Source: Pelomyxa schiedti (lineage: Eukaryota; Protista; Evosea). Taken from it: a DNA stretch of 64,000 nucleotides. Made by a program: the position numbers and the translations under genes. The stretch spans positions 1-64,000 of the forward strand of contig JAHLWZ010000831.1 of NCBI GenBank assembly GCA_020536535.1. Reading direction: 5' to 3'. The notes beneath the pieces were generated by a model, which made no database searches, was not told the origin of the DNA, and saw nothing but the letters and a program-made list of their open reading frames with translations. Numbering within the stretch: position 1 is the stretch's first letter; every line of letters starts with the position of its first letter. This document shows, piece by piece, positions 1 to 64,000 of this stretch.

Positions 1-907
1 CACTGAACATGTGGTATTTGTTTGAGCCCTTGATAATGAAAGTGCGTGACCCATAACCAGCAGAACACCGGTCCCAGTTCCTCATGACAAAATGAAGCTT
101 CCACGATTGGCGCGTTGGCAACACGCACCTCACTGTGCTCAACAGAGCCAGGCTCCTTCTCTTGTAGGTCTCCTCGAGGTCAACAACAAACAGCTCAAAA
201 ACTTTCGATCTCCTTGTGGATTTGGCCACTATGACCTCACCGTCAACAGACCTGTCCATGTAAACAACCAACGGGAACTCGACCATCGGCATATCCACCA
301 CAACGGCGTCACAGGAATCACACGACACATCACACCCATCGTCCCCCTCAAGTGCCTTGAGCCCACCCATCGGAACCACAGCCAAACACACTGGCTCCCT
401 CGTACGCGAGGTCACACAGGCGGCCCACTTGCTGTTGACGCCCCACGCCCTGTCGTTCCGCGTCTCTCTGGCTACTACGGCCTGCGCCTCCTCAGAGCAC
501 AGCACGTCGCGCAGCAGCAGCGCCCCGCGCTTGGCGATGACGTAGCGGTGGCCGTCGACCCACGAGACGCAGCGGCCGGCGTCGCCCCACGGGGGCGTGG
601 GCAGCAGCGAGGGCGCGCGGTGGACGCTGAGGAGCAGCGGGGAGACCACCAGCGAGAGCGTGGCGGCCACTCGGGAGAGGTGGAGGACGAGGAGGCGCAG
701 GGTGGGGGCCACGTGGTCGGACCACAGCATGAGGACGAACGCGGGGGCGTGGGCGGGTCCCATAACTCGGAGCAGGGCGCCGTGTCCGCCGCACCTCGGT
801 ATGGTGGCGCCGGTGGCCAAGGCGAGGAACTGGCCATGTGTCGTGAGGGCGTGGATTGCGGACGACGTGTCCGTGATCGTGTCGTTTCGTACATCCCACG
901 ACGCCAT
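1..907 (-). CDS. Hypothetical protein of a lineage-expanded family (partial, runs off the window start)
   Basis: Uninterrupted minus frame from ATG 907 (MASWDVRND...HGQFLALATGATIPRCG...VVSPLLLSV...GVNSKW...FVVDLEETY). It is absent from the ORF track because no stop lies in the window. It shares Q(F/I)LAL, VSPLLLSV and NxKW motifs with 6453-7072. Confidence 0.75.
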   Translation of the reverse strand, partial: MASWDVRNDTITDTSSAIHALTTHGQFLALATGATIPRCGGHGALLRVMGPAHAPAFVLMLWSDHVAPTLRLLVLHLSRVAATLSLVVSPLLLSVHRAPSLLPTPPWGDAGRCVSWVDGHRYVIAKRGALLLRDVLCSEEAQAVVARETRNDRAWGVNSKWAACVTSRTREPVCLAVVPMGGLKALEGDDGCDVSCDSCDAVVVDMPMVEFPLVVYMDRSVDGEVIVAKSTRRSKVFELFVVDLEETYKRRSLALLSTVRCVLPTRQSWKLHFVMRNWDRCSAGYGSRTFIIKGSNKYHMFS

Positions 908-1400
908 TTATTACATCGACTTCGGAGCATCAAAACGGGGAATTGGAAGATGCCCCCAGTCACCAGAGGTGAGGAGTTTGACATGCCAAGAGTTGTACAG
1001 AGAAGACTGGTTTTTTGGATTTCATTTTGAATTTCAGGCAACTTGACAACAAAGCAAGCAGTTTTCTGTTGGGTCCTTGTTTTGAGTGGGCACAAGCTTG
1101 TTTAGAATTACTCCTGAAGTCACAGTACAGAGTGTTGTCAGCTTCAAGGATCGAACTGTATACCAAGGTTTTAGAAGTGGGGGATGATCATCGTCCGGAT
1201 TTGCAATAAATACAAACCATCTGGGGACGTTCTGCCACTTTTCTCACCCCGAAAATCAACACATCAAAAATCTACTCCGGAAGCAAGTTGCCTTAGGTGT
1301 TGATGTCGCCCCTCAAGCTTGGCCTGAAACCGCATAAAAACCAGCAGATTAGACAGCCCTTGCCGGGGCACGAGAAACAGGCCTACGACAATCATCCGAG

Positions 1401-3852
1401 ATGCTAACACGCAACAAGCACTTGAGGGGGTTGTTGTTGATGCTCACTTTTTTTGGACTGTCACCATCAACCACCGAGGGAGATGTGGTTGTGGAGTTGC
1501 CATCACTGGCAAGTGGGTTTCTCGTTCCTCATGCTCTCAGGTCTGGCCTCTCCAGGGAATCTCAGGAAGCACTCGATGAACAAGTTTCGCATGGGAGGAA
1601 ATTGGCGGAGAGAATGAAGCCATTGTGGGAGATGGGAATGTCATCATCAACTGGTGGCGGGAACATATCTTGCTGGTCGCCTGTTGGCGATGTTCATATC
1701 GGCGACAGAGGGGACGGCATCACAGGGGAAAGGATAGTTCCAAAGATCATCCATCAAATCAACATCAAGAAAGCAGCCTCGGATCCAGAAATTCCCACGA
1801 GATTCTTGGAATACACATACGCTTGGAGGCGCCTCAACCCTGGTGAGTCGTATCTTCACTTTCAAATTCCTCACTCTCGGCTTCAGACTTTATTTACTTG
1901 CTATGGGATAATAACACTCTGGAAGAGATGGTGCACCGAGTCTACCCCGAGATGTACGTCTTATACCTTTCCATCGACACACCTGTCATTCGCGCGGACG
2001 CGGCCCGGCTGATGGTGTTGTACGCTTACGGTGGTGTGTACGCCGATTTGGATTACGAGTTGCTCTTGCCTTTGGATCCTTTCCTTCCGGTGTTGAACAA
2101 CAACAACAACAGTGACAGCCCACCATCATTCGGAGCGATCAAATCGACACCGATCTCCAACTTCCTGATGTATTCCGCAACAAAAAGTCCGTTTGTTGGA
2201 GCAATGATTGGGGACTTTGCAAACAGCTTGGGGAAAAACAGGAACTCCTTCACATTTCGTGAAAGGGTGCTTGACACTTTGGGGCCACAGTTTGTGGCTC
2301 GGCATGCAGTGGCACATCCCAATGCTTATTGCACATTTCCAGCTGATATGTTCAATCCAGTCACTGCGTGCGGAGTTCACACTGGTGATGAGAATCCAGT
2401 TGGAATCCACCACTACGCTCTGACTTGGGGTGATTTCTCGTCCGGACTTAATAACTGGTATAAGTGCAACACGGATTCAGCCGAAACTATCTGGAGATCC
2501 ACCACATATTTCTTGGTTGGAGGATCAGTGTTGATTGCATGTGCCATTGCCACTGCAGTTCGGAAGAACCATAGATTGGTAGAAACAAATGTTTCCCTCG
2601 AACATACATCCTCAGCTCACTGGGCGATATTTTTGTCTGCTTCCTACGCTGTGCTGTCACTGGGTGCGGGAATATTCAACCGACTCTTTTTGCTCCCTAT
2701 TTTTCAAAAGTTGTTGCCTGAGATGTATTTCCTCTTCCTGGCGTTTTCACAGGTTCGTGTTCACCTGAATTCAGTTTTCTCACTCAAACAAGGTTCTGAT
2801 TGCGGTGGCATTTCTTTCAATATTTTTTGTGAGCAAGGCTCTGGATTTCCGAATTGACAAGCGGACCCTTCTGGAATGCATTCCTTGCAGTCTCAGCTTC
2901 GTCGGGATGGTTGGAACAAGTTTTCTGAGGTAACCACCCACCCCAATTCATTTGTTTTGACCGCGAGGCTCACAGTTTCAAATTCCTGCCTGTCACAACA
3001 ATTTTCCTCTGGAAGTCATTCTCTTCATTGATGACGGCAGTGGGTGATTGGTTGGTGTTCAACCGGCCAATGACTCTGTTCACTGCCACGAGTTTCCTTG
3101 TCATGGTTTGTTTAAGCAACCTTCTTTTACAGGAACTCATCCTATTCAAGATTGTCTCTTGTTTCTTCTTCACACTGGAGAGTCCATCTCTGACTTGGGA
3201 TTTCAACAGTCTAGCTTGGATTTCCGCCAATGTCTTGTTCACTTCCTTTTTCACTGTGTGCTCTCCAACGTCTCATCTCACAAAAAACTCATCAATGTAA
3301 AGCTTTCATACTCCCGGGTGATTTCCCGAAGTCCTTCGTCACCTTTGAGCACTGCGTTGGTGATCAACCTCATGTCTGCCGCCATTCTGGCGGTCATCCT
3401 CATTTGTCTTGGATCCTTCAACACCTCAGTCACAAGGTAAATACACAAAAACAATTACCTGAACTGACCAGGAACATAAATCAGCACAATAAATGGGGGG
3501 CCGCTCATAAGAATGTGTTTTGTATTCAGCCTGTTGTTTTCATTTCTGCTGTGCCTGTGCACAGTGTTCCTTCTGCGGGTGACATCACCCACGTCACTTT
3601 GGTTTGTTTCGCCCGCTTGTAAACAAATTTTACACTCATTCAACACACAGTATGGTTGGACAGTTCAACAAAATTGGACTGAACCTTGCAACTGGCAGAA
3701 CACTGGAATCGTTTGGTGGGTTCATGGGCTCAGTCTTTGGTGTTGCTGGTGCCACTCTGTTTGTGTTGGTCAAGGCAAACCAACATTCATCATCACATCA
3801 GCCTGGCACGAATTCACACAAAGGCAACCAACACCCAATGAACAAAGTGTAA
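1401..3852 (+). CDS. GT32 (Sur1/Och1-like DXD) glycosyltransferase fused to a Vrg4-like GDP-sugar transporter; multi-exon
   Basis: Hydrophobic N-terminus, then IVPKIIHQ and RADAARLMVLYAYGGVYADLD. The same ORF continues into TM segments. Spliced exons give IPCSLSFVGMVGTSFLSFKFLPVTTIFLWKS and LRVTSPT|THSMVGQFNK (compare Vrg4 VRVTSSTTYSMVGALNK). Confidence 0.85.
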
Positions 3853-3981
3853 TTGTAACAACAACCAAAGAACTATGTAATAAGGTGTATTCATTCACCT
3901 TGCGGTTTTGAACTGGCTCTCTTGTTGGTGTGCAAACCACATCGTCGTCGCGGAAAACGCAATTCCCACAATTCCCAGAAA

Positions 3982-6334
3982 ATGGACGTGACTGTGGCGA
4001 CTTCATCGGCACCTCGCGCACACGAGGAATCCCCGCACAGCAGCAACAACAACAGCGACAGCGTACGTCGCGTTGTTTTTGTGTCGCGGGTGCTGTGGGA
4101 GCAAGTGGTGGTGCCGCTGGTGCTGGCCCCCGCGCGGCGCGCCATACGCTGGGGCGAGGCCATGCCCGACGCCGCGACCGGGTGCATGTTCCGCGTGGCC
4201 GAGGCCGCGTTCCCCCTCGTCGCGCTGTGCTGCCGCGCCGTGGGCGAGGCCAACTCGGCGGCGTGCGTCTCGCGGTGGGCCGCGCGCGGCCACTACGCCA
4301 CCATCGAGGACGCCGCCGCGGCCCCCAGCCCCAGGTGCGTCGCCTGGCTGATATCAAAGTACGCTGCCGCCGCCCCTGCTGGCCCCTCCCCCTCGTGGTC
4401 CCCTTCCCGCTGCGGCCCCCTCCTTCGCCAGGAGCAGGGGGGAGGCGGTGGTAATACTGGCCGCGGGGATGGTGTGCAGGAGGGGCAGGGGGTGTGGAGG
4501 GGAGTGAGGGAGAGGAGGAAGGCGAGGGAGAAGATCGCGTTTGTTGGGGGGCTGTGCCGCGGGGGACACTTGGATTTGGCGGACAGGTTTGTTGTGGAGA
4601 ACGGTTGGGAGGATCCTGCGTTGTGGCGTGGGGATAAACGTTCAGCAGAGGAGCGGCGGGGTTCCGCGAACCGAGGCGGTGCCGCTGTACCGGTGTGCTT
4701 TTAGCTTAGCTGCTTATCTATTTTTGTTTTCGTCATCTAATACTGGAACTCAGGCGCCGGGAACTGTCTTGTATGATGAATTCTGGAGTAAAAAGGGACT
4801 ATCCCACATCATGAAGGGAATGTGTGTAACTGGGAACTTGGCTGCTGTCAAGTGGATTCTTTCAAGGCTAATCCATGTCACTGAAGGAAATAAGACGATT
4901 ATGCAGGAATATCTGAGCTTTGCAGCTTACTACGGCCAATTACATATACTCAGGTGGCTGGTGGATACATTTGACTTGAGGGATGGCTCAAATGGCGTGC
5001 CTGGCGGTCCTTTCCATGTTCGAAACAGGGCCTCTGACCTGAGGGAATATGTTGAGAGTTTCCCTTGCTGGAACCTTTGTGGGAATCCCAAGCTGTTGGC
5101 GTGTACAACTGCAACATGCAAGTCTTCACCACCCAACGAGATCATTGAAGTGTGCCAATGGTGGAAGGACAAATTCTCACTGGAAGGGGAAGATTTCGGG
5201 ATGCCAAAGCATTTGGAGGTTCTCAAGTGGGCACTGACTGATGTCACTGACCCTTCTGTTTTGGATGACTACTGGAACTACTCATGTGACATGCTTGGGA
5301 ATGTGGAACTGGGTGAGTGGTTCATTGAGGAAAAGGGAATCACCCCCACGGTCACTGACTTCGATGTTGCTTGCCAGGGGACGCATGACAACGTGGCGTT
5401 CGTTGAGTGGTTGTCAAAGAAGGTTTCACCATCAGTCTCTGACTTCCTTGATGCACTCTGCAATGCGTTGTGCTCCAGGAATGATTTGATTTCGAGGTGG
5501 TTGGAGAAGTACATCATCACCACAACAAATGCGAGGCCAAGCTTTTCTCTCTCATCGTTGGGTGTATGTATAACTATTAAATCTGATCCTGCAGGGTGGC
5601 TTGAGTGGCTCTCTACACATTCAGACCACTGTGACTTTGACTGCAGCACATCTGAGGTTGCTTCTTTTGTGCAGAAGTGTGTTTGGCCCCTGGACCCAAT
5701 CAAATTCTCTGTTGCTGTGGTTGCGTGGAAGAAGTTCTCGTTGTGCCCTGTGATCCACCACGACGTTCTTGTGTCCCTGCTGAGCTGGATTGTAAGACAG
5801 GGAACATTTCACCAATTCAAGGAAGCTGTGTCTCTTGGTGAAGTCACTCCTGTTGAATGTGAGCAGCTCCTTTATCAGTGCAGCAACAGTGCAGCACCAT
5901 CCGGCAAGGTTGTGAAGTGGTTGTGTTCACGTGCACTTCTTAACAGCAGTGATGACCCCACGTCAATCAGCAGGGTGTTGCCAAGCATTCATGCAATTTT
6001 TGTTGGCTTGCTTGCCAGTAACAAACGGGCTTGTGTTGAATGGATTTTCAACATGTTCCGCATAGCACTGCAAAATGTATGCCTACCAACACACTTCTCA
6101 CTCACTTGTAAACAGGTTATTGTGGCAAATCAGAACCGCACAAACCCACTTGGAGGCAATGTTGATGTGGCAACATGGAAGCTAATGCTGAGGCTTTTCC
6201 CTGACCTTTACAAGGACGTTGCACTCAATCACTTCCTTGGTGTTGTGTCGGCCTCACAACAGCACACACAGCTCACAATTGACAAGCTTGGTGTCACACA
6301 AGACGAAATTCTTTTCCTGTGCTCAACAACATGA
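3982..6334 (+). CDS. Ankyrin-like helical-repeat hypothetical protein (2 exons)
   Basis: ORFs 3922-4704 and 4541-6334 join by a phase-0 GT-AG intron (about 4693-4753). Repeated motifs: GLCRGGHLDLA, GMCVTGNLAAVKWI, AAYYGQLHILRWL. Confidence 0.7.
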
Positions 6335-6452
6335 ATTTTCCTCGTTGCCCTTTTCAGTCATTGCTAAAGAAAGAACAGGTTCCGAGACCCTTTAAAGCCT
6401 GCGCCTGAGCACAGCCAGATTTCGCCGAAACGTTGTTGCAACAAGCATAGCG

Positions 6453-7072
6453 ATGCAGATACAGGGGGCCGGTGGGTGACTGGTGGGTCAGTTCACGACG
6501 CAGGCCAGGTTGCGAGCCCGCGACCAGATCCTTGCCCTCCTCGCTTCGGCCTCCTCTGCCCCGTCCCCCCCGTGCTCGCATCTTACTCCCAGTAGCACAA
6601 CAACAACCACCACCACCACCACTGCGCAACAGCATACAAAAACAACAACCAAGGGGGGAGGGGGTTGGCAGGAACAGGGGCACACGGTGGCTCGGCTCGT
6701 GTGGGACCTCGTGCTGGCTACACACAGGCTGTTTGTTTTTCAGGCCTGCAATCTGCCCGCCTCTGGCGCCGTAACCATCGCCATCAGGGTGTCACCACTG
6801 CTGCTGAGTGTGGTTGGTGGTGGCTATGACGATGGAAATGGGGTGGATGCCGGTACGGCGGGGGGCGTTGGCGACGTCGACAGGCTCTTGGAGGAGACCC
6901 CGTGTGGTTTTCGGGGTCCAAGGTGGTTCTTGTGTTGCGATTGCGAAAGCCGTTCCACTACGGGGTTAGAAGCTACAGCTTCCCGCGTGGTGATGAGGGA
7001 GCCCTCCTCGTCCTCTGGGTGCAATCCTGAGTGGTTCCCGGTCGGGACATTTTTGGCAAACTACAAATGGGG
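6453..7072 (+). pseudogene. Truncated paralogue of the gene at 1-907
   Basis: ATG 6453 is followed by an in-frame TGA at 6477-6479. Motifs ARDQILALLAS, VSPLLLSV and ANYKW are present, and family similarity ends exactly at the TIR at 7073. Confidence 0.65.
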
Positions 7073-7111
7073 GGCATATCTGGATCAGTGGGCGGTGATT
7101 TTTTTCCCTAT

Positions 7112-7183
7112 CAAAAAGTGTATCATCACCGCCCAAAATCACCGCCCGGGCGGTGATTTTGGGCGGTGATGATGCACTTTTTG
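7112..7183. repeat. 72-bp near-perfect palindrome (36-bp arms, 1 mismatch, no loop)
   Basis: CAAAAAGTGTATCATCACCGCCCAAAATCACCGCCC|GGGCGGTGATTTTGGGCGGTGATGATGCACTTTTTG. Confidence 0.95.
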
Positions 7184-7680
7184 CAGTCAAATCTGATCAC
7201 CGCCCTGGGCGGTGGTTGAGCACATAAGCCAGTCAGTAAAATCACCGCCCTGGGTTAACCACAAGAAAAAAACTTTTTTTTATGTTGCTCTTAATCTAAC
7301 TCAATATTTAACAGTGCTGACAGGCCAGTTAAAGCCACTATTTGTCGCAATAAGCACTCCCAAGTGTTGTGTGTGTCTGATGAAGAGAGCCTTCCTCAAC
7401 AACATAATCATCATCCAAGCTGGAAACAGGGTAATCCCTTGGTGATCCAAAATGTTGAAGTGAGGTTGAGGGTGCATGTCTATGTGGTACATGAAGAGCA
7501 TGTGAATGTTTAGGTTTTTTAGGTTCTGGTGGCTGATTGAGAGGAAGCAGGTGCTGCTGATTGTTTGTTAGCTAAAGCGGACAACACTGTAGTAGTGTGT
7601 GGCACCTGTTGTAGCAATCTAGTTGAAGTACCCTTTGTTGCACTCATCCCACCAGTCACACACACCCATCCTGGCACTCA

Positions 7681-7830
7681 TTGCCACACCCGTCGCCACA
7701 GTCGTCGCCGCAGTCGTCGCCACACCCGTCGCGGCACCCGTCGCCGCAGTCGTCGCTGCACCCGTCGCCACAGTCGTCGCCGCACCCATCGCCGTACCCG
7801 TCGCCGCACCTGTTGCCGCACTTGTCACCA
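7681..7830. repeat. Degenerate 12-bp minisatellite (GTCGCCGCACCC/GTCGCCACAGTC)
   Basis: Tandem units give the PVAAVVAA / ATGAAT low-complexity translations. Confidence 0.8.
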
Positions 7831-8519
7831 ATGTTGTAGCTCCCCCCATGGCAGCCACCACACATTTCACTGCCGCACCAGTCGCCACCACGCCGGTCCC
7901 TGCCCCACTGAAAGCACTCACCACATTTGTTGCCCCTGTTGTTGCCCCTGTTGTCACCACCATTGTTCCCCCTGTTGCTGCTGTCGTCACCTCCCCCAGC
8001 GTCCCACCCAACAACGCATTTGTCACCACACTTGGAGGCACCAATAACGACGTTCCTGTGTCTACCTCAGTTGTTGCTCTCGTTGGTTTATTGCGTCCCA
8101 TCACTATGCAACAACCAATTTTTTTTTCTTGTCTTTAGTACTAGAACAAGATCTTCACTATTATACCCAGTAACACAGGGATCAAATAACCCCATCGTGT
8201 TTGTCTGGGACAAATAAGCAAGACCAGGCCTTTTGCAGTGAGGAATAACAGCTAGGTGCAAACCACTTATCACCGCCCCGGGCAGTGATTTTTTCACAGC
8301 TTTTTGACTGGATCACCGCCCAAAAAAACGGGGCAGAGCCGTTTACAGGAACTTGATCGGGAAAAAAAACACCGCCCATTGATCCAGATATGCCATGTAC
8401 TCTAGGTTCAAGAAGGCAAAAAAAAGGGAAACTTTTCCTTTCCCAAGCTTAGTAGAAAGTACGAAACGTGAGGATTTATTCATTTTATTCAGACAACTGT
8501 GGCTGGATAAGAAGCGAGA

Positions 8520-9506
8520 ATGAAGATGTTCTTGTGGCTTAGGAGGGTACTCACATGGAGACCACGACAACATCGCTGGGGTAGGGAACACAATAGCAGG
8601 GACAAGAACATCAGGCCCGGGGGTTCAGTTTTGAGTGCGGGGAGTGGTGGTGGCACTGGTGCTGAGGTGTCGGGAGTGCTATCTTGTGTAATATGCTTGG
8701 ATAAACTCTGCTTGAGGGAAGAGCTTGCGGTGCCATTGGGCGTGTGCGGGCATGTGCAGCACCATGAGTGCATGCGTGGGTACATTGAGCATGCACTGAA
8801 AACCAGGATGCTGCCAATTACTTGTCCAATAGCCGCTTGCAGGAAAGTGTTGAGGTAAGCTTGCTATTGTTTGTTTTACTTTTTGTGGCCGAATATGGTG
8901 TACAATGGAGCAGAGCTAACTCTTTGGGTGCAGTGTGCCGGATTTACAGATTCATATGAACCAAAACCAGTGGGATGCATATCTAGACCTGACCTTGGCA
9001 CAATTTATCCTCAAGAACAGGTACTCAGCCTTCGAATATGATATGTCATTATATGTTTAAAAAAAACAAAAAAAAATAGGAATCACATGTACTTGTGCCC
9101 GACCCCTAATTGCAAAGGTGCCACGTTCTTCGCAGAAGGAGAGGACAGTGACGCCTGTCAAAAGGACAAGGACAAGGAGCCGCACAGGCACATTCGCGGA
9201 AACAACAAGGCGTCGAGTTCTCCGATCTGTTGGCGGTGCTCGTCGTGCGGCCAAGAGTACTGCACGAGGTGCTGGTGCCCATCCCATAATGACGGCCGCA
9301 CCACGTGCACCAGCCGGCGCAACGCCATGTTCGAGTCGGCGTCGCGGCGCCTGAGGTGCACTGCGTGCCCAGAGTGCGGGGTCAGGGTCGAGCGAGCCGG
9401 TGGGTGCCCACACATCAAGTGCGCGTGGTGCGGCTGCGACTTCTGCCACAGGTGCGGTGAGATTATGGGACAGTGCGCATGCATCAAGAGGCCCTCAGCA
9501 TCTTAA
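8520..9506 (+). CDS. RBR (RING1-IBR-RING2) E3 ubiquitin ligase, 3 exons
   Basis: RING1 CVIC...CGH..HHEC...CPIAAC; IBR CPTPNC...CSSCGQEYCTRC...H; RING2 CPECGVRVERAGGCPHIKCAWCGCDFCHRC with the catalytic Cys. Confidence 0.9.
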
Positions 9507-9822
9507 GCAAAAAAGAAAAAATCACAAAGTGCGTGCACTGCGATGTTTTCTACAGCTTTGGGAGAATCACTAATTTAATGCACTACCCGTCACATCTCGT
9601 GGTGCATTCCTCTGCAGAAATTCTGCAGAGGCTGAGCAAGGATCTGTTACTAGAAGCGGATAGAAATAGGTTTCGTTTTTTTGGCTAAAGCAGTTGAGAA
9701 AAAAGAAGCCGAACGTCACCTTCAATTGCATTGTCCTTCACTTCGTATTGAAAAGAAATACTTCTCAGATCTACGCTCCGGAAAGAGAGGGAATAAAAAA
9801 CACCAGTTCGTCGCCACCACGA

Positions 9823-11506
9823 ATGTCGCACCGCAAGTACGAAGGTCGGTTCCGTTGGCCTTTACGTCGTTTATACCGTCGCTTGTTTAGCGACTTTTAT
9901 TGTCCGTAACACACCTTACTTACACGCCCTTAGCCCCCAGACATGGATCCCTGGCCTTCTTGCCACGCAAGCGCAGCAACAGGCAACGTGGACGCAGTAC
10001 GTTTTTTTTTTTTACATTTCAGCACACGCGTATGTGGATTAATGGGTGTTTATAGTCAGGCACTTCCCTAAAGACAACCGCGCCACAAGACCCCACTTCA
10101 CCGGTTTCGTCGGTTTCAAGGCGGGTATGACCCACGTTGTCAGGGAACTGAACAAGCCCGGATCAAGTAACCGCCTCTTTTGCTAATTTTTTCCTCTTGA
10201 TGACCGACTGTCTTTTTCAGAGATGCACAAGAAGGAGGTTCTCGAGTCTGTCTCCATTCTTGAGACACCACCCATGATTGTTGTTGGCTTGGTTGGCTAC
10301 AGAAACACAGTCAAGGGACTCAGGAACATCAAGACTGTCTGGGCAAATCACCTCAGCGACGATCTCCTCCGCAATTTCTACCGCAAGTGGCAAGACTCCA
10401 AGAAAAAGGCCTTCTCCAAGTACGCTCTCCGCTACGTCGGCAACCGAGCCCGCGTCAACAAAGACATCGAATACATTAAATCACACGCGGATGTTGTCAG
10501 GGCCATCTGCCACACACAGCAACACAAACTCCCCATGCTCGAGCGAAAGAAGTCACACATCATTGAAATTCAGGTATCCCGCGAACTTTCCTGGTTCTGC
10601 AAGTTAACGCTTATTTTTTAGATCAACGGTGGTACAGTTCGCGAAAAGGTTTCCTTCGCCCTGAACTTCTTCGAGAAGGAGCTGAAGATCAACCAAGTCT
10701 TCGCACAGAACGAGGTCATCGACATCATGGGAGTCACCAAGGGTAAAGGATTCCAAGGAGTCACCAAGCGATGGGGAACAGCCCGACTGCCCAGGAAGAC
10801 GCACAAGGGTCTCAGAAAGGTCGCTTGTATCGGAGCATGGCATCCAGCCCGTGTCTCGTATGCCGTGGCCCGCGCCGGTCAAATGGGTTGCCACCACCGT
10901 GTTGAGATGGGCAAGAAGATCTTCAGGCTCGGAGTTGCTGCCAAGCAGCTGGTCGACGAGAGCTTGGAGGGAGTTGTAAAGGAGGAAGCCAAGGAGCTGT
11001 CCAAGAAGGAGGCGGCCAAGGCCCGCGAGGCAGCAAAGGCCAAGGAGAAGGAAGAGGCCGAGAAGAAGAGGGCGGAGGGAGCAGCCGCAGCAGCGCCCGC
11101 GGCACCGGCGGAGAAGAAGATGGTCTTGAAGATGGTCGACAACCGAAACGCCAAGACCGACTACGATCTCACCACCAAGCCAATCACCCCAATGGGAGGC
11201 TTCCCACACTACGGCATTGTCAAGAACGACTTCATCATGGTCAAGGGTTCAGTCATTGGCCCCAAGAAGAGGGCTCTCACACTCCGCAAGGCCATGTTCC
11301 CGTGCGCCAAGCGATGGGCACTCGAGGAAATCTCCCTCAAGGTAGGCATCTCATTTTCTTTTCCCTTCACAACTGGCTAACTTGGGTACCAGTTCATCGA
11401 TACATCAAGCAAGATGGGCAGCGGCAGATGGCAGACCTCAGAGGAAAGGAAGAAGTACCTCGGCCCAATGAAGCCAAGGCGCAAAGCACCAGCCCACCGC
11501 TCTTAA
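9823..11506 (+). CDS. RPL3: 60S ribosomal protein L3 (uL3), multi-exon
   Basis: MSHRKYE|[77 protein letters not shown]. Confidence 0.98.
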
Positions 11507-11633
11507 TGATTCTACCCTCGAAGTTACCCTCGAACCAAAATAAAAACAGAACCAAAAAAGAACCACTTGTCTGTCCCTTTCCTAGCCAAACACTTTTTCT
11601 TTCTTCTTCTTTTACTCTGCCGACACGGTGGCG

Positions 11634-13120
11634 ATGAGTTTTTCGTCATGTCAGCTGTCCTGGTCTCCCGTGTACATCACTGAGGGAGTGGCTGTGGTGT
11701 GGGGGTCGAACAAGCACGGGCAGCTGGGGCTCGGAACTCAGAGCAGCAGGGAGGAGGCGCCCAAGCCGCTCTACTCGTTGCAACTTGGCGGTGGCCGTGG
11801 TGCTGTTGTGACCGCATCATGTGGGGGCGAGTTCACCGTCGCGCTGCTGAGTATGTTCCCTCGCTCGTGCGGTGTTGTGGACATGTTTCTGTCGAATGTA
11901 GATGATAATGTACATTATGCCCTGCCATATTTATTTGTTTGGGCCTGGGATATCAATGTGCTACAAGATTCGGGGCAGGTGTTTAGCTGGGGATACAACA
12001 AATTTGGACAGCTTGGCCTTGGCGATGTAAATAATAGGACAGCTCCTTGTGAAGTTACCTTGCTTAGGGCAGAAGGCGTCATTGCTATTGCTTGTGGGGG
12101 ATACCATACCTTGGCAAAAACAGGTTTGAGGTGACCTACCTTTTTCTTCATGGCTTAGTTTTCTCTTGTTTTTGATGCAGACTCCGGCATAATGTATTCC
12201 TGGGGTGCTGGCGACTATGGCCAACTTGGCTTGGGAACATTTGATCCCGTTACTTGCACTCCTCACCCAATCCCAGCCCTAGGTGGTAGGAATGTTACGC
12301 AGATATCATGCGGTGCCTGGCACAGTGCCGCACTTTACCGTAATTTTTCTTTACTGGTTCCCAGTTCTGCCCTTACAACTACAGCTATTGCTCTAAATTC
12401 TTAGATTCGGGTGAACTGTACACTTGGGGGAATAATGAACAAGGACAGCTTGGTTTGGGGGATTTGTATAATCGGAACACTCCACAGCTCGTCAGTAGCA
12501 TCAATGGTCCTGTGGCTTTTGTTTCTTGTGGCTGTACCAACACCTTTGCAGTTAGAGGTAAGCTCCTATCGTATTTGCCCTGACTTCTGATAATGTCTAG
12601 GGAATGGAGTTGTATTTTCTTGGGGAAACAACGAGTATGGGCAACTAGGATTCTCCGGCAATGGAACAGTGATGACACCGCATTCTGTATCTTTTTTTCG
12701 GAGAGAGAGAGTAGTTTCTATCAGTTGCGGTATCAGTCATACAGTAGCGCTTTTAAGTGAGTTGCCAATTTACCACACAGAGCGGTTACCAACCTCTTGC
12801 TAGAATCTGGAGATATTGTTGTATGTGGAAGCAACAGAGATGGGGAATTGGGAATGGGCGACGCTAATCCAAGGTCCGAGTTTTCACGAATTCCCCAGCT
12901 CAGACAACCTGTCAAAGCCATTCAATGTGGGGCCGAACATACATATGTACTCCTTGGTAGTGCTACTGATCTTTGTTTGTACCTCACACTTGGGTTCACA
13001 GAGTCCGGAACCGTTCTTGCCTGTGGAAACAATAAAGATGGGCAGTTGGGGCTGGGAGATGTGAAGAATAGACCTTTGCTAGAAGAGATAACCGCCTTGC
13101 GAGGTTGTACCTTTTTATAA
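11634..13120 (+). CDS. RCC1-repeat beta-propeller protein (multi-exon; 3' end may extend to about 13230)
   Basis: About 7 repeats such as WGSNKHGQLGLG...SCGGEFT, WGYNKFGQLGLG...ACGGYHT and WGAGDYGQLGLG...SCGAWHS. Confidence 0.9.
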
Positions 13121-13416
13121 GAAGATTAATTAATCCCTAAAAAAAACACTCAGTTTGGCGGTGGAGAAATCCCTCTCTGGTGTGCCTGGTATGCCCCTCC
13201 AGTTCCCACAAAATGAAAATCACCTGATATCACCCACAGCTGGTTGGGTGGAAAAGAAACACTTCCCTATTATCCCGGTTGCCTCTACCAGTACTACAGC
13301 TCATCACTGAGTATCTTTGGGGTCCTTCTCCCTTTGTTTTCTGTGTCTGATTCCCACATCTCAAAAACAAGGAAAGAACAAACAGAGATTGCCTATTCTA
13401 TGTCATTTTTTTTTGG

Positions 13417-14992
13417 TTATGTCTTGGAATTCTTTGGGGGTGGCCTTTCGTCTTGTCTCTCAAAGAGTCTCCTCTGCAATTCCCTGTTAGCTTGTTGCAT
13501 CTCTCGGTTTGATTGTTGCATTTCGAGGTTGCTTTTTTGTAGTTCCCGGTTTGTCTGAAGCATCTCGATGTTGGTTTGTTGAAGTTGAACCCTGCTATCC
13601 TTCATCTCAGTAATCAGTGTCAGAAGCAGAGTCTTTTCTTGCTGTTGCCCCTCGATCATTTGCGCCAATAATCTCTAAAAGAGTATTAGTAAAAGTCAAG
13701 CTCACAACTTTTGTATCACAAACCTCATTTCTTTGAGCAGAGTCCACAAGATAGCGGGCCAGACTCTGGTTTGAGCGGCGATGAGAAGAAACTTCATGGC
13801 TAGGCATACTAGAGGCTGAGTTATCGGCTGGTGCAAGTAAGGTGGTAATAAGTAAGAGAATGTTGTCTAACCAGAACCAGCAACTAGAGACATCTTACTT
13901 CCTGGAACTAACGCAGTGTCCAGAGATGAACTATGTATGTGATGAGATGACGAAGATGTGGTTGTTGTAGTAGTGGTGGTTGGTGGCGGGGGCGGAGGTG
14001 CAGCAGCCGAGGTGCTAGTAGATGAGTGAGTGGATGTGGTTGCATGGGAGTGTGTGGAAGTGGTTGAGGACGAGGGAGCTGAGTCATGACTGCGTCTGGA
14101 ACTAATGCTAATGTTGGATCTCTTGGGTGCTGGTGGTGTTATCTTCTCCGCCGGGGTTGAAGTGGAAGGAAGGCGTTTGTATGATTTCTGTGGAGCCTTT
14201 GGTGGGGAGATTCCTTCGAGATACTGCTTGGTACTGTGACCGGGTTCACTCTTGGAGAAGACTTTAACGATGTCGTCCACGCCATATCTCAGGCTTTTTT
14301 ATTTGGCGTCGTAGGGTAAATAGAATAGACAAAGTAAAGAGTAACTACATTGGTGTTCTGCTATCTTGCGCACGAAAGTTTGGATGCACAAACTTTAATT
14401 CACGTATACCTTTGGTTTTTTTTTTTTAAATTAAACTAACGTTGAGAAGAAGATTGACTGAAATAGTACGCGTGCCGGTTTCAGCCCGTCTGCAAAAGAA
14501 AGAGTGTCTCTTTGCTCCAGTTCTCTGAACCATAGCCTCAATCACAAGTGGAGCAGCATTCATCCATACAGCCACAAGGTTTCCGGGTGCCAAAACAAAC
14601 GCAGAGCCCTTCTTCCCACGGGGCGGGACCATCTTGTAGTTGTCAAAGAAAACGTCCTTGTTCTTTGTTCCCAACTGCTTCCCAGGCTCAATGTTCCAAC
14701 TGCCGTACTCGCAACAAGACAATTTCGTCGGCCTTTTCATCGTCGCCACCGCGGACGTGGATCGCCTTCTCCTCTTCGCGCTGCTCCCGCTCCCATAATC
14801 GCTATCGCTACTACTGCTGCTGCTACTGCTGCTGCTTAAGCTGTCGCTGTCACTGTCGCTTTCGTTTTCGCTGACACTTTGGCGCGCTCTGGGATCTCCT
14901 TTGGTTCTCGGCTCGATCTCTTCGTTGACACCGTCGCCGCTGTCATCGTCCTCCGTGTCGTAGTCTTCACCAAGCTCCCCTGTCTGAGCCAT
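13417..14992 (-). CDS. Hypothetical protein: acidic/Ser-rich N-terminus, Ser/Thr/Pro linker, C-terminal coiled coil
   Basis: Co-oriented ORFs 14426-15043, 13867-14280 and 13417-13668 with intron-like gaps; heptad repeats ELQKSNLEMQQSNREMQQANRE. Confidence 0.6.
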
Positions 14993-15135
14993 CTTCTCTT
15001 TGTTTTTTCTGTTTACCGCAAGGCAAGGCAAATATTTTCCCAAAAAAGGGGAAGATGGGAGACACTAGATTCGCGTGCAGGTGTTTTTTTTTTTTTGGTA
15101 CAAGTGGTAGGTGTGTGGTTGATTGCTGTACAATT

Positions 15136-18100
15136 CTAGTGTGATGTGGGGGTTTTTGTGGCAGATATGGGGGTGAATGTGGGGGGTTGTGGGTTGGTTG
15201 TGTTGTGTTCTTCTGTGGCTAGGTCCAATTGTGCCTTGAGCCGGTCTTCAATTTCAGAAAAGCCTTTTTGTTTGTGCATGGGTACTCAAAAGGGGGGGAG
15301 GTGAGTGAGTATTAGTACTAGGGCGAGAACAGGGGTCCTGCTCCCAACATTCAGTGACTAGCCGGTCGTATCCATCTGGGCATGTTTCAGGTATTGGCAT
15401 TCTCTGTTTTTATTTCAGTAGTGTGTGATGGTGTGAATAGGAAAAACTGGCACTAAAGGGTGGAGGCTACCTTGCCCTCCAGTATGAACTTGGAAACCTC
15501 TGTTGGTGATGTTATTCCAGGGCGAAAAATCCTATTTACGAAAGCACACGCGCGATGGTTTTGAACTGCGCCTGAGGGTACGCATCACCATTCACATACA
15601 GTTCATACAAGGTAACTCCATAACTGAAGTGCTTGTACTTGGCGGGATTTGAAAGAGGGGACCTATTACCTGAATACGTCACATGCTTTGTTATAGCCAG
15701 TATCCCCAGTTGGTAAAATCAGCTCTGGTGCTAGATACTGCGCCGTTCCAAGTCCGAGCGTATATCTTGAAAACACAGTCAAGAAGGAGGCGTGATAACA
15801 GAGAATGAACTTATTTGATAAGTCTGACTCGTTTACATCTCTAGTTGTACCAAAGTCTGTAGAAACTGAGAATTGTGCCCCCCTCCCGTCCAAGTGTACC
15901 TGTAATTTTACAACTCACAGGTGCTTCTAGTGTCATGGCTGTTACAAGTAGATTGTCTGAAAAGAATGGTCACGCAGGATAACATGCAAATACCAACCTG
16001 GCTTAAAATCTCTGTGTATAATTCCATTGGAGTGCAAGTAGTGCATACCTTGAGTGGAGGTTGTTTTTACTTCAATACGTGGTGGAGGTGCTACCTTTTG
16101 CAGCATCACAAGCCATTTTAACTTTGAGGCAGTAACACAATAAATACTTTTTTAACACCTACATATGTCAGTAAACGATGTTACTACACTTGATACCGAA
16201 GCTAAACTTCCAAACTCACAAAACTCCTATTCAATACCGAAAAAGACAATGAGTATGAAATGTGTAAAAATTGGAACAACTGTAACAATACAGAGTTTTC
16301 CTGGTGTGGTAACGGCACCTAGATGAGCCGTTTTCTTAGAAATTGGTTAACAAATAACTGCTCACCAATAAATGTTACACAGTAGATTGATCGAATATCT
16401 TCCATCATTTGTATTTCACGCATAAATTTTTCTAAAAGAGTATCATGTAGCTGTGGGTACTTCAGAACCTAAGAACATACTCTCGTTAGTTGGTTAGTGT
16501 CATCTTCACTCGTTTACCTTCACAGCAACATCGTTCTCTCTCCACAGACCTTTATATACCACTCCAAAGCCGCCAATTCCAATGGGGGGCTGTTTAAGTT
16601 GAATATCATCAAAATCAAGCCTTGTAGAGAGCTTGGTTTCAATGTTACCCTTGACTTGTGTGCAAACTGAGGTAGACTTGCCTTCCTCTACAAAAAATCA
16701 ATGCAGAAACATGTGGAGGTTGCTTACTGCCGGCTTCAATTATAACTTGAATGTGTGAGCGTGTCGTGCAATGAAACGTCACTGTTATGGTTACAGTAAA
16801 ACTGTCTTTCTGTACTGTATTTCAATCGGAATTTGAAAAACAGCTAAGTTCACCTGTCTTACAAGGCCAGTTGGGGGATCAAAATTAATATCAAACTTGT
16901 CGGAAGGTTCATGCCTACAAGCAAATACAACTGCATATCGGTGTTTGTTGGCTAGTATAATGGATTCCTGCAGGGGGGTCCCAATGGGTGCCTTATTACT
17001 ACCGAGCCCCAGTGTTAGCACTTGGGGTTTGATACAAAGAGGAAATTGCTCCACGTGAACTGAGGGAGTGTATCTTGGAAAAGTGAGTTTCCTGAACCTT
17101 TTCAATTGCTTGGGTACTTGTCACTGTTTATAGACAGTAATCTTTGCTGCTCTTCACATTTTTTCTTTCTTTTATTCCTTTTCCCGGGTTATGAGGCATA
17201 AAATAAAAGGAAATTAACCTCAAAAAGAAACATGCAGCCATGATGCCAGCACAGCTGCTAATAAGAATTATCAAGATTACTGCTGTGGTAATAAGAAAGA
17301 TCCATGGTACGCCTTGTGTCTCTTTAGCACTTTTTTTGATAATGAAACAACACACATTCAATGTAATACCAATCGAGTTGCGTGGCAGAAGTGTTACACA
17401 TTCTGGCGCACCCAGAGTTTTCTCCTTCTCCGTAACATTCCCCATCTATATAACATCCCAGGAAAGTGTCATTTGGATCTGACTGGGTAACACATTCACA
17501 GAGTGAAGTCTCACGTTTCAAATTACACATGCATGGATAAGGATCCACGCAGTTAACACAGTTCTCTGACACGTCACTGTTGTATGTGAGAGTAGAAAAA
17601 AGGAGTATCAAGTGTTATACCACTCAACAACAGTTAGGAAAAACTCTGTGAGCACAGAACTGTTTCCAGAGAGTAAATTCGAAGCAAGTTTTAGAGTGGA
17701 AAGAATGGTGAGATTGGAAAGTGTCAGCGGAACTTCCCCACCAAGTTCGTTATGTTCAAAGCTCCTAGAATGAAATAAATTGTTGACACGATGTGGATCA
17801 CCCACAGTAATTGTAAATAAGCTAACTGTCCGAGTTCGGGAGGTAGAGTTCCTTGAAGTTGATTGGCTGAAAAGTCCCTGAAATGCAACTGTCACGTGGG
17901 AAATTAAATGAATTGCACTGTAACGCACAACGACATCAGTGAAGGCAAGCTTCCCAATTGTGTTGGTATGGTTCCTGTTAGTTGGTTGTACGAACAGTCC
18001 CTTGACACATCATACAACTTGGTAAGGAATGTAACACCATACAATGCTAAAAGTTCGCGTAATTCGCCAAAGGAGCTCGGTATTGTACCCATGAGCTGAT

Positions 18101-20078
18101 TTTGAGGTAAGCACCTGTAATACAACATCACCGGAAGAGAAATTAAGAGTACGCATACAGGTATTGAAGTGCAGATAAATGACCAATCGACTGGGGAATC
18201 GTACCAGAAAATTCGTTGGTTCCAAAATGTCTAACTCAGTGGCATTGGGAACCGTTGATTATAAGCAAAAAATTATACATGGCAGTTAGCAGCGTCATCA
18301 AAGAAGAAAACTCTGGTAGTGGCCCACTTAACTGATTGTCAGAAAGGTCCCTTGAAAGAAATTCAGATCATTACAGTAGAAAATCGAACTACAAAAAAGT
18401 AATCGAAGGTGTGGTTCCGAGAGAGGATGGTAAGGATCCCCCTAGATGGTTCCCAGAAACATCTCTTCTGAGGATAAGTGGATTTGAATAATGAAGTTAC
18501 TGACAGATAAGTTAGTGACTCTCCCGTAGACGGAATAGTTCCTGTGAGCTCATTATTCTCCACATTTCTGCTGTGACATCAGCAGTCTCAGAAGGGGTGT
18601 AATGTATTTACAAATATTGTAGTTTGTCCAAAGCCAACAATGGCGCTGGTAAAGATCCCTCGATATCATTATTGGACAGGTTTCTGTAGAAATAAGTGAG
18701 CGTCATTCCTGCTTCAAAGACTTACATTTCCAGAAGGGAAATCAAGTTGCCCAGTTCAGATGGTATTGTGCCATAAATTTGGTTTAAGCTCATGTCTCTT
18801 TATGAATCAAAAAAGGGAAAATGTATCTTCTCTGTGAATACTAATAGGAAGTCTTACAGGTATTGTAATTCAATCAAGGAGCCGAGCTCTGTTGAAAGCA
18901 CACCAGCAAATCTATTGTTCTGGAGGTTTCTTGGGAAAGTTAATTGCAATACACGGAGGTGTTGGAAAGATACATAGAACTCAACCCCATGTTTTGGAAA
19001 CTTGGAATACTTCCAGCAAGTTGATTTCGTGAGAAATCACTGGGTGTTGTTAAAGAGGTTAGAGAGCGAGGCATACAGGGTAGTCATAGCAGTCAGTTTT
19101 AGTATTGCATCTGACACTAAGCCTGATAATCCATTTTGAGACAGATCTCTGTCTTGTTTAGGCTGTTGCCACAATTGCAAAAATGTGGTTATACAATAGT
19201 ATCAAGGATGAAATATCATAAATTGTTGCAGGTATGGCACCAGAAAAGAAGTTGTTACTCAAATCCCTAAGGACAATTTCCACAAAGTGTAAGTGTTAAT
19301 TGTGACCTACAGTGCTATCAGGTTTCTCAGAAGTCCAAGAGAAATAGGAATGGTAGCCAATAGATCGTTGTCAGATAAATCTCTGGAAATTGGATATTGC
19401 AACGCCAATAAAATCCCCCAAAAAACTTACAACTGCTGAAGGCTACACAAGTCACCCAGAGAGGAAGGTAATTCGCCCTCAAGAAGGGTATCAGACATGT
19501 CTCTGCTCAAAACTGAGAATAAACAAGTGCATTATTATGGAATGCACAGAATTTTGATGTAGCACAAATCCACGATACACTCTGGAAACTGTGACAAGAA
19601 TATAGTTCCAGTCAAGTCCCTTAGCATCAGCAATCCAATAGGGGAAAAAAAAAAAGTGAAATAGAGTAAGCCAAGGTGCCCAGCCAAAAAAAATGTTGGC
19701 AGTTTCCATGCATATGACATAGTCTTGAATATTGTTTGTATACATAGTTTTGATGTGTCCCACAAGTTCGTCGGGGACATTGTCGCCCTGGCTGAAACAC
19801 TGCACGCCATCCAGGTCCATCATCCCATCATCAGGGCACGGCACACTGAAATTGCAGGGGTCCTCAGCCCACAACCAAGGATACGTCGTCGCAAGCTCAC
19901 ACAACACCCTCACCTCCGACTCCAAGCTACATCGTGCAACTGATGAAGATGATGAAGATGAAACGGCACTGACCAGGGTAGGCAATGTGAATGAGAGGCA
20001 AGACAGAATGGCAACTAGAATAACAAAAACAACAGTGCACGAGACTGGATCCAACGACCACCAGGCACGCCCCCTCAT
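15136..20078 (-). CDS. LRR receptor-like transmembrane kinase (TKL group), many exons
   Basis: Signal-like N-terminus; plant-type LRRs (NQLTGTIPTQLGSL); Cys-rich segment; TM helix (WIFLITTAVILIILI); kinase motifs PIGIGGFGVVYKG, DVAVK, HRDFKP, DFG, GTAQYLAPE. Confidence 0.9.
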
Positions 20079-20276
20079 GCTGCACCCGGAATGGCGTTGC
20101 AGCTCGTTGTGATTTGTTGGTTTTGTGCCGTTTGTTTCGGTATTTTGTCTTTTTTCCGTTTATTTTTTTGGGTGGACTTCGAAGTGAAATGACTGAAAAA
20201 TGCACATCGGCTTTTTGTTGCCCTTTTTTGTGTAGGCTTGGGGAACTTGATATCTAACAGTGACGCAACGAGTCAT

Positions 20277-22161
20277 TTAGTGACGGTCAGGTTCTTCTTG
20301 GTGAGGATATTCAGGCCTGGCGGTCCAGGTTATCTCTCTGACTAGTATTGTACCGTCAGCGAGAAGCTTCTCGTTTGGCTTCAGAGAGGTGTCTCTTGGT
20401 GAATTCCATTCTTGTAGTATAATAAGACAGCCTCGGTTTCCACAGCGATAGCAATAGTTGGAGCAGCTATACACAGTGCATACTCTATTATCCATTTCCC
20501 AGATTATCCCCTCCATTACAAGCCTGTGGCTTCTGATAATGCAATGCAGATTGCTCGCAGTAAGGAATTGGCCACATGCATGACCCCCAAAAATGGCTGC
20601 AAAAAAGGGAAAAAACGTAAGGAATGGAAAAGCCCAAAATTGCATCTGACACATACATCCAGCTCCGCGGGGGGAAAAAGTCCAATCTTCAATTGATGGA
20701 TCTGGATCCGACCACACAAGATCAGTCATCTATATATTATACAAGTAAATTCACGCCCAACCAAGGAGGGGTGTTTACAAGGCCGGCATGAGGGAACTCA
20801 CAAAATCGGTCAAGCTTGCAGATGTCGTCCATTTCATGCAAATCTTATTACGAGTTATGTAAAAAAGGCGGAGAATTGGGGCATTAACCTGGGCTTGGAC
20901 CTCCATGAACTGCAAATACTCTGTTCCCAGCAATGGCAGCCTGGTATATTCAATTTCAAGTAAGAATAATTGTATGTATACCAATGGGAGAGCGTCGAAG
21001 ACATCACACAACCGAGACCAGGGACTATCATCTTTATAGATAGCTTTACATTCATCAAATAACCCATAAATCTGCGTCAACTGCCTGCATTCATGATTTC
21101 CTCTTATATTTATTTGTTACTACGGAGTTGTAGTTCCTGGGAAGGAAAAAAAACCTGAGCAAAGTCACAAATGAAGGGTAAAGGAGTTTCAACGCCAATA
21201 TAAGTGTGATGCACTGCACTGACCAGCGCCTATTTTATTGTCGTAATGAGAATGAGAGGTGCTGCAACAATAAGGCTACTAACCCCCTGTCAACATAATC
21301 GCCCAGGAAAAGGAAAGAATTCCGTGGAGGAGGCGCCACAAGGCTAAGTACATGATGCAGGTCCTCCAGTTGCCCATGAATATCTCCGACAATCACAACC
21401 TTTAGGATTAGAGCTTAGAACCACCCCTCAATGTAACCCTAAAAAAAATCAACACAAACAAGAAAGAAAGAGAGAGAGAGAAAACCACTCACTGGTAGCG
21501 GCACATTCACCACGTTGGGTTGTTTCCTCAAAAGGAAAATGGCACCCTCAGCCAAAAGGGCCAATTGATCAGCTGCCAAAGGAGCCGGGGGAGCAGGAGG
21601 CTCAATCACAGGCTCCCCAGTATTCGCACTCTCTCCACAAACAGCAGCAGATGAAGCAGATTCACTTGACACAATAGTAGTATTTGCTGCCGTGGTCGAA
21701 CCGCAAGAAGCTGACGAAGTTGTAGTTGAAGTAGTAGTAGGAGAGGAAGAGGCAGAAGCAGAAGCAGAAGCAGGAGCAGGAGCAGGAGGGGGAAGTGGAA
21801 TCATAAATGGAGCGTGCTGTGAAAGCAAGCACCTGGCAACAGTCCTGGCTTTCCTAAGGGGCCCCCTCATGTGCTCCAGGAACCTCTCGCGCCAGACGAG
21901 GCGGCAGGGCTCCTCGGCTGCCGCAACTATGGGAGGGAACCACGCCACGTCACCGCCGGTGGAAATGAACATTGGGCGCCAGAACAGGGTGTCCACGTTG
22001 AAGTTCTCGTTGGCCAAGAAGGTCGCGTAGCGTGATGGGGGTGTTGATGTGGCCCTCCACAGTCTGGGCCATGACACGATCAGATTCCAACTGCTGAGAT
22101 CGTCTTCCGTGGCAAGTTCCAAGCACAACCGGGCCACGATGTGAAGAGGCAGCCGTTCCAT
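20277..22161 (-). CDS. PPP-family Ser/Thr phosphatase (PP2A/PP4/PP6-like) with an F-box-like N-terminal extension
   Basis: GDIHGQ, GDYVDRG, GNHE, HGG, DLVWSDP, SPRGAG and NYCYRCGN across exons; N-terminus MERLPLHIVARLCLEL. Confidence 0.9.
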
Positions 22162-22448
22162 TGTTTCTTCACGTGTTGATTTTCTTTCGGAAAATTCTTT
22201 CGGGAGCAGTTTGATCGATCGATGGCAGTTTAAAACTACAGCGGTTGCTTAACGTGGAAATGATTGTTGTCTTCTCAAAATCCAACTGAGTAACGGCACC
22301 ATTCCAAGTTGGAGAGCTGCACACACATCACACTCACGCCAACATTGCCCAGTCTTCTCCTCTTGTCAACAAGTGTTGGTTCCATTGAACAAACTTGCAT
22401 TTCCGATCTTTAGTTTTTGCAGAAAGGTAAAAATCGCATCTCGATTGA

Positions 22449-23998
22449 ATGAAGGCGGTTGTTGTGGCACTTGTGATTGTGTTGTGGTGCGGGTCTGGGC
22501 TGTGTCAGCGAGACAAATGCGGCTCAGCGACAGTGATAAAGTCTGTGCCATTCCAGGAGTTCTCTGACACCATCACTTCCATTGCCTCGCACATCGACTG
22601 CGACTTGTACTCGAAGAGACTCCAGAAGTTCCGTGGTTCTTCTTCCTTTTTCCCCCCTTTTTCTTGTTAACTGGGGGGAAAAGGTGAATTTTGGCAGTTC
22701 ACTCCTGAGAGTGACATGTTACTGACTGCTTCTTTGTGTGATGGAAAAACTACGGACTTTGACACGTTACTTTTTATCTTTACGGAGTGCATTGCAGAGA
22801 ACAACACATCTACACAGTGTATAGACTACAACGATGACTTTTGTGTGGTCTTCTCTGAGGTCACGTGGCAGGCAAAATCTGGGATTACGTATTTCATCTT
22901 TATAACTGGGAAAGATGATCAAATTGGAGCGTATCAACTGAACCTCTACTCTCCTGGTGAGTGTCCTCTCAGCTACTTTTTGTAACCGCTGAACAAAGAC
23001 AACACGACACATCAGTGCGAATCTGCAATAGAAATAGATTCTCTTCCATTCAGGACTGTAGGTTCTACCTCTTTGGCGCCTGTTTCCTTTTCTCCTTGCC
23101 AGGAAACCGAGTCCCCAGGTAGTAATTCTCACTTTTTTTTTTCCCTTGTGACTTTTCTTTTATTCAAGGTGTGTGGTATTCAATTATTGGAAACGGTTCT
23201 ACACTGATTGCTGACACTTGTGCCGCACCTACGTTAAATACAATAATTGAGGTGATGGAAGACTGCGATACGTGCCTTACAATGGTAAAACCTTCCTTGA
23301 TATACAAGTGATGCCCTAACTAACTAATCTACCGTTCAGAATGATGACCTGTGTGAGTACCAATCCCAAATTTTATGGGATACAATCCCTGGGCATCGGT
23401 ACTTCATAAAAGTGGAAGGTGGATTTAATGCCAAAGGCCAATTTACACTTTCAGTGAATACTGGTTCTGACAGGATTATTTTTCAAAATGCTAACAAAAC
23501 CAGCTCAACCAATACCAAACTACAAGTGCACAACGGCGGAAGAAATCACCACACCATACCTGGGGACAACTGATTGTGCAACAGTACCACTCTCCTACAA
23601 TGAATGTATACCAGACCTTGACCCCAATGAGCTCAGTTCAGGCTGTCCTCTTTCTACTTTTATTTAACCTTCTTACAAAGCACTGTGGTGGAAGGTAATT
23701 GGTACTGGCAACATCATGGCAGTGTCTACATGTCATGCGAACGAACTGGTAATCTCGTAATAAGGACTGCCACTCACACTCTTTTGTGTAGGAGCCTGAC
23801 ACATTTATTGGCATTTACACAGATTGTGACGAGGCAACCAATAGAGCATCCAACTGTGTGGCATGGGCAGACGACGAGTGCTATGTGCACTCTATAATTG
23901 CCTTTCCATCGGTAGCAAACCAAACTTACTACATTGGAATTGCAGCCTACTTTGAAGGCGGGATATTCACAATGAGTGTCGATGAAGTAGAAAAATAG
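22449..23998 (+). CDS. Secreted protein with three Cys-containing PPC-like beta-sandwich repeats
   Basis: Signal peptide MKAVVVALVIVLWCGSGLC; repeat unit of the type FDTLLFIF..C...NDD.C...S.V.W...G.TY.I occurs about 3 times. Confidence 0.7.
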
Positions 23999-24099
23999 AA
24001 GTAATAGCGTTTTTATTTCTTACCTGCATTTTTACAGTTGTTTCTTTAGAAGTTCACATGGTTTAGGCATTCAATGAATGTCTCTTTCGCTTTGCGGGG

Positions 24100-25240
24100 C
24101 TATAAGTAATTTGAGTTTGGTGTTAGTTGAGGAGTTGTGTAAACCTTTGGTTCTCCTTTACGAGAGCCTTTACAACGACACAGCATCTCCAAACCAGTAA
24201 ACTGACTTCTTGTGTCCAGAAGGAGGAACACTCTAATTGGTGAAGTGTCCGCCAGTGTGAATATGAATGTGCATAATCCAACAGATATAGGGTCGCGTGT
24301 CTGCGGGTCTTCACAAAAGTCTTCAAAACGTGTCTCCAATTCCGAGGAAACCAAGCCTAAAATGAGTGCGGTTCCTCTTATTTGAGGACAAGCTCTGAAA
24401 AAAAAGGGCTGTGAATGTACAAGTAAAGAATAAATATATCACACTCTGAGTGCTGTAATTGCATCACGGTGACAGAAAAAGTACATACCTAGACAGGCGC
24501 TTGAGCTGACCCCCCAAGGCACCCTTCATATGTTCTTTACGGCAGCTCCTCGTAGGACCAATGCAATGACCAACAATAGCCTCCAACGTTCGTTCAGAAA
24601 CCTCAGCAGCCCTTCCATCACTCCTCTCACAAGAAGTGCTACCAGAATCAGAGGCGCACTCACAAACAGATACAGAAGTAGAACTAGAAGTAGAAGTCGA
24701 ACCCGAATCCGAAGCTGAAGCTGCAGTACCAGAGTCACAAGGGCCAGGGGGAGGGACTACAGGCCACGCAGCCAAAGCGACGCGGGTGGAGCACGAACGA
24801 CAGTCGGCCCCACACGAGCACATGTACCCGTCGTCCCACTCGCAGTCTCCCAGGGACGCCGGCCTGGATATTCGGCTTGCCCCAGGCGCCACGGGGCCCG
24901 GCGCGGGCGGGGGCATAGGGGGCCCGATGCCCCAGCGCGAGTAGTCGCAGAGGCGGACCAGGAGGCTGCCCGCGGGGTCCGGCGGGAGGGGCAGCAGCGG
25001 GGAGGTCTCGGGCACCCACACGGCCGCGTGGCGGAGCAGGCGCGAGACCAGCGACGCCCGGGCGGCGGCCCGCGTGGCGCGGCAGACCCACAAGGCGCGG
25101 ACCAGGAGCGCCGCGGGGGCGTGCTCGCACCTCACCACAAGCACCAGTGCCTCTAGAGTCACTGTTGGTTCTAGTGCTGGTGTTGTTGCTGTAGTTGCGG
25201 GGTTCCACGGCTCGAGTGCGCTGCTTAATGAGGCACCCAT
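24100..25240 (-). CDS. Hypothetical protein, tandem paralogue A
   Basis: ORFs 24464-25240 and 24100-24354; shares LLVRALWVC, YSRWGIGP and ACPQIRG..LILGLVSSELETR with its neighbour. Confidence 0.75.
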
Positions 25241-25299
25241 CAGAAAACGGAAATGTCGAAGGCGTTTCTTCAGATAGTTTTTTTTTCAGTGCTTTGTTG

Positions 25300-26363
25300 T
25301 TACATCTTCTGTTCGCGTGTGGACTTTTTTTTCCTTTGGAGTTCATTGCAGCGGCACCGCATCTCTTTTCCAGTGAACTGACTTCTTGTGTCCAGAAGTA
25401 GGCATATTCTTCTGGGTGAAGACCTTCCCAATGTGAATGTGAAAGTGGTTAATCTAATAGAAAGAGGGTTGCGAGCATCCGGTTCCTCACAAAAGTCTTC
25501 AATGCGTGTCTCCAATTCAGATGACACCAATCCTAAAATGAGTGCAGCTCCCCTTATTTGAGGACAAGCTCTGAGGGGGAGCGGGGGGGAAGTAGGGTCA
25601 CTTACACTGTGAGTGGTGCTCAACGGCAATTGCATTGTGCAAGTACACACCTAGATAGGAGCTCGAGTTGACCCCCCAAGGCACCTTTGATACGTTCTTT
25701 ACGGCAACTTCCGATAGGTCTCGAATAAATCAAACAACCACCATCCGCGCCGCTTCCAGAAACGGCGGAGCCTCCAAGCCCACGCTCCGCCGCCCTGGAA
25801 TTCGCTCCCCGCTCCCTCGCGCCAGAACCACCACAATCCTGCGGCCACACAGCCAAAGTGACGTCGGTCGCCGACCACGAGGCGTTGGCGCCACACTCGC
25901 ACCGTTGGTTGTGGCCCCACGAACCGGCCATCATCACCGTGGGATGTGCTTCCGCTCCCCTCGCCGCCCCCGATGATGGGTCGTAACCAGGAGGGGCGGG
26001 CCCTATTCCCCACCGGGAGTACTCGGCAAGGCGGTCCGGAAACAGGGCGGCGGGGCCGCCGGGGTCCAGCGGGGGGCCCGCATGCTCCTGGCAGAGCAGG
26101 CGGGAGACAAGGCGGGCCCGGGAGGCCGACCTCGTGGCTCCGCAGACCCAGAGGCCGCGGATCAGGAGCCACTCGGGGGCGCCGTCCCACCTCACCACAA
26201 GCAACAGCAGATCGACGGTTTCTGTTGTTATTGTTGTTGTGGCCGACGGCGACGTGCATGGTATCGTTGCTGATGAAGAGTGGGCGGTCCGGCTTGGGCT
26301 TGGCGTGTTGGTGTCGTTTGAACCGTTGCTGGCTGAATTGTTTCGGCTTGTTGCTGTGCCCAT
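25300..26363 (-). CDS. Hypothetical protein, tandem paralogue B
   Basis: ORFs 25620-26363 and 25300-25650; co-linear similarity to 24100-25240. Confidence 0.75.
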
Positions 26364-26598
26364 AAGAAATTTGGAAATGAAAAGATTGGCTTTTTAGAGT
26401 TATAGAATTGATGAGGCGGCAACTGATTTACAGATGGACGCAGTTGCAGCCCCTGACGCGGGGAAAGAATAAAAATTAAAGTGCCGCCGCGAATCATTTT
26501 TTTCTTGTCCTGCATCCGCCGCACAAGTATTCATTTTTCCGTAAACCACACCGCGATCGCCGTCGGTCGTCCACTCGTTCTCATTTTTCCCCTTTCAG

Positions 26599-27845
26599 AT
26601 GGGTATCTCCCGTGACTCGCGCCACAAGCGCAGAAATACTGGTGGCCAGCGCAAGCCCTACCGCAAGAAGAGGTATCGTATTTTTTCCACTGAATCGTTT
26701 ACCTTTTTTTCGGTTGTTTTGTTTTGTAGCATTTTCCCTGGGGTGAATGTGTTGGGCTGCTTGACCTGTTATTTTTTATTAATACCCGACACACAACAGA
26801 AAATATGAAATGGGTCGCCAGCCATCCAACACTAAAATCGGGCCCAAGAGAGTTCACTTGGTACGATGCATGGGAGGCATCATCAAGAAAAGAGGGCTCC
26901 GCCTTGAGACAGGAAGCTTTTCTTGGGGCTCAGAGGGTATGCCTTGCATATGCTTTTGCTTTTTTGGTCACCGTGTGTCTAGCCATTTCACGCAAGTCTC
27001 GCATTGTCAACTGTGTTTACAACTCTGCAAATGTCGAGTACGTTCGCACCAACACACTCACCAAGAGCGCCATCATCCAAGTCGAAGCAGCTCCTTTCCG
27101 TTTCTGGTACATGCAACACTACGGCGTTGACCTGAACAAGATCCCCAAGGCAGCCAAGGTTGAGGAGAAGGCCGCCAAGAAGCCCAAGGAGAAGGCCGCC
27201 GAGAAGCCCAAGGAAAAGGCCGCCGAGAAGCCAAAGGAGAAAGCTGCTGCCAAGCCCAAGGAGAAAGCAGCCGAGAAGCCCAAAGAGAAGGCCGCTGAGA
27301 AGCCCAAGGAGAAGGCTGCTGCCAAGAAAGAGAAGGGCGAGAAGGCCGCTGAAAAGCCCAAGGAGAAGGCTGCCGCCAAGGGCAAGGCTGAGAAGGGCAA
27401 GACCGAGGAGAAAGCCGCCAAGGGCAAGGGCAAGGTCGCACACACCCTCGCTGATAAGGCCGGAAAAGTACCCGCTAAGGGATCGAAGGAAGAGAAGCGC
27501 TTGAGAATCAGGCAGAAGGAGGCCGCTAAGCGCCACAAGGAAACCCACTGGATTGAGACACACACCGCAACTCCAGGGTAAGCCCCGTTTTCTTCCTCCA
27601 TTCACCCGGTCATCATTTTCTTACAATTAATTAGGGAGAAGAAAATGTACGCCGCAAGACTTCTGCACCACACCATCGATGCCGGCCTTGCAGAGCAGTT
27701 TTCTTCCGGCAAATTGCTTGCCTGTGTGACATCCAGACCAGGACAGATTGGCCGCTGTGACGGATACCTCCTTGAGGGCGAGGAGCTCGAGTTCTACCTC
27801 AAGAAAATGGAGAAGAAGAAGAAGGGAGCTGCCCAGGGAAAATAA
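26599..27845 (+). CDS. RPS8: 40S ribosomal protein S8 (eS8), multi-exon, with a long KPKEKAAE-repeat insertion
   Basis: [60 protein letters not shown]. Confidence 0.98.
27163..27430 (+). repeat. 24-bp coding tandem repeat (AAGCCCAAGGAGAAGGCCGCCGAG)
   Basis: About 7 near-exact KPKEKAA(E/A) units plus degenerate copies. Confidence 0.9.
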
Positions 27846-28007
27846 ACTTCCAACCAACACTTGGTTTTTTTTTCCGGCTATCACTATTGTTGTTCTTGAA
27901 CAAATTATCTACCCTTTTCTTTGTCTGTTTACTTCTATCCCCCATCATGCAGGCAGAGTCCTCGTATTTTCAAAGATTAAAAAAGAAAAGCGTGCAGCCG
28001 AACTTCT

Positions 28008-28609
28008 TTACAATGAAATTTCCTTCTTGTCCAGTGCGGGCATGAGAGAAGGGTTACTTTGAAAAAGGAGCTCCTTCACGGACTGGTAGTCGTGCTCTCC
28101 GAGAAGAAAGTTCTGCACCACATTAATTCCAGCAATGTTGTACTTGGATTGTTGTCGTGTGCGTTCTTTCCACCACATTTTGTCCAGAATTAGAGGCTTG
28201 TATTTGCTGCCCGTAGTTGGGTCGTCTATGGTCTGAAGAGAGTAAAAAAAAAAAAAAAAGGCAGAAAGTCGGGACAGCGGCACACCTGGAAGAATGCGGA
28301 CACTTCTTCGAAGTTCTTATTTGGTTTGAGCCAATACACCAACCCTTCTTGCTCTTTCTGCAGTATCAAGTCCTTGAATCTGGGGCTGAAATCGAGGTAC
28401 CTCGTGGGCTGACGTCTCGACGCCGCTTCTTCGGCCGGGGTACGAGGGAAAACCCAAGACCTGTCACTGCCAAAGAAAAAGATTGACTGCCGCATGACAT
28501 CCTCAGGAATGGCGGTATAGAACTTGGATAGGTACGACGCCGAGATCCACACAACACGCCGTCCTCCATTTGAAGTAATTGCGGCGTCACTCGTTGTAGC
28601 CGCACTCAT
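28008..28609 (-). CDS. Small hypothetical protein (2 exons)
   Basis: MSAATTSD...EVSAFFQ joins TIDDPTTG...DKKEISL* through a GT-AG intron with a poly-T tract. Confidence 0.6.
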
Positions 28610-28705
28610 TTTCCGAAGCAATAATTTGCCTGTTCGTGTGATGGTTCCCGTAACCGGATCTGGAGAAGGAACGACAGAAGAAGAACAAAAAACACAAAAA
28701 CGAGC

Positions 28706-31549
28706 ATGGAGGTGGCGTTGGAGAAGTTGTATGAGCTATGGTCAGCCGGGATTATTTCAGAAGAGGAGTACCATCTGCGCAAAGAGGCACTGCATAGAGA
28801 GTATGTCCTCTCATTTTTTACGAAGTTGTTGCTTTTTTTTTCTTGTTTTTTTGTCTTGTCCATTTCTTCTCTAACTTTTTCTTCACCCTTGGCAGATTTA
28901 ACGTTTGTTCTAAACCATTTACTAACACAAAGAAAACAAAGTGTCTCATAGACATCGATTAATTGAAGTGCAGGTGGCGGAATCTTCTACTACTGTGACT
29001 CCTAGTACCACAGCCACTACATCCACATCGACAACACAACCTGAGTACTCTGAAGTTGATGCCCTGAGAGAGGTAGAGGCGGACGCTCGCATGAGAACAG
29101 CTTCATGCTTGCCATTACCTTTTTCTGCTGCTCTTCTGCATCACTGTTGTGGAAATGGTCCTGACGCTACGCAATTTTCGTTTGGCTCATATATTCCTTT
29201 TCAGCTTCAAGTACTCAAAGTGCCGCCTCTACTCAATGTGACCCTTTGCCAGTGGGCCCGATATCTGCAGAAGATGCTGAAAGCCGCGTACTGCGCGCAG
29301 TGCAGATCTGTGCTGGAGATTTTGCCGCATTGAGTTTAAAAACGAAAGTTCCCTGCATGTGCCCAACTGCTCGTGTGGCAATGAATCTGACTGACACTGC
29401 CTTCTCTCTTACTTCATTACAATACATTCTGGAGGAAATGGGAAAAGAAACTGCCCGAAAGAAGGAGGAGGAGGAAAGGGAGCGCGCAAAACGAGAAATA
29501 GAAGAAGAACGACGTGTAGTGGAAGAAGAAGCATCAAGGTATAGTGAATATGTATTGGAGGTACTAACAAATCCCACAGAGCGATACAGGAGTTAACTAC
29601 ACAAAAAGAATCGTTAAATGCAAAGATTGCTGAGCTTGAAGAGGCTGTAGAAGATTTTGAGGCCAATGAGTACCCTAAATTGAAGGTTTTTCCATCAAAT
29701 TCGTCAAATCAATTTTGAAAATTGCTTACCACAGGAACAATACCGCACTGATAACTTCCTGGCACCGGGCTTACATGTTACCTTTTTACCCGAATTCTCA
29801 GCTGTAGAGAGTTCGAGAATAGAGATGAAAGTTCTTGTAGAAGCGAAGGTTCAGTCCCATTTACTAAAGATATTCCCTCAGTTAAGCTATCATCCTAGGT
29901 TGGCCAACAATCAAAAACTGCCACCGTAAAACGGGCTCCATTTGAATTGGCCATTGCTTTAGATGTGTCTGGTAGTATGGAGGGGGACCCCCTTGGTTTG
30001 TCCCTTGCACTGTTCAGAGTCCAATGTCACCATCAATAGAAAACTCTAAGAACTCTATCCTCAAGATCATTAAGTTACTCCAAGAAGGCGATATTCTGCA
30101 TGTTGTTACCTACGCTGATTATGCCAAAGTGATTTTTCAAGAAGGCAAAGTCCATACAGAAAGTACCCTCAAAAACAAGTTTTATCCACTCCTAAATTTC
30201 ACAGGTGACAGACAGCAACTTTCTGAGAAAGTATCTCGGATATGCACTGAGGGGTCCACAAATATTTCCGCCGGTTTCCTCCATCCTGTTATCAATATTT
30301 AAAGCATTCACCTCCTTTTGCCAGGGCTCCAGGCTGCGTATGGTCTATTTTCGAAGAACAGTAAAAATAAGAGGGTATTCCTGTTCTCTGATGGCGGCGC
30401 AAATGAGGGAATAACGGATGTTGCCTCTATGAATAAACTGGTTGGTGAAGCCTACAACACCCGAGGAATTTCCACCACTTCATTTGGCATTGGTCCACAC
30501 TACAATCTGGTACATACAGCCTTTCATTTTTTTGCAAAATAACACAAAGTAAGGAAATGATGAAAGGAATTTCTGACAGTGGCCATGGTCTTTACTTCTT
30601 CATAGATTCGATTGAATCCATAGGAAAACTAATCGATAAAGGCATGCGTGGCCTTACATCATTGTTCGGTACTGTGTCACAAACTTCCCACCCATAAATT
30701 CGTCTTAAATTAAACAACAAGGAATCGATGCCGAACTTCACATTAGACCAAGGAGCCCCCCATGTCACTCAATGAAGCTCGGAGTTGGCAGTAAAGAAAC
30801 GCTGACTCCCCCATCTGGGTCCACGACAACCACAGCGGCTAATACAATCGACATACCGGTAGGCGACCTCCGCCACGAAGATCTGAAGCAATTGCTGTTT
30901 GATGCAGAATTTGACTTCTCTGGCAACTACCCTGGTTCCTCCCTCTGGGTGTTGGATTGGGATATGGCATACACTGAAGTTGTGAATGGCGAATTTGGAG
31001 GCAGAGCCACCCAAAGAGGCTCGCTATCAATGAGCATTGATGCCACAAGATCAGAGCACAACAAGCAAGTCCGCTCCTTGTCCGTGATACGGGCCTGTGC
31101 TCTCCAGGTTAAAATTCACTCTGCAGCCAATGCTAAATGAAAAACTTACCACCCCAAAGGAGGCCCAGATATACGAGCTCGTACGCACCAATAACTTCAC
31201 AGAAGCAGCTCACCTCAAGGAAGAAATATTAGCGCAGCTCACCTCTGTTGAAGAGGACGACCCCTACGGATTTGTAAAGATCCTCGTCAACAAAGGCAGG
31301 AAAGTGCTCTGTGACTACCAGCGCCTGGCCGTAGACAAGCTCATCGCCAGTCACAACGAGACCATGCAGCGACGCATTCGGGAATTGAATACAAGACTGC
31401 GAGCACTTGATGTGCAAACTGTTGCCGAACCTGTCATGCTGAGGGAGGAAAGGAGGTCCACCAAGTGCGGGGAGTTGCTGGCCAAAGAAGCCCACAGAAA
31501 GATGGAAGAGGAGGCTGACTGTGACATGGGTTTCGGCCTGTTTGACTAA
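28706..31549 (+). CDS. SHOCT / coiled-coil / vWA protein with a C-terminal P-stalk-like DMGFGLFD motif
   Basis: N-terminal LEKLYELWSAGIISEEEYHLRKEAL; vWA motifs LDVSGSM, GSTNISAG, FLFSDGGAN, TTSFGIG; C-terminus EEEADCDMGFGLFD*. Confidence 0.85.
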
Positions 31550-31993
31550 ATAATCGATGTGTTTTTCCCGCCACACGAAACAGCCTTGGGCGCAGAATTC
31601 CTGTTTGGACTTTGTTCTCTAAAGAATTGTCTGGAAAAAGAATTGTCTGGAAAATCTAATTTTTTTTTTATAGTCTATTCTCATTCAAACAGTTGCTGAC
31701 TTTTAGGTGGTGCAGGTATTTGTAGAAGTGGTTCAAGTTGAGCCGTGGCAAGAGGCTTCCAAAAGCTGCACAAAATCACGTCAGTAACGGAAAGAAAACT
31801 AAACAGGCAAACCGTAATTACTTGGGCTAATAGCAAGAAAAGACTACGTTAAAGAACAGTCTCAGCTCAGAAAACGAAGTGGCGCATCTCAAACTTAGAA
31901 ACCAGTCATCAGATGAAAGATGTAAAAAAGAACTACCTGTTTGTCGAAGGCAGCAACACAGGGGAGGAAAAAAAAAAAAACGATAAAAAAAAA

Positions 31994-32155
31994 GTGGGGC
32001 ACGGGAGCGACCGCGGCCAACCCAGGCCTTTTGATCATAGCGGAAGTCAGTGACCAAGCCAAAGGGAGACTAACTTATAGTAAGTTATGGGTCTCCCTTG
32101 TGCGAGCTCGGTCCCAGCAGCCAGGCAGTTAACCAAAGGTCGCTAGGCCCGACAC
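31994..32155 (-). ncRNA. Candidate ~165-nt rod-like structured RNA of unknown class
   Basis: Nested helices AGCGACC/GGUCGCU, GGUUAACU/GGUUGGCC, GCCU/AGGC, GACCGAGC/GCUUGGUC, AAGGGAGAC/GUCUCCCUU and UAACUUA/UAAGUUA. G-U pairs form only on the minus strand, and a U9 tract follows. Confidence 0.45.
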
Positions 32156-32670
32156 TGGAACAAAAAAAAGAAACTAACAAATAAAAAAAATAAAAATCCA
32201 GCTCGTATCATTCAGTCCGTGTATTTGTCGCGAGCCTGCAGTGTTGTGAAAGTAAAACATCGAAAGGCCCCACAAAAAACCCCAAGGTGGAGAAAGAAAA
32301 ACGAAGGGGAAAAACGAGAAAAGAGGTCTCAGTGCAGTGTGTCGCTCATTCCCGTTGCCCCACCTGCTACGGCAGCACAATCCGCTCGTACAGCCGCATT
32401 AGTTTCTTTTTTTTTGAATGTGAAATCATAATAAATCTTTCATAAAGCATGTGTATTTGCAACTGCGATCTTTTTGAGGAATGTGGATGTCACAATACAG
32501 AGATCTAACCCATAACGGTCAGCTGATTATTTGATTCACCAACTTATAAGATCTTCAAACAAACCCCTCGAAGGGCTGCACCCGGTTTCGCAAAAGGACA
32601 AGGAAATGGGTTCAAAGAATGATATTTCGTATGTTTTTTCAAAAATTCTTTGCACACAACACAAAACGAA

Positions 32671-34495
32671 ATGCGCGTCACAGAGGAGGGAGCTATGACT
32701 GCCGATGTGACCTCGTGGCAGTGCTTCCCAATCGATGGCGAGCCGTTCTTCTGCAGGGCGATCGGAACCGGGTCCTGGAACGACCTCTTGCATAGCAACC
32801 ATGTTGCCACACTCATCATCAAGATGAGGTGCCCAACGGAGGCAACAGAAGCGCAGGCTCACTTTTGGCAGCAGCAGAGCCTCAGCACTGAGTATCGGAA
32901 GACACACAGGTATCACAACGTGGGTGAGGAGGCGTTCGCGGCCATGCAGAGGAACGGGGAAGTGCCTGAGGGCATCCCCCGTGCAGGGTGTGGGTGACCT
33001 GGTGCAGGTCCGAGGAGCTGAACAAGAGGCATTCCTTCAAAGCAATTTGCAAACGACTCGGCCGCGACCCTGTCACAGGGAAAATGGCTGTGTGTATAGC
33101 AGTCCTCTCTTCTCCCAGGTTTCACTTACCTTCGTTGACAGAGGAGAAATACCCAAGTATTCTCTCAAGTGCCAACAGAAGAAGAGCAAGAATACTACAG
33201 TAGTGACCAGGAGGAGGATTACAACTTGAACCAAGAAGACTCCATTCAGCTGCGCCCAGACCCGTCGTTGAAGTGGGAACTGAGCACCATACCCATCATT
33301 CTAGAGGGTGACCTCATTCCACCACCAAAGGTACTTCTTGCTTGTTGCCACACTACAGTTTCTCATTCCATATCATAAGCCTCCAATCTTGTCAGATGCG
33401 GAGAACCTGGGATTGGCCCTTGATTTGTCAAAAATCAGGGATATGGTTTGTGGTTTTCACACCATTTCCTCTCTCAATCTCACCACTCACAGGAGAAGGA
33501 TTCTGAGGAAGAAGACAACACTTCCACAGAGGAGGCGTTGGAGCATGGAAAACCCCCTCATGACGTCGTCCGCTTTCACTCAGCCTGGAAAATGGTGTGC
33601 GTAGTCCGTGTGTGTCTGGACATCTCATAACTTGCAAAAGATTTTGATGCTGTTGTCTCCAGTTGGGTTTGAGAGAATGAGGGGTGTGTGCAGGGGCCTT
33701 CTGGAGCTCGTGAAGTCTCTTGAGAGAATGTACTGGAGTTGGTTGCAATATGATTTCTGCAACCCCAGAGAACGCCAACGCTATAGGGAGAAAAAGTATC
33801 CCCCTGCCATGCGGGCTACAGCTATGGCAATAAACTGCTCACCGTTCTGCCTTCAGACAGTGCAAGAGCTCGAGGTGTATGGAGGTTTCATTGCAAAGCG
33901 ATTGGAGATACATTGCGCCACCGGTCAAAAACCCACACCCGCGACACTTTGGCCAGCAATCATCAGCGCAGTGGAAGGGGTCATGAGAGCCAACACCCGC
34001 CCAGACACCCAGCTCATCGTCCACCACTGCCCCCAGGGAATGGTCGGCAACATCATCCACGCCGTGATGTCGACCCGGGAGCCCAGCAACATCAGCCTGC
34101 TCACCATCACCGGGGATGGCGAAATCGCGTTCCCGCCTGGGTTTCGCCCTCTCCCGCCCGACTCCAAGAGGTGCCTTCCACGAATCGAAATTAAAGTCGA
34201 CACAGACAGGTCATGTTGCACCAAGACCGACCCTGCCACGGTCAACAACAACGAACCACCCCGGGCCCAGACCACTCCCACTCCAACTCCAACTCCCGCT
34301 CCAGCCGCCCGCATCAGCGCCCCCGCTCTCGCCCCTGCTCCTGCCATCATCATAAGCAACAGCACCAACGGCGACACGGTCACGGGGAAGAGGTTGGCGC
34401 CGGGGACACCCCCTCTTGTGCTCCTGCCCCCACCAACCACATCCACAAACGCTGCTCCCGTCGAAAACAATCGCCGGCGTAGACTGGGGCGGTGA
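32671..34495 (+). CDS. Hypothetical multi-exon protein with acidic linker and F-box-like motif in the last exon; exon structure uncertain
   Basis: Co-oriented ORFs; the last exon contains HNLQKILMLLSPVGFERMRGVCRGL and a Pro/Thr-rich tail. Confidence 0.5.
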
Positions 34496-34680
34496 TGTGT
34501 AAAAACCTGTTTTCCTTTCTGTGAAACAAGCCTCCGATTTTTTCTTGGAAAGCAGTGCCAGGTGGACGTTACGGTAGAGCACTGCCCTCAGTCCCGGGAC
34601 TGGGCCTTGTATCCTTAAGTAGGACCTTTCGTTTTGCCCTTTTGAACAAACCTCGCCACAAAAAAACGTAAGTGACTTTA

Positions 34681-37600
34681 TCAAGGGTGAAAAGCAACAA
34701 GGGACTGGAGGATGAGTTGCGGTGTGGCTTGCTTGAGGAACGCCATCTGGAGGAATAGCCTCACTGAAACTGACTTTTCATCCACAGGCATGTCTCTCTG
34801 TTGCTCCATCATGGTGCGGATGTCTGTGCAGGTCTGTGCCTTGAGCGCTCTCAGGCCCCACTCCAATTCTGCACAAGACGGAGTGGGTGATGAGGATACC
34901 ACCATGGCCGCCTCTGAATGGCAGGTGTAACTGAGATTGACATGGGGAGGAAGGAACAGGTGTGCACCAACGAAAATGGAGGCGAGGCCCGCGGCGGGCC
35001 TCCTCTCTGGGTTACTGTCACGCAGCCGCTTCAGGAGGTAGTAAAGGCATGGGCACTTGTGCAGTAGACCCACGGAATCCTCTCCATTGGGTGGGGCGAT
35101 GCCAAAGCACATCTGCCACACAACACAGCCAATGGCCCACAGGTCGGTCTTGGATACGTTGTACGTTTTGGTCCTGTGGGAGGGGTATTACTTATTGGTT
35201 TTGTTATTGGGCTGGGCAAACCTTGGGGTCACAGCTACTGGCTCAAGTGATTCAGGTGCCCTGTTGTGCAGGTTTCCTCCAAGGACTGAGTCCAGGCCCA
35301 CAAGTTCAAGCATTCCAGGATTTGCACCACCGGCTTCTGAAGGTTTGATGCTCACTGAGGTGTCAAAGCCGGACAGGACAGTGAACTGGCCTGTGAAGCC
35401 TGATCTCTCGAGCATGAGGATGTTGTCAGACTTAATGTCCAGGTGGAACAGTCCCCGCTTATTGTTGAGGTAGTCAATGGTTGAAAGCAGCTGAAAGCTG
35501 ATCTCCAAAGTCTTGTCACTTCCAAGAGGAAGCACGGTGGTGCTGGTTGTCTCGGTTGATGAAGCAGGAGGTTGCTGAGGTGCTTGAATGTGCTTTTCAA
35601 GGGTTGTTGATCCCAGCTCCTGGGTGATGAAGGTTGTTCTATCAAAGATTGGAACACATTCACGGTGGTTGTGGGGGATAGTGGTCAACGGGGTTCCAGT
35701 CTCAATTGAAACCAAGCACATTTTCCTGTCTTTTGGAAGCAGCTCCTCCTTCAGAGGGAATTTAGAAGAGAAAACAGTTGGTAGGAGAGGTACCTGTGTA
35801 CGGCTGCAGAAAAAACTGATGATGTTGGACACACCCCAGTGTGGATTCTGAAATAGAGAGAGAATCTCCTGGTCAAAAGTATTCCTCTGGTACTCTGTGT
35901 CACCACCTGGCCAAGTCGCCCAATTGAACATCATCTTCAGTGCTACTCCCTTCTCGAATATTTTCCTTGGAATGTGCCAATCATTTCTTGGCATAAGCTT
36001 CACACTGCTTGTGGTACTATTGCTCCCAACGCCAATAATCTATAGAGATCTTAGACCAAAACAAATGAGTAAATGAATAAAACCTTTGCCGATGAAAAGT
36101 TGATATCACCCATTCCAATCGCTCTCATGCAACTGAAATCAATACTCGAAGTGAATTGCTCTGAATACTATGTGATAATTAATAAGTTGAGAGAGAGCTC
36201 AGGTACTGGATGAATTTCGAGGCCAATTTTTATTCAATGGGTCAAACATACCATTTGAAGTTCTTTTTCCTGCGATGACTTTGAGGGGAATAAAGTAGGT
36301 GATCTGAATTACCTGGTCAAATGCCAACTTTAAACTGAGAACCAATGTTGAGATGACATCAACAGTCTGCAACACAGTATCAACTCCTTCCACAGAAGCC
36401 TGCGGTGTTCCTTGGTTGTCATTCCCGGTGGTTGCACCTGAGAAGACACTCTGTGGAAATTCTTTCCTCAGCAAAGATGCCACTTCGGTGAGCTTGAGCA
36501 GTAAACTTGACGATGGGGTAGTTGGGCAGAAATTACACTTGAAATACTCTTTGCCTGGTGAGGATTTAAGGTAAGTAATTTGAGTTCGATGCCCGGAGAT
36601 GTAATCACAAGAAGAGTGTAAAGATGCGCAAGGTAACACCAAAAAGGCTTCCTGGTTTTATGTGTTACATACCATTCGCTATTGCCAGTTTACTGGTACA
36701 TGAACCTTGGAGTGGGTTAGTGCACGCAGAAATAAGTGCAAGAAAATAGACAACATGAGCAACAATCTGAGACTATCTCAATGGAAATGTCAAATAGATC
36801 CCCTGAAGGGTCGGGTGTTGGAACCTTGTCCAGTTGAACCAAAAAATTGCCCAAGCCCAAAGAGGTCATTTGATATTGTCTGCCACCCACAACAGCATAC
36901 ATCTGTTCTGATGGTTGCTGGATATGGACCAAGGGGCATGCTCCAGCGGAGGTAGGACATTTCAGCCATGTAAACCACAGGAGAGTCATATCCCCCAGTT
37001 TCTTCCTCATCAATGACTTGTTTGTTGAAAGTGACTGTGTAATCCTTGCAGCCCCCTCTGCAGCAATTTTGGAACCTTTTATTGGTTGAGTACAGATATG
37101 AGGGAAAGTAAGTGATCTACCATCAAGCTGCAGACCCACCAGTGACTTATTTGTTGAAAGTAACTGCACAAAACTTGCAGCCCCTTCACCAATCTTGTTC
37201 CCTTGATTGTTGTTGTTGATATGACGGAGTATGTGAAAGTGACATACAACTAAGATCCAAATTCGCCAGTGTCTGGTTTGTGGAAAGTGCCTGGGCAATC
37301 CCCACGGCTCCCGCATCGCCAATGTTGTTCACTTGAGATATTATTACTATGTGTTGTTTGTGAGATGGGTGCAAGTACATACTGCCAAGGTTCAGACCAA
37401 CCAGTGTCCTGTTCGTTGAAAGTGACTGTACAATCCTCACAGCACCCTTCTCACCAAATTTGTTTCCTTATTTTGTTTGTTTGTGGGAGAGGTGCAAGCA
37501 CAGGACGTACCATTAAGATACAACCGCTCCAGTGACTGATTTGAGGCAAGTGATAGAGCAATCCTTTCAGCCCCCTCGGCCCCAATGTTATTGTCTTGTT

Positions 37601-39292
37601 TGTGTTATTGGTTTGTTTGATTGGCAGGAGATCAGGTATACTTCCAAGATACAGAGTTACAAGTGTCTTGTTTGTTAAAAGTGCCTGCGTAATCATTGTA
37701 GCCCCCTCATCTCCAATTCTGTTCCCTTGTTTGATTTGGTATTGTAATCGGAGGTAATGGAAAAGCGCGTACCAATCAGATATAGACACTTTAGTGACTT
37801 ATTTGTTAAAAGTGACTTCGCAATCCTACCAGCCCCTTCGTCACCGATGTTGTTTCCTTGTTGATTATTGTTGGTTTGAGTGGAGTGCAAGTAAAGAACA
37901 TACCCCCGAGGTTCAGACTCACCAGTGACTCATTTGTTGAGAGCATCTGGGCAATCCTGGCAGCCCCCTCAGTCCAGATATTGTTTGCTTGTTTTATTAT
38001 CGTTATTGGTGGACAATTGGGGCACAAATAAATGACATGCCCTTAAGATCCAGATGGATAAGTGCGTTGTTTGTTGAAAGTGACTGTGCGATTCTTGCAG
38101 CCCCTTCAGCGCCAATGTTGTTTGCTGTTGTTACAGTTGGAGTACCAAATGAATAAAGCGAACGACATACAAGCAAGATTCAGAATCAGCAGTGACTTGT
38201 TTGTTGACAGTGATTGTGTAATCCTTGAAGCCCCCTCTGCACCGATATTGTTATCTTGTTTGATTGTTATTGGTTTATGGGAAATGCAACAGCAAAAGAC
38301 ATGCTTTCAAGCTTCAGAAATACCAGTGACTTGTTTGAGGGAAGTGACTGTGCAAAGCTACCAGCCCCTTCATCACCAATATTGTTATCTTGTTTTTGGT
38401 TAGTGTTGTTACTGTTTCATTGACTCGTTGGAGAGCCAACATACCATAAAGGTTCAAGCTCACAAGTGACTTGTTTGATGAAAGTGCCTGGGCAATTGTT
38501 CCAACCCCCTCGTCACCAATGTTGTTCACTTGTTGTGTTATTGTTGTTGCAATTTTGTTGAGTGCAAGTGAATTGAATGTGTATTCACATACTGGCCAAG
38601 TCCAGGCTCACCAAAGATTTGTTTGCTGAAAGGGCTTGAGCGATCCTTCCAGCCCCCTCAGCTCCAATGTTGTTATCTTGTTTGGTTATATGCCTGGTTG
38701 GGCTGTAGGGCAATGAATAACATACTGGAAATATCCAGACTTAGCAGTGTATTGTTTGCTGAGAGTGTATTTGTGATCTGTGCTACCCCCTCAGCACCAA
38801 AGTAGTTCCCTAGTGTGTGGGAGGTCAGTGATCAAGGAATTGTGTTTGCAAGGTAACAATATACCATAAAGACATAGAGACACCAGTGACTTGTTTGTTG
38901 CAAGAAACCGTGCAATACTTGCAGCCCCCTCAGCACCAATATTGTTATCTTTGATTGATTAGAGTTGTTGTTGTTGAGGGGAGAACAGGTGAACGACGTA
39001 CTGCCGAGATTCACACTTGTCAGTGACTTGTTTGCGGAGATTGCCTGTGCAATCCTTGCAGCACCACCATCACCAAATTTGCTACCTGGTTATGGCGGTC
39101 AGTGCTGTGTGTATCAGGCAGTAAGTAGGTGTATGAAGTACTACCAGAGAGGTCGAGGGTTTGGCATGCACAATCTGGATGCAACAAAGCACCACATATT
39201 ACATCGAGTGGCCCGTCTCTTCCTTGGACTATCACCTTTCGGTGCACCTGCTGCACAGCTTCGTCGCCCATCAGTTTGGACTTGAAATTCAC
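34681..39292 (-). CDS. RI-type (NLRC3-like) LRR protein with a C-terminal PINK1-like kinase fold
   Basis: About 16 repeats of the type NxIGxEGAxxIAQxLxTNKSLxxLxL; kinase GVGSNS, VALKMMFN, HLDIKSDNIL, GGNLHNRAPE, DLWAIGC. It may be two genes. Confidence 0.8.
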
Positions 39293-39640
39293 CGAGGTGA
39301 AAGCTCCGTTCTTCTAACCTTCGCGGGTCCTTATTTCAAGACTAGTGGTGTTTTCAAAGGAAAATCTTTCTGGGCAGACTGTAACGGGTAATAAGGTGGT
39401 TGTACCCTAAAAAAATTTTGTGATCCTCGAGGTTTACGCAGAAAATAAATGATCGGGTACTTGGCTTCTTTCATTGTTGTTTCGATCACGTCTTTGGTGC
39501 TCCTTCTCGTCAAACTGTTCTTTGGTAACTCTCCCTTTTTTCCCCTGCCCCGTCCCCAACAACGAAGAAAGGTCGCCGACGAGAACTCACCGCCGCACCC
39601 AACTTGGTCGACCGCGCAGCCCCCGCGGTACCGCCAAAAA

Positions 39641-41571
39641 ATGCATCGGGCAAGGATCCCTGCCCCACAATTACGTCGGTTGCGAGCGCCGCGTGCCTCC
39701 TTACCCGCGAGGGCCCACAGTCGTCCCAGTCCGCAAGCCTCGGCCCCGTTTCTTGTGATTTGATCGACGGCGCCGCCGTGAAAAATGACGCGACCGTTTT
39801 TTCCTCTTCATCTTCATCATTGGATACCGTCAGCGAAATCCAGCCTGACAAAGCAATGCCTGATGTGAAGAATTTACCAACACAGGGTACCCTCACTGTG
39901 GAACCAGAACCAGATATGCCCACTGCAACGGAACAGAGAACTTCTGATGAGCCAGTTGTCATATCTGACCATTCAACCATTGTGACAGAAGAGGTGACCG
40001 CAAAGCAACCTGCTATCACAGAGGAGACTCCACTGTCAGTGCCCGTCATTGACCAGGCAACCCCTTCAATAGGTCAACCATCAGTGGCCCAGGAACAGTC
40101 TATCCTACTACCGTTACAACCAGATTCTGTCTCCGAAATACCTGAAACTACTCTTGTACCCAAAAAGCCACAAGAAGAAAATTGGGAAACAATAGTAGCC
40201 CAGCAACCCATAGTATGCGAGAAGCCAATTACACTAGGGCAACCTGTTGTTGTAGATAAACCACCAGTGATACTTGAACAACCTGTTATAGTCGAACAAC
40301 CAGTTGAATCTCCAGACATCACACTAAAACCTGTACAAGTTACACTAGAAAGTTCATCACAACAACCAGTGGATATTCCTGAAGAACATGCTCAAATTTC
40401 CAAAACCTTAGCACTCCAAGAACAACCCAAGATCGACATAGTACGCCCACCTGAAGCCACCCTGATACTACCCATAAAAGATGAAACTGCTCTTATACTA
40501 CCAACTATGAGTGATTCAACAGTTCCAAATTTCACACAGGATCTTCCTGCAATTGTCCCGCCTTTTCCTGTAAGTAGTGATCTCTCTGAAAAAGATCAAC
40601 TGCCGCAACTACCCCCAAAACCAGTTCACACCATTGAGCCCGTTCTCCCTCCAAAACCAAAACTAATAGAGGAACCACCACTTCCACCCAAGCCAAAAAT
40701 CTTAACAGAAGGAGAGGTAGAGGAACCTCCCCTCCCTCCAAAACTAATTGAGGAACCACCACCTATACCGGCAAAACCAATCCAATCCATTGCTGCCCAA
40801 ACTATTGTAGATAGTACACCTGACGATAAGCCTCCTCCACTCCCTCCAAAACCAGCAACCACTGTTCCACCAAGTCTGCCACCAAAGCCATCTCACTTAC
40901 GCTCATACTCAACACCACAACAATCTATGGCAGCAAAAAACTGGGGTTCTGCTGTAACCTCAGTTGGAACAGCCGCAAAGCTGGCCAATAAGTCCGTTTT
41001 TATGCCGGCAGCCCAGCGAGCAGTGGCACCCCGGGTATTCTTCCCACTTCCTCTTCACTGTTCTTATTCTAAACAAGAGAAGTGGAGGCACTGACAAGGT
41101 TTAACTCTCCCAGAAAAGGGGAACTTGCTTATTTGTTTTCCTCAACAGATGAGCCTTCTTGTCCAGTGGTGCCAAAGTGTTACCGCTAATTATCAGGATG
41201 TCAAAGTAACAAACATAACAACGGTTTTCCTCAATCCCAAACCCAAAAAAAAAAGCAGCCAGTAACAAAAAAAAACAGAGTTTCAAGGATGGCCTGGCAT
41301 TTTGTGCATTGATACACAGTAAACACCCAGAACTTATTGACTTTGGTTCCCTCAAAAAGGAGAATGCTGCTGAAAACCTAAAAATTGCCTTTGATGCTGC
41401 TGAAACCCTTGGTGTACCGAAATTGGTATGTGATCCTTATCCTCAAAATCACACAACTAACACCCACGATCAAAACAGCTGGAAATAGAAGACATTACTG
41501 AATTGGAGGTCCCAGAGAAACTCAGTATGGCAACTTATTTATTTGAACTACAAAAAGTTTTGGCTAAGTAA
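39641..41571 (+). CDS. Proline-rich protein with a C-terminal calponin-homology (smoothelin/EHBP1/MICAL-type) domain
   Basis: Multiple PPLPPKP motifs; the last exons encode FKDGLAFCALIH, NLKIAFDAAETLG and PEKLSMATYLFEL. Start codon uncertain. Confidence 0.85.
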
Positions 41572-41683
41572 ATAGAAGCACAACTTTTCTTCCCATCATT
41601 ACAATACAAAAAAAACGATTTGGGTTTTGTTTGTTGGAGGAGGGATGGGAGCTGTTTTGCGCTCCTATTCACAACACAGTCCA

Positions 41684-44219
41684 CTAGCCCAAGGAATCCA
41701 ATTCCTGTGTTAACAGTGACAGTCTCTGTGTTTCTTGTTCCTGTTGTCTTTTTAGTCTCTCCTGTGTACAAAGTTACTCCCGAGAAAGTGACTTGACAAC
41801 TGTTGCATACTTTCAGAATGGCGTTGGGTGCTGCCTCCTCCTTGCTTTTGAGGGCCGCAACCTTTGTTTTGATTTCCGCAATTTCAGCAAGGATTGCTGC
41901 TCTTCTTTGTTGATTGGCATCATTCAGTAGTGCAACAACAGCAGTTTGAGGCTGTGGGCTTGGTGGGGGCTGTGGGTGTTGTGCAGTAGGTGGTTGTTGT
42001 GTGGGGTGTGATGTTGCATGAGGTGCGGGTGTATGAACGGAAGGATGCGGTGTTGCCGCTGCCGTGGTGGCTGCTGTTGTTGTGGGCTGTGGGGGCTGCT
42101 GTTGTTGGGAGGGGTGTGGGGAAGGATTGGGAGTAGAGAGAAGAGCTGAGGGACCCTGGGGTACTGTCTTTGGTTGTAGTTGTATTTGTTGGGGGTGGTG
42201 AGGTTGTGCCTGAAGCTCTTGGTGGAGTGGCTTCTTAGGGAGGTCGTGAGGTGGTTCTGGATGTTGTGTTGTGGGTTTTGGTAGAGGTTGTGCTTGCACA
42301 GGTTTTCTATGCTGATGTGATTGGTTCTGGTGCTGCGCAACTGAAATGTTCACCTGTGGTGGCGACTGCAGTACGGTTTGTGGCTGTGAAGGCTGAAGTT
42401 GTGTTTGCGTTGGCGTTTGGGTCTGTATTTGTGTTTGCGGTTGTGGTTGTGACGGTAGGGGAGAGCTGGAAGCTGTGGGCATAGCTTGGGCTTTTTGTTG
42501 TTGTAGAAGCAGTCTTTTCTTCTCCTTTCGTTCAGCTCTCCTTTTTTGGCGTTCAACCTGCTGCTCTGGAGATAAAACATCTGTGCCATCACGGTGACGT
42601 TTTCTACCAGTATCAGCAGAATTGGGATCGTTGGTATGGTGTCTATGCTTATGGTGGTGTGCTGGATTGGAATTTGGTGAGATTGGAGACTGGATGGGTG
42701 AGAGTGGGATGACTGGTGTAGATTGCTGTGGTGTAGGTGGTTGTGTGGGTTGTGCAGGTGAGTGGGGTGGTTGGACTGGAGATGGCAGTGGTCCTTGCTT
42801 GTATGTGGGAATCCTCATTACTGTACTAGGCGATTGGTTTACTGTGTGATGATGTGAGGGATGTTGGGTAGCATTTTGATGAGGACGGTGCTGTGGCTGT
42901 GATGCTGGCGTTTGCACAGGCTGGGCTGGTTTCGGAGTCTGCACTGGTTGATGCACAGTAGGTGGCTCGTTTTCGGCTGGGTAATCGCCCTCTTCAATCT
43001 CTGTGAAAACCAAAATCAGGTGGGTAGGTGTACCCTTCAACGTTTATTTAGGTTTTTTTAGGGCACCTTCTGGTGGAGTGACCGCTTTGAGGATATCCTT
43101 TTCAATTCTTTCGAGCTCTTCTTTCTATTGAAGTCATGGGCCACACATAAAAGTGTCAGATACAAACATTTGGTTTAATTCTCCGGAATGTCTTTGTGTG
43201 TATATTATGGGTTGGAGGCGCTAAACCACTATCTGAAGACTTGATTCCAAGTAAAGGACTACCGGGCATGTGAACCAGAAGCATCTGGTGCCTGCAATCA
43301 GTATAAAATGGGAAAAAGGACTGCAACCTGAGATATATCAGCACTTTTGAACAAGGAGACATTGTCGTGAGTTTTATGAGATTCAATGATGCAGGGCAAG
43401 TCAATTAATTCCATTGGATATGTAACCCCGTTGATAAAGAAGGCTCCTGTTCTGCCATCATCTATACCAAGCCACAATCAATTACAAAAAAAAAAAAAAA
43501 AAGCAAAACAAAACATACAAAACAATGTTCTAACAATAATAGAAAATAAAAAGTAATAATAATAAAAAAAAAGTCATAAATAACAGAAAAAAAAACACAA
43601 ATAAAAAACCAGAATCAAACTCGAGCCTCACGTTGCAATTCCTTTCGCCCAAAACAAACGCCCTCACCTGAGGCGCCACCTCGTCGGGCACCCTCAGCAC
43701 CACCTGCTGCTCCAACGTGGGCCCGTTCCTCGCAAACTCGTCCAGGCTCGCAACCACCGCCCCGCCGCCGTTGCCTCCCCCTCCCCCTCCGCCGCCCCCG
43801 CCTCCGCCGGTCCCCGCCCCGCAGAACGAAGAGGACGACGCGCCCCCGCCTCCAACAAGCCCCGAGCCCCCGCCGCCGGCGGTCGCGGCGCTGGGCGCGC
43901 TGCTCGTCGCGGCCGACGACGGGGGCACTGTGGCAGCTGCAGTGCCTCCTCCTGGGCCACCAACGCCACTTCCGTGGATGATCGGGGGCGGCGGCGCGTG
44001 CCGACTCCTGCCTCCGCCGCCACCGTCGCCCTTTATCTTCACCTGTACTTGCATCTCCTCGCTGTTTCTGCTTGGTTTCACGAGGGCCGCTTTAAAAAGT
44101 AACACTTTCGGTTCCACTTGTGGGACAGAAAATGTTGAGGAGGACTGTGCCCTGCCGCTGAAATAGGCCGGTCCCAGTTTCCTTGCTCCTGTGGTTCCAG
44201 GTTGTGGAAAGAAGGCCAT
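41684..44219 (-). CDS. TAF7: TFIID subunit 7-like protein (TAFII55 N-terminal domain) with a Gln/Pro-rich C-terminal half
   Basis: LEQQVVLRVP, LIDLPCIIESHKT, LFKSADISQMLL, SGLAPPT; C-terminal NAILK|ERL coiled coil. Alternative start at 44054. Confidence 0.85.
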
Positions 44220-44290
44220 GAGGACAAGGGGTGGTGTGCTTAATCCGATTGCCGAATCTAGTGTTAATTGGGGGTACCGAAAAAGTAAAC

Positions 44291-45515
44291 ATGTCAGCAG
44301 CCCGTACCACCGTGTCTTCGGCCGAGAGGTCTTTGAAAGAGAAGTACCAGCTTATAAAACAAAAGAAACAGGTGGGGGTGTTTGTTTGACCTTGTTTCTT
44401 GGTTGTCTCAAGGTATATTTTTCCCCCCGCCCGCAGCTACAACAACAAGCCACGAACCCCGAAGGCAGTGCACAAATAGAAGAATTCAAAAGACTCATTG
44501 CTGCCAGTGGCGTACACTCCGTCATAAGTGCTTAACCTGGGTTCTTACACACTACAGGGCGTGAAGCCGGCTGCTCCTGCGAGAGTTACGAGTGCCGGAC
44601 TGAGGAGACCTCCTCCAAGAATCAAGCCTGTTGGTGTTTCTGAGGTTTTCTTCCACGCCTTTACGTTGCCAAAATTTCTAAGCATTTTTTTTCCTTTTTC
44701 TTTTTTCTTTTTTCAGCCAACTTCTAAGCATCCACGGGTACTTACTCCTTGCTATGGTTTTTTTCAGGAAATAATTTTAATTAGACAACTGATGCTGCAC
44801 ACGTGCCTCCAACAGGGAGTACTCAGCCGCCGCCTGCTACTGCTCCCAGTGACTCGGAGACGACTGTTTATGTTGGAAATATGTCACTGGATACAACGTC
44901 ACAGGATTTGTGTAGTCTATTCGAACCTTTTGGAGAAATTGCATCAATCAAGATGATTCAAGGAAAAACGTACATAATCGTTTCGTGACACACCAACCGC
45001 GACTGTAAACAATCCAATTGAACGATACAAAAGGAAACACTCAATTCACGAAGGTATTCATTTGTAAAATTTACTTCAGTCGAGTCGGCTCAGGAAGCGA
45101 TTAAGACTTTAAATGGAGCCATTCTGAAGGGCAATACCATTCAGACTGATAAAGCGTGGGTAAATCACCTTCTCACATCGCAATGCATGTCTAATTGTGA
45201 ACAGGCTCAAAGAAAACTAACTCCAAAATGGCAAAAACATACCGAAGGTAGTTCCTCTCCATCTCCGCCGTTTTTAGTCTAATCTAAGAGCGTTGGATAG
45301 ACACTCCGGCCACCGCGGATCAATCCACAGCACCCTCAACCACACAACAAACCGAGGGCTATGCCACACAAACCACCCAGCAGAGCACAACAACAACCAG
45401 CGCACCTCCACCACGTGTAAATTCCCATGCCACTCCAACTACCCCACCAAAAAGGTCTGGAGGACCTCAAGAACCCACAGACCGTTCTGCTGTCACCTAT
45501 GATGATTTGTATTAA
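44291..45515 (+). CDS. NELF-E-like RRM protein
   Basis: N-terminal ERSLKEKYQLIKQKKQ...IEEFKRLIAASG; a single RRM (TVYVGNM...FEPFGEI...FVKFTSVESAQEAIKTLNG); C-terminus DRSAVTYDDLY*. Confidence 0.7.
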
Positions 45516-45583
45516 GCTTCCTACACAAGAACCATTTTGTTTCTCCCAGTTTCATGTAATTTATTTTTCGCAATTGTGTGCAA

Positions 45584-46332
45584 ATGGCGGCAGTAACAAC
45601 GCAAGCGGCGAGTTTTGTTCCCATAAGGCTGCAGTTCGTGAGCTTTGGTTACAAGTACGAAAACACGCCAAGGGACACGGTGCAAAACTTTGACCTAAGA
45701 AAGCGCGTGCACCACCCTCAGGTTCGTAATTTTATTGGTGTAATTTGCTGCGGAATAGGGTGGCTGGTTGTTGCCGCGATAGAAAGCGAGAGGCGTTTTC
45801 AGGTGAGCTGTAACTTATTATGGGTGTTTCCGTGTGTGGTGTTTTTTGTTTTTTCTACACCAGGGAGTGCGATTGAAGAATACAAATGGGCTAATGCAAG
45901 AGTATGCAAGGCTGCAGTTTGAGGACCCTGAAGCTGTCAATCAGTTCAATGATATAAAAGCCACAATTGAACATTTGGTGGCAGGTCACCTGCACGGCAC
46001 CGGCAGGAATGAGGAAGATAGTGACGACGACGAGGAGGGAGATGAGGATGAGGAGGATGACGACGGTGATGATACTCCAACTATCAAGATTGGAATCGGT
46101 TGCCACTCAGGGAAGCACAGGTCCGTAGCATTTGCAGAGAGACTTGCAAAGGAGGTCAGTTTATGAACACCGCTTGGTTTTGACCTAACACTCACAATCT
46201 AAGGATTGGGGAGTTCCTGCTGTCGTTTTACACCAAGATATATCCAGTCACAGAGGAAAGAGGAGCACCAATAAAGCACGAAAAACAAGGCAATCTGGTA
46301 GGGACTCCAAGTGTGATGACACGAGATGGTGA
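45584..46332 (+). CDS. Stand-alone RapZ C-terminal-domain-like protein
   Basis: FVSFGYKY...FDLR and IGIGCHSGKHRSVAFAERL match the RapZ/YvcJ C-terminal motifs (SFGFK, DVR, GCTGGxHRSV); the gene has introns. Confidence 0.8.
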
Positions 46333-46502
46333 TAGCCCATCTCATATACACAACCTACGTAATGTTTTGTTATTTGTGCATTTCAATCCTGACCACAGTC
46401 AATGTAATTGCTTGGGAAAAAAATCCTTACAAACAACTCAAATCTACTTCTATGAAAAACGGGTTTTAATTTTCAATTTCGGGTTTTAAAATCTGGCGGG
46501 TG

Positions 46503-47718
46503 ATGTCAGCGACGCCACTGTTGAGTGGCGAAGAGGCCGCGAGTGCATTTTCCTCGTGTAAGATTACGAATGAGATTTGCGACGCCAAAATGGTTGTGGT
46601 TGGAAACACTGGTTTGTTCCGTTTTTTCCCACCCATCTGTAAAAACCAGGCACTTATTTTTCGTTATGCTTCTCAAGCTGTGGGTAAAACGTGCCTCATT
46701 ATGAGATTGGCCACAGGTGTTTTCTTTATTTTCCTTTTCCCCTTGCATCAATGCCGCTGATCCCTTGGCAGGGAACTTTTCCATTAAACATCAACCCACT
46801 ATCGGTGGAGCATACCTCGACAAACAGATGTATCATCAATTATTTTCCTTCTAACTTATCTTACTTGCCCAAGTGAAGTAGAAGGACATCCGGTACACAT
46901 GAAGGTATCATGAACAATAATACTTTTTTAGATAAATAGTCACTTGTGATCAATGCTTGTTAATTTCCAATTATTAAGTTGTGGGATACTGGTATTTCTT
47001 CCTCTTCGAAAATGCACATCACTTGATGGTGCCTATTTATACACAATGTACTCACATATCTAGCCGGGTCAGAGAGGTTTCGTTCTATGCTTCCCATGTA
47101 AGTAATCGTTGTTGTTGTCGTAGAGTCCTTACCAGCACAAGGTACTATCGAAATACCCAAGCGGCATTAATTGTGGTAGGTAGTACATCGTATTTACCTG
47201 AGGCTTTTCTAAATGTTCCTATCCAAGTATGATGTAGCCAATACACAATCGTTCGATGACGTCAAGATCTGGGTTGAAGGTCTGTTGTCTCAATTAATGC
47301 CTCATTTTAATATGCACTAGAGCTCAGAAAATACACCGACGAACATACAGGTACTCGTGAATCCCTCTTTTACAATGAATTAATCCCTCTTTTACAATGA
47401 ATTTATCTGTTGTAGTTATAGCTATAGTCGGAAATAAATCCGATCTTGCAAACAGACTCATTTCACAGGAAGAAGCTGCAAACTATTCAAAAAGGTTTAG
47501 TTGAAGTAAGAATTATTTCTCACAACCCCCACAGCATAAATGCCATGTTTGCCGAGACATCAGCAAAAACTAGCAGTGGTGTAGAGCAGCTTTTTGTGGA
47601 AATTTGTCGGAAAGTGATAGTGGAAACTCGGCGGAAGCAATCCAAGCAAAAAAGACTCAGCACCCCACCCCCAATTCCATCCCCACCACCAGAGGAAGAG
47701 GAGTCCACATGTTGCTGA
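46503..47718 (+). CDS. Rab GTPase (Rab5/22/24-like group), many small exons
   Basis: GNT|AVGKT, PTIG, LWDT|AGSERF, YYRN, GNKSD, ETSAK and a C-terminal CC prenylation motif. Confidence 0.92.
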
Positions 47719-47937
47719 AGTTGTCAGTCACACACCCTTGCTTTATGTCGTAAAGACCCAGCAATCATTTCTATAACACTGTGAATAGGTGGTAATAAAA
47801 CCAATAAAACAATAACCTTTGTGTAGTCCTCTCGGTGTACCTTTAGGAGATCAATTTCTACTTTGAGAACAAATCTTCGGTTGTACAAATTTCTCGGCTT
47901 TTTTTTACGGGTACCAAATAAAAAACAATAAACCGCT

Positions 47938-48122
47938 ATGGCAACAGGTACGTCGCGTAGCCCACGTCGGTTTGGGTGATATGGACCTTTCTCTTTTTAC
48001 ATCTAACGGGGTATAGTGCAGGTGAATTGTAGGCCCGAATGTGACCGCACTGTGGCACATGTGCAAGTGCAGACAGAGGTTGGAGCAAGGCGTCCTGTGA
48101 ACATCTGTTGTAGTGAGTGCTT

Positions 48123-48157
<35 letters not shown>

Positions 48158-51100
48158 TTACTGGGGAGAAGGACTTATGGATTAATGGACTGTACTGTAT
48201 AGTTATTGATGTATCTGGATCAATGAATGATGAAGCTGTTTTGCCTGGAAAAGGAGCCGATACGGAGTAGGCACTAATGCAGTTTTTTTTGCGTGTCACT
48301 AACTCTTTCAGGGTTCATGGACTCTCGGTACTAGACATTGTGAAGCACTCTGTGAAGACCATCATTCAGACTTTGTCTCCACATGATAGCATTTCTATTG
48401 TGTCTTATTCCACGAATGCTAAGATAGAACTTCCTCTCACGGTTACTGACGATGCGGGGAAAGAAACCGCCAATCGTGCACTTATGGCATTGGTTCCAGA
48501 AGGCCAAACCAATTTATGGGTATGCATAGACCCTCCCCACTGCACCTGTAACATAAAAAAGGAAGGACTGAAAACGGGACTTGATATTATGAGAGAAGCA
48601 GGACGGGGTGCCAGGGCCAGCTCCATTATGCTCCTTACTGATGGAATGCCCAATATTGTTCCACCTGGTGGGCATTTTGCTGCACTTGCTGAATACCGTG
48701 CAAAATACACCAACATTCCTGCAGTGATCAACACATTTGGGTGTGTAGAGTCTTAGAAGTATCTTGCTTACCTTTCATAGGTTTGGTTACACATTGGACA
48801 GCAAGTTGCTTATTGATCTTGCTGTCGAGGGAAATGGTTCTTATGCCTTTATTCCCGACAGCTCATTTGTTGGTACAATTTTTGTAAATTCACTCAGTAA
48901 CCTGCTTGCCACAATGGCAACTGAAGCACAACTGCTTCTTCATCCCCTGAATGGCGCAACAATAGTTGGAATACCTGGGATCACTCAGTCTTCAAGTGGA
49001 ACAGAAACAGTTGATGATTCCCCTCACGATGTACAGCTGGACCTTGTTTTTATTGTGGATTGCACTGGAAGCATGAGTTCCTATATTCGCGAAGCTCAGC
49101 AAAATATCAAGTCAATTGTTACTCAGATTGTAACCTCAGAACGAGCTGACGTTAGGGTTAGTGATCCCGGAAATCCAAAAACGACTCACACTTTTTCAGT
49201 TTGGCCTTGTTTCTTACCGTGATCATCCACCACAAGATTCATCATACATAACAAAAGTCTTTCCATTCTGTTCCACTCAGGCTGAGATGAAAGACGCAGT
49301 TGACACCATGTCTGCTAGTGGCGGAGGAGATGGCCCCGAAGCACTGGCTACTGGGATGCGTGACGCAGCGAGATTGGAATTCCGCCCTGCCGCTACAAAG
49401 GTGGCTGTACTTATTACAGATGCCCCTCCTCATGGTTTGGGTGAGAGTGGTGATGGGTTCCCTGATGGCGAGCCAAACGGCGTTGATCCATTGGCAGTTT
49501 CCCGTGAAATGGCGGCCGCCGGTATTGCACTCTATAGTGTCGGGTGTGAACCAGCCATAGTGAGCTGCGGACGAGCTGTAGCATTCATGCGGGCGATCGC
49601 ACAAATGGCCAATGGAGGGAAATACATTCCATTGAGAGATTCACGCCTTTTGAGTACTGCCATTATTGGTAGCTGCCGTGAAGAACTGTGTCTATATCGC
49701 TCAGCTTTGGCCATTCTCAACGCCTACCAAGCAAACCACGAAAACGTTGAAGCTACCGTGGCACAGATGAATAAAGAGGGTGTATTTGTGACAACACTCA
49801 ATTTTGAGGACCCTGATGCAACAAGATACGCAAGTGAAGTGGAAGCGTTCATTTCATCACCTAATCTTGGGGAAGCCCGTTCAAAGTTAAAGAGTGTTTC
49901 GAAACCTGCCAGTGCTTCTGCAGGCTCCGCGACAGTCAAAGTTGCGGAAGGAGAGCCTATTACACCCGATCTAGTTAGGCGTGTCGTAAAGCGCTATATG
50001 CCGGAATATAGCAAGCTAGTAGCACAAGCACTCGCTGCTGAACAGAGAGCAGCCCAGGCTCGCGCCCAGGCAGCACTAAAGCGGAAGGGTCTTCAAGCAG
50101 ATTCTCGAGGGTGTATTGTTCTTGATCACATTGGATCCCTCCAATACGGGCAAACAAAGGACGTTGTAGTACTACTCGATCATATGCCTTCTTCTTCACC
50201 CTATCTGGAAGTAACTCTTCGCCATAGCACCACCTCTGCCGCCGCACACGAAGTTGCCGCTACCGGCACAAGGCGAGATGCAGGTGCAGAGTTGGTTCTC
50301 CAAGAATGCCGTGCAAGATTAGTGGATGTTATAGGACAAGCCATGGAGGCAGTAGAAACTGGCAAAGGTGAAGCCGGCATTGCTGCCGCTCAGGATATCA
50401 TAAAACAACTCGAAAAGAGTTTCCTGGAGCGGCTTGAAACTCTTACACCAGAGGATTCCCCGAAGTTGGATTCCATGATACAAGATATTCAAGGACAAAT
50501 CACCGAGGCAACTTCCCGCATTGATTGGTATACACGGTGGGGTGTTCACTTCCTGCCATCCCTTGCAAGGGCACACTCTCTCCAGCTGTGCAATAACTTC
50601 AAAGTATCGCATTCAAATCCTCAGAGTTGCATCTCACCTTTTTTTTTTTTTTTTTTTAAATAGGATCCTGGCGTACAACAATATGGTGGCGCCGTGTTTT
50701 CCGAACAACGCGACGCGGCCGAAGCCATTTTCATCAAGCAGCCAGCGCCACCGCCCTCGCTCCTTCCCCCCAAAGTCGAACCGGCCTCAACGGCAACTGC
50801 CGGCACTTATACTGCGTCGTCACCCTCCTATGAACCAGCGGGCTATGACATGTCCTGCTACTATGACAGCTGCAGCGGCTGCGTGAGCAGCGGCTCGCTC
50901 GTTTTCCTGGACGGCGGCGCGAAGAAGCCCGCGTGCTGCATTCGCAAGGGCGACGTCGTCCTCACTTCCCTGAGCGGCGAGACGGCCGAAGTCAAGTGCG
51001 TGGTCAAGATGGTGTGCGAGACAGGCGTCGAGAGCCTCGTGCAGCTGAGCGGGGGCCTGGGCATTACATCCTACCACCCAGTCCACATCAGGGGCGAGTG

Positions 51101-51413
51101 GGTGTTCCCGTGCCAGGTGGAAAAGCCCACGTACAAGCCCTGCGACGCTGTATACAGCTTCGTTCTGGAGAGCAACAGCCGGGGCTCCGTCGTCGTCGGC
51201 GGGATAGAGTGCGCGTCCCTGGCGCACGGGATTGTGGGAGACAGGCGGGAGCACGCGTACTTTGGCACCGCCGCGGTGACAGAAGACCTAAAAAAGGCCG
51301 ACCCTGTTGGCTGGCAATCTGGGAGCGTGACCATTGGCGGGAACATGCGCTTCGTGCGCCGTTGCTCTGATGACCTGGTCTGTGGCTTGGTCCCTGTGTC
51401 CATTGCAGAATGA
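47938..51413 (+). CDS. Vint-type protein: vWA - inserted second vWA - Vwaint - Hint
   Basis: vWA1 IDVSGSM, GQTNLW, LLTDGMPN; vWA2 LDLVFIVDCTGSM, YRDHPPQD, GGGDGPEA; Vwaint WYTRWGVHFLPSL...CNNFK|DPGVQ; Hint G-CVSSGSLV...ITSYHPV...VYSFVL...CASLAHG. Confidence 0.9.
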
Positions 51414-51508
51414 AGCGTTGTTGTGTTGAGACCCAAGAAAGCAAAATAGAGAGTAGGTTTCTTTTTTTTATCTGAAAAAAACAAAAAAAAAAAAAAAGTC
51501 GAACGGCG

Positions 51509-54500
51509 ATGATGCACCACGGGCAAACTGGGCAGCAACAGCAGACTGCTGCTACGACGCAATCGACCACTGCAGCCACTAATGCCAAGATCTCGGCTGA
51601 GCAACAGCCGCCCGCTCAGCAGCCAACGCAAACACAAGCACAAGTTCAACAGCAGCAGCAACAGTCGGGTGTAGCGATAAAGCCACTTTCGTTTAAAGTG
51701 CGTGGAGTGAGCAAGGAAGTGCCTGGCTCGAAGGCGTCGGCTCTGTGCGAGCCCGACATCAGGACTTTTTGGAGCTCAAACTCGACTGCGAAGGAGATGG
51801 TCCTTTTGGAATTGTATTTTATCTTCCGTTTCACCGCCCAATGGCTACTTTCGTACTCACTTGTGTGACAAAGGGAGGAGACTTGTATTGTTTCGCAAAT
51901 CAAAGTTCATAACAAATCTGTTAATGACTGGGAATGGCTTGCTGCTTTATCACTGAAAAACGATTCCTATGTCAAATGTAGTGAAATTTTCCTGCTTCTT
52001 TTGGTGCCATAGTAAAACAAAACAACCCTAGTAAAACCTCGTTCTGAAGCTCCTCGAAAGGAAGTGGTTTTCACATTTCCTCCTGTGGCAGCAAAATTCA
52101 TCAAAGTGAACTGCCTTCGTGGGAATCCAATTTCTATCTACTAGTACTCCCTCATAGTTTGCGGTTGATTGTTGAGTTAGTCTTATAAGTTGCTAGTATA
52201 CAAGTTTTTGGAATTGAAGTTCCTGGCATGGTTCCAGAGTTTCAGCCAGTTATTGATACCTTGAGTGCCCTTGTTTGTAGTTCACGGTAATTGACTGTTC
52301 AGTTTGTTTTCATTTTAATCTGTGCACCGTATAGTGAGCAAGGAGAACAGCACCTTACACTTCTCCGTGAAATTTCCAAGAAACTTTCACCCTTTTCATT
52401 TTATCTGCAGGTAGTCTCATCCTTTCAACTAATACTCTCAAGACTTAAACATATGAACAGCAAGAAATTCAGGAAGCAAAAGCGGGTGATATGCATTTCC
52501 TTGGATCTTTAGCAGGTTGGGAACGCCTTACCTCCCAAAATGACACTTCTTTACAGGAGTTTACTATCCTATTTTGAGCGTCTGCTCTTTTCGTGACGAA
52601 CAGTCTGAAGGTTGTAAGGCAGTGAGTTCAAGACAAACTAATGCTATTCTGTTGGGACAGAACGCCCTATTCTGCTTAAGAAAGGAAAAACAGAGCCATC
52701 CCCAACCCTCCAGGCACTCCAAATAATACTTTACTTTTCATGTAAAACTTGCTGTCAGGCCCCATTTATTCTTTCTGTTCTCCGCGAGACACGAACCTCT
52801 GTTCATCTCCACCATATTTCCCAACGCATTTCTGGGTTGTTGCCTACTATTCAGTCATCTAAATCTCCTCAAGTAATAGTGTTCTAAGTCTCAATGACAC
52901 TATATCATTAATGACAGATGTCAGATGACCCACAGCAGCAACAAATCGAAGCATTACTAAATTTGTTGTTCTGTTGTTACAGCAATCCACATTTTTCTGC
53001 AACATTTGCAGGTTTTTGGTTCTACTCTGACATTCCAGTTAATTTCTTTCTAGAGCTTAGTGATGATATGTTCAAAAAAATTTTACCTCTCATAAAAGGC
53101 CTTCGAACAAACTTATCTGTGCCACTTAAAAATATTGAAGCCTCTCCATTTCGCATCACTTTGTCCCAAGAAAATGAAACTGTAGGTTAGACAAATAGAA
53201 AATGTTTGACTTAAAAATAGGCATTGAGCACATTGCTCATTTTTATGACCAACATTACCTGCATTAACTTACTTGATAAGTTTACTCCATATCTCGATTC
53301 ATCGTCAGTGCAAATGCAGTCTGCTGCAAGTCTTGCACTTTTCCTTTCTGTTGGTTAGCTTTATCTCTTCTGGGGCTCTCTTACCAGATAAATAAGGACC
53401 CCTATCCACCAACCTCCAGGAAATCCAGAACAAATCTGAGATTATCATTGAACTTCTGAAAGAGTTCCTACCACTGCCAGCTGATAAATATGCAGTAGAT
53501 GTGTTACTGTTCCTTAAGTTGGTGAATATCTCTAGTCTCAGTAGGATTTTTGTAACATTTTATTGCAGATATTGGCAGGTTGTTTTGACAGTCATTTAGA
53601 CAAGTTCCTTGCATCAAAAATTCAAGTTCTATTTTTATTTCCGTTTTTGCGCATCCCTCTTGCTCTTCCTCTACTTCTTCCAAGTCTTGAAGATGGGTTA
53701 CGGAGCACTGCTGAAATACACATAAATAGGACTATGTACATACTGAATTGTGCAGTATCCCACAGTGCCCTTCTACCCCAGATTGAGCAGGAACTCTTGG
53801 AAAAACATGTCGACTATTCATCAGCTTTTGCTTCGATTGCTCCCAGCTGCCAATTACCACTGTATGTGACTTAAGTGTGGAAGTTTACTCAAACTACTGT
53901 AAACTACCACAATAACACGGGAAAAAAGTAACAAAACAAAGTGGGGCAGGGCTAGTGGAATTAGAGGTGACCACCGGAAAGACTGCAGGTCGAGGGTGGA
54001 TGGATATGCTGCCAGCGGCTCACGTTTCTCTGAATAGCCTTGAGCAGCGTGCATTGGCTATTTTGAAGGACCCAGATCTGGTTCACCCAAGCACACCCCT
54101 TGATTCCATGTCAAGTGAAGATGTGGATGTCTATGTTCTTCACAAGTACAGAACGTTTTGTTACATGATACTGTTAGTTAATTGTTGTAGTTCTTCTGTT
54201 CGACATGTCAAAGCAGCACAACTTGAAAGAATTGCCCAGAGGCTTCACACAGCAGGTTGCTCCAATATTGCCAGCCCTTTTGGTTCAACCCTTCCCCAGG
54301 CAATAAAGAATCAATTGATATGGCCATACAAACGATTTTGTCTGCCGCCGAATGTCACATAAATCCATATTTCCTGGTACGGCCATTGAATCAAGAATTA
54401 CTAAACTAGTGACTAGGCCAATTTTCCATCTTCCCTGAAGGAATTGACTTCAAAGGACTCCAGCCTTACGGTATCAAATTGGGTTTCAGCTTATTTAATC

Positions 54501-57500
54501 ATGAGAAAGGAACTCAAATCACTTGAAGAATCTCGGGATGTGTCCGTTATGAGCCTCCTTCTACTTGGTGCAGTGTGGGATGATGGCAGTATAAGAAAGG
54601 AGGACGTACTGTCCCTTCTAAATGGTGATGCTGATATGGGCACTATCATCCGTCAAAACCAAGAGCTCCTGGGGAATTTTTTCATGAAACGGCTAATGCT
54701 CCCCTCAGCACCTCTCACCGAGTCTTTGATCTCTAGTTTCATGTGTGGATGTCATGCAAGTCCCTTTTCATGACATATTGAATAGATCATTTCTTCATTG
54801 GGCAACACCAAAGAAGTCCTATTACAATCAAGTGATAAAAACCATTGTAGAGTGTTCCAAGAAATTCGACACGTTGATCGGATTGACCAATGTGAACATA
54901 CCCTCATGCACTCGTCTCTTCAGATTAATTACTGATTTAGTTCACACAGCATCAATTTGTGACACAATAGAACCAATTGGTGTGCTCTTATTACACAAAG
55001 ACTTCGTTCAATGACAGGGGAAACCAAAAAGAATGGATAAATGCCATAGATTCAATAGCCACTAGCCCTCACATAATGGTACATTACTTTGGATGGTGTG
55101 CTGTGAGTGGAGCTTGGACACAGTTTCCACATACAGTTATGAGTGTTGCCCTGCCTTCACTGTCAGCTGTTCTTCGGGTAATATTTCTCTTTTTTGCGCT
55201 GATCAGTGACCTAGTTCAGGTGTACTCAGATTCCTTATATCAGCCCCAGTTCGATGCAGTTAGAAGTACAGAAGCTCTTGCACCAGTAACTCTGTTCCAT
55301 CCCTCTTTTAATTGACATACATTCAGGAACTGAAGCCCGAGTTATTGAAGATTGTCCCCAATCTCCTCACCAATTTTAGTGGATTTGCCAATGAGATTAT
55401 GAAAGCAACCTGCAGACTGATAGAGGAAGCCGATGCTTGTGAGGTCTCACTGTTGGTGTTGAAGACAATCGTATGTTACTGAATTTTTTCAGGTTCCGTC
55501 TTTGTTGACCTGGGTTGGAGGACTATATGAGCAATTTGTAACATCCAACGAAACCTATCAGACAAAAAACTTTTCTTTTGTAGCTCGAGCATTGTTAGAG
55601 CAGATAATTAAGTCTCACACTGTTCATGTGGCTCACGAGATTCCCAATTTATTATGTATCTTCAGCTGAATTTTATCTTTTTTTAACACACCCAAAAGCT
55701 GTTGTTACTTCACTGTGTATTTGTCCTTGGATAACTGTAGATGTTGTCTCCCGGTTGCTTGACATAGTTAAACCAATTTTTAATCAGTTACCTTTCCTCT
55801 AAAGCATCTTTCCTCTTTAACAACGCAATAAAGGCATAATAAATCCGTTGGCTCCGCTTTTGAGATGAGTTCATTCTCTGAACTACTCTCTGCATTTGAG
55901 AAACATCCTCATTGTGACCACTTATTATTACTTGTGGCGACAGTCTTTGCAGATCTGTCTGAGGAGAAAAAGCAAATAGTATGGGAGGGTTTTCCTGATA
56001 AGTATCTCACATGAGTAAAAAAAAAAAGATTGTTCATATCCTCAATGTGTGGATCTCGAAAGAAAGATGGGATGGAGAACTTATCTGGGGCAGACTGAAA
56101 GGAAAATTCCTTTTCCTTATGCACAAAACGTGAATATGCACATAGGTTTTCATCAACTGTTTTCTGCGTCTGTTGGTTCTGCTGTTAATGCTACCGTACT
56201 TCAACCACTTGTCTTGCCCTTGTGTAAGTTAGTGGAGCCATTTTGGAGTACTTATAGTCAACTTGCTGATAGCATGATCCAAGTAGGGGCAAAACGTAAA
56301 CAAAAAGAATTCTTACGCTTCAATTGAGGCAGCAGTGGAGTGTGTTACTTCATTTGGTCTTCCCGAGTTTTGGACATCTGTACAAGTAGTATTAAGTTGG
56401 TGCCAAGAATTGCAGGCCATAAAAAAATGGCACTGCTCTGGAGCTCTTCTGTGCTTTACAATTAAAGCTACTGGTAACCAGCCTCACAATATCTGTCGTT
56501 CCTTAACAATTTCAGTAAATATTATGCAATCCAATGCACCTAAAAATGGGATACCCTCTGAGGTTTCATTTTGCCCAAGTGGCACTACTTTTCATTCTCC
56601 GACAGATCATTGAATTATATGCAAAATGTTTGTCCAGTCGCTCCATGCAAGCACCACGCCTCAAGTGGAGACAGAAATCCATTATTTATATGCAAGACCT
56701 TCTCAGACCAGAAACCCAGATATCACCTCCTTCACTGGTACCCTCTTTTACTGGAAGAAAAACCTTACATGCCTCAAGACGCATTTTGTTTCTGTTATTC
56801 AAACCGCTTTAGAGCACCCAGAACCAGAACTGCGGGAGGCTGGCCTTCAACTAATTCTCCACTCCATTGAAACGCTTTCCCCCAACCTTGGTACATTGTC
56901 AGGGTATATTCCATTTCTCAAACAACTCCAAGGGCCTATCAGATCTGTGTGGTCATGGGTGTTCAACGTTGCCTTGCTTGACAATTTCCCAAAAATTCGA
57001 ATGATAGCGCTTACGGTCATAGAACGCGTGTGTATTATCTCTCTTGCCACCCTTCTGAGAAATGTCAGTTCCTACCCTTTATTTTGACTGAGGAAATCTC
57101 CGTGTTTTCCTTGACTTTCTTCAAACTTTGCTCCGAGTTGCTAGTGCAAGGGCGACCTAGTATAACCTTCGTTTAGAGACATAAGACTAATCAAAACTAG
57201 ATTCCATGTGTCATTCTCGTATTGGGCTCGAATTACTTGCCATGTTCATTTGTCATCACTCTGAGATTGTAACACAAATTCCAATATCACTGTGGGAATC
57301 TGTTAAGGTGCAGCAGATCTTTCACCAATTTCGGTTTTTTTTAAAAAAAAAAGTGTGTCCAAGAAAGAGTTCCTTCCTGTGCAGCTTTGGCTGGAAAAAT
57401 ACTACTCACTAAATTAGGTACATCTCCTCCTACATGTAATTTGTTTGATTCTTCCAGATCCGAAGTGCGGCTCCATTGTCACTACAGATATAAAAGCACC

Positions 57501-58941
57501 AGTAAGTAGACCCTCAGAAATATTGGACCCTGAAACTGCTGAACTGAGAGATACAATTTTACGGTTGGTCTCATTGTAATTCTCTGATGTTTACATTTGT
57601 TTTCCAAAGAGTTGTGGTAAAGTACCAGGCTGAAGATAAACTAGAAGCGGGAAAGAAAATAGATGTAAAACGGCTGACGCTTTACGCTCAAGAAGCAGCT
57701 GTTGAGCTCTCGATAAGAAGGACACCTCAAAGCGAAACTGTTTCTAACGATTCTACCTGTGAAGTATCAAATAAACACGTTCCTGAGAAAACAGAGTTTC
57801 CCTCAAGGTATCTAGACGGGGTAGCAGGCACCTAAACAGTTTACAGAGAAACTCTTCTTCTGCGAATTCAGTCATTAGAGAAGGAAATTGAGGAGGAAAA
57901 CAAGTGCGAGTACCTTTTCTGAAATACCAATAACAAAATTACAGCCGAGAACTTATCAAACGAGTGCAGAAAAGAATTGTGCTTCCTTTTTTTCCTCTCC
58001 CTCTCTTAAGACATGATTTAGGAGCTTGATACCATTCTAACACATGAAAGGGAGATAGAGTACCACAGGTATGTTTCTACAACAAATCCGTTATTAAAAC
58101 ACTCATTCGCCCTTCAGGCAGCAACTACGTAAACATGAGGCACTCCTTAGGCTCCGCCAAGAGCAAGAAACAACGGCTCTGAAAGTATGCTCAACCCATG
58201 ACTGACAGGACTTGTTAATTCCCACACAGGATATTGAACGACAAATCGCTATTGAGGAGGAACGGGAAAAGACGAAACAACTCAAACACAAAGTTGACAT
58301 GGACTCTGAGCACCAAACCCAACTTCGCCTGGAAAGGAAAGCCACTGCAGTGTGCTTCCAACAGAAATTATGTGTGCCTGATACTTTTTAGCCAAGAGAA
58401 CGAGAGCAGTATAGTGCACGTGCTAGAGAGCGAGAAAGGGAGAAAGAAACAGTTCATATACGTCAAGAGCCTGCTATAACAATCACAACAACCCTTACTC
58501 CAACGGTTGATATGGGCCAACTACAAATGCAACCATCTGGGTGCATCAGCCCTCCAATTTCCACATCTACCCCACCACCAGTACCTTCAGCCCTGCCAGC
58601 ACTTCCACCAACACCCCTTCAAACACAGGCCCAGCCAGTAGTTCTCACAACAGGTAAGAAACACCCCAAATGGAAATTAAAACCTAACAACAATAAAGGT
58701 TCAATACCTGAGGATGCAGATGAAGGTACTTACTTTTTTTTATTCCTTTAACTCAGTGAAAATTAGATACGGACTTGGTGCAACCAGTTCAATCATTCCA
58801 GCCATATGGTCAAATACCAGGGTAACCCCACTTCCAACCACTGACATCCAACTTATTACGCTACATAGGCAAAAAGTTACCGTGACAAAAACTTCGCGCC
58901 GAAGAGCACCCGACCCTCGCTCAAGGCCAAAGAACCTCTGA
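51509..58941 (+). CDS. Large protein with an N-terminal galactose-binding-like domain, ARM/HEAT body and coiled-coil/Pro-rich tail (may be more than one gene)
   Basis: IKPLSFKVRGVSKE...RTFWSS...LLEL, HNKSV, PRSEAPRKE, CLRGNPI, PEFQPV; more than 30 co-oriented short exons follow. Confidence 0.7.
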
Positions 58942-59025
58942 GGATAGATGTTCGAAATCATTTATTTTTTCTATTTTTCTATTTCAAACGAAAAGCAGTT
59001 GCTAGATTTAATTAAATCGCCGGCA

Positions 59026-60205
59026 ATGGTACGACACTCAACAACACAGTGGCAGCAGTTCCCTGCGGCGATAAACAAACAAAAAAGCTTTGTGTTGGTG
59101 TCACATCTCAATAAAAATGGTAGATCCGAAGACAAACGCGGTTAAGGCGAGAATACTTGTTCAGCAAGAGTGTCCATGGCAAACAAAAGATGGGTGTAGA
59201 TAGGAGGCAGATGACCCACAGGGAACTTGCTGGTATCGCTGCTGTTCGTTCATCGTAATACTAACCCCTTTTCTCCCCCTTTGTGTTTTTCTTAAATTAC
59301 AGAGGGCAAGAAAGATGAACTGAAGTTTTTCAAACTCGGCAAACCTTGTTTGTATTCTTAACAAATGTAATTCCGATTTTCACTTTCTCTCCCTCAAGTG
59401 AGACATATCACTGACGACAGTGAGTATGCCAACGCTGGAATTAGGAATCCCAAAATTATGATTACCACAGCACACGAGCCCTCTAACACCTTGCGCCAGT
59501 TTGCCAAGGTAAATAACCACGCTTGTGTACCGGTACCCTGAAACAACCAAAAGGAAATGTCCAAAGTCATTCCAAACTCTTACAGTTTCAACCGCGGCCG
59601 CCATCCCATCAAGGAATTGATACAAGCATGCAGAGAGAATGATGTAACAGACTTCATTCAACTTTTTGAAACCAGGGGCGTGCCCACATCCATGTTTGTG
59701 AGTCACATGCCACTTGGTCCCACTGCATATTTTGGATTGTGCAATTGTGTCATGCGGAAGGAAATGGAGAATCCCCCGCCAATTTCTACCCAATACCCAC
59801 ATTTGGTCTTCCACAACTTCACCACACCCCTTGGAAAACGGGTAATTTCACCTTCAAATTGCTTTTGCTCGACTTTTATTGACCCATTACTTCCAGGTAA
59901 CAACAATATTGAAAAGTCTCTTCCCTGTTCCAAAAGCAGACAGCAACCGCACCATTTCATTCATCAACCAAAACGACTACATATCTTTCAGGTAACGCAA
60001 GCATAGGAAGACTTGTTTCTAATCTGCACCCAGACATCACCTCTACAAACACGACGGACCTGACATAGCATTGACCAATGTGGGCCCGCAGTTCGAACTC
60101 AGGCTGTTCCGTATCACGCTAGGGACCATCGATGACAAAACCGCACAAGTAGAATGGGTGCTACACAACTTCATGAACAGCACCAAATCTGCTGTACTAC
60201 TGTGA
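59026..60205 (+). CDS. IMP4: U3 snoRNP protein IMP4 (Brix domain)
   Basis: M|IRRQTRLRREYL, DSEYANAGIRNPKIMITT, NRG, ETRGVPTSMFVSHMPLGPTAYF, PHLVFHNFTTPLGKR, VGPQFELRL. Confidence 0.93.
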
Positions 60206-60422
60206 AGTAAGCTTACAGAATAAAATAAGCACCCCGATCTTTTCCCTCAGAGAAAATGATCACCTGGTGGGTGTTTTTTTACGGAATCTCCTCACCAACA
60301 CCCCAGAGAGGCAACTCTCCGCCCCTTTTTTTTCTCTGTCCCTTCTCCGTCACCCGTTAGTGGCGAGAGGTTTTTATCCACCACACTTAAAAAATAATTA
60401 GTTATTATTTAAGTAAGCTGAT

Positions 60423-61842
60423 ATGCGATCCTCATTGCTTAGGAGTACTGTGGTTGTGTGCGTCCTCGTGGCTGCCGTTGTTACTCCAGCATGCAGTAGT
60501 AAAATCGGCATCATAATAAGTGATTGGGGTGAAGCAGACTCGTGTGACCAAGTGGAATCCTTCACAAAGGTATTCACTTGTTTGGTACTACTTTTTTTTT
60601 TTTTTCCCACTAACTTGGCATCGTTTAATCTTGAAGGCTGTAATGGCGAGCCCTGTCATTGATCAGGACTCTATCCCTCCCGAGATATTCGCAGATATGA
60701 TTTGGGCTACTGACGGGGGAGACATTATGGCCGAGGTATGAAGCTTTTGTGCCAAAGTGACTCATTCATTCCTCAGTATTTGACGTTCAATTGTGATACA
60801 AAGTTCACTGCAAATACTGTTGCTAGGGCAAGTGTTATGGATTCGTATCTCAGCTCTTTAGGTTACAATGTGAAAACCTACGTAGGTATCTAAAATGTCG
60901 TGTTACCACAAAAAAAAGGAAATTGGCCTGTAGTACTAACTTTTCTGTTTTCCCCTTGACAAGGTTGGCTTTACACTTCACCATTCCTTGAGGATGTGAT
61001 GCTCCAGGCCAAAGAAGATGGCGTGGACACCTTTTACATCACAACCCCTGAGGTGCAGTACAGTACCCTCATTGGTGAACTTGCGTGGAATTCCTCCCGT
61101 GATATAGCAAAGAAGTACAACTGGTCTGATGTACACATTTACGGGATTCCGACATACTATGACGGTAACAGTTAGTATCTCACAGTGTAAACTTATTATC
61201 CCAAAGACATCGATTACAACACTTTCTTGCAACAATGGATTACCAATGGTATCTCCAACTCATTCCCATCAGTGGATCCTTCAAAGGTTAGTCCCTCCCA
61301 ATTTCTGGCACAAGTAATGTTCTGAAGATATGTGTATTACTGACAGCCCATGGAGTTCCAGAGTCTGACACATTGGTTGACCCCTGGGTCAATCAAACAC
61401 TGTACACTTTCGATCAAGCCAATACTGCCCTGACTGAACTGGGTTATTCCGTGTACTTTGGGTGGCAAAATCATGGAGTTCTTTGGACACAACCTACCGA
61501 CATGGTATTCTTCCATCTGCGCAAAGTGCATTTAAACTCCTCTCCAATCAACCCAATCATATTTTCCCAAACGTAACAAAATATTAGGACCAGGCTAAGG
61601 AGATTGGGAAAGCACTATGCCCATATGCGGTTATCTCTGGGGCGATCACTTTCACTGTTGACTGTTCAGAGACCCTGTATGATGGTGTATATGCCCAAAG
61701 AGGCCAGATACTGGCAGTTAATCCAAAAAAACAAGTCTCCGTACTACCAAACTTCAATGATGATTCTGCCTGGGCAACTTTGGTTGGTGCCATAATGGCC
61801 GACTTCATCAGTGGCCAAAAACCAGTTGTACTTGTATTCTAA
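60423..61842 (+). CDS. Ferrochelatase (HemH/CpfC class II chelatase)-like protein with a predicted signal peptide
   Basis: KIGIIISDWGE, GLYTSPFLED, VLLTAHGVP...DPWVNQT, FGWQN..WTQP, FTVDCSETLYD and PNFNDD follow the ferrochelatase motif order. Confidence 0.75.
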
Positions 61843-61939
61843 AGAAGATAAAAAAAAAAAAAGAAAACCCTTTTTTTTTGGAATTGGGTTCTCTAAGTGT
61901 TGACAGGAATTCAATCGAAGAAAAAAGTACAACAAAAAC

Positions 61940-64000
61940 TCAAAGAGAAGAACTCGTTGGGGTTGAGCCAGAAGTCAAAGCTGAGGCTCCACCCGAGCCA
62001 GTGACCCTCTGTGTGTTTCTCAGTCTTGAGCTCATGGAGAGAGCGGCCTTGCGCATCTCTGCTGCCCGCTGCTGTGGTGATGGTGGGGCTGATGAGGGTG
62101 ATACAGAAGGGTTCAGGGGTGTTGTTGGTGTCGGGGCTGTGTTCGGTGTTATTGCCGGCTGTGCTGCAGAAGTGGGTGTTGTTGCTTGTGCAGTAGGTGC
62201 GGGTGTGAATGTGGATGCGGCTGAGGAGGAGGCTGTGGAAGTGGAATTGGGTGTGACGGGATTCATATCTGGTTGTTGTTGTGTTGGGAAGTAGCTTGCG
62301 GGTGATAATGGTGATGAGATTGGGGGTGATGTGGGTGTGGTGTTTGCGGCTGTGGTTGGGGATTGTGTGGGTGTTAGCATGGATTGCGCTAGGACGACCG
62401 GAGAAATGGCGCTCTGTTATTGGGGTTTGTTTTTTTTTTTTTTTTGGTTTGATTAGGGACGGGCAAAATAAAAAGAAAAGAAGGAAAAAACTTGCCTTTC
62501 TGGTTTGATGGAGTTGACCCCAGCTGGGTTTCTTGGTCTTGGAACGGGAGTTCAACTGGGCTTCCAGGTTTTTGATTTGAACCTTCCTTAACATTAAAAT
62601 GCATACTTGAGTGAGAAAGTACAACCTGCAGCCTTTCCACTTCAGCTCTTTGCTCATTTATGATTGACTTATCTTGATTGAGTTCCTTTTGCGTTACTTC
62701 TAACTTGTTGAGGGTTGACGTGTGAAATTGTGCTATTTGTTCAACTTGGTGTATTGCTTCCTCCTCTACTGTAGTTATATTGGCAATGGGGAAATGTGAA
62801 AAATACTTTGTTTTTTTTGTTCAAGAAGGTCTTCTCGATGCTTTTGCTCTTCAGAAGCTAATCTATCAATTAAGTATTGATTTTCTTTCTTCAAGGTACG
62901 AAGTTCAACGTTTACTGATAAGGGTTATTGGAATAATTATATTTTGCTCTACATTTCAGTTCTTTCTCTGAAACGACATTGTCCTCATCCTCTTCCTCTT
63001 GATTGGAAACGACAGTTATGGAATTGACCTTTCCTCTCCGTGTGGAAACTTTTATGGTTGCCATAGATTCTACCAGGGATTCGCCCTAGGTAGTCATAAG
63101 TTGACAATGATGTTGGGTTGGGAATGCACTTCAGCAGCCTTTAAGCGTTCTTTGAAACTCTATTGAGACGAACTCAGGTTTATACAGAATTAGTATGTCT
63201 GCTCACCTCCTCTGACTGTCTTACTGCCTCCGATATTGCTTGTATTTTGGCAACGTTCTCTTGATGCAGTTTGTGGTTGATAACTTTTTCGACCATAATT
63301 TGCTGAATAATCAAATATAGAATTGCCACAGAATAAGTGATGTCAAACAGGGTGAAACCAATGTGCACTGTATCAGAACAGAAAAACAAATTGTCACTAC
63401 ACCCATTTAGCACAACACTACATAACCCAAGTACACAAGAAAGTGCCCATTGATAAAAGGGGAAGACTTGCATTTTGCAGTTCGGCAATCTCTGCGGCAT
63501 GTTCATCTTCCAACTGTCTTTTCTCTTGTTCAGTTACCCTGTAAGTACCATTGGCGGAAGAAAAACAATGGAATTAAGAGCAACTTGAGGAGGTCCCTAG
63601 ACTTTTGCATGAGTTGCTTCATGGCCAACCTCAAGGAGTGAACCTGGTCACGCAGAACTGGTCCCAAAAGTTAGGTCATCACCGAATACAAATTCACAAG
63701 TTAAAAAAAAAAAGTACCTTCAGGATCACTCTCCTCGTCTTCTTCTTCTTCATCTTCGTCATCATCCTCCTCACCTTGCCCCTTATCATCTGACTCCTCA
63801 TCCTTCTCTCCCTCATCATCATCAGAATCATCATCGGAATTGTTATCAGAATCATCGTCTGCCTCTCGGCTTGACGACAGTCCTGCTGCCTCCACTCCCT
63901 TCCCACTCTGATCATTGCCTTGCACACTTGAACTAGTGGTCGGCGCGATTCTTGCGTTGGATTCAGCTGCGTTTATAGGTGGCGTGTGAGTACCAGCAGG
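61940..64000 (-). CDS. Partial multi-exon coiled-coil protein with an acidic tract and Pro/Thr/Ser-rich tail
   Basis: Acidic ORF 63701-63925, coiled-coil exons at about 62500-63300 and tail ORF 61940-62380; the 5' end lies outside the window. Confidence 0.6.

Follow-up and report, generated by a model that had tools for sequence, protein, structure and literature searches.

A stalk tail on a vWA scaffold

The Pelomyxa schiedti gene at positions 28706-31549 encodes a vWA scaffold that ends in a copy of the ribosomal P-stalk tail and, as judged from comparison of relatives, this tail is conserved across eukaryotic supergroups. Coordinates are given on the forward strand, on which all features described here lie, of the window, the whole 64,000-nucleotide stretch of DNA that was analysed. 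The gene is spliced, and a protein search retrieved its deposited product, KAH3756168.1, of 734 aa and 13 exons; the database name of this entry, "Protein lifeguard 2", is wrong, no such family being detected by Pfam. An alternative model of the same gene comprises 739 aa in 12 exons, with a single first intron at 28801-28951.

Support for the gene structure was obtained from three single-cell RNA runs, all derived from one sample in one study. RNA contig X2 (1880 nt) spans 29300-31586 and, through nine GT-AG introns, connects the coiled coil to the vWA exons and continues past the stop; contig X3 (1803 nt) spans 29399-31627 and likewise crosses nine GT-AG introns to beyond the stop. With the addition of an intron at 29158-29204 from a third contig, X1, ten GT-AG introns are supported by RNA from 29158 on, and none of the RNA exon joints was present in a DNA run. 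The spliced reading frame is open as far as the tail, with the last-exon ORF terminating in KMEEEADCDMGFGLFD before a TAA stop at 31547-31549. Because the vWA exons and the last exon are carried together on individual RNA contigs, the tail belongs neither to another reading frame nor to a separate P-protein fragment, and both possibilities were ruled out. The region 28706-29045, including the SHOCT exon and the 5' introns, had no RNA cover at 95% or 80% likeness; such a hole in the contigs proves nothing. Two in-frame GT-AG models join the SHOCT exon to the rest of the gene, and an orthologue, P0151, likewise combines a SHOCT-like start with the tail in one protein, providing independent support for the same linkage in Pelomyxa. 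Thus, where the first-pass annotation had placed the last exon and the entire SHOCT-to-tail linkage in one gene, the stretch from vWA to tail is corroborated by X2 and X3, and the SHOCT exon lies outside the RNA cover. RPS8 is located two genes upstream, with no evidence linking the two genes.

The tail itself, EEEADCDMGFGLFD followed by the stop, occupies 31502-31549 and is supported by both the sequence and the RNA contigs. Its last eight residues, DMGFGLFD (31523-31546), are identical to the eukaryotic stalk consensus, described as SD[D/E]DMGFGLFD (PMC3280276). Departures from this consensus are limited to Ala for Ser at position -11 and Cys for Asp at position -9, and single alanines at these two positions are reported to keep binding near wild type (PMC3280276). 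Owing to the first of these substitutions, the tail lacks the phosphorylatable Ser at -11. A search of all six frames of the window with a loose P-tail pattern returned this tail as its only match, against a chance expectation of 3.5e-8 for DMGFGLFD plus stop across the same six frames. The tail also matched positions 66-88 of Pfam model PF00428, below the cut-off. With eight of eight consensus residues, exons joined by RNA and an intact MIDAS (see below), the original proposal that a P-stalk C-terminus is borne by a non-ribosomal MIDAS vWA protein is upheld.

Domain architecture and predicted fold

Pfam searches of the Pelomyxa protein identified SHOCT at residues 4-29 (under cut-off), vWA at 297-466 and Ribosomal_60s at 713-733, the last covering the tail only; no match was found by Pfam to RING or B-box, or to the VIT models PF08487 and PF13757 at E up to 0.1. 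The SHOCT-like helical hairpin (residues 4-29; 28715-28792; PF09851, E 8e-6) scored 25.9 bits alone and 19.7 bits in the full protein, relative to a Pfam cut-off of 27, and 13 of 29 residues of this start are identical in P0151. It is followed by a Ser/Thr-rich linker (residues 36-57; 28977-29042) that appears disordered (pLDDT <50) and by a long charged helix (residues 161-249; 29399-29755), predicted by AlphaFold with pLDDT mostly >90 and representing a probable coiled coil. Modelling and fold comparison further delineated a beta-sandwich (residues 255-295 and 475-581; 29771-31035) split by the vWA domain (residues 297-466; 29947-30637; PF00092, E 1.1e-17). All residues of the MIDAS DxSxS...T...D motif (D302, S304, S306, T372 and D399) are present and are invariant in a 54-row alignment, with the codons of D302, T372 and D399 located at 29962, 30258 and 30390, respectively. 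Beyond the core lie a C-terminal helical bundle (residues 591-690) and a last helix (708-721), together spanning 31063-31507.

The AlphaFold model built with 54 sequences reached a mean pLDDT of 77.6 and a pTM of 0.66; a single-sequence model (pLDDT 43.5) was not used. The former comprises the helical hairpin, a disordered region (37-160) with one helix at 117-131, the long helix at 161-249, the sandwich/vWA core and the bundle, followed by a tail (719-734) that was unplaced (pLDDT <50) and is thus modelled as flexible. The top four Foldseek matches corresponded to ArnB (8S05, two chains), the Catenulispora vWA protein (4FX5) and ArnE/vWA2 (5A8J), with E-values from 1.8e-20 to 1e-17, followed by ITIH1 and Sec23/24. 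The VIA comparison gave Z 24.7 with 4FX5 (372 residues, 3.5 A) and Z 24.2 with 8S05 (353 residues, 4.0 A); identities to proteins of the ArnB type are 12-16%. A split sandwich, MIDAS vWA and bundle are shared with ArnB and ArnE (vWA2) of Sulfolobus, a Catenulispora vWA protein, YfbK, WAV3 and Sec23/24. The ArnB architecture has been described together with its relatives YfbK, Sec23/24 and the plant WAV3 E3 ligases, and the end of the ArnB bundle is identified there as its partner-recruiting part (PMC12852372). On the basis of the model, the Pelomyxa protein belongs to the ArnB/YfbK/WAV3-type vWA fold family, its C-terminal bundle being the structural counterpart of ArnB's regulatory helical bundle. 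Whereas ArnB recruits an FHA partner (ArnA) through phospho-threonines, the Pelomyxa bundle ends in a stalk peptide; proteins of the ArnB type also lack the N-terminal SHOCT, coil and P0-like parts of the Pelomyxa protein.

Conservation of the tail across the family

To what extent relatives retain the tail was assessed from residues 255-734, for which three of 11 non-self matches covered >80% of the query, all three ending in DMGF[GA]LFD. A profile derived from these three retrieved many Mortierellaceae proteins, as well as an Eutreptiella protein ending in DCDMGFDLFC. Tail scores among the best 150 representatives from an exhaustive profile search were bimodal: eight of eight residues in 15, seven in five and six in eight, none with four or five, and at most three in the remaining 122. 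The prediction that orthologues would keep the tail was therefore borne out by 28 of the best 150 relatives with six to eight residues, a proportion that is not a prevalence because the search profile contained the tail. Tail-bearing relatives occur in Mortierellaceae, euglenids, another amoebozoan and Yasminevirus, in agreement with the earlier suggestion of a class rather than a one-off; named members include Nematostelium gracile, Peranema trichophorum and Yasminevirus GU-2018, whose protein carries a perfect tail and also ranked first among viral fold matches. SHOCT and the long coil are missing from most tail-bearing relatives, which measure 450-520 aa; the Mortierellaceae and Yasminevirus proteins are among them.

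Core identity to the Pelomyxa protein had a median of 31% among 25 relatives chosen for bearing tails of six to eight matching residues, 13 of which possess all eight. Retention of all eight residues at approximately 30% core identity in distant lineages requires purifying selection. Among Mortierellaceae-type sequences the exact eight residues were found in eight of 40, with 37 fitting the pattern D-x-G-[FYW]-x-[LIV]-[FY]-[DE]-stop and three not; tails of Mortierellaceae paralogues thus diversify with their length and pattern kept. These variants drop the acidic run, and a terminal Asp or Glu is found in all 26 distinct tails that match the pattern. At position -11, Glu occurs in 17 and Ser in five of 29 family tails. 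In several tails the last residue is Ala, Thr or Cys, and worn tails are present inside the tail-bearing clade. DNA scans recovered 14 viral vWA loci, none of which ends in the tail; tail patterns were also detected in viral contigs, at 2 and 39 loci without a vWA protein among them, and a Cys-variant pattern in metagenome contigs at a single locus that was not a tail.

A core-only FastTree phylogeny of 149 rows was constructed; 12 earlier proteins were offered in addition, and three very long proteins were excluded together with rows whose cores were short or lacked the motif. The tail label is clustered on this tree, requiring 10 changes compared with 27.6 upon shuffling (0 of 500 shuffles as low), and at least six of the 10 changes sit on starred branches. 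One clade of 38 rows (SH-like 92) takes in 28 of 30 tail rows. The Yasminevirus protein nests among eukaryotic or unnamed rows, and the Pelomyxa protein and P0151 fall outside the main tail clade, in a poorly resolved part of the tree. An AU test with 24 rows did not reject one tail clade (p 0.154). These trees leave room for one origin of the tail as well as for several.

Additional stalk parts in relatives

Beyond the features annotated at first pass, relatives were found to possess P0 and P1 bodies and RING/B-box modules, in addition to the giant-virus member. The closest relative found, P0151 (857 aa; 34% identity over 605 columns, E 1e-84), has the same extended third bundle helix as the Pelomyxa protein and contains a degenerate uL10 between SHOCT and coil, detected by Pfam RL10P_insert (36.8 bits, cut-off 29.1) and by four NCBIfam uL10 models. 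With a tail-free P0 profile P0151 obtained E 2.3e-14, the next of 235 targets reaching 0.38. Relative to one P0, and with domain boundaries that are our own estimate, P0151 is identical at 24 of 72 positions in domain II, at 19 of 110 before it (the rRNA-anchoring part) and at 18 of 90 after it. Domain II, which has been described as the GCN2-binding site of uL10 (PMC6919976), is hence the best-kept P0 part; domain I is poorly kept, with a gap where P0 has its GKNT motif. P0151 also carries the P0 spine.

RING and/or B-box matches were obtained in six of 20 scanned relatives, above the Pfam cut-off in three, and all six bear the tail. In four of these relatives, a segment preceding the vWA core was picked by eye, and a joint profile of the four recovered P1 stalk proteins in five of six PDB matches (search at E up to 10; best E 0.021). 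A P1/P2 profile ranked two of these members first, P0111 (E 2.9e-5) and P0098 (E 0.006). Pfam gave no relevant match for the four short segments, P1 being found by the joint profile only, and no match for the P0/P1-like stretch of P0099. Given that P0151 combines SHOCT with a degenerate P0/uL10 and that RING/B-box relatives possess a P1-like domain, the family copies several stalk parts; most tail-bearing members have neither a P0 nor a P1 body.

In the Pelomyxa protein, a candidate worn remnant of the P0/uL10 spine, the helices that bind P1/P2, was noted at residues 113-164 (29255-29410), in the place that the P0 spine occupies in P0151. Among about 700 windows scored with a P0-spine profile, residues 131-164 ranked first, 99 of 114,730 background windows scoring as high, and Val144-Pro145 lies in register with the Tyr-Pro loop of P0 described in PMC3326305. 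This likeness was spotted by eye before testing and the other four tests did not detect it: local alignment was not significant against 2000 shuffles, and neither phmmer on PDB, NCBIfam nor our own P0 profile produced a match. Pfam gave no match either, leaving the worn spine weakly supported. No match to the uL10 rRNA-binding domain or domain II was found in the Pelomyxa protein by Pfam, NCBIfam or our own profile, nor was it among the matches of the P1/P2 profile for the N-terminal dimerisation domain. The proposal that SHOCT serves as an oligomeriser presenting several tails is not supported: experiments in the paper defining SHOCT do not support oligomerisation (PMC3581485), and most tail-bearing relatives lack both SHOCT and the long coil. 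Multiple tail display, if any, would be likelier to arise from a P0 spine binding P1/P2 dimers, a route seen in P0151 and weak in the Pelomyxa protein.

Relation to known systems

With P0/uL10, P1 and P2 (PF00428, PF17777) the Pelomyxa protein has in common a free C-terminal acidic run and DMGFGLFD, a likeness that extends in relatives to uL10 domain II and spine (P0151) and to a P1-like dimerisation domain (P0098, P0111). Unlike these ribosomal proteins, it possesses a 560-residue coil and vWA module in place of the Ala-rich hinge, and has neither a detectable rRNA-binding domain nor Ser at -11. A cytoplasmic MIDAS vWA, a beta domain and C-terminal helices are also shared with the VIT-vWA proteins (VWA5A/BCSC-1, Dictyostelium Vwa1 and ITIH heavy chains). 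Dictyostelium Vwa1 is linked to a ubiquitin ligase through FbxwD (PMC10539598), the Pelomyxa protein differing in its lack of VIT; the term "ribosom" is absent from the main text of that paper. The Pelomyxa protein is consequently neither a P protein nor a VIT-vWA protein, nor is it itself a TRIM.

TRIM restriction factors and the integrated decoys of plant NLRs fuse a copy of a host target to a signalling or RING-B-box-coil module. The same decoy-fusion logic is seen in six relatives. There is no NLR or SPRY domain, the Pelomyxa protein has neither RING nor B-box, and the immune likeness is one of architecture. A published treatment of vWA conflict systems does not take up the stalk (PMC8195603). 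Within the literature searched, from which subscription journals were mostly absent, no paper was found on a tail-bearing vWA family, although supplements may list such architectures; likewise, the papers listed for DMGFGLFD included no non-ribosomal vWA protein. We consider the family, from its sequences, to be real and conserved; it joins a known scaffold to a known motif in a new way, and its function is a predicted one.

Proposed function of the tail

The P-stalk tail, also familiar as a lupus and Chagas epitope, has been regarded as a grip that only the ribosome offers to translation factors, GCN2 and ribosome-inactivating proteins. The Pelomyxa protein probably binds clients of the stalk, of whatever identity, off the ribosome. 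The isolated tail recruits translational GTPases and ABCE1 through hydrophobic residues and works on a foreign carrier, MBP-aP1 pulling down aABCE1 (PMC6125642); it takes part, with uL10 domain II, in GCN2 activation (PMC6919976, PMC11624264). It is further the docking site of ribosome-inactivating proteins, one of which is blocked by competing free tail peptides (PMC6162817). We tentatively favor, at somewhat short of even chances, a role for the gene product as a mimic of the stalk that, away from the ribosome, lures the stalk-targeting proteins of intruders as bait. The free, flexible tail would bind stalk clients, with selection exerted by toxins of intruders and effectors of symbionts or viruses more than by the cell's own factors. 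The vWA-MIDAS/bundle core might then relay the catch to a surveillance or ubiquitin response, and RING-bearing members could tag it with ubiquitin.

Bait is preferred because members integrate different, degenerate stalk parts, because some carry TRIM-like ligase modules, and because the tails of paralogues drift and a copy is present in a giant virus. Against it, Mortierellaceae tails such as DKGWSIYE would imitate the host stalk poorly, and the Pelomyxa protein itself lacks RING/B-box, with a P0 remnant that only one of five tests favours. The preference is also slight because host factors would bind the tail too: eEF1A and eEF2 are abundant, so that a regulatory role would account for these sequence features too. 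Such a role, as a housekeeping adaptor whose tail recruits the cell's own eEF1A, eEF2, eIF5B, ABCE1 or GCN2 off the ribosome, is the foremost alternative, albeit an unlikely one. Its clients would be buffered, relocated or ubiquitylated, and the virus would have taken the gene to steer host translation. The conservation of the tail fits this reading equally, host factors are expected to bind a tail that is intact (PMC6125642, PMC11624264), and the best-kept P0 part of P0151 is domain II. The excess of Glu over Ser at -11, moreover, resembles a fixed acidic state of the serine whose phosphorylation is known from ribosomal P proteins. Add-on domains that vary and degenerate, and the drift of paralogue tails, are less typical of housekeeping, however, as is the patchy distribution of named members (amoebozoans, euglenids, Mortierellaceae and one virus).

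The Mortierellaceae variants, which maintain exact length, aromatic pattern and terminal acid in the absence of the acidic run, would also fit a tail that folds in cis onto the vWA/MIDAS or bundle of the same protein and inhibits it as a pseudo-ligand, until the domain meets its true ligand, which might be the ribosomal stalk. Acidic residues are bound by MIDAS sites, and auto-inhibition by a C-terminal domain has been proposed for Dictyostelium Vwa1 (PMC10539598). We regard this arrangement as distinctly improbable: AlphaFold left residues 719-734 unplaced at low pLDDT, the tails ending in Ala, Thr or Cys lack a terminal acid, and a private latch need not match the ribosomal consensus across supergroups. 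The P1-like N-terminal domains of RING/B-box members would fit a further reading, in which members dock in the real stalk, through pairing of a P1-like domain with P2 or through a P0-like body, and deliver vWA and RING to the site where factors bind on a specialised or stalled ribosome. P1/P2 dimers do exchange with a free pool and bind the P0 spine helices (PMC3326305). Incorporation of this kind is nevertheless improbable, as the Pelomyxa protein has no P1 domain and the reading fits only P1-bearing members, domain I of P0151 is poorly kept with its gap at the GKNT motif, and most tail-bearing members possess neither body. Finally, a neutral relic of an old P-protein gene fusion, to which a decaying P0-like part in the Pelomyxa lineage and worn tails inside the tail-bearing clade might attest, or a chance likeness, is largely refuted by conservation (identity at eight of eight residues with a core identity of approximately 30%, and the chance expectation given above) and is very improbable indeed.

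Extending the bait reading, the family might constitute an undescribed surveillance system of microbial eukaryotes, in which vWA receptors use integrated stalk copies (the tail, uL10 domain II and spine, and the P1 dimerisation domain) as bait and pass the catch to TRIM-like ubiquitin ligases, and of which giant viruses captured a ligase-less version; we view this extension as possible but doubtful. If true, an integrated decoy that guards the translation machinery would exist outside plants and animals. The conserved display of the tail away from the ribosome would provide the first natural eukaryotic off-ribosome stalk mimics found in the literature searched. It opens to direct test the means by which protists and soil fungi protect or adjust translation, and a route by which a giant virus may gain access to elongation factors or GCN2 of its host. 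Among culturable fungi, the Mortierellaceae have members that are compact and can be aligned.

Stalk-like tails in viral contigs and bacterial assemblies

DNA scans for stalk-tail patterns identified a 95-residue ORF in a viral contig (L001:3740-4027, +), terminating in SSSSDDMGFGLFD directly before the stop codon; the same ORF, with the same SSSSDDMGFGLFD ending, was found in a second viral contig (L002). A Pfam scan of this ORF returned neither a P1/P2 nor a vWA match, and its product is, from its sequence, possibly another stalk mimic, of viral origin. Among nine genome-contig matches, six (L020-L025) correspond to eukaryotic P0, P1 or P2 sequences, all on short contigs of bacterial assemblies, and probably represent contamination. 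Also identified were a 214-residue ORF in a Chlamydiia MAG contig (L019:809-1453, +; C-terminus DSDEDDMGFGLFD) and a 276-residue ORF in an Allosphingosinicella MAG (L026:388-1218, -; C-terminus DDDDQEEDGGDMGFALFD), each ending at a stop codon and neither assigned to a Pfam family by Pfam scan. The product of the former is a candidate stalk mimic from a bacterium living inside cells, its origin following the MAG bin assignment.

Domain exchange and genomic context of the vWA gene

Three tail-less relatives of the Pelomyxa vWA protein (P0162, P0214 and P0043) possess SH2-like domains, scoring slightly under cut-off, or U-box domains; the scaffold thus exchanges signalling and ligase modules widely. 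The window contains a further vWA gene at 49134-51413 (+), whose product combines a vWA domain with Vwaint and Hint (Vint) domains.

A 579-nt DNA contig, less than 90% alike, matches window positions 28878-28991 and 29272-29356, skipping the 280 bases between; it represents the 5' part of the main gene (28706-31549, +) in a second, diverged form, either another copy or an allele. A small spliced gene (27927-28569, -) is arranged head to head with the main gene, their start codons approximately 140 bases apart. Long Lys/Glu/Ala-rich inserts were observed in two genes which we take, from their sequences, to be RPS8 (26600-27845, +) and RPL3 (10622-11380, +); that of the putative RPS8 comprises KEKAAEKP repeats within an RNA-supported exon.
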